A DNA stretch of 64,000 nucleotides, taken from assembly GCA_964605265.1 (NCBI GenBank), contig CAZSBO010000004.1, positions 488 to 64,487 of the forward strand. Direction: 5' to 3'. Source of the stretch: an uncultured Brevifollis sp. (GTDB lineage Bacteria > Verrucomicrobiota > Verrucomicrobiia > Verrucomicrobiales > Verrucomicrobiaceae). The notes beneath the pieces were generated by a model that saw nothing but the letters and a program-made list of their open reading frames with translations, was not told the DNA's origin and ran no database searches. The position numbers were made by a program, and so were the translations under genes. Positions within the stretch are counted from its first letter, which is position 1; each line of letters begins with the position of its first letter. This document shows positions 1 through 64,000 of this stretch, piece by piece.

Positions 1-2137
1 GGAAATGCAGGGCCTGCAGCGCGGTGACTGAACTGTCGCGCACGGCCGTGCAGGCGTTGGGATCAGCGCCATCAAAGGTCTGCAGGTAGGGCGAGGCGGT
101 CAGGCGCTTGGTCATCTGATAGATGCTGCGCTTGTCGCTGGGGTAGTCCGCCTTGAAGGGATGATGCTGGGTGAAACCCCAGTCCTTCATCGGCGGGAAT
201 GGGAAGGCTTCCTGCGGCGGCGCCAGGTCGAGCCGCCCCCCGAGCAGGAGCAGGGTGTCGCGCAGCGACTCGGCATCGAGGCGCTGACGGTTGAACTTCC
301 AATACAGGGTGTTGTTGGGGTCGGACGCGAGGTTGTCCTCGCTGTCGACAGACGCCATGCGCCAGGTACGCGAAGCGAGAATGCGACGATGCAGGTGCTT
401 GAGGGAACTGCCATGGCGCAGGAAGTCGCTGGCGAGCCAGTCGAGCAGCTCGGGATGGCTGGGCGACTCACCGCGCAGACCGAAGTCGCTGGTCGTGGCC
501 ACCAAACCCCGGCCGAAGTGGCGCTGCCAGACGCGGTTGACGATGACGCGGGCGGTCAGGGGATTGTTCGGATCGGTGATCCACTGCGCCAACTGCAGGC
601 GACCGCTGGTCTTTGCGGCGATCTCGGGTGGAAGGGTTTGCCCGCCGAGGATGTCGGGAAACTTGCGCGACACCTCCGCGCCGGGTCGCTCGGGTTCGCC
701 GCGCAACTGGATTCGGGCGTTGCCGGGACGCCCCTCGCTGACAGCGTAGGCGGTCGGCAGCACCGGCCGCTTTTTCAGATGCGCGGCCAGGGCCTCGCCA
801 GCCTTGCGCACGCGCAGGAGAAGACGGTCGAACGCCTCCTTGCGCTGGCGCTGTTCGGCCAGGGAATCCGTGCGTTCGCGGGCGGCATTGTCGCGCGCCA
901 TGGCCTCACATTCCGCCAGCAGCTTGTCGAGTTCGACCTCGAGACGGGCCGTTTCCTTGGCAAACGGCGCGAGTTTGGCAGCGACTTCCGCCTCCGGCAC
1001 CAGTGGCACCAAGTGGTGCTGGGCCTTGAACAACTCCAGGCCGGGCTGCGGGTAGCGCGTGCTGGCGAAGATGCCATACAGCCCGTAATAATCGCGCATG
1101 CGGATCGGATCGAACTTGTGATCGTGGCAACGCGCGCAGCTCAGGGTCAGACCCATCACCGTGCGACCGAGGTTGTCGAGCGTGTCCTCGATCGTCACAT
1201 GCCAGGGGTAGCGCTCGATGAGGGAACCAAAGCGACGCGACAAGGCGATGTAGCCGGTGGCAACGGTCTGACGGTTTTTCTCGGCCTGATTCGCGGCAGG
1301 CAGCAGGTCGCCGGCGAGTTGCTCGGTGAGAAAGCGGTCGTAGGGCAGGTCCTTGTTGAACGACTCGATGACGTAATCGCGGTACAACCGTGCCTGCGGG
1401 ATCGGGTAGTCGGAGTTGTCGCCAGCGGTGTCGGCATAGCGCACCCAGTCGAGCCAGTGGCGCGCCCAGCGCTCGCCGTAGTGCGGACTGGCGAGCAGGG
1501 TTTCCGTGGCGGCGGCCAGGTCGACACTTGATGTCGCAAGGCCGTAGCGTTCCGGCGGCAGGCCGGTCAGGGCATACGCAAGCCGTCGCACCAGCACCTC
1601 GGGTTCTGCATCGGCAACGGGCGTCAGGCCGGCGGCCTCACGTTTCGCCTGGATGAAATGATCGATGGGGTTGAGCGGCCAGGTTTTGTCGCGCACCTCA
1701 GGGATCGGGGGTTCGGCGACGGGCTGGAAGGCCCAGTGCGTGGAGCTGGGCTGGGTCTCGGCCACCGCGACGGGTTCCTCCGGCCAGGGCGCGCCGGCTG
1801 CAATCCAGTCGCGCAGCAAGGCGATCTGCTGGGGCAACAGGCGCTCGCCCTTCGGCGGCATGCGTTCCGTCTTGTGCGTGGAGGTGATGCGCTGAAGCAG
1901 GCCGCTGCGTTCAGGATCGCCGGGAACCAGAGCGGCCTGGCCCGAATCCGCCTGGACCAAGGCGCCGGACTTGCGGTCGTAGCGCAGGCCGCCGTTTTGT
2001 TCGTCGGGCCCATGGCACTTCAGGCAGTGCGCTTCGAAGATCGGTTGGATGTCGCGGTTGAAATCGGGGGCGGCGTTGAGTGATGTCGCCACGCCGAGGA
2101 GCAGCAGTTGCGGCAAGCCCCAACAGGGGCGCGCCAT
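1..2137 (-). CDS. Planctomycete cytochrome c (PSCyt1) + DUF1549 + DUF1553 domain protein, runs off the left edge
   Basis: Manual translation from ATG 2137 (absent from the ORF track because there is no stop in the window): signal peptide, DFNRDIQPIFEAHCLKCH heme motif, HWAFQP, YGERWARHWLD, CARCHDHKFDP, NPLTARVIVNRVWQRHFGRG. Confidence 0.9.
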   Translation of the reverse strand, partial: MARPCWGLPQLLLLGVATSLNAAPDFNRDIQPIFEAHCLKCHGPDEQNGGLRYDRKSGALVQADSGQAALVPGDPERSGLLQRITSTHKTERMPPKGERLLPQQIALLRDWIAAGAPWPEEPVAVAETQPSSTHWAFQPVAEPPIPEVRDKTWPLNPIDHFIQAKREAAGLTPVADAEPEVLVRRLAYALTGLPPERYGLATSSVDLAAATETLLASPHYGERWARHWLDWVRYADTAGDNSDYPIPQARLYRDYVIESFNKDLPYDRFLTEQLAGDLLPAANQAEKNRQTVATGYIALSRRFGSLIERYPWHVTIEDTLDNLGRTVMGLTLSCARCHDHKFDPIRMRDYYGLYGIFASTRYPQPGLELFKAQHHLVPLVPEAEVAAKLAPFAKETARLEVELDKLLAECEAMARDNAARERTDSLAEQRQRKEAFDRLLLRVRKAGEALAAHLKKRPVLPTAYAVSEGRPGNARIQLRGEPERPGAEVSRKFPDILGGQTLPPEIAAKTSGRLQLAQWITDPNNPLTARVIVNRVWQRHFGRGLVATTSDFGLRGESPSHPELLDWLASDFLRHGSSLKHLHRRILASRTWRMASVDSEDNLASDPNNTLYWKFNRQRLDAESLRDTLLLLGGRLDLAPPQEAFPFPPMKDWGFTQHHPFKADYPSDKRSIYQMTKRLTASPYLQTFDGADPNACTAVRDSSVTALQALHF

Positions 2138-2201
2138 GCCGGCCCATCCGCGACTTGGCGGCCGCCGACCCGACACACGTTGGAGCCACCCTGCGCGCAT
2201 C

Positions 2202-2861
2202 TCAGGCAAAACGTTCGGGGTTGAGGATGCGGCGCTTGCCGGCTTCAAGATGCTCGATCATGAGGCGGGCCGCGTCATCGGCACGACCGGCCAGCAGCGC
2301 GGCGACCAAGGCCTCGTGTTCGGCGGTGGATTCCGCCGGGCGGGCGCGGTCGCTGTCGGTGACCCGCAGGATGACCTGATGAATCTTGTCGCGCAGCCGC
2401 TCCATGGTCGAGAGGATCTCGCGATTGCCCAGATAGCTGGCGAGCAGGTAGTGCATCTGCTCGTCGAGACGCATCAACTCGCGCAGATCGTTTCCCACCA
2501 GGGCACGGCGCTGATGGGCGAGGTTGGCCTGCAGCTCTTCCGCCTGGGCCGGCTTCAGGCGGCCGGCCAAACGGCGTACCACCCAGGATTCGACCGCCTC
2601 ACGCAGCTCATAGTGATCGACGATGTCCTCGACGCTGAGACCGCGCACCACAACGCCCTGCTGGGCGGAGATGGTGACAAAGCCCTCGGCTTCCAGTCGC
2701 TCCAAGGCGACGTGCACCGGCGTTTTCGACATGCCGAGTTGGGCGGCGAGCTGGCGTTCCGAGAGGAAGCTGCCGGGCGGGAATTCGCCCGAGGTGATGA
2801 GACGGCGCAGTTCCGCGTAGGCGCGCGACTGGAGACGAACGGGCGGAGGGGCAGATTTCAT
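2202..2861 (-). CDS. GntR family transcriptional regulator (FCD domain)
   Basis: AYAELRRLITSGEFPPG..LSERQLAAQLGMSKTPVHVAL wHTH, then FCD domain with His residues; ATG 2861 preferred over TTG 2870. Confidence 0.92.
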   Translation of the reverse strand: MKSAPPPVRLQSRAYAELRRLITSGEFPPGSFLSERQLAAQLGMSKTPVHVALERLEAEGFVTISAQQGVVVRGLSVEDIVDHYELREAVESWVVRRLAGRLKPAQAEELQANLAHQRRALVGNDLRELMRLDEQMHYLLASYLGNREILSTMERLRDKIHQVILRVTDSDRARPAESTAEHEALVAALLAGRADDAARLMIEHLEAGKRRILNPERFA

Positions 2862-2868
2862 GGCATGC

Positions 2869-2884
2869 AACTGGCATGCCAGTT
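2869..2884. promoter_or_regulatory. Putative GntR autoregulatory operator
   Basis: Perfect 16-bp palindrome AACTGGCATGCCAGTT plus an adjacent TGGCATGCAA copy, just upstream of the GntR start. Confidence 0.7.
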
Positions 2885-3000
2885 ACGTTGCGGCCTGTCG
2901 CATCTTTCTCACGTTGTCCACGGCTCCCTCCGCCCCTACCCTGCCGCATGTTCGCCGCTGCCCCGCCCTCTGCCCTGCCCGCCGCGCCGGGTGACCTGTC

Positions 3001-4038
3001 ATGAGGCCCTTCCTCATTCTCGGCGGCGGTCTTGCCGGCACGACCCTGGCCTGGCGACTCTGGGAGCGCGGCCAGCCCTTTCTGCTGGTCGACCGCGACG
3101 CGCCGGTGACCGCCTCAAAAATCGCCGCCGGTCTGGTGACGCCCATCACCGGCATGCGGCTCGGTTTGAGCTGGCGTTATGCCCTGCTGCACGCGGAGGC
3201 CGTCGCCTTTTACCGCGGCCTGGAGACACGGCTCGGTCGCACCTTTTACCATGAAACCCCGGTCGTGCGCCTGCTGCGCAGCGAGTGGCAGGCCGGACTC
3301 TGGGCCAAGCGCTGCCATCGCCCGGAGTTTGCCCCCTACCTGCAACCGCCGGTCGAGCCGCTGGTGAATCCGGAGGTCTTTGCCCAGCCCTTTGGCGGCT
3401 TCGAACAGCGCCCCGGCGGCTGGCTCGACACGGCCGCCTACCTGCAGGCCAGTCGCGCCTTTTTCGCAGCGGCCGGCTGCTGGCGCACGGGCGAGGTCGA
3501 GTCGATCGACGAGACACCGGCTACCGTGCGTTGGGGCGACGCTGAGTTTGCCGCCGCCATCTGGTGCACCGGCTGGCAGGCGGCGCAGCGGCCCGAACTG
3601 GCCGACGTGCCCTTTCAATCGGCGCGCGGTAGCATCCTCACCGTGCAGGCCGACACCCGCGGGGAAAGCCGCGTCATCAGCGGCGCCTGCTGGCTGGTGC
3701 CGCGCGGCGACGGCAGCCTGCGCGCCGGCCCGACCTACGAGGTGCCCTTCACCGATCCGCACACGCCCTCGCCGGAAGCGCTGGCCGGGCTGGAACAAAA
3801 GCTGCGCGACCTGTTGCGGGTCGACTTCCGCATCACCGACCGCCAGACCGCCGTGCGACCCATCGTGCGCGGCCGCGAAGCCCTGCTCGGCCGCCTGCCC
3901 GGGCGATCCCGCCAGGCCTGCTTCAGCGGCCTCGCCTCCAAGGGCGTGCTGCGCGCCCCCTGGCTGGCGCAGCATCTGGTCACACACCTGCTCGACGGCG
4001 CCGCCCTCGAGGCGCAAGTCGACCTGGCCGGTCTCTGA
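3001..4038 (+). CDS. FAD-dependent oxidoreductase, DAO/glycine oxidase family
   Basis: ILGGGLAG dinucleotide-binding motif, ASKIAAGLVTP, AVRP, GLASKGVLRAP. Confidence 0.85.
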   Translation: MRPFLILGGGLAGTTLAWRLWERGQPFLLVDRDAPVTASKIAAGLVTPITGMRLGLSWRYALLHAEAVAFYRGLETRLGRTFYHETPVVRLLRSEWQAGLWAKRCHRPEFAPYLQPPVEPLVNPEVFAQPFGGFEQRPGGWLDTAAYLQASRAFFAAAGCWRTGEVESIDETPATVRWGDAEFAAAIWCTGWQAAQRPELADVPFQSARGSILTVQADTRGESRVISGACWLVPRGDGSLRAGPTYEVPFTDPHTPSPEALAGLEQKLRDLLRVDFRITDRQTAVRPIVRGREALLGRLPGRSRQACFSGLASKGVLRAPWLAQHLVTHLLDGAALEAQVDLAGL

Positions 4039-4098
4039 CACAGCCATTCGCGCTGGCAGGCGGGCGAATCCCGCCTATGCAGAAGGCTCGCACCCACC

Positions 4099-4944
4099 AT
4101 GGCCGGCTTTTTCAAATCCCTCCTCCAGCGCTTCACCAAACCCGACATCGATTGGGATGACCTCGAGGCCGCCCTCGTCGCCGGCGACCTCGGCCCGCGC
4201 CTGGCGCTGCGCATTGTCGACGATCTCAAGGCCCAGGGCCGCAAGCTGCACGGGGCCGACATCGTCCAGGTGGCACGCGAGCATGTGAAAACCATCCTGC
4301 CGGCGCAGGTGCCCGCCCTGACCCCACTCGACGGCCGGCCCAAGGTCCTGCTCATCGTCGGCGTCAACGGCACCGGCAAGACCACCTCCACCGCCAAGCT
4401 CGCCAAGCACCTGCACGACCACGGCCAAAAGGTCGTGCTGGCCGCGGCCGACACTTTCCGCGCGGCGGCGGTTGAGCAGTTGGAGGTGTGGTCGCAGCGA
4501 CTCCACATCCCCATGGTCAAGGGCCCGCCCAACGGCGATCCGGCGGCAGTCTGCTTTGAGGCCTACGACCTCGCCTGCCGCACCGGCGCCGACTACCTGC
4601 TCTGCGACACCGCCGGCCGACTGCACACCAAGCACAACCTCATGGAGGAACTGAAAAAAGTGCACCGCATCCTCGGCCGCAAGGACCCCACCTCGCCGCA
4701 CGAGGTGCTGCTCGTGGTCGATGCCACCACCGGCGGCAACGCCCTGCAGCAGGCGCGTGAATTCCACAAGGCCATCCCCCTCACCGGCGTCATCGTCACC
4801 AAGCTCGACGGCAGCGGCAAGGGCGGCGTGCTGGTCGCCATCCAGCAGGAACTCGGCATCCCCACCCGCTTCATCGGCCTCGGCGAAAAAGCCGAGGACT
4901 TCCAGCCCTTTGATCCCGGCCGGTTCGTGGCGGAGTTGCTGTAG
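4099..4944 (+). CDS. ftsY: Signal recognition particle receptor FtsY (short, no acidic domain)
   Basis: GVNGTGKTT, DTFRAAA, DTAGRLH, TKLDGSGKGG SRP-GTPase motifs. Confidence 0.96.
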   Translation: MAGFFKSLLQRFTKPDIDWDDLEAALVAGDLGPRLALRIVDDLKAQGRKLHGADIVQVAREHVKTILPAQVPALTPLDGRPKVLLIVGVNGTGKTTSTAKLAKHLHDHGQKVVLAAADTFRAAAVEQLEVWSQRLHIPMVKGPPNGDPAAVCFEAYDLACRTGADYLLCDTAGRLHTKHNLMEELKKVHRILGRKDPTSPHEVLLVVDATTGGNALQQAREFHKAIPLTGVIVTKLDGSGKGGVLVAIQQELGIPTRFIGLGEKAEDFQPFDPGRFVAELL

Positions 4945-4955
4945 AGGGCGGCGCC

Positions 4956-6083
4956 TCAGGCACCAGCCTTGAGATGCGCCTGGATCAGCAGGCCGGCGAC
5001 GTCGTCAAGGGCTTGGTTGGCGGCTTCGGTACCGGTGTTGGTGCAGGCGATCACGGCGAAGCCCTTCTCTGGAGCCAGCCAGGCGACGCTGCGGTTCATC
5101 GTGTTGCTGCCTGCGTGATTGAGCACCCTGCCGCCCCAGGGACGCTCGACCGCAATCCAACCGTAAGCGTAGTTTTCCCCGGGCTGGGTGGCGGTGTGCA
5201 AGCGCTGGTAGGCGGCAGCGGTTTTCAACAGCCGGCCCCGGCCCGCGCGACCCGCCAGGTGCTCGGCCACGAAGAGCCCCCAATCCGTCAGACTCATGTG
5301 CACCGTGCCGGCGGGGCCGAGCACGGCGGGATTGTCCACCAAGGGTCCGTTCTGCGGCATCGGCTCGCCCTTGCCATTGTGCGGCCAGGGCTGGTCGATC
5401 CTGTTCGGCTTGCCAGTGCCGCCAAAACCCGCGTTCTGAATGCCCAGCGGAGCGAACAAGCGCCGGCGCATGAGATCCTCCCAGGAGGCATTCCACACCT
5501 CCTCCAGCATGTGTCCGGCGAGGGCATAACCGAAGTTTGAATACTCGTGCTTTTGCCCGGGCGCAGGCAGATTCGGCGTGCGGGCAGCCAGTTCGAGGGC
5601 GGCTTCGCGCTGGTCCTGCACTTTGCCACCGCCGAGCATGAGCGTGCCCCAGGGAGCATTGGCGGGCAGGCCGGACCAATGGCTGAGCAGATGGGTGAGG
5701 GTGGCTTGGGCAAGCGGCGATTTTTTCAGGTCTCTCTGCCGGGGGAAGACCTCGCCGAGGGTGCTGTCCCAACGCAGTTTTCCCTCCTCCACCGCGATGG
5801 CGGCGAGGGTGGCTGTCATCGCCTTGGTGTTGGAACCCAGGTGCCACAGGTCCTCGGGCGTCACGGGCGGCTTGTCGCCCTTCTTGCGCACCCCGGTCAC
5901 CGCCAGGCTTTGACAGCCCTGCGGAGTGACGATGGCCGCCCCGAGTCCCGGCAAACCCTGCTGGGAACGGATGGCCTCCAGCCTGTCCTTCCATGCCGGG
6001 CTTGCATTGAGCGCTGAGGAGCGACGGGCCAGAAAGATGCCAGCGCTGGTGACAAGGAAGTGACGGCGGGTCAGCAAGCTCAT
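4956..6083 (-). CDS. Serine hydrolase, beta-lactamase family, Tat-exported
   Basis: LTRRHFL Tat-like signal; SNTK (SxxK), YSN and HAG motifs. Confidence 0.88.
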   Translation of the reverse strand: MSLLTRRHFLVTSAGIFLARRSSALNASPAWKDRLEAIRSQQGLPGLGAAIVTPQGCQSLAVTGVRKKGDKPPVTPEDLWHLGSNTKAMTATLAAIAVEEGKLRWDSTLGEVFPRQRDLKKSPLAQATLTHLLSHWSGLPANAPWGTLMLGGGKVQDQREAALELAARTPNLPAPGQKHEYSNFGYALAGHMLEEVWNASWEDLMRRRLFAPLGIQNAGFGGTGKPNRIDQPWPHNGKGEPMPQNGPLVDNPAVLGPAGTVHMSLTDWGLFVAEHLAGRAGRGRLLKTAAAYQRLHTATQPGENYAYGWIAVERPWGGRVLNHAGSNTMNRSVAWLAPEKGFAVIACTNTGTEAANQALDDVAGLLIQAHLKAGA

Positions 6084-6130
6084 GGCGCATTTCACCTCCT
6101 GGAGGGCCTTGTTGGCAAGTCTTTTGCGCT

Positions 6131-6364
6131 TCACTCCACCAGCACGAACATCGCGGCGAAGGTGTTGGTCGGGCGCTCGGCCGCATCGGCGGGCAGGCGG
6201 GTGGAGCGATCCATCATTTCAGAGATGTCCCCGTCCAGATAAAGCGCGTCGCGACAGCCGAGATGCAGGAAAAAGCGACTGAGCTGATGGAAGGTGACAC
6301 GGCCCTTCACGCGATCCTCGCGGTCGCTCATGACAAAGACGATCTCCATCACTGCCCCGGCTTT
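6131..6364 (-). pseudogene. C-terminal remnant of a phosphodiester glycosidase (YigE/NAGPA-like) protein
   Basis: IVFVMSD...VTFHQLSRFFLHLGCRDALYLDGDIS resembles the family C-terminus; in-frame stop at 6365-6367 and no N-terminal two-thirds. Confidence 0.6.
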
Positions 6365-6400
6365 TCACGGGTGGATTCGAAGCAGCACATTGATGGCATC

Positions 6401-6580
6401 TCATTTCCGCAACGCACCGCCGCGCTGGACATTCCTGTAATCTCTAGCCATCATCACGACCTGGGAGAGTGCAATGAAGATGAGAAGCCAGGGGTTCTTT
6501 GAGTGATAGGCTTGGTAAACAGCCAGACCACTTGCAACAAGAATGAAGAAGACTCGGGCTTTGAAAAACTTAATTTTCAT
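6401..6580 (-). CDS. Small basic two-TM membrane protein (59 aa), candidate immunity protein
   Basis: Manual translation MKIKFFKARVFFILVASGLAVYQAYHSKNPWLLIFIALSQVVMMARDYRNVQRGGALRK*; begins 16 nt after the upstream stop; low GC; below the ORF-track length cutoff. Confidence 0.65.
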   Translation of the reverse strand: MKIKFFKARVFFILVASGLAVYQAYHSKNPWLLIFIALSQVVMMARDYRNVQRGGALRK

Positions 6581-6596
6581 GGTTGTTGATTCAACA

Positions 6597-7949
6597 TTAT
6601 GGCAAAGGGGTTATTCCAATCTCATCTCCATAATTATAACCCCATATCACTCCACCGACAATAAGACATACCAATCCCACAACCCCACCTCCCGCTATGC
6701 AACTACCCACAAGCACCCCTAATTCGATCCCAGCTATAATTGCATCCTCGTTACTTTCAAAACCGAATATAGCATCTTCCACCTCCTGTTCAGATTGCTC
6801 CAACTCATAGCTGATCGATTCCTCATTCGAGGCCTCCTCCACCTCTAAAAATCCATTGTCACCATCAGTTTCAGGATCGGTATTCCAGTCATCCGCCACC
6901 CACGGGTCTGTCCCGTTTTGGAATTCGGCGAGGTTGTCGTAACCGTCGCCGTCCGGGTCTTGTGAGGCGTCGCTGGAATCGTCCGGATTGAGCCCGTAGG
7001 AGGTTTCCCAGACATCGGTCATGCCATCGCCATCGCGGTCGTAGTTCTGCGGAATGTTGGCGTCCAGGCTCCAACCCTGGTGGTAGGCGTCCAGATTGCA
7101 AACACTGTCGCCGTCAAGATCGCCATAGAGGTCGTCATTGGCGTCATAAGGATCCATTCCATAATAGGACTCAATGCGGTCAGGGATGCCGCCACCGTCG
7201 CTGTCGGTCAGGTCCACCACGTACCAGTCCGTGAACTGGCCGCTGAGACTGTGGGGATTGTTGGGATCGGTGGAATAGATGTAAAGCTCCTCACCATCGG
7301 TCAAACCATCGCCGTCGCTGTCCACGCTGTAGGGGTCGGTTCCATCGCTGGTCTCAGCCCAGTCGGACACGCCATCGCCGTCGGAGTCAGGCTCCGTCAC
7401 GGGATAGTAGTGATCATCGTAGTCACTGCGGCCATTGCCGTCCGTGTCCCAGTTGATGGGATCCGTGAAGGACACGTTGGCCTCAAAGTCATCGCTGAGG
7501 CCGTCGCCATCGCTGTCCTGGGGCGTTGTGTCCGAGTTGGTCGCCCCGGCTTCCTCCTCGGTGATGCCAGGATTCTCTTCGGGAGGATTGGCGGCATAGA
7601 AGTCGGCCAAATCACTCTGGCCATTGCCATCCGTATCCCAGTTCAGTGGGTCGGTCCCGGTCGTGAAGACTTCGTCGCCATCGTTGATGCCGTCGGAATC
7701 GGTGTCGTAGAGGTATGGGTCGGTGCCGAGCCAGAGTTCATACCAGTTCGGCAGGCCGTCGAGGTCCGGGTCACCCCCATCAGGTCCGTTCTCGGGTTCG
7801 GGATCGGCCGACTGCCACACGGGCTGGAGGGAGGCATCCGGGACGTAGTGCGCTTGCAGGGTGTTGCCGCCGATGAAGCAGATGAAGGCCAGCAGTTGCA
7901 GGGTGTGGCCGACGTGATTCCAATGTTTACCGATGTGTCGTAGTGACAT
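6597..7949 (-). CDS. Secreted thrombospondin-type-3-like (DxDxDG) Ca-binding repeat protein with hydrophobic Gly-rich C-terminal tip
   Basis: N-terminal signal-like segment; many D[ST]DxDGxxD...GTDP repeats; acidic linker; C-terminal IIAGIELGVLVGSCIAGGGVVGLVCLIVGGVIWG. Confidence 0.85.
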   Translation of the reverse strand: MSLRHIGKHWNHVGHTLQLLAFICFIGGNTLQAHYVPDASLQPVWQSADPEPENGPDGGDPDLDGLPNWYELWLGTDPYLYDTDSDGINDGDEVFTTGTDPLNWDTDGNGQSDLADFYAANPPEENPGITEEEAGATNSDTTPQDSDGDGLSDDFEANVSFTDPINWDTDGNGRSDYDDHYYPVTEPDSDGDGVSDWAETSDGTDPYSVDSDGDGLTDGEELYIYSTDPNNPHSLSGQFTDWYVVDLTDSDGGGIPDRIESYYGMDPYDANDDLYGDLDGDSVCNLDAYHQGWSLDANIPQNYDRDGDGMTDVWETSYGLNPDDSSDASQDPDGDGYDNLAEFQNGTDPWVADDWNTDPETDGDNGFLEVEEASNEESISYELEQSEQEVEDAIFGFESNEDAIIAGIELGVLVGSCIAGGGVVGLVCLIVGGVIWGYNYGDEIGITPLP

Positions 7950-8177
7950 GGCGTCGAAAAATTGAAGGTGAATCTCTGGGAATTATTTCAAGAGATTCAC
8001 TACACAAAGCGAAAAAGATTCCGCAATTCAATCATTTTCTTCACGCGTTATCTGATCATCGCATGTTTATAGACCCTAGGCCAAACACTTGCTGTGCAGA
8101 CGCGTTTTGCCGAACTTCTGTGCCCACCTCTGGTGGCACACCTCAAGCGTTCCTCCTCATCGCCCAAAACCGCCTCC

Positions 8178-9677
8178 TCACAGCCAGCCCGTCTGATTCA
8201 GTCGGCCGGTGAGGTCCATCTGGCGTTCGAGCTGGGCGGCGTAGAGGGCGGCTTTCGCGGGGTCGGGTTTGCAGCGGGTGGTTTCGTCGAGGCGGACGAG
8301 GCGGGCGCAGAGTTCGTCGTAGCTCGTCGTCTCGGCCTGTTCATTGGCGCGCGCATGAGCGGCCTGAATGGCGGCGCCGAGCGCGGCGCCCTCGCTGGTG
8401 CTGAGGGTGACAACCTCGGCGTTGAAGCAGTCGGCGGCGATCTGGCGCCAGACACCGCTCTTGCTGCCACCACCGGTCAGGCGGATCTCGGAGGGATTCA
8501 TGCCGAGGTCGCGGAAGCGCTTCAGGCCGTAGGCAAGGCCGAGCGTCGCGCCCTCGACCGCGGCGCGGGCGAGGTGGGCGGGCGTCAGGTTGGTGGTGCG
8601 CAGGCCGTGCAGCACGCCGCTGCCGTTGGGCAGGTTCGGGGTGCGCTCGCCATTCAGGTAGGGCAGGAAGCTGACGCCATCGGCACCGGCCGGGGCGCTG
8701 GCCACCGCGGCCTCGAGCTGCTTCAAGTCCCAGCCAAACAGCTCGCGCACCTGCTCGGTGACGACGGTGACGTTCATCGTGCAAACGAGCGGCAGCCACT
8801 GGTCGGTGCTGTCGCAGAAGGCCGCCACCTCGCCCTGGCCGTCCACCACCGGGGCATCCGCGACGCCATAAAGCGTGCCGCTGGTGCCGAAGCTGGCGGT
8901 GATGACGCCGGGCTTGATGTTGCCGGTGCCGATGGCGCCCATCATGTTGTCGCCGCCGCCGGCGCTGACGATGACATCGGCCGACAGTCCCCATTCCGCC
9001 GCCAGTTCCGGGCGCAGGCGACCGTGCACGGCGCGCGAGGAACCGAGCGGCGGCAGCATCGACAGCACGCGCGGGTCGATGTAGTCGCAGAGCTCACGGC
9101 ACCAGGTGCGCGTGCGCACATCGAGAATGCCCATGCCGGAGGCGTCGCCGAACTCCATGCGCTTGACGCCGGTGAGCCAGAAATTGAGGTAATCGTGCGG
9201 CAGCAGGATCGAGGTCGTGCGGGCAAAGTTTTCCGGCTCGCGCTGCTTCATCCAGAGCAGCTTCGGGATCGTGTAGCCGGGCAGCATGGCGTTGCCGGCG
9301 AGGGCAATGACACCCGGCTGACCGCCGAAGTGATGGGCGATCTCCTCGCACTGCGCCTGGGTTGAGGTGTCGCACCAGAGCTTGGCCGGCCGCACTGGCT
9401 GGTCATCCGCGCCGAGGGCGACGAGCCCGTGCTGCTGGCCGCTGACGCCGATGCCGGCGATCTTCGAACGCTCCTGGCCGAGCTGGTCCAGGCACTGGCG
9501 CACGCAATCGCGCACCGCCTCCACCCAGGCCTGCGGGTGCTGCTCCAGGTGTCCCGGCGGCAGGCCTTCGATCAGGTCGTAGGCGCTGTGGCCACTGGCC
9601 AGGATCGCGCCGCTGTCGAGGTCGAGCACAATCGCCTTGCTGCTCTGGGTGCCGCTGTCGATGCCGAGGTAGTACAT
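8178..9677 (-). CDS. xylB: Xylulokinase
   Basis: FGGY kinase motifs GIDSGTQS, GVSGQQHG, GGGDN, GERTP. Confidence 0.93.
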   Translation of the reverse strand: MYYLGIDSGTQSSKAIVLDLDSGAILASGHSAYDLIEGLPPGHLEQHPQAWVEAVRDCVRQCLDQLGQERSKIAGIGVSGQQHGLVALGADDQPVRPAKLWCDTSTQAQCEEIAHHFGGQPGVIALAGNAMLPGYTIPKLLWMKQREPENFARTTSILLPHDYLNFWLTGVKRMEFGDASGMGILDVRTRTWCRELCDYIDPRVLSMLPPLGSSRAVHGRLRPELAAEWGLSADVIVSAGGGDNMMGAIGTGNIKPGVITASFGTSGTLYGVADAPVVDGQGEVAAFCDSTDQWLPLVCTMNVTVVTEQVRELFGWDLKQLEAAVASAPAGADGVSFLPYLNGERTPNLPNGSGVLHGLRTTNLTPAHLARAAVEGATLGLAYGLKRFRDLGMNPSEIRLTGGGSKSGVWRQIAADCFNAEVVTLSTSEGAALGAAIQAAHARANEQAETTSYDELCARLVRLDETTRCKPDPAKAALYAAQLERQMDLTGRLNQTGWL

Positions 9678-9799
9678 GATGCGTGGGGGGATGGAACCGG
9701 CATCCTAGCTGCAGCCGGGCAGCCCGGCCATGCATTTTCTCAATGGTCGCCGCGGAAAAATCGATTTCCGCGCCGCGCCAATCCTGAGACACTGCCGGC

Positions 9800-12700
9800 A
9801 TGATCGAGGTGTTTTTTCTACTCCTGGCACTGGGCTTTCTCGTCCTGCCCTTCGTCGCCCTGATTTCCGCAAGCAACGCCAGCGGACGCTGCCGGGAACT
9901 CGGCGAGGAGGTGCAGCGACTGCATGAGCAGCAGGTGCTGGCCCTCGACCGCGAGCAGCGGCTGGTGCGCCGGGTCGCTGATCTTGAAGAAGCCGGCCGG
10001 GCCGGCCAGCCCCCCGCGCCGCGACCTGCAGTCCCGGCGGTCACACCGCCCCCCGCTCCAGCCCGGTCCGCCGCGGCGCCCGCCGAGCCCGCGGAAGCAA
10101 AACCCGCGCCAGCGGTGCTTGTGCCCCCGCCGCTGCCGGTCGCTGCGCCCACCGTCCAACCGCCGCAGCCAGACATCCCGAAACCTGCGGACCGTGTCCC
10201 CCCGCCGGTGCCGGTCGCTGCCACCCAATCCGCGCCGCCCGCCCCCGTTCCGACCGCAGAGCCCGCCCTGCACATGGAGCGTTTCATGGGCGCCAAGCTC
10301 TTTGCCTGGATCGGCGGCCTGGCGCTCTTCCTGGGCATCCTGTTCTTCGTCAAACTCAGCCTGGAGCGCGGCTGGATCTCGCCGGCGCTGCGCACCTGGA
10401 CCGGGCTGGCGGTCGGTGCCGGCCTGGTCGGCGCCGGCCTGCGCCTGCAGCGCAACCCGCGCCAGACGCCTCTCGCGCAAACCCTCTGCGCCACGGGCAT
10501 CGTCGCCCTCTATGGGGTCGCCTTCGCCGCCCATGCGCTCTGGCACATCCCGCCCTTCCACCTGCAGGCCGTCACCTTCGCCTTTCTGTCGGCCGTGACC
10601 GCCGTCGCCTTCATGATCGCCGTGCGTCATCACGCCCAGGTGGTGGCGGTGCTGGGCATGCTCGGCGGTTTCCTGACACCCGTGCTCTGTTCGACGGGCG
10701 AGGACCGGCCGTTCGCCTTGTTCAGCTACATCGCCCTGCTCGACCTCGGCGTGCTTGCCGTGGCGCAGCGGCGACGCTGGGCGCATCTGGTGCCGCTGGC
10801 GGCCACCGGCACCCTGATCCTGCTGATCGGTTGGCTGGCGCAATTTTTCCGCGCCTCGGAGTACGACATCGGCGCGGCGACCTGGCTGCCGGTGGGCCTG
10901 CTGCTCGGCTTCCCCCTGCTCTTCGCCCTGGCCGCCGAGGGGATGCGCCGGCGCGGGGAAACCGGGCTCGCCGCCGCCTGGGCCGCGCTGGGCCTGATCG
11001 CCGGCGGCGGGCTGATCGCCTTCACCTGGCTGGAAGTCACCAGCATCGCCACACGGCCATGGGTCCTCTACACCCTCGTGCTCGGTTTGAATGCCATCGC
11101 CCTCGGCCTGGTCGCCTGGCAGCCCTCGTTGCGCCGGGTGCAAACCGCCACCGCCACCCTGACCTTCCTGCATCTGCTGATCTGGACGCAAAACAGCCTG
11201 ACTGCCGACCTGCTGCTGCCGGCCCTCGCGGTTTATCTTGGCTTCGGCGTGCTGCACAGCGCCTTCGCCGCCTGGCTGCAGCGCCGTCAGCCCATGCCCC
11301 TGACCGGCTGGCTGCCGCTGCTGGCCGTGTCCCTGCTGCTGCTGCCGGTGTTGAACCTGCCGAACCCGGGGCTGGCGCTATGGCCGGCCCTGCTGCTGGC
11401 CGACCTGCTGGTGATCGGTCTGGCTTGGTTGACCGGTGCCCTGCTGCCGGTGCTGGCGGCCCTGGCGCTGACCCTGCTGGCGATCGCCCTCTGGCTATTC
11501 GGCGCGCCATCATCCGCCGAACTGCCGCTCGGTCTCTTCCTGACATTGGTCGGTGCCAGTGCGACCGTTTTCGCCTTTGCCGGTCAGCGTCTGGCGCGGC
11601 GTTTTCCCGACGCTCCGACCGCCTCGCTGCTGCCGGCCAGTTCGGCCCTGCTGCCCTTCCTGCTGCTGATCGTGGCGACCGGTGAACTGCGGCTGGCCCA
11701 GCCGACGCCGGTCTTCGCGCTCGCCCTGGCCTTGGTCGTCTTCCTGCTCGGTCTGGTGCGTGCCGGTGGGGCGGCCGTGCTGGCACCGGCGGCCCTTGCC
11801 GGCGTGATCGCCCTGCAGGCCGCCTGGCTGCAGCGCGGGTTCGCGGTGGAGCAAGCCGGACTTGCCGTCGCCTGGCAGCTCGGTTTCCTCGCGGTCTTCA
11901 GCGCCTTCGCCTGGGTGTTTCGTCGCCGCTTCGCGACCGAGACCCTGCCCTGGATCACCGCCGCTGCCGCCAGTCTGGGCAGCTTCGGCCTGATGCATCA
12001 GGTGATCGTGCGCGCCTGGCCGAACGAGGTCATGGGCCTGCTGCCGGCCGCTTTCGCCCTGCTGCCCGCCGCCGGCTTTGCCTACGTGCACCGCCGGCAC
12101 AGCCCCGACAACCCGGCGCGCCTCGGTCAACTGGCCTGGTTTGGCGGCACGGCCCTGTTCTTCGTGACGCTGATCTTCCCGCTGCAGTTCGACAAGCAGT
12201 GGCTGACCCTCGGCTGGGCCTGCGAGGGCGCCGCCCTGTGCTGGCTGTTCGGGCGTGTGCCACACCCCGGCCTGCGCGCCACCGGCGCGGCCCTGCTGGT
12301 GATCGCCTTCGCCCGTCTGGCGGTGCTGCCCGCCGTGTCTGCCGATCTGGTGCGCGGGGCGCTGCCGATCCTCAACTGGCCGCTGTACACCTACAGCCTG
12401 GCGGCACTGGCGCTCTTCGCCGCGGCGGCGTGGCTGAAACCGCCGCACCATCTCTGGGGTGAGGCCAACCTGCGCGCTTTTTTCTGCAGCCTCGCCGGCG
12501 TGCTGCTTTTCCTGCTACTCAACCTCGAGATCGCCGACGCCTTCACCGCCCCCGGTCAGCGCGTCTTCGTCTTCGACTTCGGCGGTCACCTCGCCCGCGA
12601 CATGACTTACAGCCTCGCCTGGGCGCTGTTTGCCTTCGGCCTGCTCGTGCTCGGCCTGTGGCGGCGCCACGCCGGCACGCGCTACGCCGGCATCGGCCTG

Positions 12701-12844
12701 CTCGGCGCGACCGTGCTGAAACTGTTCCTGCACGACCTCGCCCGCATCGACAGCGGCTGGCGCGTCGGCGCCCTGGTCGGGGTCGCCCTGGTCGCGCTCG
12801 CCGTCTCCTACCTCTACCAGCGCTGGCTGAGCGACGACGCCTGA
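9800..12844 (+). CDS. DUF2339 family polytopic membrane protein
   Basis: Pro-rich linker, then ERFMGAKLFAWIGG and >20 TM segments, C-terminal KLFLHDL. Confidence 0.85.
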   Translation: MIEVFFLLLALGFLVLPFVALISASNASGRCRELGEEVQRLHEQQVLALDREQRLVRRVADLEEAGRAGQPPAPRPAVPAVTPPPAPARSAAAPAEPAEAKPAPAVLVPPPLPVAAPTVQPPQPDIPKPADRVPPPVPVAATQSAPPAPVPTAEPALHMERFMGAKLFAWIGGLALFLGILFFVKLSLERGWISPALRTWTGLAVGAGLVGAGLRLQRNPRQTPLAQTLCATGIVALYGVAFAAHALWHIPPFHLQAVTFAFLSAVTAVAFMIAVRHHAQVVAVLGMLGGFLTPVLCSTGEDRPFALFSYIALLDLGVLAVAQRRRWAHLVPLAATGTLILLIGWLAQFFRASEYDIGAATWLPVGLLLGFPLLFALAAEGMRRRGETGLAAAWAALGLIAGGGLIAFTWLEVTSIATRPWVLYTLVLGLNAIALGLVAWQPSLRRVQTATATLTFLHLLIWTQNSLTADLLLPALAVYLGFGVLHSAFAAWLQRRQPMPLTGWLPLLAVSLLLLPVLNLPNPGLALWPALLLADLLVIGLAWLTGALLPVLAALALTLLAIALWLFGAPSSAELPLGLFLTLVGASATVFAFAGQRLARRFPDAPTASLLPASSALLPFLLLIVATGELRLAQPTPVFALALALVVFLLGLVRAGGAAVLAPAALAGVIALQAAWLQRGFAVEQAGLAVAWQLGFLAVFSAFAWVFRRRFATETLPWITAAAASLGSFGLMHQVIVRAWPNEVMGLLPAAFALLPAAGFAYVHRRHSPDNPARLGQLAWFGGTALFFVTLIFPLQFDKQWLTLGWACEGAALCWLFGRVPHPGLRATGAALLVIAFARLAVLPAVSADLVRGALPILNWPLYTYSLAALALFAAAAWLKPPHHLWGEANLRAFFCSLAGVLLFLLLNLEIADAFTAPGQRVFVFDFGGHLARDMTYSLAWALFAFGLLVLGLWRRHAGTRYAGIGLLGATVLKLFLHDLARIDSGWRVGALVGVALVALAVSYLYQRWLSDDA

Positions 12845-12880
12845 TCTTGCATTCGCCGCCACGCACGCCACAGAAGCCGG

Positions 12881-13483
12881 GTGAGTTTCGATCCCGGCCA
12901 GGTCTTCGACATCGAACTGCGCGACGGCACGCCGCTGCGCCTGCGCGCCATCACCCCGGCCGACCGCGACCGCATCGCCGAAGCCATTCGCCGGCTGTCG
13001 CCCGAGTCCGCCTACTTTCGTTTCTGGACAAGGGCGCGCGCCGTCAATCCGCGCCTCATCGAAGCATTGTGCTCGCCCGACCAGCAGGACCACGTCGCCT
13101 GGGCGGCGCTGCACCGCGCGCGGGCCGACCTGCCCGGCGTTGGCGGCGCCTCGTTCTGGCGCCTGGCCGAGGATGCCGGAGCAGCGGAAATGTCGATCAC
13201 GGTCGCCGACGAATTCCAGGGCCGCGGTGTCGCCACCTGGCTGCAGGCGCTGCTCTGGGAACACGCGCATGCGCTGGGCATCCGTCGCCTGGTCGGCCAC
13301 GTGCTCAACGACAACCTGGCCATGCGCGCCTGGTGGGACGCGCTCGGCGCCACCGCCGAGGAACGCCAGCGGCACTGGCTGATGACGCTGCCTCTCGACG
13401 AATCCCTGCTGCCCGACACCCGTGCCGCCGCCAGCCTGCGTGCCGCGCTGGCGCGGGTGCGCGGCGCCGGGGAGCCGGCCTGA
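12881..13483 (+). CDS. GNAT family N-acetyltransferase
   Basis: LRDGTPLRLRAITPAD, LSPESAYFRF, VADEFQGRGVA acetyl-CoA motif. Confidence 0.88.
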   Translation: MSFDPGQVFDIELRDGTPLRLRAITPADRDRIAEAIRRLSPESAYFRFWTRARAVNPRLIEALCSPDQQDHVAWAALHRARADLPGVGGASFWRLAEDAGAAEMSITVADEFQGRGVATWLQALLWEHAHALGIRRLVGHVLNDNLAMRAWWDALGATAEERQRHWLMTLPLDESLLPDTRAAASLRAALARVRGAGEPA

Positions 13484-14554
<1,071 letters not shown>

Positions 14555-14593
14555 CCTTCAACCTGCCTCAAAACCGGCGCGTGCGCCAGTGGT

Positions 14594-15898
14594 TCAGTCG
14601 ATCCGGCCCAGCCGGACGGTCGGCTCGTTGTCGTCGCTGAGCGGCGGCAGGCTGGCGCGGCCGTTCGACGACAGGCAGTCGGCACCGGCCGAGTAGATCA
14701 GGCCGCGCACGGGATCGAAGACGAAGGGTTCGCCGGTGAAGGGATCAATCGGCACGGCAGCGAGGTAGGCGGGCACCAGATCGCCGAGCGAGGCGGGCAG
14801 GCGGCGGTGTTCGGCGGCATGGCGACGAGCGGCGAAGAGCACGCGCACCAGGCCGTGGCGGGCGAGGGCGAGGGCGTGGCGTTCGGCGAGTTGGCGCAGG
14901 CCACCGAGGCGGTCATTGAACCAGGCAACGCCGTCGCGGTTGGGATCGTAGAACGGCGCCGGCCGACCGTTCGGCAGCGAGGTGAGAAAGCCACCCGCGG
15001 CGGCGTAAGCGGGCCGGGAGAGTTCGTCGCGCAGGTCGCGACAGGCGCGGGCGACCCGGGCCAGGGTGGCATTGACCTTGAAGCTGAGGCGACCCGCGCG
15101 CGGCAGGGGCACCCCGGGCGGCAGGGTGTCCGGCGGCTCGCCACTCTGGTCGCCGAGCAGGCATTTTTTTTCGTGCAGGTAGAAGGCGGCGCAGTACTGG
15201 CGCATCAGTTCGGTGCCGGGCTCGCAACGGCCGAACTGCTCTTGGAAACCGGCGAGGGTGGCGGCGTCGAGACGGCTCTGGCGCAACAGCTCGGCAAGGA
15301 TCTGCGCGGCACCGGCTCCCAGGTCCTGGGCGCGCCAGACGTAGCCGGGCCAGGCGGTCAGTTCAAGAACCCGCCGCGACAGCTCGGCAAGGTCGGTGGC
15401 GGCGGTGAAGGCCTCCGCCTCCTCACCGCGCCGGGCCAGGTAGGCCGCCTGGGCTTGGAGCAGGAAGATGACATGCGGCCAGCCCTCGTGACCACTCAGG
15501 TCGGCGGTGAACCAGGCGGCGTGACGCGGATGCCAGTCGGCGTCCTCGAGAAGGTCGCGCAGATTGTCGAGGGCCGTGCCGTTGGCGCGCACATGGGCCG
15601 ACAGCGCGGGCGTGTCCCAGTCGGTCGGCGGCAGGGCGCGCAGCGACAACTGTTGCACGGGACGCACAGCGTCAAGGAAGGCGCGCAATTTCAGCGGCGC
15701 TGGATTGACCTCCGGCGGCGGCGCAGCCGGCGTTGGCAGGCGCAGGTCTTCATCGGACTCGCGCGGGATGTCATGCCAGAAGTGCCAGGCGAGCAGGCAG
15801 AGGACGAGCAGGGCAAGGCCGAAAGGCACCAGCAGGGCGCAGGACCCACGGCCGCGCGGAAAGGGGCGGCGGGCGGCGGAGCGGACCGGCGGGAGCAT
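14594..15898 (-). CDS. Membrane-anchored hypothetical protein with C-terminal GspG/pseudopilin-like segment
   Basis: N-terminal TM helix; C-terminal LPASLGDLVPAYLAAVPIDPFTGEPF..IYSAGAD. Confidence 0.7.
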   Translation of the reverse strand: MLPPVRSAARRPFPRGRGSCALLVPFGLALLVLCLLAWHFWHDIPRESDEDLRLPTPAAPPPEVNPAPLKLRAFLDAVRPVQQLSLRALPPTDWDTPALSAHVRANGTALDNLRDLLEDADWHPRHAAWFTADLSGHEGWPHVIFLLQAQAAYLARRGEEAEAFTAATDLAELSRRVLELTAWPGYVWRAQDLGAGAAQILAELLRQSRLDAATLAGFQEQFGRCEPGTELMRQYCAAFYLHEKKCLLGDQSGEPPDTLPPGVPLPRAGRLSFKVNATLARVARACRDLRDELSRPAYAAAGGFLTSLPNGRPAPFYDPNRDGVAWFNDRLGGLRQLAERHALALARHGLVRVLFAARRHAAEHRRLPASLGDLVPAYLAAVPIDPFTGEPFVFDPVRGLIYSAGADCLSSNGRASLPPLSDDNEPTVRLGRID

Positions 15899-15928
15899 CG
15901 GGAAAAAAGCGCGCGCAAGGCGCCGGGA

Positions 15929-16423
15929 TCAGGCGGGCGGGTTTTCCAGGGCCAGCCCAAAGAAGTCGAGGAAGACCTGGCGGTAGACACCGCGCTTGAA
16001 GGGCGGCACCCACTGCATGCGGAACTCGTCGGGACGAATCCAACGCCAGCGTGAGAACTCGCGGTGGGTGGCGTCGAGGTTGACATCCTCGTCACTCCCC
16101 AGAAAGCGCATGCGGAAGTACGTCTGTTCCTGACCGCCGTAGATGCCGTACTTCAGGCGCGGTTTGGGAAAGGCGTAGCGATAGCCACCGCGCTGCTCGA
16201 TCACCTCCGCCTGCTCACGACGCACGCCGATCTCCTCGGCAAGCTCGCGAAACATCGCCGTCTCGGCGTCCTCGCCGTCGTCAATGCCGCCCTGCGGGAA
16301 CTGCCAGGCTCCCGGGATGTTCACCCGCTCGGCAATGAAAATGCGATCCTGCGCATCCGTCAGGATGGCGGCGACATTGGGGCGGTAAACGATGGGCAGC
16401 GAAGGCGGCAAGGCGGGGGTCAT
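15929..16423 (-). CDS. rppH: RNA pyrophosphohydrolase (Nudix)
   Basis: YRPNV, WQFPQGGIDDGE..RELAEEIG Nudix box, GQEQ, FKRGVY; alternative start 16447. Confidence 0.9.
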   Translation of the reverse strand: MTPALPPSLPIVYRPNVAAILTDAQDRIFIAERVNIPGAWQFPQGGIDDGEDAETAMFRELAEEIGVRREQAEVIEQRGGYRYAFPKPRLKYGIYGGQEQTYFRMRFLGSDEDVNLDATHREFSRWRWIRPDEFRMQWVPPFKRGVYRQVFLDFFGLALENPPA

Positions 16424-16550
16424 GGGAATTAGACCGGGTTGAGGCATTTTGCATGCCTTTCTGCGAAAAGTTAAGAAAAATTAACCAATTTTCCAAACCG
16501 CCTCTCCCTTTGCCAGGCAACAGTTCCCCCGCAGGGGCAGTATATAAAGG

Positions 16551-17996
16551 ATGCGCCTGCTGTCCCGACTCCTGCTCGCCGTTGTTCTTCCCCTCGCCGC
16601 CCTGCCCGCCGCCGATGCCCCCAAGGCCCCGCTGCTCGCCGGGGCCGCCACCAGCAACATCACGCCCGAGTTGGGCGACGACATTGTCGGCGGTTTTCTG
16701 CCCTTCCCGGCCACGCACGTCCACGACGAACTGCACGCCCGCTGCCTGGTGCTTGACGACGGCAAGACGCGCCTGGCCCTGGTGGTCTGTGACCTGCTTG
16801 GCCTGCACCGCAGCCTGTCGCTGGAGGCGCGCCGACTGATCGAGGCGGAAACCGGCATTCCAGCTTCCAACGTGCTGATTTCCGGCACCCACACCCATTC
16901 GGCGACCAATGCCGTCAGCACCTGGCCGCGCAGCTTCATCTCCGACATGGAGCTGAATCCGTACCAGCGCTTCGTCGCCCGGCGCGTGGCCGACGGCGTC
17001 CGCCGCGCCCTCAACCTGCTGCGCCCCGCCGAGATCGCCTTCGGCCGGACCACCGCGCCCGAGCACGTGCACAACCGCCGCTGGCACATGAAAGAGGGCA
17101 CCGCGCCACCCAACCCGTTTGGCCAGATCGACCGCGTCAAGATGAACCCGCCGACCGGCAGTCCGAACCTCATCGAACCGGCCGGCCCCACCGATCCCGA
17201 GGTCTGCTTCTTCGCCCTGCGCGAGCCCGGCGGACGCCTCATCGCACTGTACTCGGCCTACTCCCTGCACTACGTCGGTGGCGTCGGCTCCGGCCATGTC
17301 TCGGCCGACTACTACGGCTACTACTGCGAGGCGCTGAAACGCCGCATCGGCGGCACGGACAACGACACGGCCTTTGTCGCCATGATGGCCAACGGCACCA
17401 GTGGCGACATCAACAACGTCAACTTCCGCGAAGCGCGCCCGCGCAAGGCGCCCTACGAACAGATGCGCCACGTCGCCGAAGACCTCGCCGACAAGGTACA
17501 CGGCGCTCTCGCCGGCCTGGAATGGAGCGCCCGCGCACCGCTCGCGGCCCGTTACCGCGAGCTCGGCGTCCAGTGGCGCACGCTCGAACCCGAACGCATC
17601 GCCTGGGCCGAAAAAACGGCGGCCAACACCCCTCGCATCCAGGGCAAGGCCGATCTGCCGCACGCCTATGCCACCCGCCTCCTCAAGCTGGCGCAGCCGA
17701 GCCCGGAAACGAAATTCCCCGTGCAGGTGCTGCGCCTTGGCGAGATCTGCATCGCCAGCTCGCCCTGCGAGACCTTTGCCGAGACCGGCCTCGAGTTCAA
17801 AAAGCGCAGCCCCTTCGCCAAGTCCTTCATGGTCGAGCTGGCCCACGGCTACTACGGCTACATGCCGACCCCGCGCCACTTCGAATGGGGTGGCTACGAA
17901 ACCTGGCCCGGCACCAACAACGTCGAACCCCAGGCCTCGGTGAAGCTCATGGATGCCGTGCTCGACCTGGCCGCCGAGGTGAAGTCGGCCGACTGA
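16551..17996 (+). CDS. Neutral/alkaline ceramidase-like secreted hydrolase
   Basis: Signal peptide, HDELHARCLVL, GTHTHS, GTSGDIN, GYYGYMPT..GGYET. Confidence 0.8.
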   Translation: MRLLSRLLLAVVLPLAALPAADAPKAPLLAGAATSNITPELGDDIVGGFLPFPATHVHDELHARCLVLDDGKTRLALVVCDLLGLHRSLSLEARRLIEAETGIPASNVLISGTHTHSATNAVSTWPRSFISDMELNPYQRFVARRVADGVRRALNLLRPAEIAFGRTTAPEHVHNRRWHMKEGTAPPNPFGQIDRVKMNPPTGSPNLIEPAGPTDPEVCFFALREPGGRLIALYSAYSLHYVGGVGSGHVSADYYGYYCEALKRRIGGTDNDTAFVAMMANGTSGDINNVNFREARPRKAPYEQMRHVAEDLADKVHGALAGLEWSARAPLAARYRELGVQWRTLEPERIAWAEKTAANTPRIQGKADLPHAYATRLLKLAQPSPETKFPVQVLRLGEICIASSPCETFAETGLEFKKRSPFAKSFMVELAHGYYGYMPTPRHFEWGGYETWPGTNNVEPQASVKLMDAVLDLAAEVKSAD

Positions 17997-18005
17997 CCGG
18001 CCCGT

Positions 18006-18731
18006 TCAGCGCTTCGCAGGCACCAGCGGCGCCGTCTGCTCCGCCGTCGCGCGGCCGCCCGGCAGTTCGAGCAGGCGGATGCTGCGGAAGTGAATCTCCG
18101 CACCCTCCGACTCGAGGCAGAGGTAGCCCTTGCGCACGGTCGCCTGGCTGACGCCGTTGACGAACTTGCCATTGATCGCCAGCTTCACCACGCCGTCGAC
18201 GGCGACCACATCGTAGGTGTTCCAATCGCCGGCGCCCTTGCAGCGCATCTCCCAGGACATGCTGCGACGCCCGCGCGGGTTGTCGGGCACGGCCTCCAGG
18301 CCATTGGCGCCGAACAGCTCGCCGGAGACGTAGCCGGGATGGCGCGGTGACCCGTCCTTTTCGCGGTTGAGCAGCGGGTACTGGAGTTCCAGCATCTGCA
18401 CCTCCATGCCCTTCGGCAGCGTCTTGCCCGGCGCCGGCACGCCTTCGCTCCAAATGAAGACGCCGGAATTGCCGCCGGGCTGCATGTGCCGCCACTCGAT
18501 GTGCAGCAAGAAGTTTTCATACATCTTCTCGCTGCGCATGACGCCGATCGGCTGGCCGCTGCAGATGAGCAGGCCGTCGCGCACCTTCCAGGTCTCCGGG
18601 CTCGTGTTGACATCGACCCAGCCGGTCAGGTCGCGACCGTTGAACAAATCGACCCAGCCGGCGGCCGGTTCGGCTTGGGCGGCAGCAACGATGAACAGGG
18701 CGGACAACAACGGGAGAAAACGCGCGGGCAT
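18006..18731 (-). CDS. DUF1080 (3-keto-disaccharide hydrolase-like) protein
   Basis: [35 protein letters not shown]. Confidence 0.9.
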
Positions 18732-18772
18732 GACGGAACCAACGCGGGCCACCGCCCGGCTCTCGCCGCGAT

Positions 18773-19516
18773 TCAGCGGAACTGGCGACGGTACTTCAGC
18801 GGCGTCAGGCCGAGGTGCTTCTGAAAGTGCTGGGTGAAGGAGCTTTGGTCGGCAAAACCCACCTCGCGGGCGATCTCGCCGACCGAGCGGTCGGGATCGG
18901 CGAGCAACTCGCAGGCGGCCTGGATGCGCACCTTCAGGATCACCGCCTGCGGGCTCATGCCAAAGGCTTCGACGAACTTGCGATGCAGTTGGCGCGGCGA
19001 CAGGCAGGCGAGCGCGGCCAGTTCAGGCACGGTGATGCGGGCGCGGAAATGCGTACGGATGTGGTCGATCGCACGCTCGATCTGCCGGTGCGTGTGCACC
19101 TCCTCGGGCGCGCCGCCGTGGGCGCGCACCACGCCCATGACGCCAATCACCGCCCCCCGGCGATCGAACACCGGCAGCTTGTGGGTGACGAACCAGTCGG
19201 GGATGCCCTGGCGATTGAAGAAGAGTTCGACGATGCCCAGCTTGGGCTGGCCGGTGCGCAGCACCTCCTCGTCATCGCGGCGGAAGTTCTCGGCCAGGCG
19301 CGCCGGGAAGAGTTCAAAATCATCGCGCCCAAGGATCTCCGCCTCGCTGGCGAAACCGAGTCGCTCGACGAAGTGACGGTTCGCCGCCACCAGCCGGAAC
19401 TTCGCGTCCTTGGCGAAGAAGGAGACGCGCGGCAGATGGTTGAACAAATGATAAAACTGGCTCTCCGGCGCCATGCGGCTCAGGAAGCGGGTGCGGAGGG
19501 TGGCAGGCGAATCCAC
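18773..19516 (-). CDS. AraC family regulator with N-terminal PAS domain
   Basis: [21 protein letters not shown] domain; C-terminal [12 protein letters not shown] AraC HTH. Confidence 0.92.
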
Positions 19517-19625
19517 ACCCCAGCCTGCCGCAGGGCGGCAGGGCCGGCAAGACCCTTGTCCGATTTTTCACAATCCTTGTCCGCGCGTCCGGATGATCCC
19601 GGGCGTTTCTTCGGCAATCCCCACC

Positions 19626-22394
19626 ATGATGCCGCTGCGTTTCCTTTTTCTCGTCCTCGCCCTTGCCTCCCCCAGCCTGGCCGGTCCCGTGCGTGTGCTC
19701 TACCTCGACGCCACCGGCGCCGAGCAAACCGCGCCCGGTCCGCTGCATGCCGCCATGCGCGACCTCGGCCGCGATGCCATTTGGTTCGATTACGCACGGG
19801 AACCCGTGGCGGCAGACTACGACCTGACCCTGACCCCGTCCGAGCTGTCGGACAAGCCCGACCCGTCCGACCTGAAGGCTCATCTTCTGGCCCAACTCTC
19901 GCCCGACCGCCGCGCCGCCTACGAAGCCTTCCTGGCCCAGCGCGAACCGGAGCGGCGCGAGAAGCACCCGCAGGTGGCCAACTACGAAAAGCGCCCCGAG
20001 CCGCTCACCTTCCAGCGGCCGTTCTCGCCCAAGGGCAGCCTGGAGCGCACCCAGGTGCCGGCCGATCTCGAACTGAAACTGTTCGCCGCCGAACCCGACA
20101 TCGCCAAGCCGATCGCCTTTGCTTGGGACGAACGCGGCCGCTGCTGGGTGGTCGAGACGCGCGACTACCCGCACGGTGTCAGCGACAGCGGCGAGGGTCA
20201 GGACAGCATCAAGATCTGCGAGGACACCGACGGCGACGGCCGGGCCGACAAGTTCACCGTCTTTGCGGACAAGCTGAACCTGCCCACGGGCATCGTCTTT
20301 GCCCGCAAGGGGGTCATCATCGCTGCGCCGCCGAAGTTCCTCTACCTGGAGGACCGCGACGGCGATGACGTCGCCGATGTGCGTGAAACCGTCATCGACG
20401 GCTGGGGCGTCAAGGACACCCACGCCCAGGCCAGCAACCTGCACTACGGCTTCGACAACTGGATCTACGGCTGCGTCGGCTACTCCGGCGTGCAGGCCGA
20501 GGTGGGTGGCAGGATGCACGAGTTCGCCATGGGCGTGTACCGCTTCAAGCCCGACGGCAGCGCCCTCGAATTCCTGCACCAGTTCACCAACAATGCCTGG
20601 GCGCAGAGTTTCAACCGCGCCGGCGATGTCTTTGGCGGCACCGCCAACGGCGCACCGCTGTTCTTCGGCGGCATCCCCGCCACCGCCCACCCCGCGGGCA
20701 GCCGCGGCCTGACCGCCAAGAAGATCAACGTCGTCGACACCTGTCACACGATCACCCCGAACTTCCGCCAGGTCGATGTCTTCGGCGGCTACACCGCCGC
20801 CTGCGGCAGCGCCTTCATCGACAGCCCGGCCCTGCCCAAACGCTTCCAGGGCATGGCCATGGTCTGCGAGCCGACGATGAAGGTGGTCGCCCTCATGGAC
20901 GTGCGCCCCGACGGCGCCGGCTGGAAGGCGCTCGACGCCTACAACCTCTACGCCAGCAGCGACGAATGGAACTCGCCGGTCTATGCCGAGGTCGGTCCCG
21001 ACGGCGCGGTGTGGGTGGCCGATTTTCAGAATTTCATCATCCAGCACAACCCGACCCCCAGCCTGGAACGCGGCGGCTTCGTCGCCACCACCGGCGTCGG
21101 CGGCGCCCATGAAAACGACCTGCGCGACCATCACCGCGGCCGCATCTACCGGATCGTCGCCAAAGGAGGCACGCCTGCGCCGGTCAAGCCGACGGACACG
21201 CTGTATGGTCGACTTCTGCAGCAGCAGCGCCTGCTCGCCGGCTCCGACACCTCCGACCCGTCCGAACTGCCGGACCTCCACGCCCTTTGGGTCCGACAGG
21301 CCCGCGGCACCCTCGACGCCAAAACCCACCAGGCCGCCCTCATCGCCAAGGACGCCGAGCTGCGCCGCAACGCCATCCGCGCCCTCGGCAACGACGCGTC
21401 CGCGCAGGACCTCTTTTTCGGCTCCGGCGTCATCAGCGATCCGGATCTGCAGACGCGTCTCGCCGCCTTCGTCAAGCTGGCCGACTTCCCCACCACTCCG
21501 GAGATTCAGACCCTGGTGAAAAAGCTCGCCGGCGATCCCGTGGTCAAAGGCGACGAGTGGCTGGCCGAGGCCGCCAAGCTGCTCGGCAGGAGGCACCAGG
21601 CGCTGAACTACCGCGAGGGCCCCAACCTGCTGCCCAACCCCGGCTTCGAAGAGCTGGCCGCCGACGGCAAAACCCCCGCCGGCTGGAAGCGCCGCGACTA
21701 CGGCCAAAAGCCCGGCAACGCCGGCGCCCAATGGGGCATCGTCATCGATCCGAAGATGGTGCACAGCGGCCGGCACGGCTTCCGTGTCATCACCCGCGAC
21801 GAAGGTGACACCAGTTTCTTTGCCGATGTGCCGCTGAAACCGAACACCGAGTACAAGCTCAGCGCCTGGATCAAAACCCATGCCTTCCGCGGCAAGGCCA
21901 GCCTGAACGACCACATCGGCCGCGCCGAGACCTCACCGAAACTCACCCGCAACCAGGATTGGACCGAGGTGGAGGTCGTCTTCAACAGCAGGGACCGACC
22001 GAAAGCCAGCATCAACCTGCTGCACGTCGGCAAGGGCGACACCTACTTTGACGACGTCAAGCTCTGCGAACTCATGGTCGAAGCCGAGGAAGACGCCGGC
22101 CAGCTCACGGGCGACGCCACGCGCGGTCAAAAAATCTTCTGGGATCACCCGGTTGCCGCCTGCAAAAACTGCCACCTGCTCGGCGGCCAGGGCAGTGCCG
22201 TCGGCCCGGCCCTCGACGGCATCGCCACGCGCAAGGACGCCGCCTACCTGATGGAGTCGCTGGTCAATCCCAACGCCCGCCTGGCCGAAGGCTACACCGC
22301 CACGCCGATCAGCCCAATGCCGCCGATGAACCTCATCCTGAAACCCCAGGAACTGGCCGACATCCTGGCCTTCCTGGAGTCGCTGCGCCAGTGA
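19626..22394 (+). CDS. PVC-type heme-binding membrane-bound dehydrogenase-like protein (beta-propeller, HEAT, CBM4/9-like, cytochrome c)
   Basis: LFAAEPDIAKPIAFAWDERGR, EDTDGDGRADK, NLLPNPGFEE, CKNCH with MPPM; ATG 19626 begins a signal peptide. Confidence 0.88.
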   Translation: MMPLRFLFLVLALASPSLAGPVRVLYLDATGAEQTAPGPLHAAMRDLGRDAIWFDYAREPVAADYDLTLTPSELSDKPDPSDLKAHLLAQLSPDRRAAYEAFLAQREPERREKHPQVANYEKRPEPLTFQRPFSPKGSLERTQVPADLELKLFAAEPDIAKPIAFAWDERGRCWVVETRDYPHGVSDSGEGQDSIKICEDTDGDGRADKFTVFADKLNLPTGIVFARKGVIIAAPPKFLYLEDRDGDDVADVRETVIDGWGVKDTHAQASNLHYGFDNWIYGCVGYSGVQAEVGGRMHEFAMGVYRFKPDGSALEFLHQFTNNAWAQSFNRAGDVFGGTANGAPLFFGGIPATAHPAGSRGLTAKKINVVDTCHTITPNFRQVDVFGGYTAACGSAFIDSPALPKRFQGMAMVCEPTMKVVALMDVRPDGAGWKALDAYNLYASSDEWNSPVYAEVGPDGAVWVADFQNFIIQHNPTPSLERGGFVATTGVGGAHENDLRDHHRGRIYRIVAKGGTPAPVKPTDTLYGRLLQQQRLLAGSDTSDPSELPDLHALWVRQARGTLDAKTHQAALIAKDAELRRNAIRALGNDASAQDLFFGSGVISDPDLQTRLAAFVKLADFPTTPEIQTLVKKLAGDPVVKGDEWLAEAAKLLGRRHQALNYREGPNLLPNPGFEELAADGKTPAGWKRRDYGQKPGNAGAQWGIVIDPKMVHSGRHGFRVITRDEGDTSFFADVPLKPNTEYKLSAWIKTHAFRGKASLNDHIGRAETSPKLTRNQDWTEVEVVFNSRDRPKASINLLHVGKGDTYFDDVKLCELMVEAEEDAGQLTGDATRGQKIFWDHPVAACKNCHLLGGQGSAVGPALDGIATRKDAAYLMESLVNPNARLAEGYTATPISPMPPMNLILKPQELADILAFLESLRQ

Positions 22395-22482
22395 GGCCGG
22401 CGCCGATTCCGGCGTGCGACCGATGGCAACCCCACGCACGGCGTGCGAAATCCGCGCCGTGGGTGGCGTATGACTGCCACTC

Positions 22483-24687
22483 ATGAGATTGGTCCTCCGC
22501 GCCGCCGCCCTGCTGTCCCTCGTCGCCGCCGCCGCGGCGGCGGATCAGCGGCCCCCGCCGCACTTCGTCAACGACATCGTCCCCATCCTCACCAAGGCCG
22601 ACTGCAATTCCGGCGCCTGCCACGCCAAGGCCGACGTCGGCCAGCGCGGCTTTCGCCTGTCGCTGCTCGGCTTTGAACCGCAGGAGGACTACGAGCACAT
22701 CGTCAAGGAAGCCAAGGGCCGCCGCGTCTTCCCACCGGCGCCCGAGCAGAGCCTGCTCGTGCTCAAGTCCGCCAACCTGGTGCCGCATGGGGGCGGCAAA
22801 AAACTCGACCCGGATTCCGAGGAATACCGGACGCTCGTGCGCTGGATCAGCGCCGGCATGCCTTATGGCAAGCCCGAGGACCCCGTGCTCGCCCAACTGG
22901 AAGTCGAGCCCGCCGAGGCGGTGCTGAAGCCCGGTCAGAGCCGCCAGCTCAAGGTCACCGCCAAGTTCAGCGACGGCAGCACGCGCGACGTCACGCGCAT
23001 GGCGCTCTATGAGGCCAACGACAAGGCCATGGCCGAGACCGATGAACATGGCGTGGTGCGCACCCTCGACCTGCCGGGCAACGTCGCCGTCATGGTGCGC
23101 TACTCCGGCAAGGTCGCCGTCTTCCGCGCCGCCGTCCCGCTGGGTGCGCCGGTGGATTCCCTGCCGCCGGAGAAAAACTTCATCGACCGCCATGTTTTCG
23201 CCAACCTGCAGCGCCTCGGCATCCCGCCCTCGGCGCTCTGCGACGACTCGACCTTCCTGCGCCGGGTCAACCTGGATCTCGCCGGCCGCCTGCCGACCGT
23301 CGAGGAGACGCAGGCCTTTCTCTCCAGCCGCGAGCCCGACAAGCGCGACCGCCTCATCGAAACCCTGCTGGCCAGCCCGGAGTATGCCGACTGGTTTGCC
23401 AACAAGTGGACCGCCCTGCTGAAGAACAAGCGCGATGCCGCCGCCGACATCACCGCCAACTTCGCCTTCCACGCCTGGATGCGCGACAGCCTGCTGGCCA
23501 ACACACCCTACGACCAGATCGTCCGCCAGATCCTCGCCTCCACGGGCACGGTCGTCGCCAATCCACCGGTGGCTTGGTACAAACGCGTCAAGGAACCGGT
23601 CCAGCAGCTGGAGGACGTCGCCCAGCTCTTCCTCGGCGTGCGCATGAACTGCGCCCAATGCCATCACCATCCCTTCGAGCGCTGGAGCCAGCACGACTAC
23701 TACAGCTTCGCCGCCTTCTTCAGCCAGATCGGTCGCAAGCCGACCGCTGTTGCCAACGAAGACCTCATCTTCCACAAGCGCGGCATCGCCCAGATCGAGA
23801 ACAAAAAAACGCGTGAGCCCGTGCGACCCGCCGCGCTCGGCCAGCCGGCACTCGACATCCCGCCCGACGAGGATCCGCGCCTGCGCTTGGCCGACTGGAT
23901 GAGCGAGCCGTCGAATCCCTTCTTCGCCAAGGCCCTGGTCAACCGCTACTGGAAGCACTTCTTCAAGCGCGGCCTCATTGAGCCTGAGGACGACATCCGC
24001 GAGAGCAACCCGGCCAGCAACCCCGAGCTGCTCGACGCCCTGGCCGGGCATTTCGTGCGCAGCGGCTTCGACCTCAAGGAGCTGGCGCGCACGCTCGTGC
24101 AGAGCCGCGCCTACCAGCTCAGTTCCGAGCCCAACGCGCACAACACGGCCGACACCCAGAACTTCTCGCGCTACTACCCGCGCCGCCTCACCGCCGAGGT
24201 CCTGCTCGACAGCCTCGACGGCGTCGCCGGCTCGAAGTCCGACTTCGCCGACCTGCCGCCCGGCACGCGCGCGGTGTCGCTGCCCGACAACAGCTACAAC
24301 CGCGCCTCGCCCTTCCTCAAGGTCTTCGGCCGACCCGAAGGCGCCAGCGTCTGCGAGTGCGAGCGCGTGCAGACCGCCAGCCTGGCGCAGAGCCTGCACC
24401 TCATGAACGCCGCCGACGTCAAGACCAAGCTGACCGCCGCCGGCGGTCGCGCGGAGAAACTCAGCAAGGCCGAACTGCCCGAACCGAAACGCATCCGCGA
24501 GCTCTACCTCGCCGCCTTTGCCCGTGAGCCCGATGCCGAGGAAGTGCGCCTCGCCGAGGCCCACCTGGTGAAGCCGCGCACGGACGCCGGCGGCAAGCCT
24601 CTCGACTCCCAGCAGGCGCGTCGTCAGGGTTACGAGGACCTCATCTGGGCCCTGGTCAACACCAAAGAATTCCTGTTCAACCACTGA
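22483..24687 (+). CDS. DUF1549/DUF1553 protein with Ig-like domain
   Basis: CNSGACH, FLRRVNLDLAGRLP, CAQCHHHPFERW, RRLTAEVLLD, CECER. Confidence 0.9.
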   Translation: MRLVLRAAALLSLVAAAAAADQRPPPHFVNDIVPILTKADCNSGACHAKADVGQRGFRLSLLGFEPQEDYEHIVKEAKGRRVFPPAPEQSLLVLKSANLVPHGGGKKLDPDSEEYRTLVRWISAGMPYGKPEDPVLAQLEVEPAEAVLKPGQSRQLKVTAKFSDGSTRDVTRMALYEANDKAMAETDEHGVVRTLDLPGNVAVMVRYSGKVAVFRAAVPLGAPVDSLPPEKNFIDRHVFANLQRLGIPPSALCDDSTFLRRVNLDLAGRLPTVEETQAFLSSREPDKRDRLIETLLASPEYADWFANKWTALLKNKRDAAADITANFAFHAWMRDSLLANTPYDQIVRQILASTGTVVANPPVAWYKRVKEPVQQLEDVAQLFLGVRMNCAQCHHHPFERWSQHDYYSFAAFFSQIGRKPTAVANEDLIFHKRGIAQIENKKTREPVRPAALGQPALDIPPDEDPRLRLADWMSEPSNPFFAKALVNRYWKHFFKRGLIEPEDDIRESNPASNPELLDALAGHFVRSGFDLKELARTLVQSRAYQLSSEPNAHNTADTQNFSRYYPRRLTAEVLLDSLDGVAGSKSDFADLPPGTRAVSLPDNSYNRASPFLKVFGRPEGASVCECERVQTASLAQSLHLMNAADVKTKLTAAGGRAEKLSKAELPEPKRIRELYLAAFAREPDAEEVRLAEAHLVKPRTDAGGKPLDSQQARRQGYEDLIWALVNTKEFLFNH

Positions 24688-24691
24688 GTCC

Positions 24692-25531
24692 ATGCGCGCC
24701 GCCCTGCTCTGCCTTGCCCTCGCCACTTCGCTGCCCGCCGACGAGGCCCTGACCTCCGCCCTGGTCTTCCACGCCGGCTTTGATCAGGGAGCCGACGCCG
24801 ACTTCGCCGCCGGCGACAAGCGCCTGTTCACCGCACCCGGGCGCAAGCGCACCGAACCGAAACCGGGCCTGGCCGAGGCCGATGGCATTGAGCTGGCCGC
24901 TGGTGAAGGCAAGTTTGGCGGGGCGCTCGCCTTCCGTCGCAAGTCGAAGGATCTAGTCTTCTTCAAGGGCGGACCCAACCTGGGCTACCGCGACAAAAAC
25001 TGGAGCGGCAGCGCCTCGTTCTGGCTGCGCCTCGATCCCGACCGCGACCTGGAACCCGGCTACTGCGACCCCCTGCAGTTCGTTGCCCAAGCCTGGGGTG
25101 AGGGCAACATGTTCGTCGAGTTCAGCAAGGACCACACGCCGCGCCACTTTCGCTACGCCATCATGGCGGTGACGAAGCTGTGGAATCCGAACCACGAAAA
25201 ATGGGAGGAGATGAAACACCGGCCGATGGTGGCGGTGGCCAAGCCGCCGTTCTCGCGTGAGCGCTGGACCCACGTCTGCTTCACCTTCGGCAACGCCAAC
25301 ACCGGCGCCAAGGATGGCTGGGGCCGGCTCTACCTCGACGGCGTGCCCGTCGGCGAATTCCGCGGCTGGGAAAACAGCTTCCACTGGGACGTCGAGCAGA
25401 GCGCCCTGACGCTCGGCTACAGCTACACCGGCCTGATGGATGACATCGCCGTCTTCAACCGCGCGCTCACCGATGCCGAGGTGAAAACCCTCTTCACCCT
25501 GCCGAGCGGCATCGCCGGGCTGCGCCGCTGA
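24692..25531 (+). CDS. LamG/concanavalin A-like jellyroll secreted protein
   Basis: Signal peptide, GKFGGAL, WTHVCFT, LYLDG, MDDIAVFNRALTDAEV. Confidence 0.85.
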   Translation: MRAALLCLALATSLPADEALTSALVFHAGFDQGADADFAAGDKRLFTAPGRKRTEPKPGLAEADGIELAAGEGKFGGALAFRRKSKDLVFFKGGPNLGYRDKNWSGSASFWLRLDPDRDLEPGYCDPLQFVAQAWGEGNMFVEFSKDHTPRHFRYAIMAVTKLWNPNHEKWEEMKHRPMVAVAKPPFSRERWTHVCFTFGNANTGAKDGWGRLYLDGVPVGEFRGWENSFHWDVEQSALTLGYSYTGLMDDIAVFNRALTDAEVKTLFTLPSGIAGLRR

Positions 25532-25591
25532 GCGCCGCGAATCCGCGCCGGTTTGAACGGAAGGCCCCGCTGACCGCGTAGGTTTGCGGTC

Positions 25592-27790
25592 ATGACCTCC
25601 CGTCTCCTCTGCCTCCTCCTGTTCGCCGCGCCCGCGCTCGCCCAGCAGGTCACGCTGCCGCTGCCCCGCCTGCTCACCCTCCAGCCCATGGGCGGTCAGG
25701 CCGGCACATCCGTCGAGGTGAAAGTCACCGGCGAGCACCTGGAAGACATCGAATCCCTGCGCTTTTCCAGCCCGCACCTGCAGGCCAAGCCGGTGCCCGG
25801 CAAGACGGACACGTTTCTGGTCACCCTCGCCGCCGATGCCCCCGACGGCGTGTACGACGCACGCGTGCACTGCCGCCTCGGCGTCTCCTCGGCGCGCGCC
25901 TTCAGTGTCGGCCGCCTGACCGAACTCACCCGCAGCAAGCCCAACACCAGCGTCGAAACCGCCCTCGAGTTGCCCGTCGGCTCGGTCTGCAATGCGACGA
26001 TGACCCGCCGCGCCGTTGATTTCTACCGCTTCCAAGCCGTCAAAGACCGCCGTGTCGTCATCGATTGCGCCGCGGTCGGTCTCGATTCCCGCCTCACCCC
26101 CGTGCTCGCCCTCGCCGATGCCGAGGGCCGCGACCTCAAGGTCAACCGCACCGGCGGCCCGCTCGATTTCACCCCGCCGGCCGACGGCAGCTACGTCATC
26201 AAGGTCCACGACCTCACCTACCAGGGCGGCGAACGCCACTTCTACCGGCTCGCCCTGCAGGAAGCCGCCGCCGAGGGACCGCCGCCGGTGCAGGCGCGCA
26301 CGCAGATGGTCAGCGCCATGTCCTGGCCGCCCGCGGGCCTGCCGGCCACCGCCGCGCTGAGCGAGATCGAACCCAACAATCAAGCCAGCGAAGCCCAGAA
26401 AATCACTCTGCCCTGCGACCTCGCCGGCCGCTTTTTCCCGGCCGCCGATGTCGACACCTACGAGTTCACCGCCAAGAAGGGTGAGGTCTGGTGGGTCGAG
26501 GTCGCCTCCGAACGCCTCGGCCTCAACACCGATCCGTTCGTGCTCGTCCAGCGCGTCGAAAAAACCGCCGACGGCGAAAAGCTGACTGACCTCGCCGAGC
26601 TGTACGACATCGCCCCGCCGATGAAGGTGTCGAGCAACGGCTACTCCTACGACGGCCCGCCCTACAACGCCGGCTCGCCGGATGTGAACGGCAAGTTCGA
26701 GGTCAAGGAAGACGGCACCTACCGCCTGCAGGTGCGCGATCTCTTTGGCGGCACGCGCAACGAGCCCGGCAACGTCTACCGCCTGATCGTCCGCCGCGCC
26801 GCGCCCGACTTCTCGCTCGCCGCCTGGGCCGTGCACATGACCCTGCGCAATGGCGACCGCGCCGCGCTGTCGAAACCGGCCGCCCTGCGCCGTGGCGACG
26901 CCCGGCTGTTCGAGGTGGTCGTGCAGCGCCGCGACGGCTTCGACGGACCCATTGAAATCGAGGCGGAAAATCTGCCGGCCGGCGTGCAGGCCACCGGTCT
27001 GCGCATCGGCAAGGGCAAGTCGGTCGGCCACCTCGTGCTCACCGCCGCAGCCGACGCCCCGCGCGGTTTCACGGTCGCCCAGCTGCGCGGCCGTGCGCTG
27101 ATCGACGGCGCCGAGGTCGTCCGCCCCTGCCGCGTCGCCAGCATGGAATGGCCGGTCAAGGATGCCAAACAGGAGATCCCCGCGCCGCGTCTGCTCGCCG
27201 ACTTCCCGGTCTCGGTCACCGATTCCGAGCAGGCACCGCTGTCGGTGACACTGGCGGAGGACAAGGTGTTCGAGGCCGAGGCCGGTGCGACCCTGAAAAT
27301 CCCGCTGCGCCTGACCTGGCGCAACGACTTCACCGGCGCGACGATCAAACTCAAGGGCCAGGGCGACGGCTTCACGACGCTCAAGGAACTGGAAATCCCG
27401 ATCAAAGCGGAGGGCGCCGAGCTGGTGCTGGATCTCGCCGCCCTGAAGACCCCGCCGGGCGAACACACGCTGGCCCTCTACGGCAGCGCCGTCAGCAAGT
27501 ACCGCTACAATCCCGCCGCCCTGCCGCTCGCCGAGGCCGAGCAGAAAAAGGCCGAGGAACGCCTGGCCGCGGCCGCCGCGGCGGCACAACAACTCGCCGC
27601 CACCGATGCCGCCGCCGCCAAGACCGCGGCGGAAAAGCAGAAGCAGGCCGAGGCCGCCATGGCCGCCGCCACCAGTCGCATGAAGGCCCTTTCCAGCGCC
27701 GCCGAACCCAAGGACACGGTCGACATCCTCGTCTCCCAGCCGATCCGTCTGCGTGTCCGCGCCGCCACGCCGGCGACGGCGGCGAAGTGA
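25592..27790 (+). CDS. PPC-domain/Ig-like repeat secreted protein typical of DUF1549/1553 clusters
   Basis: PMGGQAGTSVEVKVTG, EIEPNN, DVDTYEF, DGTYRLQVRD. Confidence 0.8.
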   Translation: MTSRLLCLLLFAAPALAQQVTLPLPRLLTLQPMGGQAGTSVEVKVTGEHLEDIESLRFSSPHLQAKPVPGKTDTFLVTLAADAPDGVYDARVHCRLGVSSARAFSVGRLTELTRSKPNTSVETALELPVGSVCNATMTRRAVDFYRFQAVKDRRVVIDCAAVGLDSRLTPVLALADAEGRDLKVNRTGGPLDFTPPADGSYVIKVHDLTYQGGERHFYRLALQEAAAEGPPPVQARTQMVSAMSWPPAGLPATAALSEIEPNNQASEAQKITLPCDLAGRFFPAADVDTYEFTAKKGEVWWVEVASERLGLNTDPFVLVQRVEKTADGEKLTDLAELYDIAPPMKVSSNGYSYDGPPYNAGSPDVNGKFEVKEDGTYRLQVRDLFGGTRNEPGNVYRLIVRRAAPDFSLAAWAVHMTLRNGDRAALSKPAALRRGDARLFEVVVQRRDGFDGPIEIEAENLPAGVQATGLRIGKGKSVGHLVLTAAADAPRGFTVAQLRGRALIDGAEVVRPCRVASMEWPVKDAKQEIPAPRLLADFPVSVTDSEQAPLSVTLAEDKVFEAEAGATLKIPLRLTWRNDFTGATIKLKGQGDGFTTLKELEIPIKAEGAELVLDLAALKTPPGEHTLALYGSAVSKYRYNPAALPLAEAEQKKAEERLAAAAAAAQQLAATDAAAAKTAAEKQKQAEAAMAAATSRMKALSSAAEPKDTVDILVSQPIRLRVRAATPATAAK

Positions 27791-27867
27791 GCCATTTTCC
27801 GGCTTGCGCAAGCCGGCAAAGACGCCCATGACCTTGGCCCGCGCCGGTGCCGGTGCGGCCAACCGCC

Positions 27868-28545
27868 ATGTCCCGCCCCAACCTGCGTCAGTGGCTCGGC
27901 TTTGAAGTCATCGAAGTCAGCCTGAAGGAACGCCTCGTCGCCGCCCTCGGCGGTGGCGTTGCCATTTACCTGCTCTGGCAGCTCTGCACCGCCTGCCTGC
28001 ACGGTCCGCAGGCCATCGCCCTGGTCGCCTCCATGGGCGCCAGCACCGTGCTGCTCTTCGCCGTGCCGCACGGCCCGCTCTCCCAGCCCTGGCCGGTGCT
28101 CGCCGGCCACACGCTGCCGGCCTTCATCGGCGTCGCCTGCGACCGGCATCTGGCCGATCCTGCCCTGGCTGCCAGCGCCGCGATTGCCCTCACCATTCTG
28201 GTCATGCATCTGGGTCGCTGCATCCATCCCCCCGGCGGCGGCACCGCCCTCATCGCCGTTCTCGGCGGCGACAGCGTGCAGGAACTCGGCTACCGCTTTG
28301 CCCTCACCCCGGTGCTCGCCAACGCCGCCATGCTGGTCGGCCTGGCGATGGCGATCAACTTCGCCTTTCCCTGGCGGCGCTACCCGGCCATCCTCAGCCG
28401 GCCGGCCGTGCGCGCCGCCCCGCGCGCCTTTGATCCGCCGAGCCATGAGGCCGTGCTGGCCGCGGTGCGCGACCTCGATTCCTTCGTCGACATCAGCGAG
28501 GAGGACCTGATCCGCCTCGCCAAGCGCCTGGCGCCGAAAGCCTGA
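27868..28545 (+). CDS. HPP family membrane protein
   Basis: ASMGASTVLLFAVPHGPLSQPW, CIHPPGG. Confidence 0.9.
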   Translation: MSRPNLRQWLGFEVIEVSLKERLVAALGGGVAIYLLWQLCTACLHGPQAIALVASMGASTVLLFAVPHGPLSQPWPVLAGHTLPAFIGVACDRHLADPALAASAAIALTILVMHLGRCIHPPGGGTALIAVLGGDSVQELGYRFALTPVLANAAMLVGLAMAINFAFPWRRYPAILSRPAVRAAPRAFDPPSHEAVLAAVRDLDSFVDISEEDLIRLAKRLAPKA

Positions 28546-28583
28546 AGAGCGGGGCCTCGCCGGCACGTAGTTGTCGCCTGCCC

Positions 28584-30887
28584 ATGTTCCGCCCCGCGCT
28601 CCTCGCCCTCTCGCTCGCCGCGCCCGCCGCCGCGGCCGACCTTGAATTCTACCGCGACGTCTTTCCCTTCCTGAAGGCGAACTGCATCGTCTGTCACAAC
28701 AAGACCACGACCAAGGCCGACCTCAACATGGAGACGCCGGAGCTGATGCGCCAGGGCGGCGAATCCGGCACGGCCCTCATTCCGGGCAAGGGCGCCGACA
28801 GCCTGGTCGTCATCGCCTCCCGCCACGAGCAGGACTACGAGATGCCGCCGGTCAACAACAAGTCCGGCGCGGTGAAGCTGAGCGACGAGGAAATCGCCCT
28901 GCTGACGCGCTGGATCGACCAGGGCGCCAAGGCCGCCAAGCGCGAAGAACGCCAGGTCGCCTGGCAGGCACCTGCCGCCGGCGTGCAGCCGATCTACGCG
29001 GTCGCCCTCACCCGCGATGGCCGCTTCGCCGCCTGCGGCCGCGGCAACCGCCTCTTTGTCTACGACCTCGCCACCCGCGAACTGGCCGCCGAACTCACCG
29101 ACCCCGACCCCGCCCTCGCCGGCGCCGGCGCCCATCGCGCGCTGGTGCAGTCGCTCGCCTTCAGCCCCGACGGCACCCGCCTGGCCAGCGGCAGCTTTCG
29201 CGAGGTGAAACTCTGGCGCCTCAACCGCGCCGCCCCGGCGGCTGCCAAGGCCGTGGCTCCGGCCGATCCGAAGCTCGTCCAGCCGCTTGCCGCCGCGGCC
29301 AAGGTCACACCCGCCGGCCATGCGGCGCTGTCGCCCGACGGCAAGCAGCTTGCCAGCGGCGGCAGCGACGGCGTCGTGCGGATCTGGGACCGCGCCAGCC
29401 AAAAAGTCGTGCTCGAACTGCGCGGCAGTCTGGAGGCGCAGCAACGCGCCGCCGAGCTGGACTGGACCGCCGGCCGGCAGGGCCTGGAGGAAGCCTTTCA
29501 GAAGGCCGAGATCACCCGCATCGAGGCCCAGGACAAGGCGCTCGCCGAGCTGCTCAAGAAGGCGAAGGAAGCCATCACCGCCATGACCCGCACGGTGCCG
29601 GAAAAGCAGAAGGCCGTACCTCCGGCGGTGGCCGCACTGGAAGCCGCGACGAAGGCGCTGGCCGAAGCCGAAGCCAAGCTCGCCGCCGAACCACCCGCCG
29701 TGCGTGCCGATCCGGCGCGTCTGAAGGCGCTCAAGGATCTGGAGGACAAGCGCCTCACCGCCGAGACCACCGCCAGTTCCGCCCGCGCCGCGGTCGCCGC
29801 CGCCGAAAGCAACAAGCGCGATGCCGAGGAGGAGGTGCAGCGCATCAGCGCGACCCAGGCCGACAACGCCAAGCGCCTCACCGCCGCACGCGCCGCTGCC
29901 GAGGCCGCCAAGAAGGCGCAGACCGAGGCCACCACCGCGCTCGCCGCCCTCGCCAAGGCGCCGGCCGGCGCCGCGCCGGCGGCGGTCGCCTTCTCGCCCG
30001 ATGGCCGGCGCATTGCCGCCCTCCTGGCCGACGGCCGACTGCGCGTCTGGGCCGCGGCCAGCGGTCGCCTGCTTGAGGAGGCCGGCGCCAGCGGCGGTCT
30101 GGAATTGCAGGCCGGGGCCGACGGCTCCTTCCAGGCCGTGCGCCGACTGCACACCGGCGGCACGCCGCGCGGGCTGCTGGAACGCACGCTCGGCGGCGCG
30201 GCGGCACCGGATCTGTTTGTCGACCGCGTCAATGCCCTCGCCTTCAGCCCCGACGGCAAGCAGCTCGCCTGCGGCGGCGGCGAACTCTCGCGCGGCGGCG
30301 ACGTCCATCTCTTCGAAGCCGCCACCGGCAAGCTGCAGCAGACTTGGAAGGACCGCCATGACGACGCCGTGCTCAGCCTCGCCTTTTCGCCCGATGGCAG
30401 GCAGCTTGCCACCGGCGCGGCCGACAAGATCGCCAAGGTCAGCCAGCTCGCGGACGGCAAGATCCTGCGCGTTTTTGAAGGCCACACCCATTACGTCGCC
30501 GGTCTCGGCTTCCGTGCCGACGGCCGGGTGCTCGCCAGCGCCGGGGCCGACGGCGTGGTACTGGTCTGGGACCTGCTCGCCGGCGAGCGCAAAAAGAAGA
30601 TCGAAGGCTGGACCAAGGAACTGACCTCGCTGCAGTTCCTCGGCGCCGGCAACCGCATCCTCACCTCGGCCGGCGACAACCGCGTGCGCATCGTCACCGA
30701 TGAAGGTGCGGAAGTGCGCGCCCTGGCCGGCCTGCCCGACTTCCAGCAGGCGGCGGCTGGCAGCGCCGATGGCGCCCTGCTGGTCGCCGGCGGCGAGGAC
30801 AGCCACCTGCGCGTCTGGGATGGCCGCGATGGCAAGGAACTCGCGGTCTTTGCACCCGCCGATAAAGCCGCCTCCGCGCGACCGTAG
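28584..30887 (+). CDS. Cytochrome c (PSCyt1) + WD40 repeat protein with coiled-coil insert
   Basis: CIVCH, MPP, repeated AFSPDG..LASG WD repeats, Ala/Lys/Glu-rich coil. Confidence 0.88.
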   Translation: MFRPALLALSLAAPAAAADLEFYRDVFPFLKANCIVCHNKTTTKADLNMETPELMRQGGESGTALIPGKGADSLVVIASRHEQDYEMPPVNNKSGAVKLSDEEIALLTRWIDQGAKAAKREERQVAWQAPAAGVQPIYAVALTRDGRFAACGRGNRLFVYDLATRELAAELTDPDPALAGAGAHRALVQSLAFSPDGTRLASGSFREVKLWRLNRAAPAAAKAVAPADPKLVQPLAAAAKVTPAGHAALSPDGKQLASGGSDGVVRIWDRASQKVVLELRGSLEAQQRAAELDWTAGRQGLEEAFQKAEITRIEAQDKALAELLKKAKEAITAMTRTVPEKQKAVPPAVAALEAATKALAEAEAKLAAEPPAVRADPARLKALKDLEDKRLTAETTASSARAAVAAAESNKRDAEEEVQRISATQADNAKRLTAARAAAEAAKKAQTEATTALAALAKAPAGAAPAAVAFSPDGRRIAALLADGRLRVWAAASGRLLEEAGASGGLELQAGADGSFQAVRRLHTGGTPRGLLERTLGGAAAPDLFVDRVNALAFSPDGKQLACGGGELSRGGDVHLFEAATGKLQQTWKDRHDDAVLSLAFSPDGRQLATGAADKIAKVSQLADGKILRVFEGHTHYVAGLGFRADGRVLASAGADGVVLVWDLLAGERKKKIEGWTKELTSLQFLGAGNRILTSAGDNRVRIVTDEGAEVRALAGLPDFQQAAAGSADGALLVAGGEDSHLRVWDGRDGKELAVFAPADKAASARP

Positions 30888-30896
30888 GTTTGCCGC

Positions 30897-32321
30897 ATGT
30901 CCAAGCCCTCTGACTCGCCTCTCATCCGCTGCGCCGGCCCCGTCGCCTCGCGCCGCGCCTTCATGCAGATTGGGCTCACCGGCTTCGCCTCGCTCGGCCT
31001 GCCCGGACTGATGCGCCTGCGCGCGGAAAACGCCCTGAAGCCGGCCAGCGAACGCACGGCGGTCATCATGGTCTGGCTGCCCGGCGGCCTCTCCCACATC
31101 GATTCCTACGATCCCAAGCCCGACATCGGCAGCGAGTACCGCGGCCCGTTCAAGACCCTCCCCACCAAGGTGCCGGGGCTGCACTTCACCGAGCTCATGC
31201 CGCTGCAGGCGCGCATCGCCGACAAGTTCACCGTCCTGCGCTCGATGCATCAGACTGCCGGCGGTCATCCGGCCGGCACCATGCAGATGTTCTCCGGCGA
31301 CCCCGACACGCGCGACAAGCCGAAGCCGCGCCTGCCCGACTGGATGTCGGTGGCGCATTACCTGCGTGAGCGCGCCGGCGGCCGCGCCAATCCGCTGCCG
31401 AACTACATCGGCGTGCCGCCCGCCTCGCCGGAATATTCCAGCCCCGCCTACCTCGGCGATGCCTACGCGCCCTTCGCCGTCAGCGATGACCCGAGCCGGC
31501 CGAACTTTCAGGTGCCCAACATCGGCCTGGCCGACGAGGCCGAAACACGCCGCCTGAGCGAGCGCCTGGCGCTGCGCAAGAGCCTCGACCGCATGGAGCG
31601 CGCCTTCGACCGCGAGGGCGAACTCGGCGCACTCGACTCCTTCGAGGCCCAGGCCGCCACCCTGCTGACGAACCCGCGCACGCGCGACGCCTTCGACCTC
31701 GGCAAGGAGGACGCCGCCACCCGCGACCGCTACGGCCGCAACCGCTGGGGCCAGCAGTTGCTGCTCGCCCGCCGCCTCGTCGAAGCCGGCGTCGAAATCG
31801 TCACCAGCAGCCTCAACGGCCCGCTCTGCGGCCGCGTCAACAACTGGGACGATCACGCGGTCAACCATCACCAGTTCGAGGCCCTGCGCTTCCGCATGCC
31901 CAACTATGACCGCGCCGTCGCCGCCCTCATCGAGGACATCTACGCGCGCGGCCTTTCCAAGCGCGTGCTCGTCGTCGTCACCGGCGAGTTCGGTCGCACG
32001 CCGAAGATCAGCTTCGATCGCAGCACCGGCGCCGGCAACGCCAGCGCCGCCGCCGGCACCCTGCAGCCGGGCCGCGACCACTGGCCGCGCGCCTTCTCCA
32101 ACATCTGGGCCGGCGGCGGCATCCAGACCGGCCGCGTCATCGGCGCCACCGACAAGCGCGGCGAGGACGTCACCGAACGCCCCTGCGGCCCCGGCGATTT
32201 CCTGTCGACGATCTACCACCACCTCGGCATCGACGCGGCCAAGATCACCATCAAGGATTTCAACGGCCGACCGACGCCCATCGTCGATCACGGCCGTCCG
32301 ATCCCCGAGTTGATCGCCTGA
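30897..32321 (+). CDS. DUF1501 family protein (Tat signal)
   Basis: SRRAFMQ, GGLSHIDSYDPKP, ARRLVEAGV, WDDH, GEFGRTP, GRDHW. Confidence 0.93.
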   Translation: MSKPSDSPLIRCAGPVASRRAFMQIGLTGFASLGLPGLMRLRAENALKPASERTAVIMVWLPGGLSHIDSYDPKPDIGSEYRGPFKTLPTKVPGLHFTELMPLQARIADKFTVLRSMHQTAGGHPAGTMQMFSGDPDTRDKPKPRLPDWMSVAHYLRERAGGRANPLPNYIGVPPASPEYSSPAYLGDAYAPFAVSDDPSRPNFQVPNIGLADEAETRRLSERLALRKSLDRMERAFDREGELGALDSFEAQAATLLTNPRTRDAFDLGKEDAATRDRYGRNRWGQQLLLARRLVEAGVEIVTSSLNGPLCGRVNNWDDHAVNHHQFEALRFRMPNYDRAVAALIEDIYARGLSKRVLVVVTGEFGRTPKISFDRSTGAGNASAAAGTLQPGRDHWPRAFSNIWAGGGIQTGRVIGATDKRGEDVTERPCGPGDFLSTIYHHLGIDAAKITIKDFNGRPTPIVDHGRPIPELIA

Positions 32322-32367
32322 GACGGCGCAGCTTGACCCTGCAGCCGCGCGGGCCAAGGTCGTCGCC

Positions 32368-32754
32368 ATGCCCCGCGTCTCCCATCCCCAGCTGCCCGAC
32401 ACGCCGACCTCGCACCTGCCGTTCAGCCCCTGTGTGGTGGTCGGCGATCTCGTCTTCGTTTCCGGCCAGGCCTCGGTGGATGCCGAGGGGCAGATCGTTC
32501 AGGACAGCTTTGAGGGCGAATTTCGGCGCAGCCTCGACAACATTCGCAAGGTGCTGGCCGCCGCCGGCTGCGGCCTGGAACACGTCGTGCAGACGCGCAA
32601 CTACGTGCGCGACGCCGCCGACCTCGCGGAATTCAACCGGCTCTACCGCGAAACCTTCACGGCCCCCTACCCGGCACGCACGACGATCACGAACTGCCTG
32701 CCCCCGAGCCTGAAGTACGAGATCGAAGTGGTCGCGGTCCGGCCGGGCGATTGA
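32368..32754 (+). CDS. RidA/YjgF family protein
   Basis: VFVSGQ, FNRLY..F..PYPART, EIEVVA. Confidence 0.9.
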   Translation: MPRVSHPQLPDTPTSHLPFSPCVVVGDLVFVSGQASVDAEGQIVQDSFEGEFRRSLDNIRKVLAAAGCGLEHVVQTRNYVRDAADLAEFNRLYRETFTAPYPARTTITNCLPPSLKYEIEVVAVRPGD

Positions 32755-32895
32755 TCGCCTGCCCCGAAGCGACGCCTCGCTCGGGCGAACCTACGGGCCA
32801 TGTCCTGCTGACGAAACAGCACTCGGACGTTTCAACCGCAAGTGTTTTGCATTTTTCAGTTGCTTTTGATTCGCAGTCGCATTACTTCCGGCTCC

Positions 32896-32910
32896 TGAGA
32901 TAGCATCTCA
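32896..32910. promoter_or_regulatory. Putative Fur-type box
   Basis: 7-1-7 near-palindrome TGAGATAGCATCTCA 8 nt before the TonB receptor ATG; weaker similar site at 32867-32881. Confidence 0.55.
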
Positions 32911-32918
32911 ACTCCCAC

Positions 32919-35090
32919 ATGAAACCTCTACTGCCGCTTACCTTCCTGGTCCTGACTGCGCCGGTTCTGGCACAGACGTCGGGCACCCCCTCCACACCGT
33001 CGACCGCCGCGCCCACCCAACTGGACGCGGTCCTCGTCACCGCGGAATCGGAATCCCAGCCGATCATTCAGGGCCCCTTCCTGCCCGATGTCATCGACGG
33101 CAAAATCTTCGCGGGCAAGAAGACCACGGTCATCGACTTCGACTCGATGCCGCAGATCCAGACCGACAACTACCGGCAGGCCTTTGCCAAAACCCCCGGC
33201 CTGCTGGTGAGCGAGCTGCCGAACAATTCCCTGCTCTCGCTGGGCAGCCGCGGCATCGGCGATCCGCATGAGTCGCAGAACCTGCTCGTGCTGAAGGACG
33301 GCGTGCCCTTTGTGCTCGACCAGTTCGGTTACCCGACGGTTTATTACGCTCCGCCGCTGGAAGCCATGGACCGCCTGGAGTTCGTCCGCGGCGGTGCATC
33401 GCTGCTCTATGGCCCCCAACCGGCCGGCTCGCTGAACTACGTCTCACACCGCCCGTCGCTGGACAAGGAGTTCGATTTCAGCACGCAGAACATGGTGGGA
33501 TCGAATGACTTTTACTCCAACTACACCTCGGTGGACGGCACGATTGGCCGGCTCAGCTACATGATGAATTACAATCATCGCAGCGGCGAAAGCTTCCGCA
33601 GCGCCAACAGCGACTACGAACTCAACGGCGGCACAATCTTTCTGGGCCTGGACCTGCAGACCGACACTCGCTGGTACCTGAATCTCGATCTCTACCAGGC
33701 CAACTCTGGTGAACCCGGCGGGCTGAACTTCCGCAACGGCGGCAACAACCTGAACTACAACCGCGACCGCGACCAGAACCAGCTCGACGACGACCGCGTC
33801 ATCGTCGAGCGCTACTTTGCCACGCTCGGGCTGGAGCATGACCTGTCGGCGGCCACCCAGGTGAACTGGAAACTCTTTGGCGGCTACTCCAACCGCACCA
33901 GCCATCGCCAGCGCGGCACCGGTTTCGGCACAAGGCCGACCTCGTCGCTGAACACCACCTCCGAGCACCGCTATTACACGGTCGGCACCGACCTGCGCTT
34001 CAGCCATGCCTGGACCGCCTGGGGCGAGGAACACCAGCTCACGGCCGGCCTGACCTCCACCTACACCCATGCGCCGATCGAAAACTCCCTGGGCTCCAAC
34101 CCACGCGCCACCGGTGGCGCCGTCTTCAACGACATCGGCCGTCGTTCCGCCTACGTGGCCTTCTTCGCGGAAAACCAGTTCAAGTTCGGTCGCTTCAGCC
34201 TGATCCCGGCCTTCCGTGTCGAAAACGTCTGGCAAACCATCCAGGACAACGTGCGCCGCAACAGCAACACGCTGGCGCCGCTGCCGGAACGCGACCAGGC
34301 CGATGCCCAGCACGTGCCGCTGGGCGCCCTCGGTCTCACCTATGCCCTGACCGATGTCAGCACGCTCTACTTCAACCTGTCCCAGGGCTACAAGCCGCCG
34401 ACCTATGCGGACTCCCTGCCGATCGACAACAACATCGCCAACACCAACCTCGACCCGGGTCACACCCTCACCTATGAACTGGGTTACCGCGGTCGCCCCT
34501 CCGAGTTCTTCCACTGGGACGTCAGCGGCTTCTTCATCGACTACAAGGATCGCTTCGGCCAGACCACCGCCGGCGGCGTGACCACCGTCCAGAATGTCGG
34601 GCGCTCGCAGAACTGGGGCATCGACATCGCCAGCGAAGTCGACCTCATCGCCGCCGCCGCCAAGCTCACCGGTGGCGATCCGACCGCTGCGACCCAGCGC
34701 TTTGGCAACCTCGCCTTCCACGTCGCCTACGAGTGGCTGAACGCCGAATTCGTCGACGGCCCCCAGCGCGGCCTAGAACCCCAGTACGCTCCGGAACACC
34801 TGTTGCGCGTCGGCCTCACCCACCGCTGGCGCGACCGCTTCAAAATCTCCCTGCTGCACACCTACGTCAGCCAGCACTTCGCCAACGACAACAACACGGC
34901 GAACTTCAACATCCCCGCCTACCATGTGACCGACCTCATCGCCGAGGCCAAGGTCTGGAAGGAAAACGTCACCCTGCTGGCGGGCATCAACAACCTGCTC
35001 AACGAGGACTACTACAGCCGCGTGCGCGCCAACGGCATTGATCCCGCCTACGGCCGGAATTTCTACGTCGGCGTGCGCCTGACGTACTGA
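32919..35090 (+). CDS. TonB-dependent receptor (FecA-like)
   Basis: Signal peptide, TonB box DAVLVTA, plug LEFVRGGASLLYG, C-terminal GINNLLNEDY..GRNFYVGVRLTY. Confidence 0.93.
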   Translation: MKPLLPLTFLVLTAPVLAQTSGTPSTPSTAAPTQLDAVLVTAESESQPIIQGPFLPDVIDGKIFAGKKTTVIDFDSMPQIQTDNYRQAFAKTPGLLVSELPNNSLLSLGSRGIGDPHESQNLLVLKDGVPFVLDQFGYPTVYYAPPLEAMDRLEFVRGGASLLYGPQPAGSLNYVSHRPSLDKEFDFSTQNMVGSNDFYSNYTSVDGTIGRLSYMMNYNHRSGESFRSANSDYELNGGTIFLGLDLQTDTRWYLNLDLYQANSGEPGGLNFRNGGNNLNYNRDRDQNQLDDDRVIVERYFATLGLEHDLSAATQVNWKLFGGYSNRTSHRQRGTGFGTRPTSSLNTTSEHRYYTVGTDLRFSHAWTAWGEEHQLTAGLTSTYTHAPIENSLGSNPRATGGAVFNDIGRRSAYVAFFAENQFKFGRFSLIPAFRVENVWQTIQDNVRRNSNTLAPLPERDQADAQHVPLGALGLTYALTDVSTLYFNLSQGYKPPTYADSLPIDNNIANTNLDPGHTLTYELGYRGRPSEFFHWDVSGFFIDYKDRFGQTTAGGVTTVQNVGRSQNWGIDIASEVDLIAAAAKLTGGDPTAATQRFGNLAFHVAYEWLNAEFVDGPQRGLEPQYAPEHLLRVGLTHRWRDRFKISLLHTYVSQHFANDNNTANFNIPAYHVTDLIAEAKVWKENVTLLAGINNLLNEDYYSRVRANGIDPAYGRNFYVGVRLTY

Positions 35091-35113
35091 ACCCCGCCGA
35101 TCCATCTGCACAC

Positions 35114-35145
35114 AGCGGGTCCGTCTGGCGACGGACCCGCTTTTT
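35114..35145 (+). terminator. Intrinsic terminator
   Basis: AGCGGGTCCGTC-tggc-GACGGACCCGCT followed by a T-run. Confidence 0.88.
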
Positions 35146-35168
35146 GGCGCTTGGAGCGAAGCCCCGCC

Positions 35169-37058
35169 TCAGCTGACGCGGCCCCAGCGCTGGAAGCACT
35201 CGATCGCCTCGTACTCGGCCAGGCCGAGCGCGTCGTAGGCGCGGGCGTTCTCGCGGTTCGTCTCCGGAGCGGCAAGTTCGAGCGTCGACAGCGAACCGTA
35301 GCGCGACAGGGCGCGCGCCTTGCGTTCCAGCTGCATCGGGCTGAGCGGCACGGCCATGTCGATCTCGTGCGGCTCCAGCGCCTTCTCCTTGCCGCGGTAC
35401 AACCAGAGGCTGCAGGTACCGGCCCATTCCTCGCCGGCACAGGCCTTGAGCGCGGCCTGCAGGATGCGGAAGCCGAGGCCGGCGACGCTGCTCGGGTCGG
35501 CGGCATCGCCGGTGGCATAGATCTGGTGCGGACGCGCCTCGCGCAGCAGGGCAGCGACGAGGTCGATGTCGGCCTGCGTGCTGCGGAAGCGGCGGTAGCG
35601 GCCCTGCTCGTAGAAGGGCAGGTCGAGGAAGGTGAGCTGCTCGTTGGGCAGGTTGCAGGCGTGCGCGGCGTCGCGCAGTTCCCCGCGCAGGACGAGCGAC
35701 TTCAACTGGCGGATCAAGGGCGGATCCTCGCCGAACTCGCCCTTCTCCTCCAGCAGGCGCAGGATCTCGCGGGCGTAGGCGGTCTGCCGCTGCCAGGCCG
35801 CACCGTCCTCGACGACGCCGGCCAGCTCCTGCAGGGTGCTGGCGAACTTGTCGACCTCGCTGTCCGGCACGCGCAGGTTGCCGCTGGTCAGCGCCACCAG
35901 GCGCACATCGTGGCCCTGCTCCACCAGTCGCTCCAAGGTGGCGCCCATGGCGACCACCGCGTCCTGCGGCTCGGGACTGAAGAGCAGCACGCGCTTCGGG
36001 TAGGGACTGGCGCGTTCGGGACGGTAGGTGTCATCCTCGTTCGGCTTGCCGCCCGGCCAGCCGGTGATCGTGTGCTGAAGCTGGTTGAAGATGCGGATGT
36101 TGAGCTGATAGGCCGGTCCCTGCTCGGAAAGCAGGTCGCTGAGGCCATGCTCGTTGTAATGCTCGTCGGTCAGCTTCAGCACCGGCCGCTTGGTCTGGAA
36201 GGCCTGCCAGCAGACGGCGCGCCGCGTCTCGCGCGGCGTCCAAGCCACCGGCCCGACCAGCCAGGGCAGCTTGACCCGGGTCAGTTCGCGCGAGGCGCCG
36301 CTGTCGATGAAGAAACGCGCGTCCGGATGATCCTGCAGGAACGAGGCGGAGATCGCCTCGGTGACCGGACCTTCAACGGCCTTGGCCACCATGCCGGCCT
36401 TGTTTTCGCCCCAGGCCATGAGCACCAGCTTCTTGCCGCGCAGGATGGTGCCGACGCCCATGGTGATGGCGAAGTGCGGCACGTTTTCCTCGCCGCGGAA
36501 GTCAGCGGCGGCGTCCTGACGGGTGACGCGGTCGAGGGTGATGCGGCGCGTCAGCGAGTCGCGGCTGGAACCGGGTTCGTTGAAACCGATGTGACCGGTG
36601 CGGCCGATGCCGAGGATCTGCAGGTCGATGCCGCCGGCGGCCTCCATGTGCTCCTCGTACTCGCGGCAGTGGGCAAACACCTGGTCGCCCGGCACCGTGC
36701 CGCTCGGGATGTGGATGTTCGCCTTCGGGATGTCGATGTGATCGAAGAGCTGCTCGCGCATGAAGCAGGCGTAGCTCTCCGGATGATCCGGCCCGAGGCC
36801 GTAGTACTCGTCGAGGTTGAAGGTGATGACGTTCTTGAAGCTCAGTCCCTCCTCCTTGTGCAGGCGGATCAGCTCGCGGTAGAACGGCACCGGCGTCGAA
36901 CCCGTGGCCATGCCGAGCACGGCGTTTTTGCCCTGGGCGGCGCGCGCCTCGATCAGCGTCCGCACCTCGGCCGCGAGCGTCTTGGCGGCGGCGGCGGAAT
37001 CGGGGAAAATCTGCGTGGGAATCTTCTCGAAGGCTTCGGAGGGCGGGCGGCGGGACAT
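35169..37058 (-). CDS. nagB: Glucosamine-6-phosphate deaminase, long form with C-terminal PIG-L-like domain
   Basis: LGMATGSTP, FNLDEYY, GIGRTGHIGFNEPGS, HTITGWPGGKP. Confidence 0.93.
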   Translation of the reverse strand: MSRRPPSEAFEKIPTQIFPDSAAAAKTLAAEVRTLIEARAAQGKNAVLGMATGSTPVPFYRELIRLHKEEGLSFKNVITFNLDEYYGLGPDHPESYACFMREQLFDHIDIPKANIHIPSGTVPGDQVFAHCREYEEHMEAAGGIDLQILGIGRTGHIGFNEPGSSRDSLTRRITLDRVTRQDAAADFRGEENVPHFAITMGVGTILRGKKLVLMAWGENKAGMVAKAVEGPVTEAISASFLQDHPDARFFIDSGASRELTRVKLPWLVGPVAWTPRETRRAVCWQAFQTKRPVLKLTDEHYNEHGLSDLLSEQGPAYQLNIRIFNQLQHTITGWPGGKPNEDDTYRPERASPYPKRVLLFSPEPQDAVVAMGATLERLVEQGHDVRLVALTSGNLRVPDSEVDKFASTLQELAGVVEDGAAWQRQTAYAREILRLLEEKGEFGEDPPLIRQLKSLVLRGELRDAAHACNLPNEQLTFLDLPFYEQGRYRRFRSTQADIDLVAALLREARPHQIYATGDAADPSSVAGLGFRILQAALKACAGEEWAGTCSLWLYRGKEKALEPHEIDMAVPLSPMQLERKARALSRYGSLSTLELAAPETNRENARAYDALGLAEYEAIECFQRWGRVS

Positions 37059-37208
37059 GGCGGTTGGGTGAGACTACAACGGACCGCATGCCGGGGTTCC
37101 GTCAAGGACGGACCACGGTTTCACGTCCCCGCCTCAGGCCGCGAGCCACTGGAGTTGCAGGCCGTGCCTGGCATGGCTTCGAAAGCCTGAACGCTCGCGA
37201 GACTGGAT

Positions 37209-37237
37209 TTGCTAGCGTGCCATTTATGTGCCATGTT
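37209..37237 (+). promoter_or_regulatory. Putative sigma70 promoter of vapBC (leaderless), with GTGCCAT direct repeats as possible operator
   Basis: TTGCTA-N17-CATGTT, 6 nt before GTG 37244. Confidence 0.5.
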
Positions 37238-37243
37238 TACGGC

Positions 37244-37492
37244 GTGACAACGGAAATGACCCTCGATAAAAGCAACCGCCTGGTGCTGACCAGTGCCGTG
37301 CGCCGCGCCGCAGGCATCCCACCGCAGCAAAAACTCAGGGTGCATGTCTCGCCCGGCCGAATCGTGATTGAAGTTCCCGCCAGCACGACTGGCAAGGTGG
37401 TCAAACGCGGCAAACTCAAGGTCTGGACGGGCGAAGTTCCCGCCACACCCTTGGAGGAAGCCGTCGAACAAGCCCGCCACTACACGCGATGA
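37244..37492 (+). CDS. AbrB/MazE-type antitoxin (VapB-like)
   Basis: TLDKSNRLVLTSAVRRAAGI swapped-hairpin pattern; ATGA overlap with the PIN gene. Confidence 0.82.
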   Translation: MTTEMTLDKSNRLVLTSAVRRAAGIPPQQKLRVHVSPGRIVIEVPASTTGKVVKRGKLKVWTGEVPATPLEEAVEQARHYTR

Positions 37493-37890
37493 CATTCCTC
37501 GACACCGGCATTCTCGTGGGGGCAGTGCTTGCCTCGCACGAACACCACGCGGCCTGCCGCGCCGCGCTGGAGGAGAGCACGTTGCCCTTCACCAACGCGC
37601 ATGCCTTGGCTGAATCGTTTGCAACCCTCACGGGGTTCTACAAGGTTCCGGTGGAATCGGCCACCGAATTGGTTCTGGGCTTGGCGGAAAACCTGGCTGT
37701 CGAGGCGCTCTCCCTGGCGGACTATGAAAAAGCCATTCGCGAAGCGCGCCGGCGTGGCGTCATGGGCGGAGGCATCTACGACTCGCTGCACGCCACCTTT
37801 GCACGCCGGAAAAAGGCCACCCAGATCGTGACGCGCAACCCTTCGCACTTCGTCCATGTCGCGCCCGACCTGGAAATCCTCACCCCTTGA
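37489..37890 (+). CDS. PIN-domain toxin (VapC-like)
   Basis: FLDTGILV, ALAESFATLT, GGGIYDSLH, TRNPSHF. Confidence 0.9.
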   Translation: MTFLDTGILVGAVLASHEHHAACRAALEESTLPFTNAHALAESFATLTGFYKVPVESATELVLGLAENLAVEALSLADYEKAIREARRRGVMGGGIYDSLHATFARRKKATQIVTRNPSHFVHVAPDLEILTP

Positions 37891-37970
37891 CCCGGGCCGC
37901 CTGTCATCCCCAACGACTCCCCAGCGACTCCCGGGAAATGTGCCGCCCTCCCCGGTCGTTCCCTTGGGTC

Positions 37971-39350
37971 ATGCTCCTGCGCCTTTTGACCTGCCTGCTC
38001 GCCGCCAGCGCACTGACGGCCGCGCCGCCCAACATCGTGCTTTTCATCAGCGATGACCAGGGCTGGCCCGACCTCGGCTGCCTGGGGCTGAAGCCGATCG
38101 AAACGCCGAACCTCGACAAGCTCGCCGCGGCCGGGGTGCGGGCGACAAATTTCTACGTCACCTGGCCGGCCTGCACGCCCTCGCGCGGCAGCCTGCTGAC
38201 GGGTCGCTACCCGCAGCGCAACGGCCTCTACGACATGGTGCGCAACGACCTCGTCAACTTCGGCCACCGCTACTCGGCCGAGGAATATGCGGTGTCGCCG
38301 GAGATGACCCTGGGCCTGGATCCGAAGGAGGTCACGCTCGGCGACCTGCTGAAGCCGGCCGGCTACGTCAACGGCGTCGTCGGCAAGTGGGACATGGGCC
38401 AGGCAAAGCGCTACCTGCCGCTGCAGCGCGGCTTCGATTTCTTCTACGGTCACGGCAACAACGGCATCGATTATTACACCCACGAACGCTACGGCGTGCC
38501 CTCGCTCTTCCGTGGCAACGCCCGCACCGAGGAGGACAAGGGCAGCTACGTCACCGAGGTGTTTCGGCGCGAGGCGCTGCGCTTCGTCAAGGCGCACGCC
38601 GGCAGGCAGCCCTTCTTCCTGTACCTGCCCTTCAACGCCCCGCACGGCGCCTCGACCCTGGCCGAGGACAACGGTGGCAAGAAACCCGGCGTGCAGGCTC
38701 CCGAGGCCTACAAGGCGCGCTTCCGCGACCGGCTGAAGGACGAGAAGCTCGCGGGTTATTATGGCGCGGTGGCCTGCATGGACGACGCGATCGGCGCCGT
38801 CATGGACGCGGTGGAACAGGCCGGCCAGACCTCGAACACGATCTTCCTCTTCCTCTCCGACAACGGCGGCAGCGGCAACGGCGGCAACGCCCCGTTGCGC
38901 GGGGCGAAATCGACAATGTGGGAGGGCGGCCTGCGCGTGCCCTTCCTGCTTGCCTGGCCCGGCAAGGTGCCGGCCGGCCGGGTCACCGACGAATTCCTCA
39001 CCTCGCTGGAAATCCTGCCCACCCTTCTCGCCGCCGCTGGTGCGCCGGCCCCCAGGGATCTGACGCTCGACGGTTTCGACATGCTGCCCGTGCTGCGTGG
39101 CGACAAGCCGTCGCCACGCACCGAAATGTTCTGGCAGCGCCGCGGCGACAAGGCCGCCCGTGTCGGTCACTGGAAATGGCTCGATTCCGCCAAGGGCAAG
39201 GGACTCTATGACCTGCGCAGCGACCTCGGCGAAACCCGTGACCTATCCAAAGAGAAGCCGGAAGTGCTGCAGATGCTGCAGGAGAAGTTCGCCGCCTGGC
39301 GCGCCGCCATGGACGCCACGGAACCACGCGGTCCGTTCCGCGATTATTGA
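37971..39350 (+). CDS. Arylsulfatase (formylglycine-dependent)
   Basis: PNIVLFISDD, CTPSRGSLLTG, GKW, SDNGG, EGGLRVP. Confidence 0.93.
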   Translation: MLLRLLTCLLAASALTAAPPNIVLFISDDQGWPDLGCLGLKPIETPNLDKLAAAGVRATNFYVTWPACTPSRGSLLTGRYPQRNGLYDMVRNDLVNFGHRYSAEEYAVSPEMTLGLDPKEVTLGDLLKPAGYVNGVVGKWDMGQAKRYLPLQRGFDFFYGHGNNGIDYYTHERYGVPSLFRGNARTEEDKGSYVTEVFRREALRFVKAHAGRQPFFLYLPFNAPHGASTLAEDNGGKKPGVQAPEAYKARFRDRLKDEKLAGYYGAVACMDDAIGAVMDAVEQAGQTSNTIFLFLSDNGGSGNGGNAPLRGAKSTMWEGGLRVPFLLAWPGKVPAGRVTDEFLTSLEILPTLLAAAGAPAPRDLTLDGFDMLPVLRGDKPSPRTEMFWQRRGDKAARVGHWKWLDSAKGKGLYDLRSDLGETRDLSKEKPEVLQMLQEKFAAWRAAMDATEPRGPFRDY

Positions 39351-40552
39351 TGCCCATGTCCTCCCTGCTCGTCCTCACCGGCGGCCGTGCCGTCCTGCCC
39401 GACCGCACCCTCGACAACGCCGCCCTGCTCTGCCGCGACGGCCACATCGAGTGGCTCGGCCAACCGCGCCAGCGCTGGCCGAAGGGAGCGACCGTTGTCG
39501 ATGTCCGCGGCGGTTGGATCGCGCCGGGCTTTGTCGATCTGCACGTGCATGGCGGCGACGGCGCCGACTTCATGGACGGCACGGCCGAAGCGGTGCGCAC
39601 CGCCTGTCGCGCCCATGCCCGCCATGGCACAACGACGCTGTTTCCCACCACCACGACCGGTTCGTCGGCGCAGATTCACGCCATGCTCAAGGCCTGTGCC
39701 GCGGTGCAAAAGGCCTGGTCGCCCGCCGACGGCGCGCGCATCGCCGGCGTGCATCTGTACGGACCGTTCTTCGCCGCCGACAAGGTCGGCTGCCACAGTG
39801 TGGCAGGCCGGCGCGAACCGACAGCGGGGGAGTATGCCCGCTACTTTGCCGACGGCCTGGTGCGCATCGCCACCTGCGCTGCCGAGTTGCCGGGCGCGCT
39901 CGATTTTTACCGCGCCGCCCGGCGCAAACGCTGCCTGATCACCTGCGGCCACTCCAACGCCAGTTGGCCGGAGATGCAGGCCGCCTTCAAGGCCGGCATG
40001 CGTCATGTCGATCATTTCTGGTGCGCCATGAGTTCCGTGGCCTCGGTGCGCGCCCGCCTCGGCGTGCCCATGCGCGGCAGCATGGCCGAGTTTGTGCTCG
40101 CCGAGCCGGAGATGAGCACGGAAGTCATTGCCGACGGCTGTCATCTGGCGCCCGAGCTGCTGCACTTCGCCTGGCGGATGAAGGGGCCCCGCCGGCTCTG
40201 CCTGGTGACCGATGCCAATCGCGCCCTCGATCTGCCGCCCGGTCGCTACCGTTTTGGACCGGAGGGCGACGGCTCCTGGTTCGACAGCGACGGCAAGGTC
40301 GGCTGGGCGCCGAACGGCAGCCTGGCGAGTTCGATCATGGGCATGGACCACATGGTGCGGGTCATGCACCGGGCCAGCGGCGCGCCCCTGCACGAAGTCG
40401 TGCGCATGGCCTCGCTGACCCCGGCCGAACGCGGCGGCATCGCCACGGAAACCGGCAGCCTGGAAGTGGGCAAACGCGCCGACCTGCTGCTGCTCGACCG
40501 GCGGCTGCGGGTACGGCGCGTCTGGCTGGGCGGGAGCGAACAGGCCAAGTGA
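39350..40552 (+). CDS. nagA: N-acetylglucosamine-6-phosphate deacetylase-like amidohydrolase (variant motif)
   Basis: PGFVDLHVHG, GHSNA, IADGCHL, LVTDA, GSLEVGKRAD; HLYGPF instead of HLEGPF. Confidence 0.78.
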   Translation: MPMSSLLVLTGGRAVLPDRTLDNAALLCRDGHIEWLGQPRQRWPKGATVVDVRGGWIAPGFVDLHVHGGDGADFMDGTAEAVRTACRAHARHGTTTLFPTTTTGSSAQIHAMLKACAAVQKAWSPADGARIAGVHLYGPFFAADKVGCHSVAGRREPTAGEYARYFADGLVRIATCAAELPGALDFYRAARRKRCLITCGHSNASWPEMQAAFKAGMRHVDHFWCAMSSVASVRARLGVPMRGSMAEFVLAEPEMSTEVIADGCHLAPELLHFAWRMKGPRRLCLVTDANRALDLPPGRYRFGPEGDGSWFDSDGKVGWAPNGSLASSIMGMDHMVRVMHRASGAPLHEVVRMASLTPAERGGIATETGSLEVGKRADLLLLDRRLRVRRVWLGGSEQAK

Positions 40553-40726
40553 GAGACAACCCCCACCGAGCAGACGCACCCTCGACAAAAACCGTCCTTT
40601 TTGAACCAAACCCCGGCCGGCGCTGACCAAGAACCGCCCAGCCTCCCCCAAAAGAGGCTCATTTGCCAAATTGTGCGCTGCGAAAAAGGCGTGTAGAATG
40701 GCGTTTTAGTGTCGCCAAGTCCCACC

Positions 40727-41773
40727 ATGTCCAGCGCCCCGTCCCAACCCGAAGTGAAGTCCCAGCCCGGCATCGCCGAGTGGAAGGCCATCATCGCCCA
40801 GTATGCCGTGCCGTCGCTGCCGAAATCGCTCTGGCAGGTCTTCAACACCTTCGTGCCCTACTTCCTGACCTGGTACCTCATGTGGCGCAGCCTGGAAGTT
40901 TCCTATGCCCTGACCCTGGGCCTGTCCGTGATCGCCGGTCTGCTGGTCGTGCGACTCTTCATCATCTTCCATGACTGCGGCCACGGCTCCTTCTTCCGCT
41001 CGAAACGCGCCAACGATTTCCTCGGCTTCATCACCGGCATGCTCACCTTCACCCCGTACGGCCACTGGCGCTGGCAGCACTCGGTGCACCATGCCACCTC
41101 GGGCGACCTCGACCGCCGCGGCGAGGGCGACATCTGGACGCTGACCGTGCAGGAGTACCTGGAGGCCTCGCCCTGGAAAAAGTTCGCCTACCGGCTGGCG
41201 CGCAATCCCCTGGTTCTCTTCGTGCTCGCACCGCTCGGCATCTTCCTCATCTACCAGCGCTTTCCGTCGCCCGCCGCCAAGGGCAAGGACCGCCTGTCGG
41301 TGCTGTGGATGAACCTCGCGCTTGCCGCCATGGTCGGCGGCGGCTGCTGGCTGATGGGCTGGAAGGCCTACCTGATGATTCAACTGCCGGTGACGATGGT
41401 CGCCGGCGCCTCCGGCATCTGGATGTTCTACGTCCAGCACCAGTATGAGGACACCTACTGGGAGAAGCGCGACAACTGGGACTACACCACCGCCGCGCTC
41501 GAGGGCAGCTCCTTCTACAAGCTGCCCAAGATCCTGCAGTGGTTCACCGGCAACATCGGCTACCACCACGTCCACCACCTCAGCTCGCGCATCCCGAACT
41601 ACAACCTGGAACGCTGCCACCACTCGCACCCGATGTTCCAGCAGGTGAAACCCATCACCCTGCTGAGCAGCCTGAAATGCCTGTCGCTGCGCCTCTGGGA
41701 CGAACAGTCGCGCAAACTGGTCGGCTACAGCCACCTCAAGAACCTGCAGCACCAGGACCGCGCCGCGGCCTGA
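40727..41773 (+). CDS. Membrane fatty acid desaturase
   Basis: His boxes HDCGH, HSVHH, HHVHH; FYVQH. Confidence 0.93.
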   Translation: MSSAPSQPEVKSQPGIAEWKAIIAQYAVPSLPKSLWQVFNTFVPYFLTWYLMWRSLEVSYALTLGLSVIAGLLVVRLFIIFHDCGHGSFFRSKRANDFLGFITGMLTFTPYGHWRWQHSVHHATSGDLDRRGEGDIWTLTVQEYLEASPWKKFAYRLARNPLVLFVLAPLGIFLIYQRFPSPAAKGKDRLSVLWMNLALAAMVGGGCWLMGWKAYLMIQLPVTMVAGASGIWMFYVQHQYEDTYWEKRDNWDYTTAALEGSSFYKLPKILQWFTGNIGYHHVHHLSSRIPNYNLERCHHSHPMFQQVKPITLLSSLKCLSLRLWDEQSRKLVGYSHLKNLQHQDRAAA

Positions 41774-41840
41774 GCTTGCCGCACCCGCACGATCCCTTGA
41801 CGCGCAAGCAAGGCTGAGAACGGCAGGCGCGCCTGCCGTC

Positions 41841-43415
41841 TCAGGCGTCGAGCATGTAGCCGCCTGCCAGGTGATGGAAATGGCGCACCTGATGCGCCTG
41901 CCAGGCGGCGTCGCGACCGAATTCCGTCGCCAGCAGGGCCGCCACCCGCGGCGCCGCCTCCAGTGCCGCCTGGGCGTCGAGCAGCAGGGCGCGCGTGCGG
42001 CGCGCCAGCACGTCCTCGACCGTGCGCGCCATCTCGTGGCGCGCATGCCAGACCACCTCGGCCTCCAAAAACTCCAGGTGCGGATGCAGGCGCGCGGCCA
42101 GCGTCGGGGCGACCGCGATGAGGTCGCGAATGCCGGCGGCATCGGCGCCATAGACGCGCAGGTGCGAACTCTCCGACGCCGGCGCGCCGGCCGCGCCATG
42201 CACCGGCAGGTCGCGGGTCGGACAGGCGTGCTGATCGAGGCCGCCGACCATCTCGGCGTGATCGATGACGTCCTCGGCCATCTTGCGGTAGGTGGTCCAC
42301 TTGCCGCCGCCGAGGGTGATCAGGCCGGAGGGCGACACCGCGATGAGGTGGTCACGCGACAGCGCCGCGGTCGATTCCGCCTCCGCCTTGATCAGCGGTC
42401 GCAGGCCGGCGAAGACGCTGAGCACGTCGTGGCGCGAGGGATCACGCGCCAGGTAGCGGGTGATCTGGCCGAAAACGAAATCGATTTCCTCAGGCAGGGC
42501 GCGCGGCTCCAGCGCGGCCTGCGCCACCGGCGTGTCGGTCGTGCCAACGACCAGCCGGCCATGCCAGGGCACGGCGAAAAGCACGCGACCGTCATCGGTC
42601 TTGGGAATCATGACGGCGGTGTTGCCCGGCAGGAAATCGGCCGGCAACACGAGGTGGATGCCCTGGCTCGGACTGAGCAGTGGCGCGGCGGCCGGTTCAT
42701 CAAAGGCGCGCACGCTGTCGGCAAAAACCCCCGTCGCGTTGATGACGGCGCGCGCGCGCACCTCAAACTCGCGACCGCCCTCCTCGTCGACCAAACGCAG
42801 GCCGGCGACATGCCCGTTCTCCTTGAGCAGGCCGGTGCAGCGGCAGTGGTTGAGGACCACCGCGCCGTGCTCGGCAGCGGTCTGCGCCAGGTTGATCGCC
42901 AGGCGGGCATCATCGAACTGGCCGTCGTGGTAGAGGATGCCGCCATTGAGGCCCTCGCGCTCGAGATTGGGCAGCAGGTCGAGCACATCGCCACGGGTCA
43001 GCCAGCGCGAGGGTTCGAGACCGAGGCGGCCGGCGAGGCCGTCGTAGACCTTCAGGCCGATGCCGTAAAACGGCCCCTCCCACCAGTGGTAGTTCGGGAT
43101 CACAAAGGGCAGGCTGTGGACGAGGTGGGGCGCGTTGCGACAGAGCAGGCCGCGCTCGCGCAGCGCTTCGAGCACGAGGGCGACGTTGCCCTGCTTCAGG
43201 TAGCGCACGCCACCGTGGACCAGCTTGGTGCTGCGGCTGGAGGTGCCCTTGGCGAAGTCAGACTGCTCGACGAGCAGCACCGAGTGGCCGCGCGCCGCGG
43301 CATCGACGGCCGCTCCCAAGCCGGAGGCGCCGCCGCCGATGATGGCGATGTCAAAACCCGTCGTGGAGGTGAGGCGATCGAAATGGGACTCGCGGCGGAA
43401 GGGAGTGGCGTCCAT
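41841..43415 (-). CDS. glpD: FAD-dependent glycerol-3-phosphate dehydrogenase
   Basis: IIGGGASG, GTSSRSTKLVHGGVRYL, GLRPL, GGKWTTYR. Confidence 0.93.
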   Translation of the reverse strand: MDATPFRRESHFDRLTSTTGFDIAIIGGGASGLGAAVDAAARGHSVLLVEQSDFAKGTSSRSTKLVHGGVRYLKQGNVALVLEALRERGLLCRNAPHLVHSLPFVIPNYHWWEGPFYGIGLKVYDGLAGRLGLEPSRWLTRGDVLDLLPNLEREGLNGGILYHDGQFDDARLAINLAQTAAEHGAVVLNHCRCTGLLKENGHVAGLRLVDEEGGREFEVRARAVINATGVFADSVRAFDEPAAAPLLSPSQGIHLVLPADFLPGNTAVMIPKTDDGRVLFAVPWHGRLVVGTTDTPVAQAALEPRALPEEIDFVFGQITRYLARDPSRHDVLSVFAGLRPLIKAEAESTAALSRDHLIAVSPSGLITLGGGKWTTYRKMAEDVIDHAEMVGGLDQHACPTRDLPVHGAAGAPASESSHLRVYGADAAGIRDLIAVAPTLAARLHPHLEFLEAEVVWHARHEMARTVEDVLARRTRALLLDAQAALEAAPRVAALLATEFGRDAAWQAHQVRHFHHLAGGYMLDA

Positions 43416-43512
43416 GGGGATGGCCTCAGCTTACGGCAGTCGCCGGGCCGGAAGCGAGCCGGGATTTGCGCCGCCGCACTGGCGGGCACGCAAATCGTGG
43501 TTAGCATGCCTC

Positions 43513-44010
43513 ATGCCCGAACCCACCGACCCGCAGGCCGCCGAAGAACAGGCCGCCGTGGCGCGCTACCTCGCCCGCTGGCTCGACGACTGGCTGCGCA
43601 TCCCGGGCACGAATTTCAAGATCGGTCTCGACCCATTGCTGGCGCTGTTCCCCGGCCTCGGCAGCGCCCTCGCCTCCGGTGGTGGCCTGCTCCTCCTCGC
43701 CGAGGCGGTACGCTGCGGGGTCGGCCTGCCGGTGCTGCTGCGCATGGGCGGCAACCTGCTGATCAACGCCCTGCTCGACTTCCTGCCGGCCGGCGGCCCC
43801 GTGCTCAGCGCCTTCTTCAAATCGAACCGGCGCAACCTGCACCTGCTGCAGGCCTGGCAGGCCGGCCGGCGCGAGGAGGTGCGCCGCAGCACACGCCTGC
43901 GCTTCCTGGTGCTGGCGCTGGTGTTCGCCGCGCTCATCGCCCTGGTGCTCGGCCTCTGGCTGGTCAGCGCCTGGCTGATGAGCCGTCTTTTCCAAGCCTG
44001 GACCGCCTGA
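43513..44010 (+). CDS. DUF4112 family membrane protein
   Basis: LDDWLRIPGTNFKIGLDPLL, RMGGN, FKSNRRN. Confidence 0.85.
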   Translation: MPEPTDPQAAEEQAAVARYLARWLDDWLRIPGTNFKIGLDPLLALFPGLGSALASGGGLLLLAEAVRCGVGLPVLLRMGGNLLINALLDFLPAGGPVLSAFFKSNRRNLHLLQAWQAGRREEVRRSTRLRFLVLALVFAALIALVLGLWLVSAWLMSRLFQAWTA

Positions 44011-44011
44011 C

Positions 44012-44040
44012 AAAAAACCCGCGGGGCGAACCCCGCGGGT
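44012..44040 (-). terminator. Intrinsic terminator for cysI
   Basis: 10-bp stem ACCCGCGGGG/CCCCGCGGGT, UUCG loop on the minus strand, followed by a U-run. Confidence 0.85.
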
Positions 44041-44064
44041 GGAAGGCTTCCAGCGTCGGGCGCT

Positions 44065-45861
44065 TCAGCCCGCCTCGCTGACTTTCTGTTCGGCCAGCTT
44101 GGCGGCGCGCTCGGCGAGTTCGATGTGGAACTGCTCGGGCGTCGGCGCCTCACCCAGGGTGCGGGTGCGCGCAAACCAGTCGGCAAAGATCTCGCCATCC
44201 TGGCGCTCGGCCTTGAAGGCCTCCAGGAAGGCACGCACCTTGCCGGGGATTTCGTCGCCGAGGACCGACTTGAATTCGAGGCCGGCCAGGCGGTCACCGC
44301 GGATGCTGCCGCCGACGAACATCGCCCACTTGTTGGGAGCGCGACCGACAAAGCCGAAGTCGGCGTTGTAGGGGCGGCCGCAGCCGTTCGGGCAGCCGGT
44401 CATGCGGAATAGGATGGGCTCATCCTGGAGGCCGAGTTCGCGCAGGCTGGCGTCGATCGAATCCATGAAGCCGGGCAGGGCGCGCTCCGACTCACTGAGC
44501 GCCAGGCCGCAGGTCGGCAGGGCGACGCAGGCATGGGCGACCTTGCGGGCGCGGGTGAAGCCGGCGGCATCGGCGTGCACGACGCCGTGCTTGGCGAGGA
44601 TGGCGTCGACCTGATCCTTCTGTTCCGGGGCGACCTCGGCGATGATGAGGTTGGTGTTCGGCGTGACAATGAGGGGAAGGTCGAGCTCGCGGGCGATCTC
44701 GGCGAAGGCACTGCGGTAGTGAATGCCGTCCTCGCGGTCGACGATGCGGCCCATGTTGACGTAGACGCCGCAGTACAGCTTGCCGTCGCCCTGCTCATGC
44801 CAGCCGAGGTCGTCCTCGACGCTGTCGAAATGCAGGGGCTTGGGCGGCAGGGTCTCGATGCCCGGCAGGCGGCTCACGACCTCGGCGCGGAAGCCGTCGA
44901 GGCCCATGGTTTGCACGGTGTACTTCAGACGGGCATTTTTGCGCTCGGTGCGGTTGCCGTGATCGCGCTGGGTGGTGACGATGGCCTCGCAGGCATCGAC
45001 CACGTGGGCGCGCTTCACATAGAGCAGCGGCTGGGCGAGGAAGGGCCGGGTGGCAAGCTGGCCGTGGCTCATGCCAAAACCACCACCCACCGTGATGGTG
45101 TAACCTTCGACCTGGCCGTCGACCACGTGCGGCACAAAGCCGACATCCTGGGAGTAGAGATCGACGTCGTTGCAGGGCTGGATGGCGACGCCAATCTTGA
45201 ATTTGCGCGGCAGATAGACCTTGCCGTAGATGGGGTCTTCGCCCTCGGCGGCGCGGGTGGCGGCACGCACGGCCGGATCCGGCTCCGGATCCTGGATCCA
45301 GTTCGGCTCAATCTTTTCGCCATCGAGCCAGATGTCGGCGTAGGCGGACGAGCGCCACAGGAAGCGACGGCTGATCTCCTCGGTGAGGCGCTGGGTGTCG
45401 GCACGCACCGCATCCTTGATCGGCGCCGCCGGGCCCATCGTGTTGCGGACGACGTCACCGCAGGCGCCCATGGTGGAGAGACCGCTGTGGCAGACGTGGT
45501 GGATGACCTCCTTGAGGCCGCCCTTGAGCACGCCGTGCAGCTGGATGCCCTGGCGGTTGGTCAAGCGCATGTTGCCCATGGCCTTGGTGCAAAGGTCGTC
45601 ATGGATCAGCCACTGCTGGGCCGAGATGCGGCCGCCAGGCATCTTGCTGCGGATCATGAAGCTCCAGGCCTTGTCCTTCTTCTCCTTGACCAACTGGGCG
45701 CGGCGGTCGCGATCGTCCTGCATGTAGGAGCCGTGATGCTTGAGCAGAATGTTCGCGTCCTCCGGAATGTTCGGAGTGCTGGTGTCGGCGAAATGCTCGG
45801 CGAGTTGGCCGCGCAGACCGGCCGAGGCGAGCTTGAGATCTTCAACGGAGGCTTTGCTCAT
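44065..45861 (-). CDS. cysI: Assimilatory sulfite reductase hemoprotein
   Basis: KHHGSYMQDDRD, YLPRKFKI, CVALPTC and GCPNGC siroheme/4Fe-4S ligands. Confidence 0.92.
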   Translation of the reverse strand: MSKASVEDLKLASAGLRGQLAEHFADTSTPNIPEDANILLKHHGSYMQDDRDRRAQLVKEKKDKAWSFMIRSKMPGGRISAQQWLIHDDLCTKAMGNMRLTNRQGIQLHGVLKGGLKEVIHHVCHSGLSTMGACGDVVRNTMGPAAPIKDAVRADTQRLTEEISRRFLWRSSAYADIWLDGEKIEPNWIQDPEPDPAVRAATRAAEGEDPIYGKVYLPRKFKIGVAIQPCNDVDLYSQDVGFVPHVVDGQVEGYTITVGGGFGMSHGQLATRPFLAQPLLYVKRAHVVDACEAIVTTQRDHGNRTERKNARLKYTVQTMGLDGFRAEVVSRLPGIETLPPKPLHFDSVEDDLGWHEQGDGKLYCGVYVNMGRIVDREDGIHYRSAFAEIARELDLPLIVTPNTNLIIAEVAPEQKDQVDAILAKHGVVHADAAGFTRARKVAHACVALPTCGLALSESERALPGFMDSIDASLRELGLQDEPILFRMTGCPNGCGRPYNADFGFVGRAPNKWAMFVGGSIRGDRLAGLEFKSVLGDEIPGKVRAFLEAFKAERQDGEIFADWFARTRTLGEAPTPEQFHIELAERAAKLAEQKVSEAG

Positions 45862-45949
45862 GTAAAAAAAGGGGGGGCGAGAGGGTGAAAACGCGGGGGA
45901 TGTTGTGCATCGTATCACGCCAGCACGCAAAGGTAAAGAACAAAATTGA

Positions 45950-45975
45950 TATTGTCTATATGCTTAATAGACATT
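45950..45975. promoter_or_regulatory. Putative Rrf2/CymR-like operator upstream of cysI
   Basis: AT-rich inverted repeat TGTCTAT-N7-ATAGACA; 15/26 identical to the site before cysH. Confidence 0.6.
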
Positions 45976-46070
45976 TGCCAATCGGGTTTGCCTGGACTTG
46001 AACGGGTCGGCGCGTTGGGCGACACATGGCACGACTGTCGCTTCTCGGCAGCGTTGTTGGCTGCCCCTGC

Positions 46071-47417
46071 ATGTCCGCTTTTCCTCCGGCCTACCCTTCC
46101 CTCCGCGATCTGGCGGCGCGCCTGCCGTCCTTCGACGTGCTGCGCCGGCTCAGTTCGGGCGAGGACAGCGCGGTTTATCTGGCACGGCAGAAAACGCTCG
46201 ACCGCCTGGTGCGGATCCGCGTCCTGCGTGAGACGGAAACGGAGGCCGGCGCACTGGAGCGCCTGCGCCTGCGGGCGCGCCTGCAGCATCCGCTGGTGAG
46301 CGCCGTCTACGACTGTGGACGCATGGCCGGCGGGCCGCTCTATCTGGTCACCGAGCATGTCGAGGGCGTGCCGCTGTCGGAGGCCATGACGGCCGGGCGA
46401 CTGAAACCCAAGCAGGCCTATGCGCCCGCCCTGCAGCTTTGCGAGGCCCTGCAGGCGGTGCATGCCCACGGGCTCGTGCACGGCTGCCTGAGCGGGCGCA
46501 GCGTACTGCTCGGCACCGGTGGCCAACTCAAGCTGAGCGGCGCCGGCATGGCGCTGACGGCCGCCGGCGAACGCACCTGGCTGCAGGCGCCGACGGGAGG
46601 AATCGCGGGGGATCTGCAGGATCTCGGCCGCACCCTGCATGTGCTGTTCACCGGCGAGGAACCGGGCCCGGACGGCCGGGTCGCCCGCGACCTGCCGCCT
46701 TCCTTTGCCCAGGTACTGCGCCGCTGCCTGGACCCGCGCTCGTCGCGGCCTTTCACAACGGCCACCGAGGTGCGAACCGCCTTGATCGAGGCCGTGCAGA
46801 GCGGTCGGCCCGCCCCAACACCCGCCCCGGCGGTGGCACCGCCGCGGCCGCCCGGCCCGCCAGCGCCGCGCCAGCGACCGGGGCCGAGCCTGCTGCAAAG
46901 GCTGGACGCCTTCCTCTGGAACGGCCTGAAGGTCGGTCTGCACCTGACCCTCACCGTCGTCAGCCTCGGCAGCCTGCTGCTGCTCTACCATTTCAAGGAT
47001 CGCATCGTCATCGAGGAGCGCATCGAACGCCCCGGCGCCCTGCCGCCGCGCACGACCGCCGCCGAACCACCGATCCCGGCCTCGGTCATGGGGGCCCTGC
47101 CCGCCGCACCGACTTTGCCTGTGCCGGCCCCGGTCGCCAAACCCGTGCAACTGCCCGCCCCGCAGCCCGAGCCACAGCCCAGCCCGCTGGAACAACTGCG
47201 CGCCCGCTACGTGCAATCGGTCCAGGCCGCGGCCCAGTCGGCGCTCGACCAGGTGCGGCTCGATCTGCTGCCGCACCTGCAGCGCGAACTCGCCCTGCTG
47301 CAGAGCGGCGCGGAACCGCCGGATGCGGATGAACCCGACCTGCCACCGGGGCTGGCGGAGCTGCGCCGCAACTACCGCGCCGCGCGGGCCGGATTGCAGG
47401 CTGCGACTCCGAAGTGA
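46071..47417 (+). CDS. Ser/Thr protein kinase-like membrane protein (predicted pseudokinase)
   Basis: AVYLARQKTLDRLV, LQHPLVSAVYD, YLVTEHVEG kinase scaffold, but catalytic motifs degenerate; TM helix and Pro-rich tail. Confidence 0.8.
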   Translation: MSAFPPAYPSLRDLAARLPSFDVLRRLSSGEDSAVYLARQKTLDRLVRIRVLRETETEAGALERLRLRARLQHPLVSAVYDCGRMAGGPLYLVTEHVEGVPLSEAMTAGRLKPKQAYAPALQLCEALQAVHAHGLVHGCLSGRSVLLGTGGQLKLSGAGMALTAAGERTWLQAPTGGIAGDLQDLGRTLHVLFTGEEPGPDGRVARDLPPSFAQVLRRCLDPRSSRPFTTATEVRTALIEAVQSGRPAPTPAPAVAPPRPPGPPAPRQRPGPSLLQRLDAFLWNGLKVGLHLTLTVVSLGSLLLLYHFKDRIVIEERIERPGALPPRTTAAEPPIPASVMGALPAAPTLPVPAPVAKPVQLPAPQPEPQPSPLEQLRARYVQSVQAAAQSALDQVRLDLLPHLQRELALLQSGAEPPDADEPDLPPGLAELRRNYRAARAGLQAATPK

Positions 47418-47538
47418 GGGCGAGGACGTCCAAACCCGGCGCCTTGGGACAAGGCACCCCGCCTCCAAACGCAATGCCCCTGGACCAGCGACGCATTTTT
47501 CCGGTTTCTTCGCTGCGTACCTGATGCACACTGCCGTC

Positions 47539-48903
47539 ATGCGCCCGCTTCTGGCCGTCAGCCTCCTGCTCCTTCTGCGCCCGGCACCGGCCGCCGAGCA
47601 GGCCGCCGCCGCTCCCGCGGCCCCTGCCACCGCTCCGGCCGGCAGCCCCAAACCGCTGCCGCCACCCGCCGAGGCCTACCGTCAGATCGAACTGCTGACG
47701 CGGGCCATGGAGATGATCCGCCAAAACTACGTCGATGAATCGCGCGTCACCTTCGCCGAACTCGTCGAGGGTGCCTTGGAAGGCATGCTGCGTCGCCTGG
47801 ATCCGCACTGCGAGTACATGGGCCGCACCCTCTTCGAGGATCTGCAGCGCGAGCCCAGCGAGACCTCGGAGGGCGTCGGCCTGACCGTCGCCCTGCGCGA
47901 GGGCGTGCTGACGCTGGTCACCGTGCGCGAGGATGGCCCGGCCGGCCGCGCCGGCGTGCTGGCGGGCGACCAAATCGTGCGCATCGACGAGGTGCTCACG
48001 GACAGCGTCGGCGTCGCCGAAGCGATGCAACTGTTGGAAGGCAAGGCCGGTGAAGAAGTTCGGCTCACCCTGCGCCGGCCCGGCACCCGCCAGTTCCTGG
48101 AATTCCGCCTCGCCCGCGAGGCGATCACCGAAAGCTCGGTGCATGACGCCATGCTGCTGACGCCGAAGCTGGCCGGTGCGGCCAAGGTCGGCTACATCCG
48201 GCTGTCGCAATTCACCCAGTCGACGGCGCGCGACCTCGGTGCTGCCCTCGACGAACTGGAAAAGGCCGGCCTGCAGGCGCTCGTGCTCGACCTGCGCAAC
48301 AACCCGGGCGGCCTGCTCGACAGCGCGGTCGCCGTCTGCGGCGAATTCCTGCCCGAGAGCACCGTCGTGGTGACCACCGAGGGCCGCCTCGCGGCGCAAA
48401 ACCCGCCGCCCTACCGGACGCCGGCCCGCGACGGCCGCCCGCCGCGCCGTTTCCCGGTCGCCGTGCTCATCAATCACGCCAGTGCCAGCGCCTCGGAAAT
48501 CGTCGCCGGCGCCCTGCAGGATCTCAAGCGCGCGCTCGTCGTCGGCACCACCAGCTTTGGCAAGGGCTCGGTGCAGAGCATCCTGCCGATGAAAAACGGC
48601 GCCGCCATGCGCCTGACCACGGCGAAGTACTACACCCCGAGCCACCGCACCATCCACGAACACGGCGTGACACCCGACATCGTTTCGTCGCTGACCCCGG
48701 GCGAGGAAGCCAAGGTCGCGCGCTGGCGCCTGCGCCACGGCACCGGCGAAGCGGCAGCCATCGAGATCGCCGCGCTCGGCGACCGCCAGCTCGAGCGCGC
48801 AGTCGACGCGCTCAAGGGCGTGCTCGTCTTCGGCGCCTTTGCCGAAAACGACAAGCCTGCACCGCCTCCGCCCGCGGCGGAGGCGCCGGCGCAGAAACCC
48901 TGA
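47539..48903 (+). CDS. ctpA: Carboxyl-terminal processing protease, S41 family with PDZ domain
   Basis: LDLRNNPGGLL, SASASEIVAGALQD, SFGKGSVQ, TTAKYYTPS. Confidence 0.93.
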   Translation: MRPLLAVSLLLLLRPAPAAEQAAAAPAAPATAPAGSPKPLPPPAEAYRQIELLTRAMEMIRQNYVDESRVTFAELVEGALEGMLRRLDPHCEYMGRTLFEDLQREPSETSEGVGLTVALREGVLTLVTVREDGPAGRAGVLAGDQIVRIDEVLTDSVGVAEAMQLLEGKAGEEVRLTLRRPGTRQFLEFRLAREAITESSVHDAMLLTPKLAGAAKVGYIRLSQFTQSTARDLGAALDELEKAGLQALVLDLRNNPGGLLDSAVAVCGEFLPESTVVVTTEGRLAAQNPPPYRTPARDGRPPRRFPVAVLINHASASASEIVAGALQDLKRALVVGTTSFGKGSVQSILPMKNGAAMRLTTAKYYTPSHRTIHEHGVTPDIVSSLTPGEEAKVARWRLRHGTGEAAAIEIAALGDRQLERAVDALKGVLVFGAFAENDKPAPPPPAAEAPAQKP

Positions 48904-48906
48904 GCC

Positions 48907-49066
48907 GGAGTTTCAGGCGGAAGATCCAACAAGGAAGGCCGAATCTCGAAGGTGCCCGACTCCCAAGCTTGGGCATTGGGCATTCCTTGTTCGAGATTCT
49001 TCATTCCACAGGTCGTCGACCCCCGAGCCCGCAGGCCGGAACTTGAAACCTGAAACCTGAAACTCC
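48907..49066. repeat. Inverted 7-nt-periodic repeat element in the ctpA-fabI convergent spacer
   Basis: Five AAnnnnn heptads (48921-48955) face five nnnnnTT heptads (48971-49005); TGAAACY x3 at 49044-49064 pairs with GGAGTTTCAGG at 48907-48917. Confidence 0.75.
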
Positions 49067-49076
49067 CCTGCCCCGA

Positions 49077-49853
49077 TCACATGCCCATGATCTGGTAACC
49101 GCCGTCAACGTAGATGACCTGACCGGTGATCGACGCGGCGCCGTCGCTGGCAAGGAAGACGCCGGTGGCGCCGAGTTCCTTCGGCTCGCAGGAGCGGCCG
49201 AGCGGGGCGTGCTCGTCGTAGTGCTTGAGCATCGAACCAAAACCGGCGATGCCGCGCGCGGCGAGGGTGTTGACCGGCCCGGCGCTGATGCAGTTGACGC
49301 GGATCTTCTTCTTGCCGAGGTCGTAGGCCAGGTAGCGGGTGCTGGCTTCCAGGCTGGCCTTGGCGACGCCCATGACGTTGTAGTGCGGCACCACCTTCTC
49401 GGCGCCGTAGTAGCTCATGGCCACAATGCTGCCGCCGTCGGTCATCAGCGGCTCGGCCTTGCGGGCAAGGTGGACGAGCGAGTAGGCGCTGATGTTGTGC
49501 GCGGTCAGGTAGGCCTCACGGCTGGTGTTGAGGAAGTCGCCCTCAAGCGCTTCCTTGGGCGCAAAGGCGATGCTGTGCAGCAGCAGGTCAACCTTGGGGG
49601 CAATGCCCGCCACCTTGTCGAAGAAGGCGTCGACTTCGTCGTCCTTGGTGACATCGCAGGGGAAAATCGGGGTGTCGGCGCCAAAGGTGCCGGCGAGTTC
49701 CTCGACGTTTTCCTTCAGGCGTTCGCCCTGGTAGTTGAAGATCAGCTTGGCGCCGGCCTCGGCCCAGGCCTGGGCGATGGCCCAGGCAATGCTGCGCTTG
49801 TTGGCGACTCCGAAAACTAGGGCGGTCTTTCCTTCGAGAGGTTTGGCACTCAT
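49077..49853 (-). CDS. fabI: Enoyl-ACP reductase
   Basis: GVANKRSIAW, YNVMGVAKASLE, ISAGPVNTLAA. Confidence 0.96.
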   Translation of the reverse strand: MSAKPLEGKTALVFGVANKRSIAWAIAQAWAEAGAKLIFNYQGERLKENVEELAGTFGADTPIFPCDVTKDDEVDAFFDKVAGIAPKVDLLLHSIAFAPKEALEGDFLNTSREAYLTAHNISAYSLVHLARKAEPLMTDGGSIVAMSYYGAEKVVPHYNVMGVAKASLEASTRYLAYDLGKKKIRVNCISAGPVNTLAARGIAGFGSMLKHYDEHAPLGRSCEPKELGATGVFLASDGAASITGQVIYVDGGYQIMGM

Positions 49854-49908
49854 GGTCCCGATGCTCTAAAGCGGATGCCCGGTCCGGTCAAGCCTCCGCC
49901 GCGGGGGC

Positions 49909-50949
49909 TCAGAGCCGGCGCAGGCCGTCCTCGGTCATCGGATTGGGAATCTCCTCCTCAATGGCGTCGATCCGGCGCAGGGTCTCGGCGTCGAGGATCA
50001 GGTCGGCAGCCCGCAGGTTCTCCTCAAGCTGGGCGACCGTGGTGGCGCCGAAGATCGTCGACGCGACAAAGTCGTGCTGGCGGCTCCAGGCCAGGGCTAG
50101 GGCGGCGAGGCTGACACCGAGATCCGCGGCGATGCCCTGCAGGCGGGCGGCGGTCTCCAGGCTGCGGGCATTGACGAAGCGGCGCGCCATGCGCTGCTGG
50201 CGTTCGCCACCGCCGCGCAGGTAATCGCTGAAACGCGCGCCGTCCGGCAGGGCACCGTCCTGGTACTTGCCGGTCAGCACGCCACCGCCGAGCGGCGAGT
50301 ACGGCAGCAGGCTGACCCCCTCCATCCGGCAGACCTGGGCCAGCTCGTTTTCGCAGCGGCGGTTGATGAGGGAAAAGTTGTTCTGCACGCTGTCGAAGCG
50401 CGTCAGTCCGTGCTTCTCCGCGGCCCAGAGGTTCTTCATCAGGCCCCAGCTGGTCTCGTTGCTGCAGCCGATGGCGCGCACCTTGCCCTCCTGCACCAGC
50501 TCGGTCAGCGCCTCCAGGGTGTCCTCCTGGCGCATGCCGTGGTCCGGCCAGTGCGTCTGGTACAAATCAATGCAGTCGGTCTGCAGCCGGCGCAGGCTGT
50601 CCTCGCAGGCCCGGCGGATCTGCCGGCGGTCGAGCGCGGTGAAACCGCCGCGAATCGGCGGCCGGAACCAGCCGTGCCCCGGGCCGGTGACCTTGGTGGC
50701 GACGATGACCTGGTCGCGCGGCTTGGTCTTCAGCCAGCGGCCGACGATTTGCTCCGTGATGCCAAAGCGCTCGGCACTTGGCGGCACAGGATACATTTCC
50801 GCCGCATCAAAGAAGTCGATGCCGGCATCGTAAGCGCGGTCCATGATGGCAAAGGACTCCGCCTCATCGGCCTGCAGGCCGAAGGTCATCGTGCCCATGC
50901 AAAGATCTGTCACCACGAGGCCGCTGCGGCCGAGTCGTCTGCGTTCCAT
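49909..50949 (-). CDS. Aldo/keto reductase (Tas-like)
   Basis: [44 protein letters not shown]. Confidence 0.92.
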
Positions 50950-51067
50950 GGCGCCAGCATGGAAGGGAGCGCGCCGGGATCAAGCCGCAGTTGTCACCGC
51001 AGTGAAGGCATCCCTCAGGGCCGTGACACGGCCTTGCCTGTGAGGCCGGGGCCGACCTGACGCCGAC

Positions 51068-52174
51068 CTACACCGCCGGCTGCCAGCTCTCCATCGCCAA
51101 ACTGGCGGCGCCGAGCGCGCCGGCGGCGTCGTCGAGTTCCGACACGAGAATGCGCGGTGCGCGTCCACGCAGGCGCGGCATGAGCACGGCAGCCTGGGCC
51201 GCCACCTCGTCCCAGAAGGCCGCGCCGAGCGCGGTCAGCGGGCCGTGCAGGAAAAACACCTCGGTGTCGAGCAGCAGCTGCAGCCAGCCGGCGACTCGGG
51301 CGAAGTCGGCGGCAATCTCGCCGCGTGCCGGTCGACCAGCCACCTCCGCCAGTGCGCCATGCAGATCCTCCGGTGCCGGACCATCGCTGCCGGCCAAGCG
51401 ACGCCAGACGGCGGGCGCGGACAGGGCGTCGTGCATTTCCCCGCCGCCCGGCCAGGCCCAGTTGCCGACCTCACCCGCGGCCTGATGGGCGCCGCTAAAC
51501 AGGTGGCCGCGATGCATGATCGCCGCGCCAAAACCGCGCCGGGGTCCGAGCACGACATAGTCGTCGAGGTTGCGACCACCGCCAAACCAGCGCTCGGCCA
51601 GGGCGATGACGCGCAGGTTGTTCTCCAAGGTCACGGGCACGCCAAAATCCACCGCCAGTGGCGCGGCCACGGGCACGTCGCGCCAGTCCTCGATGAAGCC
51701 GTAGTGCAGGCTGATGCCGCGCTCGGGGTCGACGACGCCGGGTGCGCCGATGCCAATGCCGAGCAATCGACCAGGCGCCTTCGCCGCCAGGGCACGCACC
51801 GCTGCGGCAAGTTCCTGCTGCACCAGCAACCGGCCGGCGCCGGACGGCAGCGGCCGCTGCAGGGAATGGGCGACCTGTCCGGAAAAATCCACCCGCACCG
51901 CCTGCACACGACCCGCATGGAACTCGACCCCGGCAAACCAGCCGGCGGCCGACACGGTGCCGAGCCGGCGCTTGGGCCGACCCACCGGCCCCTGCTCGAG
52001 GCCGTCCTCCATGAGCAGGTTGCCGGCCAGCAGCATGTCGACGTACAAGCCGGTGGTCGAGGGCGACAACCCCATCACGTCGGCGAGGCCGCGCCGGGAG
52101 GTCGCGCGACCACTGCGCACGTGCAGGATGACATCGGCGATGAGGCGGGACTGATCGGCGGGATTTTTTCTCAT
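51068..52174 (-). CDS. ROK family transcriptional regulator
   Basis: N-terminal HTH SRRGLADVMGLS..VGRP; GIGIGAPG, LENN, ALAERWFG, AGEVG. Confidence 0.9.
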   Translation of the reverse strand: MRKNPADQSRLIADVILHVRSGRATSRRGLADVMGLSPSTTGLYVDMLLAGNLLMEDGLEQGPVGRPKRRLGTVSAAGWFAGVEFHAGRVQAVRVDFSGQVAHSLQRPLPSGAGRLLVQQELAAAVRALAAKAPGRLLGIGIGAPGVVDPERGISLHYGFIEDWRDVPVAAPLAVDFGVPVTLENNLRVIALAERWFGGGRNLDDYVVLGPRRGFGAAIMHRGHLFSGAHQAAGEVGNWAWPGGGEMHDALSAPAVWRRLAGSDGPAPEDLHGALAEVAGRPARGEIAADFARVAGWLQLLLDTEVFFLHGPLTALGAAFWDEVAAQAAVLMPRLRGRAPRILVSELDDAAGALGAASLAMESWQPAV

Positions 52175-52233
52175 GCGCGCGACCGCCGGAACGGCCGCGC
52201 CACTTCATAGCTCTTAGGGGCGGCTTGGAGCAA

Positions 52234-52944
52234 TCAGGAAATGGATTTTTTCCGCGGCCGGGTGGCAAAAAACAGGGCGACCCCGAGCAGGGCGACCACG
52301 CAGGTGGCGCCGGTCAACGTGGTGAGCACGAGGTCGCGCAGGTTCTTGTTGGGGATGAAACCGAGCTTGTGGAAGTTGGTGAAAATCCGCGCCTCAAACT
52401 GGCGGTTGTCATCGGTGTGACGGGTGACACTGCCGGTGGCGGTTGAGACGTAGACGCGGGTGTGCAGGGCGTCGTCGAGGTCGAAACGGTACACTGGCAG
52501 GATGCGGAAGATGTTCAGGTACTCCGTGTCAAAGGCGGTCAGGAAGGCGGTTTTGCGCACCTTGGCACCGCCGAGAAAGGCGGCGGCGATCTGCGCGGCA
52601 TAGGCCTCGTCCTGGGCGGGATCGACCCGGCCATCCTCGGCACTGACGTACTGCGCCGGGCCACCACCCTGCGGATAGATCTGATACCAGGGTCGGCCGC
52701 CGATGCCGCGGACGTTGACGGCACTGACCGCCTGCGCGTTAGCAGGCAGCCGGGCGACCGCCTCAGCGACCCCGAGCCGGATCGGCGCGACATCAAGCGC
52801 ACCGCTTGGCAGGGCCGGCGGTGGTGGTGCCTGGGTGCGGGTCATGACGTTGTGGATGACGCCACTGCCGGCGGCCATCAGGATGCTGAGACTGAAGACG
52901 AGGCCGAGCCAGCGGTGGGCCTTGCGGAGGGTCTGCTTGTTCAT
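52234..52944 (-). CDS. PepSY-associated TM protein
   Basis: LRKAHRWLGLVF..GSG N-terminal TM, periplasmic PepSY-like repeats, FHKL plus C-terminal TM. Confidence 0.85.
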   Translation of the reverse strand: MNKQTLRKAHRWLGLVFSLSILMAAGSGVIHNVMTRTQAPPPPALPSGALDVAPIRLGVAEAVARLPANAQAVSAVNVRGIGGRPWYQIYPQGGGPAQYVSAEDGRVDPAQDEAYAAQIAAAFLGGAKVRKTAFLTAFDTEYLNIFRILPVYRFDLDDALHTRVYVSTATGSVTRHTDDNRQFEARIFTNFHKLGFIPNKNLRDLVLTTLTGATCVVALLGVALFFATRPRKKSIS

Positions 52945-52994
52945 GGGAAGAAAAAAGAGCCACCGCCGGCTTGCGACCGACGGCGGCGGGTGGA

Positions 52995-55133
52995 TCACCA
53001 TTTCCATTCGACACCGGCGAACAGGCCGCGGCCGTCGCCCGGGAAAAACACCGCGCTCGCCGCCGTAGCGGTGGTGACCACACCAGTGGTGGCGGCATAG
53101 GTGGCATCGGTCAGGTTCTTTGCCTCGACAAAGAAGGACAGCCCCTTCTTCGTGCGATAGCCGAACTTGAAGCCGAGCAGGGCATAGCCGTCCGCCTCCA
53201 GGGTGTTGGCGAGATCGACAAAGTAACTCTGCGGCGCCCACTCGACGTTCGGGCCGGCATAGAATCCGCAGGGATGCTCATAGAGCAGTTCGGCGCGGTA
53301 GAAGTGGCGCGGAATGCCGGGCAGCTCGTTGTTCGTGAACACGGGATCGCCATCGAAATGGAAGTCGTTGAAGAGGTAAAACTGGCGCAGGAACAGGCGA
53401 TCACCCGCCTGCGTCTCCTCGCCGCCCTCTTCGCCATCGGTGGCCGGCCGCCCGGCGGTGAACAGGCCGCGCACCAGATCAAAGTCGAACAGGGCCTCGA
53501 CGCCGTGGCGGATCGTCCGGCCGGCGTTGATGGTCTGGGTGGCGCTGACCCCCGGCACGCCGAGGGCGAAGAGTTCGTTGTCGAGCCAGGTGTAGTACCA
53601 GGCGAGATCCCAGCGCGCGCGACCGCGACTGCCGCGTGTGCCGAGTTCAAGGCTGGTGCCTCGCTGGGCCTGCAGATCGATCAAGCCCGGCATGCCACCG
53701 AGCGCGGTCAGCTCACCGAACGACGGCGGCTCAAAGCTGCGGCTGACGTTGGCAAAGAACTGCAGTTCGGGCGCGGCCTCCCAGAGCAGACCCAGCTTGG
53801 GACTGAAGCCCCAGTATTCCTTGCGGTCGCTGTTGTCGGCACCGAACACGCGCTGCTCGTCGAAGTCGCGATCGGCAAAACTGCCCTGCGCACCCAAAAT
53901 GAGGGCGAGGCGGTCGGTCAGGTGAAAGGTGTCCTGCGCGTAGAGGTCGAGATTCGTCGCCGTCAGCTGGTTCTCCGCCGTGCGCCCACCGCGACGGCCG
54001 AGCACGTTGGCGAAGCGGTTGTCCTGGGTCAGTCCGTAGACGTAGCCGAGACCGAGGGTGAACTGGTTGCGATGACCGGCGAGATCAGCGAGCGAGTCGT
54101 AGCGCAGGTCGAGACCCAGGTCGTTGCTGAGCTGGTCGATCACACCCGGCCCGAGCCGGAAGCCGGGACCGAAGGAGATGAGCGGGTGGTCGAGATCCTT
54201 CCACGACCAGAAACTGCTCAGGGTCACGCGATGGATGTCGTCCGACCAGACCGTGCGATTGGCCAACCGGAACAGCTCGAAGTCGCGCTTCTGATTGAAG
54301 CGGACGTTGCCCGGGTTGGCCATGTCGGGCCGCCGCTCGAGCTGGCGCAGGGTCAGGCTGCCCGGCAACTGCGAGTCGGTCTGCACATAGGTCACGTAGA
54401 AACGCGTCTCCAGGCTGTCACTCAGCCGCTGGCCGAAGTTGGCGAAGAAGCGCTGGCTGTCCTGGCGGGCATGATCGCGGTAACCCTCGGTCTCGTTGTA
54501 GCTGTAGCTGGCGTAGACATCGGAGTCGCCAAAAACGCCGCCCGAACTGATCTGGCCGCGGAAGCTGCCGAAACTGCCGGCCTCAAAGCGCGCCTGCAGC
54601 GGCGCGGCCTCGTGGCCGGTGAGCGAAACGAAGTTGATGGCGCCGCCGAGCGTGGTCGAGCCAAACTGCAGGGCGTTGGCGCCGCGGAAGACCTCGATGT
54701 AGCGGGCGGACAAGGGCTCGATGGCCTGCATGTCGAAACCGCCGTCGGCGAGGTTCAGCGGCGAACCGTCCTGCATGAGCTTGATGCCGCGACCGTGGAA
54801 GGTGCGCTGGATGCCGGAGCCGCGGATCGAGATGCGGCTTTCCTCCGCGCCGAAGCGCGGCTGAATGAAAACGCCGGGTGCGAAGTCGAGGGCATCCTTG
54901 AGGGTGGTGGCGCGACCGCGCTTGTAGTCTTCGGCATCGACGACCGCCACCCCGCCGGGGGTGGTGGCGGTGAGTTCCTGGCGACGGGTCTCCAGGGTGG
55001 GAACGGTGCGGGAGGGATCCGGCGGACGTGCGGTGACGAGCACTTCCGGCAGAGTGGGAGCGGCGGTCTGCGCCGACAGTTGGGCAAGAGCAAGCAGGCC
55101 CGTGCAGGGCCAAAGGGAGAAAAAGGATTTCAT
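52995..55133 (-). CDS. TonB-dependent receptor
   Basis: Signal peptide, LPEVLVTA TonB box, SIRGSG, IEVFRGANALQFG, C-terminal GVEWKW. Confidence 0.93.
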   Translation of the reverse strand: MKSFFSLWPCTGLLALAQLSAQTAAPTLPEVLVTARPPDPSRTVPTLETRRQELTATTPGGVAVVDAEDYKRGRATTLKDALDFAPGVFIQPRFGAEESRISIRGSGIQRTFHGRGIKLMQDGSPLNLADGGFDMQAIEPLSARYIEVFRGANALQFGSTTLGGAINFVSLTGHEAAPLQARFEAGSFGSFRGQISSGGVFGDSDVYASYSYNETEGYRDHARQDSQRFFANFGQRLSDSLETRFYVTYVQTDSQLPGSLTLRQLERRPDMANPGNVRFNQKRDFELFRLANRTVWSDDIHRVTLSSFWSWKDLDHPLISFGPGFRLGPGVIDQLSNDLGLDLRYDSLADLAGHRNQFTLGLGYVYGLTQDNRFANVLGRRGGRTAENQLTATNLDLYAQDTFHLTDRLALILGAQGSFADRDFDEQRVFGADNSDRKEYWGFSPKLGLLWEAAPELQFFANVSRSFEPPSFGELTALGGMPGLIDLQAQRGTSLELGTRGSRGRARWDLAWYYTWLDNELFALGVPGVSATQTINAGRTIRHGVEALFDFDLVRGLFTAGRPATDGEEGGEETQAGDRLFLRQFYLFNDFHFDGDPVFTNNELPGIPRHFYRAELLYEHPCGFYAGPNVEWAPQSYFVDLANTLEADGYALLGFKFGYRTKKGLSFFVEAKNLTDATYAATTGVVTTATAASAVFFPGDGRGLFAGVEWKW

Positions 55134-55237
55134 GCAGGGATGGAGCCGGCACGGCCGGCCTCCGGGCGGGATGAAGGGGCACGGCAACGGGCCGCACCCC
55201 AAAAAGGGTCAGCACACGCCAGGATGGCGCGCGCACG

Positions 55238-55648
55238 TCAAACGAGCGGAGCAGGGCCGCTTCGTGGCGGCCGGAGGCGCGTCTCAGGATGACCCTCGGC
55301 GGGCGTCGCCCGCCAATCGGCATGAATCAGCGGAACCGCCGGCGGTGGCACCAGCCGGACGGCGAAAGCGAGCACGGCATCGAGCTTGATGCGCGCGAGC
55401 GGCGCCGACTTCGGCGCCTGCTGCTGGCCGGATTCGACCGCCTTGCAGAGCGGACAGGGATGCTCGCCGTCAAAGGTGTTTTTCACCGCCTCGACCAGGG
55501 AGACTTCCTGCGACCAGGAAAGCAGCATGCCCGTCCAGGCCAGGCTCTGCAGCAGCGCCCAGTGGACGCCGAGCGACAAACAGAGCGCCGCGACCACCAG
55601 CCCGTGCATGAGCCGGGTGGCGAGGGGTCGGGGGACGGAGCGCGTCAC
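55238..55648 (-). CDS. DUF2946/CruR-like CxxC leader protein
   Basis: N-terminal hydrophobic segment, FDGEHPCPLC, Pro-rich C-terminus RLRPPR; lies directly upstream of the TonB receptor. Confidence 0.8.
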   Translation of the reverse strand: MTRSVPRPLATRLMHGLVVAALCLSLGVHWALLQSLAWTGMLLSWSQEVSLVEAVKNTFDGEHPCPLCKAVESGQQQAPKSAPLARIKLDAVLAFAVRLVPPPAVPLIHADWRATPAEGHPETRLRPPRSGPAPLV

Positions 55649-55655
55649 GGCGGCG

Positions 55656-55683
55656 AGCCTAGCGGCGGCACCGCAACTGTCAA
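55656..55683 (-). promoter_or_regulatory. Sigma70-type promoter for the leader-TBDR-PepSY operon
   Basis: TTGACA-N16-TAGGCT, 7 nt before GTG 55648. Confidence 0.65.
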
Positions 55684-55740
55684 CCGCGCCGCGCAAGGAA
55701 CGGCTTGCACCGGCCGCGGGGCGGTCTTGGGTGAAGGCGC

Positions 55741-56115
55741 GTGGACTTCCTGCTCTCCCCCGATCCCATCCCGGACACGACGCCCCCCTTTGGCCCCGGC
55801 CTCGGTGCCGAGGCGCGCTTCCTCGGCGTGGTGCGTGAGCTTGAGGACGGCCGAACGATCGCCGGCATCGACTACAGCGCCTACCGCCCCATGGCGGACA
55901 AGCTGCTCGCCGAGCTGATCGCCACCGCCCGTGCCGAACGCGAGCCGCACGAGGTCTTCCTCCAGCACCGCCTCGGCTTCGTCGCCGCCGGCGAACCCTC
56001 CATCCTGATCCGCGTGCGCACCCGCCACAGCGCCGCCGCCTTCGAACTCTGCCGCTGCTACCTCGCCGAAATCAAGACGCGCGTGCCGATCTGGAAAAAA
56101 CCGGTCTTCGCCTAG
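55741..56115 (+). CDS. moaE: Molybdopterin synthase catalytic subunit
   Basis: GAEARFLGVVR, YSAYRPMA, HRLG, IKTRVPIWKK. Confidence 0.88.
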   Translation: MDFLLSPDPIPDTTPPFGPGLGAEARFLGVVRELEDGRTIAGIDYSAYRPMADKLLAELIATARAEREPHEVFLQHRLGFVAAGEPSILIRVRTRHSAAAFELCRCYLAEIKTRVPIWKKPVFA

Positions 56116-57170
56116 CGCGCCAGCAGGTCTTCCATCAACGGCAGCACGGTCGCGTAATGGGTGCCCCCACCGGCCCGGCTCAACTGCTCGGAGATCAGTT
56201 CCGCCTCACTCACCACGTCGGCCGGCAGGATCTCCTCGTGGGCATGGCCCTCGCAGTCGGCACAGACATGCACAAAGGCGGAGGCGCCGTCGCGGGTGAC
56301 CTGCACGGCGAGACCGGGACCGGACAGCTTGAGCGACTGCAGCGCACAGCCTTCCGCATCGGCCTCGGCCAGCACGGCCTGCAACCGGCTGCCGCCAGGA
56401 CGGTCGAAGACAAGACCTGCAACGCCCTCCGCCAAACTCGCACCGAGGCGATGGGCGATCCAGCCCGCCAGCATCAGCGCGGCACAGCGCTGGCCGCGCG
56501 CATGGGTGATCTCGATGCGCTCCAGCGTCGGCAGATGCCGGCGGGCGTTGGCATCCTGAAAACAGGCCGCCAGGGCCGTGCGCAGGAAGTGACTGCGCGT
56601 CCAGCTCAGGTCGCGCACATCAAAGTCCGCACAGCGATCGGCACGCACCGCCGCCAGGCGGGCAAACTCCGCGCGCGGGTCCGCCCACGTGCTGCTGTCG
56701 AGGATGAGCGTGCCGATGCGACTGTAAAAACGTTCCTCGAAGTTCTTCGTCAACCCGCCCTGCCACCAGACAAGCAGCGGCAGATCGGCGTCGAGGTGGG
56801 CGAACACCACATTCTGCACCTGGGCGGCATCCCCCCCCTCCAGCAGGAAGGAAATCTGCTCGCTGCAGACTTCCTGGCGCCCCTGGTAGGGTCGGCAGAG
56901 TGCGTTGATCCAGGCACGCGCGCGCGGTGGCCGCGCCTCCGGCAGGCAGAGAATGAGCAGGGCCCGGCAGGCATGCTCGGCGGTGATCTGGTCGAGCCGC
57001 TCCACGTTCGCCGACAACGCCGCCGGATCCTCACTGTAGATGGCGAAATTGATCAGTGACGCCCGCGTCTTGGTCTGGTCATCCGCCCACAAATCCTTGA
57101 GCGCACGATCGATCTTCGGCAGCGCCACCTCGGCGCCGAGGCGGGAGAGAGTGTCTTCGGGAAGCGGCAT
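56112..57170 (-). CDS. opcA: Glucose-6-phosphate dehydrogenase assembly protein OpcA
   Basis: TRASLIN, VCSEQI, DLPLLVWW, DLSWTR. Confidence 0.85.
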   Translation of the reverse strand: MPLPEDTLSRLGAEVALPKIDRALKDLWADDQTKTRASLINFAIYSEDPAALSANVERLDQITAEHACRALLILCLPEARPPRARAWINALCRPYQGRQEVCSEQISFLLEGGDAAQVQNVVFAHLDADLPLLVWWQGGLTKNFEERFYSRIGTLILDSSTWADPRAEFARLAAVRADRCADFDVRDLSWTRSHFLRTALAACFQDANARRHLPTLERIEITHARGQRCAALMLAGWIAHRLGASLAEGVAGLVFDRPGGSRLQAVLAEADAEGCALQSLKLSGPGLAVQVTRDGASAFVHVCADCEGHAHEEILPADVVSEAELISEQLSRAGGGTHYATVLPLMEDLLAR

Positions 57171-57248
57171 CGACGCACCCTAAGGGCACGCGCAGGCGAG
57201 TAAAGCCGGAGTTGCCACCCCAGCCGGCTGTTTTTGCGCCATTTTGCT

Positions 57249-57278
57249 ATTGCATAGTTAATTTATCAAGAATAGGGT
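57249..57278 (+). promoter_or_regulatory. cysH promoter overlapped by a Rrf2/CymR-like box
   Basis: TTGCAT-N17-TAGGGT, 5 nt before ATG 57284; ATTGCATAGTTAATTTATCAAGAATA resembles the cysI upstream site. Confidence 0.6.
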
Positions 57279-57283
57279 GTTTA

Positions 57284-57934
57284 ATGACTGACGCCGAATT
57301 GCAGCCTCTCAACGACCGTTTCCAGAACGCTTCGCCCCAGGAAATCCTGGCCTGGGCGCTTGAGCAGGGACCGGCGCTGGTGACCACCAATTTCCGCCCC
57401 TACGAGGCCGTCATCCTGCACCTGGCCACCGTCCTGCAGCCCGATGTGCCGGTGCTGTGGGTCGACCACGGCACCAACCTGCCCGAGACCTACCGCTTCG
57501 CCGAAGCCTGTCGCACGCGCCTGGGCCTGAACCTGAAGCCCTACCTGCCACTCATGACCAGCGCCCACTGGCTCGCCCTCAACGGCGGCCAGGTGCCGAT
57601 GCCGGACGAGGTCGAGCGCGTCGAGTCGTTCAGCCGCATCATGAAGCTCGAGCCCTTCGAGCGCGGCATGGCCGAGCTGGCCCCCGCCGTCTGGATCACC
57701 GCCCTGCGCCGCGAGCAGAACCCGCAGCGCGCCGCCACCCTCAAGCCGGTCATGTGGGACGCCAAGTTCCGCTGCCTGAAGATCAACCCGATCCTCGACT
57801 GGACCCCGGCCGAAATGGAGGCCTACCTGGCCGAGCACGGTCTGCCCAACGAGCTCACCTATTACGACCCGGCCAAGGGCGACGAAAAGCACGAGTGCGG
57901 CCTGCACGCCAAACTGGTGACTGACAAAGCCTGA
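57284..57934 (+). CDS. cysH: PAPS/APS reductase, short form without Fe-S cysteines
   Basis: TTNFRPYEAVILH, ETYRF, KLEPF, C-terminal ECGLH. Confidence 0.9.
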   Translation: MTDAELQPLNDRFQNASPQEILAWALEQGPALVTTNFRPYEAVILHLATVLQPDVPVLWVDHGTNLPETYRFAEACRTRLGLNLKPYLPLMTSAHWLALNGGQVPMPDEVERVESFSRIMKLEPFERGMAELAPAVWITALRREQNPQRAATLKPVMWDAKFRCLKINPILDWTPAEMEAYLAEHGLPNELTYYDPAKGDEKHECGLHAKLVTDKA

Positions 57935-57962
57935 TTCTGCGCCAAAATTTCCCGTTCCCGAC

Positions 57963-58871
57963 ATGTCCGCCATCACGCACCTGCAATTTCTCGAGTCCGA
58001 GGCCATCTACGTCCTGCGCGAAACCGCCGCCCAGTTCTCCAATCCCGCCCTGCTCTTCTCCGGCGGCAAGGATTCCATCGTCATGGCCTGGATGGCCCGC
58101 AAGGCCTTCCACCCGGCGAAGATGCCCTTCAAGCTGCTCCACGTCGACACCGGCCACAACTTCCCCGAGGCAATGACCTACCGCGACTGGTTCGTCAACG
58201 AGATCGGCGGCCAGCTCGTCGTGGGCAGTGTCCAGAAGAGCATCGATGACGGCCGCGTTCAGGAGGAGAAGGGCCCCTACGCCAGCCGCAACAAGCTACA
58301 GACCGTTACCCTGCTCGACACCATTGAGGAGCATCAGTTCGATGCCTGCCTCGGCGGCGGTCGCCGCGACGAGGAGAAGGCGCGCGCCAAGGAGCGCTTC
58401 TTCAGCCACCGCGACGAATTCGGCCAGTGGGATCCGAAAAATCAGCGCCCGGAACTCTGGAACATCTTCAACGGCCGCAAGCACTTCGGCGAACACTTCC
58501 GCGTCTTCCCGCTCAGCAACTGGACCGAGATGGACGTCTGGCAGTACATCCGCCAGGAAAACATCCCCCTGCCGAGCCTGTATTTCAGCCACACGCGCCG
58601 CATCATCGAGCGCCACGGCCAGCTGCTCGACGCCGAGACCGGCTTCATCCCGCTGCTCGACGAGGAAAAGCCGCGCGTCGCCGAACGCGTGATCCGCTTC
58701 CGCACCGTCGGTGATGCCACCTGCACCGGCGCCGTGGCCAGCACCGCCGCCACCCTTGACGAGATCATTGCCGAGGTCGCCGCCGCCCGCCAAACCGAGC
58801 GCGGCACCCGCGCCGACGACAAGCGCTCCGAAACCGCCATGGAGGACCGCAAGAAGGAAGGCTATTTTTGA
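57963..58871 (+). CDS. cysD: Sulfate adenylyltransferase subunit 2
   Basis: FSGGKDS, GGRRDEEKARAKER, WDPKNQRPELW, RKKEGYF. Confidence 0.97.
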   Translation: MSAITHLQFLESEAIYVLRETAAQFSNPALLFSGGKDSIVMAWMARKAFHPAKMPFKLLHVDTGHNFPEAMTYRDWFVNEIGGQLVVGSVQKSIDDGRVQEEKGPYASRNKLQTVTLLDTIEEHQFDACLGGGRRDEEKARAKERFFSHRDEFGQWDPKNQRPELWNIFNGRKHFGEHFRVFPLSNWTEMDVWQYIRQENIPLPSLYFSHTRRIIERHGQLLDAETGFIPLLDEEKPRVAERVIRFRTVGDATCTGAVASTAATLDEIIAEVAAARQTERGTRADDKRSETAMEDRKKEGYF

Positions 58872-58893
58872 GGCGGCCTGGCCGCCTCAAAAA
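58865..58893. repeat. Perfect 14-1-14 palindrome over the cysD stop codon
   Basis: TTTTTGAGGCGGCC-T-GGCCGCCTCAAAAA. Confidence 0.9.
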
Positions 58894-58894
58894 G

Positions 58895-58922
58895 AAGATG
58901 GGAGATCGGAGATGGAAGATCG
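58895..58922 (+). repeat. Heptamer tandem array RAGATSG x4
   Basis: AAGATGG GAGATCG GAGATGG AAGATCG. Confidence 0.9.
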
Positions 58923-58926
58923 CAGC

Positions 58927-59286
58927 ATGCAATTCGAAGACTTGGACGCTTGGCAGCAGGCCAAACGCCTCGTTGTCGGCATCTACGAAATGACTTCCCG
59001 CCAGGGGCTGGCCCAGGATTTCGGCATCAAGAACCAGATCCAGCGCTCCGCGGTTTCGATCATGAGCAACATTGCCGAAGGCTTCGAAAGGATCTCGCTC
59101 AACGAAAAGCGCCCGTTCGATTCGATTGCCCGCGCCTCCTGCGGCGAAACCCGATCGCTCCTCCATCTGATTGATGAACTCTTCCCGGCCTACCGCGAAC
59201 CCTGCCTTCAACTCCGCCAGCAGGCCGTTCAGACCGGAAAACTGATCTCCGGTCTGCTCCGCTCCACCGAACAACGCTCCTCCTGA
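58927..59286 (+). CDS. Four-helix-bundle protein (TIGR02436/23S rRNA IVP family)
   Basis: FEDLDAWQQA, QIQRSAVSIMSNIAEGFER, IARASCGE; alternative start 58912. Confidence 0.92.
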   Translation: MQFEDLDAWQQAKRLVVGIYEMTSRQGLAQDFGIKNQIQRSAVSIMSNIAEGFERISLNEKRPFDSIARASCGETRSLLHLIDELFPAYREPCLQLRQQAVQTGKLISGLLRSTEQRSS

Positions 59287-59352
59287 TCTTCCATCTTCCA
59301 TCTCCGCTCTTCCATGTCTTCCTCCCATCTCCCATCTTCCATCTCCGATCTT
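59284..59352 (-). repeat. Inverted heptamer arrays CSATCTY (two blocks of four flanking the cysN ATG)
   Basis: TGATCTT CCATCTT CCATCTC CGCTCTT, then CCATGTC containing the ATG, then CCATCTC CCATCTT CCATCTC CGATCTT. Confidence 0.9.
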
Positions 59353-60699
59353 CCAAGCACGGCTCCGGTGGTCGACGCCGCCGAATCCTCGCTGCTCCGC
59401 TTCACCACGGCCGGTTCCGTGGACGACGGCAAAAGCACGCTCATCGGCCGCCTGCTGTACGACTCGAAGTCGATCTTTGAAGACCAGCTGCTCGCCGTCG
59501 AGGAATCCTCGAAGCGCCGCGGCGACGCCCACGTCAACCTGGCGCTGCTGACCGACGGCCTGCGCGCCGAACGCGAGCAGGGCATCACCATCGACGTCGC
59601 CTACCGCTACTTCGCCACGCCGAAGCGCAAGTTCATCATCGCCGACACCCCGGGCCACATCCAGTACACCCGCAACATGGTCACCGGCGCCTCCACCGCC
59701 GACCTCGCCATCATCCTGATCGACGCCCGCCTCGGCGTCATCGAGCAGACCATGCGCCACACCTACCTGGCCAGCCTGCTGCGCATCAACCAGATCGTCC
59801 TGGCGGTCAACAAGATGGACCTCGTCGACTTCGATGAGGACACCTATCACAAGATCGTTGCCGACTACATGGCCTTCGCCCAGGGCCTGGAATACACGCC
59901 CAACATCCGCCCCATCCCGATCAGCGCCCTCAACGGCGACAACGTCGTCGAGCGCTCGGCCAAGACCGAGTGGTACGACGGCCCCAGCCTGCTTGAACAC
60001 CTCGAAACCGTGCAGGTGCACGCTGAAACCGCCGCCGACAAAGCGCGCTTCCCCGTCCAGTGGGTCATCCGCCCGATCTCCGATGCCGAGGACCCCAAGC
60101 TCGGCAACCTGCACGACTACCGCGGCTTCGCCGGCCGCATGGCCAGCGGCACCTTCCGCGTCGGCGACGAGGTCAGCGTGCTGCCCTCGGGCATGAAAAC
60201 CCGCATCACCGGCATCCACACCTTCGACGGCCCGCAGGACGAGGCCATCCCCCAGCTCAGCTACAGCCTCACCGTCGCCGACGAAATCGACACCAGCCGC
60301 GGCGGCATGATCGTCAAGGCCAGCGAACCCGTGCACACCGAGCAGGAGTTCGACGCCATGATCTGCTGGTTCAGCGACAAGAAAACGCTGAAGCCGCGCG
60401 GCCGCTTCCACCTGCGCCACACCACCAACGACGTGCGCGCCATCGTCACCGATGTGCTCTACAAGGTGAACATCAGCACCCTGGAAAAGAGCCAGGACAG
60501 CCAGGAGTTCGCCCTCAACGACATCGGCTGCGTGCGCATCCGCTGCGCCACCCCCATCTTCTTCGACGCCTACGCGCACAACCGCATCACCGGCAGCTTT
60601 GTCCTCGTCGACGAGCAGACCAACAACACCGTCGCCGCCGGCATGATCCTCAAGCCGGTCGCCGAGGACGACTTCGAAGACGCCGCCGCCGCGATCTGA
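59314..60699 (+). CDS. cysN: Sulfate adenylyltransferase subunit 1 (GTPase), no APS kinase domain
   Basis: GSVDDGKST, EREQGITIDVAY, DTPGH, NKMD; ends at TVAAGMI. Confidence 0.96.
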   Translation: MSSSHLPSSISDLPSTAPVVDAAESSLLRFTTAGSVDDGKSTLIGRLLYDSKSIFEDQLLAVEESSKRRGDAHVNLALLTDGLRAEREQGITIDVAYRYFATPKRKFIIADTPGHIQYTRNMVTGASTADLAIILIDARLGVIEQTMRHTYLASLLRINQIVLAVNKMDLVDFDEDTYHKIVADYMAFAQGLEYTPNIRPIPISALNGDNVVERSAKTEWYDGPSLLEHLETVQVHAETAADKARFPVQWVIRPISDAEDPKLGNLHDYRGFAGRMASGTFRVGDEVSVLPSGMKTRITGIHTFDGPQDEAIPQLSYSLTVADEIDTSRGGMIVKASEPVHTEQEFDAMICWFSDKKTLKPRGRFHLRHTTNDVRAIVTDVLYKVNISTLEKSQDSQEFALNDIGCVRIRCATPIFFDAYAHNRITGSFVLVDEQTNNTVAAGMILKPVAEDDFEDAAAAI

Positions 60700-60769
60700 G
60701 GTTCGTGGCCATGGTTTCCGACCGCAGTGCAGCCGGGCGCCGCCCCAGCGCGGCGCCCGGCGCATCTGT

Positions 60770-62131
<1,362 letters not shown>

Positions 62132-62544
62132 TCAGGCTAGGCGACGGTTTCATTCCCACAACCCAAAGCCGACGCACTTGCAAAAAAGTTATTCCATGAT
62201 AAATTTCAAGTATCTCCCCCGTAGGAGACAAACAACCATCGCCATGACCCACCCACGCCATCCGCAACCGCACCGGCCCAAGGCCGGAAGCCCGGTGCAT
62301 GGCCGCCTGGCGAGCCACCGGATGATCGCCAGCCGAGCTTGATCCGGGCCGTCCCTTAGAAAGCCGCAATGCGGCTGGACTGCCCAGGAAGGACAAAATC
62401 CACAGCGCGTCCACGAACCCGCGCAAGATAGGCGCATGCCTATCTCCATGCGTCATGCCAACAGCATGTCGACGGACCCGTGATGTTATTTCATGCGACG
62501 AGTTGAACCCACTCGGCTCGCCCGCTTCACCCTGCCCTCATGCC

Positions 62545-62772
62545 ATGCTATCTTCCGTTGGTTTGAATGATAACTTCGACAGTGCGATCCGTGCCGTTCG
62601 ACTTCTGATCGAGCTCACCGAAATGCGTCGCTCCGCCCCGGCGCATGAACTTCGCCAGCACCTGACCGAACTGCTCAATGTTCGCAATGCCGACCGCCGG
62701 CTTGCCGCCGTCTCCAGCGACCCACGGGCGCCCGCGCGCATCGAGCTGCCCACGGCCCAGCCCACGCCCTGA
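62545..62772 (+). CDS. Small hypothetical helical protein
   Basis: Protein-like amphipathic composition in an otherwise empty interval; no recognisable motif. Confidence 0.4.
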   Translation: MLSSVGLNDNFDSAIRAVRLLIELTEMRRSAPAHELRQHLTELLNVRNADRRLAAVSSDPRAPARIELPTAQPTP

Positions 62773-62831
62773 CCCGCGTCAGACGCGCCGCCCGGTGGCC
62801 GCCTGTGGACACGTGGCCTCGCCCCCAAGGG

Positions 62832-63356
62832 CTAGCCCGCCGCCGGCTGGAACACCACGGCATGCGCCTCGTAGACAACGCGCGCGCCGCTCAACTGGCC
62901 GAGGTACTCAATGGCCTCGCTGAGTGGAATGCCCTCCAGGCTCAGGCTGACGACCTTGGTCTTCAGTTCCTCCCCCTTGATGAGGAAGTTCGGCGTGACC
63001 CGTCCTTCAGTGGCATTCTTGGCCAAGGCGCGCAGGGCCTGCACCGCCTCGTCGAGGGTGACCTCGGCAAACTCGACCTTGGCGAGGTTGACGGCGGCAT
63101 AGGTCTTCTTCAGCGAGCTGGTGCCCGGCTTCATCTGCGCGCGGATCTGCGCCAGCAGGGCCTTGGTCTCGAAATGATTCGGCTGCCTTGCCTCGACCTG
63201 CTTCAACAGCTCGTGCGCCTGCTCGAAGTCGCCCTTGTAAAAGGCCGCGCGCCCCATCTGGAACAGCGCCTGCGTGTCGTTCGCGACGCCGGTTCCACCG
63301 ACGCCCAGCCCCAGAATGCCCGCCACCATCCATGCCTTGAATCGTTGTGATTTCAT
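62832..63356 (-). CDS. Secreted TPR protein with STN/secretin-N-like C-terminal domain
   Basis: Signal peptide, LFQMGRAAFYKGDFEQA TPR, VSLSLEGIPLSEAIEYL. Confidence 0.75.
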   Translation of the reverse strand: MKSQRFKAWMVAGILGLGVGGTGVANDTQALFQMGRAAFYKGDFEQAHELLKQVEARQPNHFETKALLAQIRAQMKPGTSSLKKTYAAVNLAKVEFAEVTLDEAVQALRALAKNATEGRVTPNFLIKGEELKTKVVSLSLEGIPLSEAIEYLGQLSGARVVYEAHAVVFQPAAG

Positions 63357-63466
63357 GAGGACCTCCGGTTGGATTTGCCGTCATTGCATCAGAAAAACGC
63401 CGTGAACTCAAGCCGGAAAATAATCGTCGCACCCCGCCGCCGGCGCGGCACGTTCCCCTCTTCCTC

Positions 63467-64000
63467 TTGGACAAGGCAGCGCCCCAGGCCCAGCCCCTGC
63501 CAGCCGCCCCCGATCACGGGCGGGAGTTGTTGCGCGCCCTGGTGACCCGCACCGTCAAGGCCCTGGCACCGCATCTGCCGGGACCGGTGCTGCAACTCGA
63601 ACACGTCACCCCGGAGGCTTTCCCTTTTGCCGCGGCGGTGATCCTCGAACAGTTCGCCCGCCAAGCCCCCGACCGTCGCGTCTGGCTGCTCTGTGCCGAT
63701 GCCCGCAGCCAGGATGCCCTGCACGCCGGCCTTGCCGTCTGGGGCGCTCCCGCCCTGTTCTGCCCGCGCCTGCGCCCGCCGGTCGACGCCGCCCTGCCCG
63801 ACCCCGACCTCGCCGCGGAACGGGTCTCCACCCTCGCCCGCTGGCAGGAAACCGACGGCGCGCGCGCGCTCGTGCTCTGCGCCGACAGCCTCGACGAGGA
63901 AGCACCCGCCCCGACCCGCCTCGCCGAGCGCCGCCGCCGCCTCTCAGCCGGCATGGAACTGCCCCTGGAAGCCTTCCTCACCGAATTGGAACAGGCCGGC
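63467..64000 (+). CDS. mfd: Transcription-repair coupling factor, N-terminal part (runs off the right edge)
   Basis: Manual translation ..RRVWLLC..ALFCP..LPDPDLAAERVSTL..LSAGMELPLEAFLTELEQAG resembles the Mfd UvrB-homology N-terminus; start uncertain. Confidence 0.7.
   Translation, partial: MDKAAPQAQPLPAAPDHGRELLRALVTRTVKALAPHLPGPVLQLEHVTPEAFPFAAAVILEQFARQAPDRRVWLLCADARSQDALHAGLAVWGAPALFCPRLRPPVDAALPDPDLAAERVSTLARWQETDGARALVLCADSLDEEAPAPTRLAERRRRLSAGMELPLEAFLTELEQAG

Follow-up and report, generated by a model that had tools for sequence, protein, structure and literature searches.

The gene pair in the window

In the genome of an uncultured Brevifollis sp., a stretch of 64,000 nt (the window, to whose positions all coordinates refer unless a contig or locus is named) carries a gene of 450 codons closely followed by a very small ORF, and the question raised by this locus is what such a pair does. 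An earlier note had read it as a polymorphic toxin-immunity system, i.e. a conserved carrier with an exchangeable C-terminal toxin and an adjacent immunity gene. By examining the pair, its relatives and the rest of the genome (G000, 88% complete), we found the following features, all on the minus strand:

6346..8167, minus strand: whole inserted cassette (upstream region, trunk-tip gene and partner gene), absent in G011 (L152)
7950..8167, minus strand: AT-rich upstream region of low GC, presumed promoter, common to L103
7851..7949, minus strand: signal-like peptide, aa 1-33, family-specific, with basic/Trp/His n-region, hydrophobic core and AxA-like end
6891..7850, minus strand: constant trunk, aa 34-353, with TSP3_bac (PF18884) DxDxDG repeats, predicted Ca-binding carrier
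6900..7241, minus strand: most conserved core module of about 110 aa, aa 237-350, where invariant columns cluster, with GTDPW at its end
6753..6890, minus strand: acidic spacer, first part of the exchangeable tip (exchange point about 6892)
6597..6752, minus strand: hydrophobic two-helix hairpin with acidic/Pro tail (tip type A), putative toxin, also on two other trunks
6596..6661, minus strand: two promoter-like sites (6661-6633 and 6625-6596) in the 3' end of the tip, facing the 59-aa gene, from a consensus scan only
6401..6580, minus strand: basic membrane protein of 59 aa with two helices, the putative immunity protein cognate to the tip, with an orphan homolog in L103
6131..6345, minus strand: what remains of a phosphodiester glycosidase (NAGPA) gene, its 3' third, PF09992 positions 103-165 only; flank, outside the system

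The sole Pfam family in the protein encoded at 6597-7949 (-) was TSP3_bac, found in six stretches (E 2e-18, 66 bits against a cut-off of 25); together with seven strict DxDxDG motifs, this bears out the TSP3-like repeats described earlier, and the motif points to calcium binding by the trunk. The signal peptide was judged from the sequence and a custom HMM built from 22 family N-termini, which at E<=6e-6 matched four out of 34,808 six-frame ORFs in G000. All four were TSP3 proteins, two of them being matches by construction, and the next match came at E 0.65. An ORF of 287 aa on the plus strand (7080-7943) was discarded, as we took it for an antisense shadow of the repeats.

Composition changes sharply along the gene, with a GC content of 60.2% in the trunk, 44.9% in the tip and 47.2% in the 59-aa ORF (genome 66.7%), and a GC3 of 74.5% in the trunk versus 39.8% in the tip; the GC values once counted by hand proved exact (61.7% at 6901-6960, 38.3% at 6721-6780 and 43.3% at 6601-6660). 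The spacer has D or E at 17 of its 46 residues, and the hydrophobic stretch that follows is devoid of K and R. An AlphaFold model of the 450-aa protein placed helices at 401-417 and 424-439, with low confidence (mean pLDDT 58, tip under 50), and a Foldseek search of the PDB with this model gave no match at E<=0.001.

Beginning 16 nt downstream, the ORF at 6401-6580 (-) is indeed of low GC, basic and preceded by the gap reported for it; of its two proposed transmembrane helices, the second is clearer than the first (hydropathy peaks 2.3 and 1.7). Its length proves little alone, since 9.6% of 5000 shuffles of the sequence yielded an ORF of at least 59 codons. We nevertheless regard it as a real gene, because a 65%-identical homolog with the same start was found in another strain. 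Five promoter-like sites were found in the region where 1.2 ± 1.0 were expected, a consensus-scan result that serves as a lead. A near-palindrome, CGGA-x-ATAAT-x-CCGA, occurs about 45 nt upstream of the starts of short-family genes in L104, L105, L071, L072 and L106 and, in weaker form, near 7985-8000 in the window, possibly as a regulator site or -10 element.

Insertion sites of the cassette

The cassette is flanked by xylulokinase, the NAGPA remnant and a beta-lactamase-family gene. An empty site was found in G011 (L152), where xylulokinase is followed by an intact NAGPA gene and then the beta-lactamase-family gene. Flanks align between the two up to 6345 and from 8168, so that 6346-8167 in the window stands for approximately 585 nt of G011, including the 5' part of NAGPA. 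The NAGPA frame of G011 is 259 aa long and 99% identical over the window remnant; most members of the genus also have an intact gene, and G000 yielded no intact ortholog. The cassette is an insertion that truncated the NAGPA gene.

Other cassettes occupy other sites, e.g. beside trpS (recognized by eye) in L104, together with a duplicated trpS fragment. This fragment, internal to the adjoining trpS-like gene, lies at 4376-4570 in L104 between two tandem cassettes, which suggests repeated insertion or duplication at that gene. In L105, 130-nt inverted repeats of 96% identity (168-296 and 2238-2367) flank a trunk and partner cassette and are possibly the ends of a mobile unit. Close members of the 450-aa family are rare: strong N-terminal matches (E<=2.5e-44) occurred in 5 out of 145 family genomes, and matches at E<=1e-14 in 28.

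Tips are exchanged on a constant trunk

After scoring 8000 candidates, at least 18 close-family proteins were found among the 120 matches listed of 220 at E<=1e-20. Tips were compared in 20 rows, namely 17 of these proteins, the window protein and two locus proteins; P0013, which ends ahead of the tip, was left out. Trunk identity is 80% or more in 20 pairs; in 17 of these the tips are just 11-30% identical, including one pair (P0015/P0016) still detectably homologous in the tip, and the remaining three have a tip or spacer in common (43-88%). Even near-identical trunks (88-99%) bear dissimilar tips. In the window protein's own clade (trunks 88-97% identical) there are four different tips, each starting after GTDPWVA[D/E]; the GTDPW that closes the core module sits directly ahead of the exchange point. 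A given tip type can in turn be found in more than one trunk clade, on trunks just 66-71% identical.

The exchange can be followed in DNA. The trunk in L103 is 95% identical to that of the window protein over aa 1-353, and the DNA is 93% identical up to window position 6892 and divergent beyond it. In two studies, single contigs (X1 and X3) span the locus with the same flanks, leave the window sequence at 6892 and return to it at 6347 after approximately 2,760 letters of other sequence; run X5, in which short stretches spanning the junction are identical to the window and which is a possible source of it, was not counted. The constant signal and TSP3 trunk thus acquires exchangeable tips by recombination directly after the last repeat. 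The test set out in the earlier note, a trunk common to homologs with dissimilar C-termini, each followed by a different small ORF, came out in its favor, and these dissimilar tips also exclude its refuting case, the same C-terminal anchor in all homologs.

Tip type A, that of the window protein, was found also on P0002 (E 4e-15) and on P0122 (E 3e-9), a differently built TSP3 protein of 313 aa. Five other matches to it turned up among 1.84 billion representatives, of which P0123, P0124 and P0127 are unrelated repeat proteins. Across its three trunks the motifs IELxxL and VGxxCxxxGxVxWG are kept and the turn between them is variable. The succession of acidic spacer and hydrophobic stretch was correctly seen in this tip, but the Gly-zipper does not hold as a conserved feature: its motif occurs in only 7 of the 20 tips, and neither the GGG turn nor the first Cys is kept in the two type-A homologs. 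Twelve out of 20 tips are strongly hydrophobic and eight are not, and P0012 has a charged region at its C-terminus. In place of the nucleases and deaminases that the earlier note had named among possible alternative tips, the short family mostly carries other hydrophobic hairpins.

No tip or partner of the short family scored over the cut-off in Pfam or NCBIfam, and no recognized toxin domain was found in its tips. A PDB sequence search with the window tip gave no meaningful match, and the ESM Atlas returned only leads below the 0.9 threshold, to Gly-zipper clusters (0.77-0.78). Proteins of approximately 450-530 aa matching residues 292-351 of the query (e.g. in G000:C33) were rejected as relatives, as the N-terminus is unrelated and only the last repeat is in common.

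Partner genes and orphans

Nine loci had a complete tip and downstream DNA: the window, L103, two in L104, L105, L071, L204, L205 and L206 (L069 and L070, near-copies of L104, were left out). In all nine a dedicated ORF lies within -4 to +46 nt of the tip. Eight of the partners are basic hydrophobic proteins of 59-133 aa; the ninth is a soluble protein of 179 aa with a lipoprotein-like start (by eye), and its tip is among the least hydrophobic. Where two loci have the same tip, as in two pairs, the partner family is the same as well, even on different trunks (E 1e-29 in one pair; E 0.008, weak, reciprocal best, in the other). Used as queries in protein searches, the 59-aa ORF and the 179-aa partner returned self-matches only, by a word-based method that is weak for short proteins.

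Behind the cognate partners there were eight extra ORFs, six of which match the partner of another tip (E 8e-5 to 1e-19, where the best match among 2187 hydrophobic background ORFs had E 0.019); two match nothing. Downstream proteins of this kind measure 96 aa in L103, 63 and 64 aa in L104 and 131 aa in L204. One orphan, at 11072-11168 in L103 and cut by the end of that locus, is a homolog of the 59-aa ORF itself (72.7% identical in nucleotides, 65% in amino acids; E 5e-7 against the same 2187 background ORFs), so that the partner of the window tip has been retained in a strain whose own tip is different. In X1 and X3, the replaced segment includes 21 nt that match the 59-aa gene exactly. A tip comes together with a downstream gene of its own, and earlier or foreign partner genes persist behind it as orphans. 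In section 41 of Zhang 2012 (PMC3482391), rows of leftover immunity genes are described as what successive replacements of the tip leave behind. Stand-alone orphan tip cassettes were found in none of L103, L104, L204 and L205, and no other tip type was found in the 88% complete G000.

Long relatives and the shared carrier

Long relatives of 550-4,200 aa have the core module at 36-60% identity. It was present in 20 out of 20 and in 17 out of 17 of them (the 17 recovered from 20 loci), counts that carry the selection by likeness to the query through which long relatives were sampled. Many share the distinctive N-terminus described by the signal HMM, and most have a C-terminal domain of lower GC with another ORF close behind. 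Rhs repeats were found in 5 out of 19 TSP3-headed relatives, and also in L216 and L217. In L216, an Rhs protein of 2768 aa matches the window trunk over its N-terminal 590 aa (47% and 53%, E 5e-45 each), and the Rhs gene is followed by a T6SS_Tdi1_C immunity gene (over cut-off). In L229, a more distant relative (core 37%) to which the signal HMM gave no match, PT-HINT and Tox-SHH domains are followed by SMI1_KNR4 (SUKH), all over cut-off. The signal and trunk of the window protein are also the head of predicted Rhs toxins in Verrucomicrobiaceae.

Known families are scarce beyond these cases, most sampled tips matching none. Of 25 C-terminal pieces taken from TSP3 relatives, only one had a known toxin family over cut-off, and known immunity families were found in only two out of 22 genes downstream of long relatives. 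By eye, we take the tips of L154 and L156 to be ART-like, that of L162 papain-like and those of L171 and L216 nuclease-like; none of these five labels was confirmed by Pfam or NCBIfam. The L154 tip gave an ESM Atlas lead to a Tse2-type ADP-ribosyltransferase cluster (0.85, under the 0.9 threshold), and PDB sequence searches with the L154 and L156 tips gave nothing meaningful.

The relatives are diverse in architecture. Many long ones have Ig repeats and large signal-bearing partners. In L165 (1949-9406), L164 and L166, a TSP3 trunk gene with a short Cys motif at its end is followed by a separate Rhs gene, i.e. a split carrier and Rhs arrangement. Miniature carriers of 188-313 aa with one or two TSP3 repeats occur in L204, L205, L206 and P0122; their tip types and partner families are the same as in the 450-aa family, and the core is absent by eye. 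A further TSP3 subfamily (L074-L077, P0019-P0022) has close trunks, different soluble tips and signal-bearing downstream genes.

Other loci in the same genome

Further TSP3 and Rhs genes were found in G000. A second polymorphic TSP3 gene at 15-3674 (-) in G000:C175 (L208) has a frame of 1220 codons with Cys-rich repeats and a beta-rich tip of low GC; its protein is 92% identical to those of L110 and L111 for about 900 aa and then different, and the contig ends directly after the gene. Two paralogous TSP3-headed genes with the family signal, at 1275-3059 (+) in G000:C250 and 2-1777 (-) in G000:C7, are both cut by contig ends; their relatives (L210-L212) are 2,000-2,500 aa long with variable C-termini. 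At 919-2357 (-) in G000:C180 (L207), at a contig end, an Rhs tail that combines a hydrophobic Gly/Ala stretch with a YwqJ deaminase is followed by a SUKH-3 immunity gene. This tail is not linked to a TSP3 head in the present assembly, and comparison of its hydrophobic stretch with tip B, as a candidate relative, gave no likeness. A frame of 1656 codons at 163-5130 (+) in G000:C196 (L209) encodes an Rhs protein with a Gly/Ala-rich end and no TSP3 head. The genome has four secretins, of type II type. VipA had no match in G000, which at 88% completeness leaves the absence of a T6SS unproven.

Interpretation and alternatives

Taken together, the locus is likely a polymorphic antibacterial toxin-immunity cassette of Prosthecobacter-type Verrucomicrobiaceae. 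Tip exchange, arrays of orphan partners and fusions of the trunk to Rhs, and of the core module to HINT-nuclease toxins, next to recognized immunity genes all support this interpretation, which was that of the earlier note. As far as gene organization can tell, the cassette appears to behave as a polymorphic toxin system, with the genetic hallmarks of such systems found here, orphan tip cassettes excepted. That the tip and its 59-aa partner form a toxin-immunity pair seems quite likely. The hairpin tips are probably membrane-acting, a reading suggested by the 12 strongly hydrophobic tips out of 20, by the membrane partners that accompany hydrophobic tips and by analogy to CDI ionophores. Whether the tip is specifically a pore or ionophore is an evenly balanced matter.

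The mechanism could be as follows. The 450-aa protein would be exported through Sec and then cross the outer membrane; no processing protease, receptor-binding domain or dedicated exporter was found in the cassette. Outside the cell the acidic repeats would fold on Ca2+, keeping the tip soluble or displayed. The hydrophobic hairpin could then enter the inner membrane of related non-kin cells and, as an ionophore or an oligomeric pore, dissipate their membrane potential, and in the inner membrane the small basic two-helix protein would block the cognate hairpin, much as CdiI proteins do with CDI ionophores.

A broader and rather doubtful proposal is that the signal and TSP3 core constitute a cargo tag of an undescribed Verrucomicrobiaceae route without T6SS or two-partner exporter, and that the hairpin tips are a new minimal class of pore toxins. 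If true, the payloads of such a route would range from membrane hairpins of about 40 aa to Rhs proteins of 4,200 aa, with many cognate immunity families. The proposal is weakened because miniature carriers with the same tip types have one or two repeats and, by eye, no core.

An alternative with the toxin part in common with our best explanation is that the hairpin obstructs a single essential protein of the membrane, be it a translocon, a transporter or an envelope-assembly factor, and is sequestered by its partner. The tip is short, keeps IELxxL...VGxxCxxxGxVxWG across three trunks and has no conserved Gly-zipper, all of which would suit a protein target, as would the specific membrane receptors required by CDI ionophores according to PMC11630599. 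We consider this unlikely, however, as many dissimilar hairpins are found on one trunk, and shared action on the bilayer would explain these more easily than many targets.

The pair could also serve in non-lethal kin recognition or signaling, the secreted tip being an identity tag for the cognate membrane partner and orphans widening the set recognized as self, for which Proteus Ids offers a parallel. Strict pairing of tip and partner, with orphans, suits identity systems too, most tips are without a toxin-family match, Ig repeats and large signal-bearing partners occur in many long relatives, and the repeats bear a weak likeness, far below cut-off, to MtsD and CglD, cohesion proteins of myxobacteria. 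Yet the same carrier heads Rhs and HINT-nuclease proteins with classic immunity genes, the partners have no signaling domain and the genome also has the Rhs deaminase and SUKH-3 pair, which makes a purely non-lethal role quite improbable. Very improbable, finally, is a surface Ca-binding or adhesion protein with a variable C-terminal membrane anchor and a small gene for an insertion chaperone or passenger, a reading that draws on the hydrophobic C-terminus, the signal peptide and the commonness of TSP3 repeats in surface proteins but leaves exchange at a fixed codon, co-exchange of partners and retention of partners without their tips unexplained, and which fits neither a tip without a basic stop-transfer tail (0 K/R) nor the several tips that are not anchor-like.

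If the toxin-immunity reading is confirmed, the cassette would represent a lineage-specific weapon family for Verrucomicrobiaceae, which are common in fresh water, sludge and algal phycospheres, and TSP3 calcium repeats would join the toxin carrier domains as a marker for mining new toxins. It would also raise the question of how a Sec-type protein gets to the inner membrane of a neighbor with no known injection system or two-partner system to carry it. The short members lend themselves unusually well to testing, with a hairpin of about 40 aa, a partner of 59-133 aa and natural cognate, non-cognate and orphan combinations.

Comparison with known systems

By the features tested, the system is not a CDI, Rhs, Cdz or T6SS effector system. 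A T6SS effector would have a T6SS leader domain where the window protein has its signal-like N-terminus. CDI ionophores and CdiI are alike in having a polymorphic membrane-acting C-terminus and small, highly divergent, cognate-specific two-helix immunity proteins, the latter being hairpins of 72-100 aa (Halvorsen et al. 2024, PMC11630599). When compared by architecture, however, the window system has no CdiB, filamentous haemagglutinin repeats or VENN, and whereas the CDI toxin consists of an entry domain and a five-helix bundle (PMC11630599), the window tip is a smaller two-helix hairpin of about 40 aa.

Rhs/YD-repeat toxins are linked to the system by the signal and TSP3 trunk, which head Rhs proteins in the window protein's own family, and the Rhs tail of L207 has a Gly/Ala hydrophobic stretch ahead of its deaminase. 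Unlike Rhs toxins, the window protein has neither RHS/YD repeats nor a DPxG-ended core, its tip being fused directly to the trunk. Caulobacter CdzC/CdzD with CdzI (PMC5380434) share a hydrophobic Gly-rich killer, a small transmembrane immunity protein and an aquatic host. Cdz, however, consists of two peptides and has a type I exporter of its own, whereas the window has one large Sec-type protein, no type I secretion genes in the cassette and a glycine zipper that is not conserved among tips. Tox-WTIP (Zhang 2012, section 36) is likewise a small two-helix hydrophobic C-terminal toxin and predicted pore on polymorphic carriers; compared with that section's description, the window tip lacks the RxxR and W-TIP signatures, has no K or R and has no Pfam match.

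Open full-text literature, with subscription journals outside the scope, yielded no description of TSP3-repeat carriers or of such a Prosthecobacter system. In the first 300,000 of the 357,715 characters of Zhang 2012 (PMC3482391), "tsp" and "thrombospondin" occur 0 times; its Additional File 1 could list the architecture. Among the systems that Zhang 2012 treats (sections 37 and 41), the Sec/T2SS-type toxins with MafB-N (Neisseria) or Microscilla-N are alike in their signal and lineage-restricted N-region, variable C-terminus, toxin-immunity gene order and strings of leftover immunity genes. The window system differs from them, as there described, in that the carrier is TSP3_bac, a MafA-like gene is lacking upstream, orphan tip cassettes were not found and hairpins take the place of enzymes as tips. 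Known, then, is the logic of polymorphic toxins and their immunity genes, and what appears to be new is the lineage-specific calcium-repeat carrier on which it would operate.

What the first reader, a model, noticed from the sequence alone, without database searches (positions are those of the whole stretch)
58895..59352. Four-helix-bundle (IVP/Avd-like) gene bracketed by complementary heptamer arrays inside the cysD-cysN junction: a candidate mRNA 'intervening sequence' element
Seen: cysD and cysN are separated by a 119-aa TIGR02436-type gene. Upstream are four RAGATSG heptads (containing its GGAG SD); downstream are two blocks of four complementary CSATCTY heptads, one on each side of the cysN ATG, the second translated as the odd extension MSSSHLPSSISDLPS. 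The upstream array could form an ~28-bp imperfect duplex with either block, looping out the gene and bringing the cysD stop next to the cysN start, or masking either initiation site. Knowledge: cysD and cysN are normally adjacent; this family was first found in 23S rRNA intervening sequences excised from a stem, and is structurally related to Avd, the RNA-binding partner of DGR reverse transcriptases. No transposase is present. Inference: a small repeat-delimited element that inserts at operon junctions and neutralises or regulates itself at the RNA level, possibly with its protein binding the heptads.
Basis: partly seen in the sequence, partly recalled or inferred. Interest (0 to 1): 0.85.

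Follow-up and report, generated by a model that had tools for sequence, protein, structure and literature searches.

The report
Heptamer-armed four-helix-bundle cassette in cysDN
A small gene of the family first found in ribosomal-RNA "intervening sequences" sits between two sulfate-activation genes inside a hairpin made of 7-base repeats, and the same repeat type is scattered across the genomes that carry this gene type, which links an uncharacterised protein family to the unexplained excess of 7-base repeats in bacteria.

Summary
A 119-aa PF05635/TIGR02436 gene lies between cysD and cysN. Four RAGATSG heptads lie upstream, and two complementary heptad blocks flank the cysN ATG. The scan has reported this cassette kind before on other DNA, including at cysD-cysN.

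New here:
- The cysD-gene-cysN layout recurs across the order (Verrucomicrobiales): 22 of the 30 closest homologues sit at this junction. They form two protein clades, each with its own heptad type.
- One close relative has lost the gene and left arm but keeps the right arms, which supply the CysN start and N-terminal tail.
- 64 of 77 homologues from more than 10 phyla have inverted arms (0 of 280 controls). Most are period 7, with a sense-strand core R-A-G-T/G.
- The arms are not private. This genome has 33 loci with the same arrays, modally four units, at gene junctions. Array type tracks the resident protein clade (type A/type B: 74/0 here, 0/31 in a clade-B genome).

Best reading: an rRNA-IVS-like cassette whose arms form a 22-28 bp RNA stem masking its own ribosome-binding site and cysN's first codons. 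The protein probably recognises the heptads. RNA processing and binding are inferred, not shown.

The parts
57963..58871 (+). cysD (sulfate adenylyltransferase small subunit), the upstream host gene
   Evidence: NF003587 440.8 bits, TIGR02039 407.7 bits
58865..58893 (+). Perfect 14-bp GC-rich hairpin (TTTTTGAGGCGGCC / GGCCGCCTCAAAAA) that overlaps the cysD stop codon; outer element of the cassette's left end
   Evidence: I9; -20.9 kcal/mol. A hairpin of different sequence follows the cysD stop in most of the 22 cysD-IVP-cysN loci. G016 carries two changes, and both keep G-U pairs. G011 retains only the left half.
58894..58925 (+). Left arm: four heptads RAGATSG (58895-58922) that contain the SD-like GGAG/GGGAG of the four-helix-bundle gene
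   Evidence: The MFE fold pairs 58899-58929 with 59326-59355.
58927..59286 (+). Four-helix-bundle gene (119 aa; alternative ATG at 58912 gives 124 aa), PF05635 / TIGR02436, with the motif R-x3-S-x3-N-x2-E
   Evidence: Closest solved structure is 2GSC (XCC0516), E 2.7e-10. dN/dS is 0.22-0.5 within the subclade, and 0.03-0.05 for the clade-B gene at the same junction in genus g4.
59285..59313 (+). Right arm, block 1: about four CSATCTY heptads between the gene's stop codon and the cysN ATG
   Evidence: I2, I3. Duplex with the left arm is -41.2 kcal/mol. Unit number differs among close relatives: 3 to about 6.
59314..59316 (+). cysN start codon, embedded in a degenerate heptad (CATGTCT), with no SD upstream
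   Evidence: It is the only in-frame start shared by G000, G026, G016 and G011.
59320..59356 (+). Right arm, block 2: heptads translated as CysN residues 3-14; preferred partner of the left arm in the thermodynamic ensemble
   Evidence: I1, I4. Duplex is -40.6 kcal/mol, and 22.5 of 29 left-arm bases pair here in the ensemble. The equivalent arm lies inside cysN codons in all clade-A cassettes.
59314..60699 (+). cysN (sulfate adenylyltransferase large subunit), the downstream host gene, with a heptad-encoded N-terminal tail
   Evidence: TIGR02034 545.5 bits, homology starting at residue 28. Genus members without the cassette start MDVLVNPTESSLLRF.

Best explanation
This is an arm-gene-arm cassette of the kind known from ORF-bearing 23S rRNA intervening sequences, here sitting in the cysD-cysN mRNA. 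Its parts, in order, are:
- a GC hairpin over the cysD stop codon;
- a left arm of four RAGATSG heptads that also carries the ribosome-binding site of the four-helix-bundle (PF05635) gene;
- the gene itself;
- complementary right arms.

It is an old resident of this junction in Verrucomicrobiales. It is inherited mostly vertically, is often lost, and is occasionally moved to another operon junction. In this clade its distal right arm has become the start and the first ~14 codons of cysN.

In the transcript, the left arm can pair with either right block into a 22-28 bp stem. This hides the cassette gene's SD and start. With the distal block it also hides the beginning of cysN. The stem is long enough to be an RNase III substrate (inferred, not shown).

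The arms are the local, inverted pair of a genome-wide family of four-unit heptad arrays whose sequence type follows the clade of the resident protein. The protein therefore most likely recognises the heptads (core R-A-G-T/A), one unit per subunit of its pentameric ring (inferred).
For: Shown:
- Anatomy and family assignment.
- Arms are far beyond chance: 26/34 copies in the genus and 64/77 homologues from more than 10 phyla score >=13, against 0/125, 0/170 and 0/280 controls. Period 7 is the best period in 60/64.
- 22 of the 30 closest homologues in 401 genomes of the order lie between cysD and cysN. They form two well-supported protein clades, each with its own heptad type.
- A clade-A member with the same heptads sits between an ABC binding-protein gene and a permease gene, so the unit has moved.
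- In G011 the ORF and left arm are gone, while half the hairpin and the right arms remain.
- The protein is under purifying selection.
- The two alternative duplexes are isoenergetic, and the cassette gene's SD and start are only 0.11 unpaired on average.
- Heptads share a conserved sense-strand core, AG in 62/68 and AGT in 48/68, and left arms have G>C in 74/90.
- The genome has 33 same-type array loci, modally ~4 units.
- Array type tracks protein clade: type A/type B counts are 74/0 in G000 and 0/31 in G060. Expansions occur only in lineages that have, or recently had, the cognate gene.
- RNase III is encoded in the genome.

From the literature:
- The Coxiella IVS is 428 nt, with a 28-bp terminal stem, 3-4 tandem heptamers (GACAGAT, the same AGAT core) just before the S23p ATG, and RNase III cuts in mid-stem (PMC4990558).
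- XCC0516 is a homopentameric ring (cited in the same paper; 2GSC has 5 chains).
Against: - No transcript data cover the cassette, so pairing, cleavage and translation are not shown.
- Arm mismatches show no excess of G:T over A:C on the sense strand (12 vs 20), so nothing favours RNA over DNA pairing.
- Within a clade, cognate arms do not pair better than arms from other species. Covariation is seen only between heptad types.
- A cut in the stem with the distal block would separate the cysN ATG from its body, which argues against constitutive IVS-like excision here.
- Arrays persist in G011 (36 hits) without the cognate gene, and four cassette-bearing genomes have few arrays.
- The array/protein association is not corrected for phylogeny.
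- The protein has no known nucleic-acid-binding or catalytic activity.
Confidence: 0.55

Rival explanations
1. A DNA-level, REP/RAYT-like commensal system. The four-helix-bundle protein acts on heptad arrays in (single-stranded) DNA and spreads or maintains them around the genome. The inverted arrays around its own gene are its recognition sites, as REP sequences flank RAYT genes. RNA pairing would be a by-product.
For: - The gene is flanked by inverted copies of a repeat that is dispersed at 33 loci in the same genome.
- Repeat type tracks protein clade in two independent clades.
- There is one gene per type, mostly inherited vertically.
- Expansions occur only in lineages with the cognate gene now or recently.
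- Arm mismatches show no RNA-specific wobble bias.
Against: - The protein has no HUH, recombinase or nuclease motif and matches only PF05635.
- Dispersed arrays are mostly solo tandem arrays, not hairpin pairs: only 3 of 33 loci are paired.
- Orthologous arrays change by unit number, as slippage-prone simple repeats do.
- No insertion event with defined ends was seen.
- The strand asymmetry relative to gene orientation (G>C in 74/90 left arms) and the position rules relative to stop and start codons point to the transcript.
Confidence: 0.2
2. Translational bridging. The stem loops out the inserted gene, so that the cysD stop and the cysN start sit a few bases apart. This restores coupled translation of the two subunits and makes the insertion harmless. 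The protein would be irrelevant to this.
For: - In the fold, the stem base brings 58898 next to 59356, with the cysD stop about 27 nt upstream.
- The right arm ends at or inside the cysN start in all 22 loci.
- Cassettes lie mostly between co-directional genes (45/62, crude ORF call).
Against: - With the distal block, the cysN ATG is inside the loop and its first codons are paired. That would hinder initiation, not help it.
- Cassette-free relatives have a ~50-nt spacer, so tight coupling is not the ancestral state.
- Purifying selection on the protein and conservation of heptad sequence beyond mere pairing are left unexplained.
Confidence: 0.12
3. Coincidence of two unrelated things. Heptamer simple repeats are common junction fillers or leader elements in these genomes. 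The small gene merely survives in such permissive junctions, with no functional tie between protein and repeats.
For: - Arrays far outnumber genes (33 loci against 1 cognate gene).
- Arrays persist after gene loss in G011.
- The same junction also hosts unrelated inserts in other species, such as putative toxin-antitoxin pairs.
- Heptamer repeats with a four-unit preference between aligned ORFs were described without reference to this gene (PMC4692102).
Against: - 83% of homologues across phyla have arrays on both sides in inverted orientation, against 0/280 controls.
- Arm type follows protein clade, not host family: genera g44 and g58 of family f4 carry clade-A arms.
- The moved copy L071 kept its arm type.
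Confidence: 0.08

Closest known systems
ORF-bearing intervening sequences of 23S rRNA (Coxiella burnetii, Leptospira, Brucella, Xanthomonas; S23p ORF), PMC4990558
   Same: - Same protein family.
- Same size class (about 460 nt here, 428 nt in Coxiella).
[quoted passage not shown]
- 3-4 tandem heptamers lie directly upstream of the ORF start with a weak or embedded SD; the heptamer even shares the AGAT core (GACAGAT against GAGATGG).
- Heptamer copy number varies between strains.
- No mobility enzyme is present.
   Different: - The host is a protein-coding operon, not an rRNA helix.
- One arm is translated as part of the downstream gene.
- RNase III excision is unproven, and in this clade it would damage cysN.
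- The arms belong to a genome-wide array family, which has not been reported for IVS.
Heptameric simple sequence repeats of Xanthomonas and Nostoc (GGGNATC type; PMC4692102), and four-unit heptanucleotide elements of Geobacter metallireducens (PMC2700814)
   Same: - 7-nt units with a marked preference for about four units.
- Dispersed, and preferentially between co-directional ORFs.
- The G-rich strand follows stop codons, or its complement precedes start codons.
- Unit number is variable.
   Different: - Those papers did not link the repeats to PF05635 genes.
- A G-quadruplex was proposed there. Most arms here (core RAGT plus three variable bases) lack four G-tracts.
REP / REPIN elements with their RAYT genes
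   Same: - A single-copy gene flanked by inverted copies of a short repeat that is dispersed through the same genome.
- Repeat type co-varies with gene clade.
- Inheritance is mostly vertical.
   Different: - The protein is a four-helix bundle without HUH/Y1 transposase motifs.
- The repeats are tandem heptad arrays, not single palindromes.
- No evidence of transposition was found.
Avd, the accessory protein of diversity-generating retroelements
   Same: The fold family (pentameric four-helix-bundle ring) and a presumed affinity for nucleic acid. This rests on established knowledge and was not tested here.
   Different: There is no reverse transcriptase and no template/variable repeat pair next to the gene. 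The neighbours are cysH, cysD, cysN, gdhA and opcA.

Membership tests
PF05635 / TIGR02436 four-helix-bundle (23S rRNA IVS protein) family | Sequence match above the curated cut-offs | tested here: met
   TIGR02436 88.9 bits (cut-off 24); PF05635 91.3 bits (cut-off 33.8)
PF05635 / TIGR02436 four-helix-bundle (23S rRNA IVS protein) family | Conserved motif GxxRxxxSxxxNxxE (as given in PMC3936711) | tested here: met
   R-SAV-S-IMS-N-IA-E is read directly in the translation. R40, S44 and E51 are invariant and N48 nearly invariant in alignment A1.
ORF-bearing 23S rRNA intervening sequence (IVS) | Inserted in a helix of the 23S rRNA gene | tested here: not met
   It lies between cysD and cysN, both confirmed protein-coding genes.
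ORF-bearing 23S rRNA intervening sequence (IVS) | Terminal inverted repeats form a stem of about 20-30 bp around the ORF | tested here: met
   Arms of 27-32 nt; 22 contiguous pairs in the MFE fold
ORF-bearing 23S rRNA intervening sequence (IVS) | Tandem heptamers directly upstream of the ORF start | tested here: met
   Four heptads at 58895-58922, with the ATG at 58927
ORF-bearing 23S rRNA intervening sequence (IVS) | Excision from the transcript by RNase III | not testable with these tools
   RNase III is encoded in the genome, but no RNA run covers the cassette.
DGR accessory protein (Avd) | Adjacent reverse transcriptase and template/variable repeats | tested here: not met
   Neighbouring ORFs are cysH, cysD, cysN, gdhA and opcA. 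No RT-sized ORF lies within 3 kb.
REP/RAYT (REPtron) | Gene flanked by inverted copies of a repeat dispersed in the same genome | tested here: met
   33 loci with the same array type in G000
REP/RAYT (REPtron) | The gene encodes an HUH/Y1 (IS200/IS605-like) transposase | tested here: not met
   Only PF05635/TIGR02436 match.
Heptameric SSR class of Rehm et al. 2015 | 7-nt units, preference for four units, located between aligned ORFs close to stop or start codons | tested here: met
   17 of 38 arrays have 3.9 units.
Heptameric SSR class of Rehm et al. 2015 | G-quadruplex formation | not tested
   The left arm has only GGG, GG and GG tracts. Most arm types in the broad set lack G-tracts.

The most novel reading that the evidence does not exclude
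PF05635 four-helix-bundle proteins are sequence-specific readers of tandem heptad arrays, with one heptad (core RAGT/RAGA plus three variable bases) bound per subunit of the pentameric ring. Each protein clade, together with its own array type, forms a genome-wide system: either a TRAP-like RNA regulon at operon junctions, or a REPIN/RAYT-like commensal repeat family. The rRNA intervening sequences and the armed cassettes would then be just the protein's own autoregulated locus. This would explain the long-noted excess of four-unit heptamer repeats in bacteria.
Probability: 0.3. Interest if true: 0.85.

Novelty: new variant of a known kind. Interest (0 to 1): 0.7.

Why it matters
PF05635 is a large family, spread across phyla, with a solved structure and no known function. 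Heptameric repeats are a recognised but unexplained oddity of bacterial genomes. rRNA intervening sequences have had no accepted origin for 30 years.

This locus and its relatives put the three together. The gene sits in a stem of heptads inside ordinary operons. The heptads carry a conserved core. The same heptad type populates gene junctions genome-wide, in step with the protein clade.

That yields direct, cheap tests: binding of the protein to its own arrays against foreign ones, RNase III mapping, and reporter fusions. It also shows a repeat array being co-opted as the start and N-terminal tail of an essential-pathway enzyme.

Tried and rejected
- **RNA evidence.** One search for sequencing runs and one lay. 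The RNA runs cover only conserved cysD/cysN parts from other organisms, and no contig lies on 58910-59368, so nothing can be said about transcription or processing.
- **A gene-less form in a metagenome.** One DNA contig (X3) joins 58919 to 59285 with 15 other letters between. Only 21 letters lie on its shorter side, so it may come from another repeat locus. I did not use it.
- **Sense-strand wobble test.** G:T against A:C mismatches in the arms were 12 against 20, so there is no RNA-specific signal.
- **Species-level covariation of arms within clades.** Cognate arms score 21.9 against 18.4 for non-cognate arms in clade A, and 17.7 against 16.0 in clade B. This is not convincing, because arms of one type cross-pair.
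- **Polarity of the empty site by tree.** Rooting with distant outgroups puts G011 basal with only 54-65% support. Pairwise identity makes G016 the outlier instead. I settled the polarity by the retained half-hairpin and by the cassette's presence in other genera.
- **Lower synonymous divergence of the cassette than of cysD**, as a sign of recent transfer. Windowed identity shows the cassette is only slightly more conserved than its flanks. Not decisive.
- **GC hairpin 5' of dispersed arrays.** Clean GGCGGC-NNN-GCCGCC hairpins abut about 8 of 33 arrays. By folding energy, however, 11/31 against 38% of random 34-mers is no enrichment.
I used a single protein instead.
- **G-quadruplex reading of the arms** was considered and set aside. 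Most arm types lack four G-tracts.

Full report
**1. What is in the window**

Reading the sequence with the repeat tools confirms the layout.
- cysD ends at 58871.
- A perfect 14-bp hairpin (58865-58893) overlaps its stop codon.
- Four heptads RAGATSG follow at 58895-58922.
- A 119-aa ORF starts at 58927 (a second ATG at 58912 would give 124 aa) and ends at 59286.
- About four complementary heptads run up to the cysN ATG at 59314.
- Four to five more occupy cysN codons 3-14.

The ORF is a clear member of TIGR02436 and PF05635 and carries the family motif R-x3-S-x3-N-x2-E. Its closest solved relative is XCC0516 (2GSC). The flanking genes are cysD and cysN, with cysH upstream. opcA-like and gdhA genes lie beyond, and there is no transposase.

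**2. Is it more than chance, and is it general?**

The genome (a 4.05-Mb, 88% complete assembly) has five family members. Three of the other four are also bracketed by inverted period-7 arrays, each of a different sequence.

I scored the best ungapped inverted repeat between the 5' and 3' flanks.
- In the genus, 26 of 34 copies reach a score of 13, against 0 of 125 shifted controls and 0 of 170 shuffles.
- The genus is Prosthecobacter, judging by the record title of the orthologous contig.
- In an independent sample of 77 homologues from more than ten phyla, 64 reach the threshold against 0 of 280 controls.
- In that sample the best period is 7 in 60 loci and 8 in 4, and the median arm is 29 nt, or about four units.

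The layout is therefore a property of this branch of the family. It is the layout published for the Coxiella 23S rRNA intervening sequence: 428 nt, a 28-bp terminal stem, three or four GACAGAT heptamers just before the S23p start, a variable heptamer number, and RNase III cuts in mid-stem (PMC4990558). Earlier notes of this scan describe the same cassette on other DNA, including at cysD-cysN. I re-derived the points I use.

**3. History at the cysD-cysN junction**

Among 30 genus members:
- Four close relatives (G000, G026, G034, G016) carry the gene.
- Most others have a ~50-nt spacer without heptads and start CysN as MDVLVNPTESSLLRF.
- Several carry unrelated small inserts at the same junction (see section 7).

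One close relative, G011 (CysD 99.3% identical), lacks the ORF and the left arm. It keeps the left half of the hairpin, both right blocks and the heptad-encoded CysN start.

A tree of the flanks does not polarise this event. G011 comes out basal with only 54-65% support, while pairwise identity makes G016 the outlier. The retained half-hairpin, and the presence of the same hairpin-arm-gene-arm unit in other genera, make a deletion in G011 the better reading.

Across 401 genomes of the order, 22 of the 30 closest homologues of this protein also lie between cysD and cysN, at only 40-61% identity. They fall into two well-supported clades.
- Clade A comprises genera of family f1 plus two genera of family f4. 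Its arms are of GAGATGG type, or a GGAGTTC variant.
- Clade B comprises genera g4 and g32 of f4. Its arms are of GTAAAAG/GTGGGAA type.

All 22 have arms, and most have a small GC hairpin of varying sequence right after the cysD stop.

Arm type follows protein clade, not host family. One clade-A member with the same heptads sits between an ABC binding-protein gene and its permease gene, so the unit has moved as a whole at least once.

Within genus g4 the gene's dN/dS is 0.03-0.05 and its dS is similar to that of cysD. This fits vertical descent of a functional protein. Copies elsewhere in Prosthecobacter with at least 65% identity are always at orthologous sites.

The cassette is thus an old, mostly vertical and often-lost resident, not a frequent hopper. 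Two of the 22 junction copies carry an in-frame stop while their arms are intact.

**4. The right arm as coding sequence**

In every clade-A junction the only in-frame start of cysN lies at or before the heptads, and the arm encodes residues such as PIS-x-LPSSIS. In clade B the arm ends just before the ATG.

In this window's subclade, and in genera g21 and g22, there is also a proximal block before the ATG. The left arm therefore has two partners of equal strength, -41.2 and -40.6 kcal/mol. The equilibrium ensemble prefers the distal block: 22.5 of 29 left-arm bases pair there.

The cassette gene's SD and start are only 0.11 unpaired on average. An IVS-like cut in the distal stem would separate the cysN ATG from its body, so simple excision is unlikely to be the whole story here.

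**5. The arms are not private**

The heptads share a sense-strand core. After rotation, 62 of 68 period-7 left arms contain AG. The next base is T in 48, G in 12 and A in 2, this clade being among the last. The preceding base is a purine in 59 of 62, and three variable bases follow. Left arms have more G than C in 74 of 90. The Coxiella heptamer has the same AGAT core.

A pattern search of the window's own genome finds (RAGATSG)>=3 at 33 loci (38 arrays). Seventeen of the 38 arrays have 3.9 units, and the reversed control finds none. Only the cysDN locus has the gene.

Typical contexts are either a stop codon followed by the G-rich array, sometimes with a GGCGGC-NNN-GCCGCC hairpin between, or the C-rich complement running up to a start codon. 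Rehm et al. gave the same position rules and the same four-unit preference for GGGNATC repeats (PMC4692102).

The two commonest period-7 types in the genome (AGATGGG and AGGGATG) are the arm types of two of its five family genes. An orthologous array differs in unit number among four close relatives.

Across genomes, type-A array hits are as follows:

| Genome(s) | Cassette status | Type-A hits |
|---|---|---|
| G000, G026, G034, G016 | the window's cassette-bearing clade | 74, 92, 55, 41 |
| G011 | gene lost | 36 |
| G063 | gene not found; genome 74% complete | 46 |
| 35 other Prosthecobacter | no clade-A gene found, or not checked | 0-5 |
| G153, G289, G375, G258 | clade-A bearers in other genera | 110, 28, 19, 13 |
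| G262, G387, G384, G396 | clade-A bearers | 8, 4, 2, 2 |

Type-B arrays reach 10 or more hits in 11 of 21 g4 genomes with the clade-B gene, against 3 of 32 without it (p = 0.001, not corrected for phylogeny). G000 has none of type B, and G060 has 31 of type B and none of type A.

**6. Reading**

Shown:
- The cassette anatomy.
- Its generality.
- Its long residence and loss at this junction.
- Co-option of an arm as the CysN start.
- The conserved heptad core.
- The genome-wide array family that tracks the protein clade.

Inferred:
- The arms pair in the mRNA and mask two initiation regions.
- RNase III (encoded in the genome) may cut the stem.
- The protein binds the heptads.

The strand asymmetry and the codon-related positions of the arrays favour an RNA-level role. 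The lack of a wobble bias, and the parallel with REP/RAYT systems, keep a DNA-level role open. No RNA data cover the locus.

**7. In passing**

The cysD-cysN junction of other Prosthecobacter species holds several unrelated inserts:
- putative antitoxin plus ParE/RelE-like pairs;
- a 91-aa acidic ORF;
- a 355-aa ORF;
- a PIN-like ORF;
- a palindromic element.

The junction seems to tolerate small inserts in general.

Noticed in passing
L025, L026, L029, L032, L028 (cysD-cysN junction of other Prosthecobacter genomes): The same junction holds a two-gene insert that looks like an antitoxin (about 97 aa, ...LSPEWMAEIDRR...) plus a ParE/RelE-like toxin (about 95-120 aa). In L029 it is shortened. 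I judged this by eye from the translations, without a family search.
   Followed up: partly
L018, L034, L033, L031, L021 (same junction): Other inserts occur at cysD-cysN: a 91-aa acidic ORF that overlaps the cysD stop (L018, L034), a 355-aa ORF (L033), a PIN-like ORF start (L031), and a ~90-nt palindromic element (L021). The junction is a hot spot for small inserts.
   Followed up: no
G000 contigs C133:11300-11420, C151:8560-8690, C131:11228-11330, C162:7760-7852, C240:3340-3400: GAGATGG arrays are directly followed by arrays of a second heptad type (GAAACCT, GGAACYT, GAGATCT/GAAATTT, GGGATGA). Some junctions are therefore built from two or three different heptad arrays in a row.
   Followed up: no
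G000:C145:7872-7981: A gene-less hairpin: GAGATSG units and their complement about 70 nt apart, between a DUF1553-like gene end (...LNLDETLSKS) and the next ORF. It is the same kind of junction that holds the armed gene L001 elsewhere in this genome.
   Followed up: partly
L049 and L064 (Prosthecobacter relatives): Some arms are not period 7. L049 has 46-nt arms of an 8-nt unit (AATGAGAC), and L064 has 53-nt arms with a period of about 11.
   Followed up: no
L076 (G384) and L072 (G153), cysD-cysN cassettes: The four-helix-bundle ORF carries an in-frame stop (TAA in one, TAG in the other) while both arms are intact. G153 still has the largest number of same-type arrays (110 hits).
   Followed up: partly
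window 58865-58893 against L010 (G016): The hairpin over the cysD stop has two substitutions in G016. Both turn G-C pairs into G-U pairs on the + strand, and would be A-C mismatches on the other strand.
   Followed up: partly
window 58919/59285, metagenome run X3: One DNA contig joins the left arm to the first right block with 15 other letters between, which would be a gene-less hairpin. Only 21 letters lie on its shorter side, so it may come from another repeat locus.
   Followed up: no
L004 and L005 (G000 contigs C99, C182): Two family members of this genome sit on very long branches (1.5-2.5 changes per site). Their arms are weak or atypical: 13 nt in L004, and in L005 a TGACCAAGG-type repeat 66-118 nt from the ORF.
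   Followed up: no
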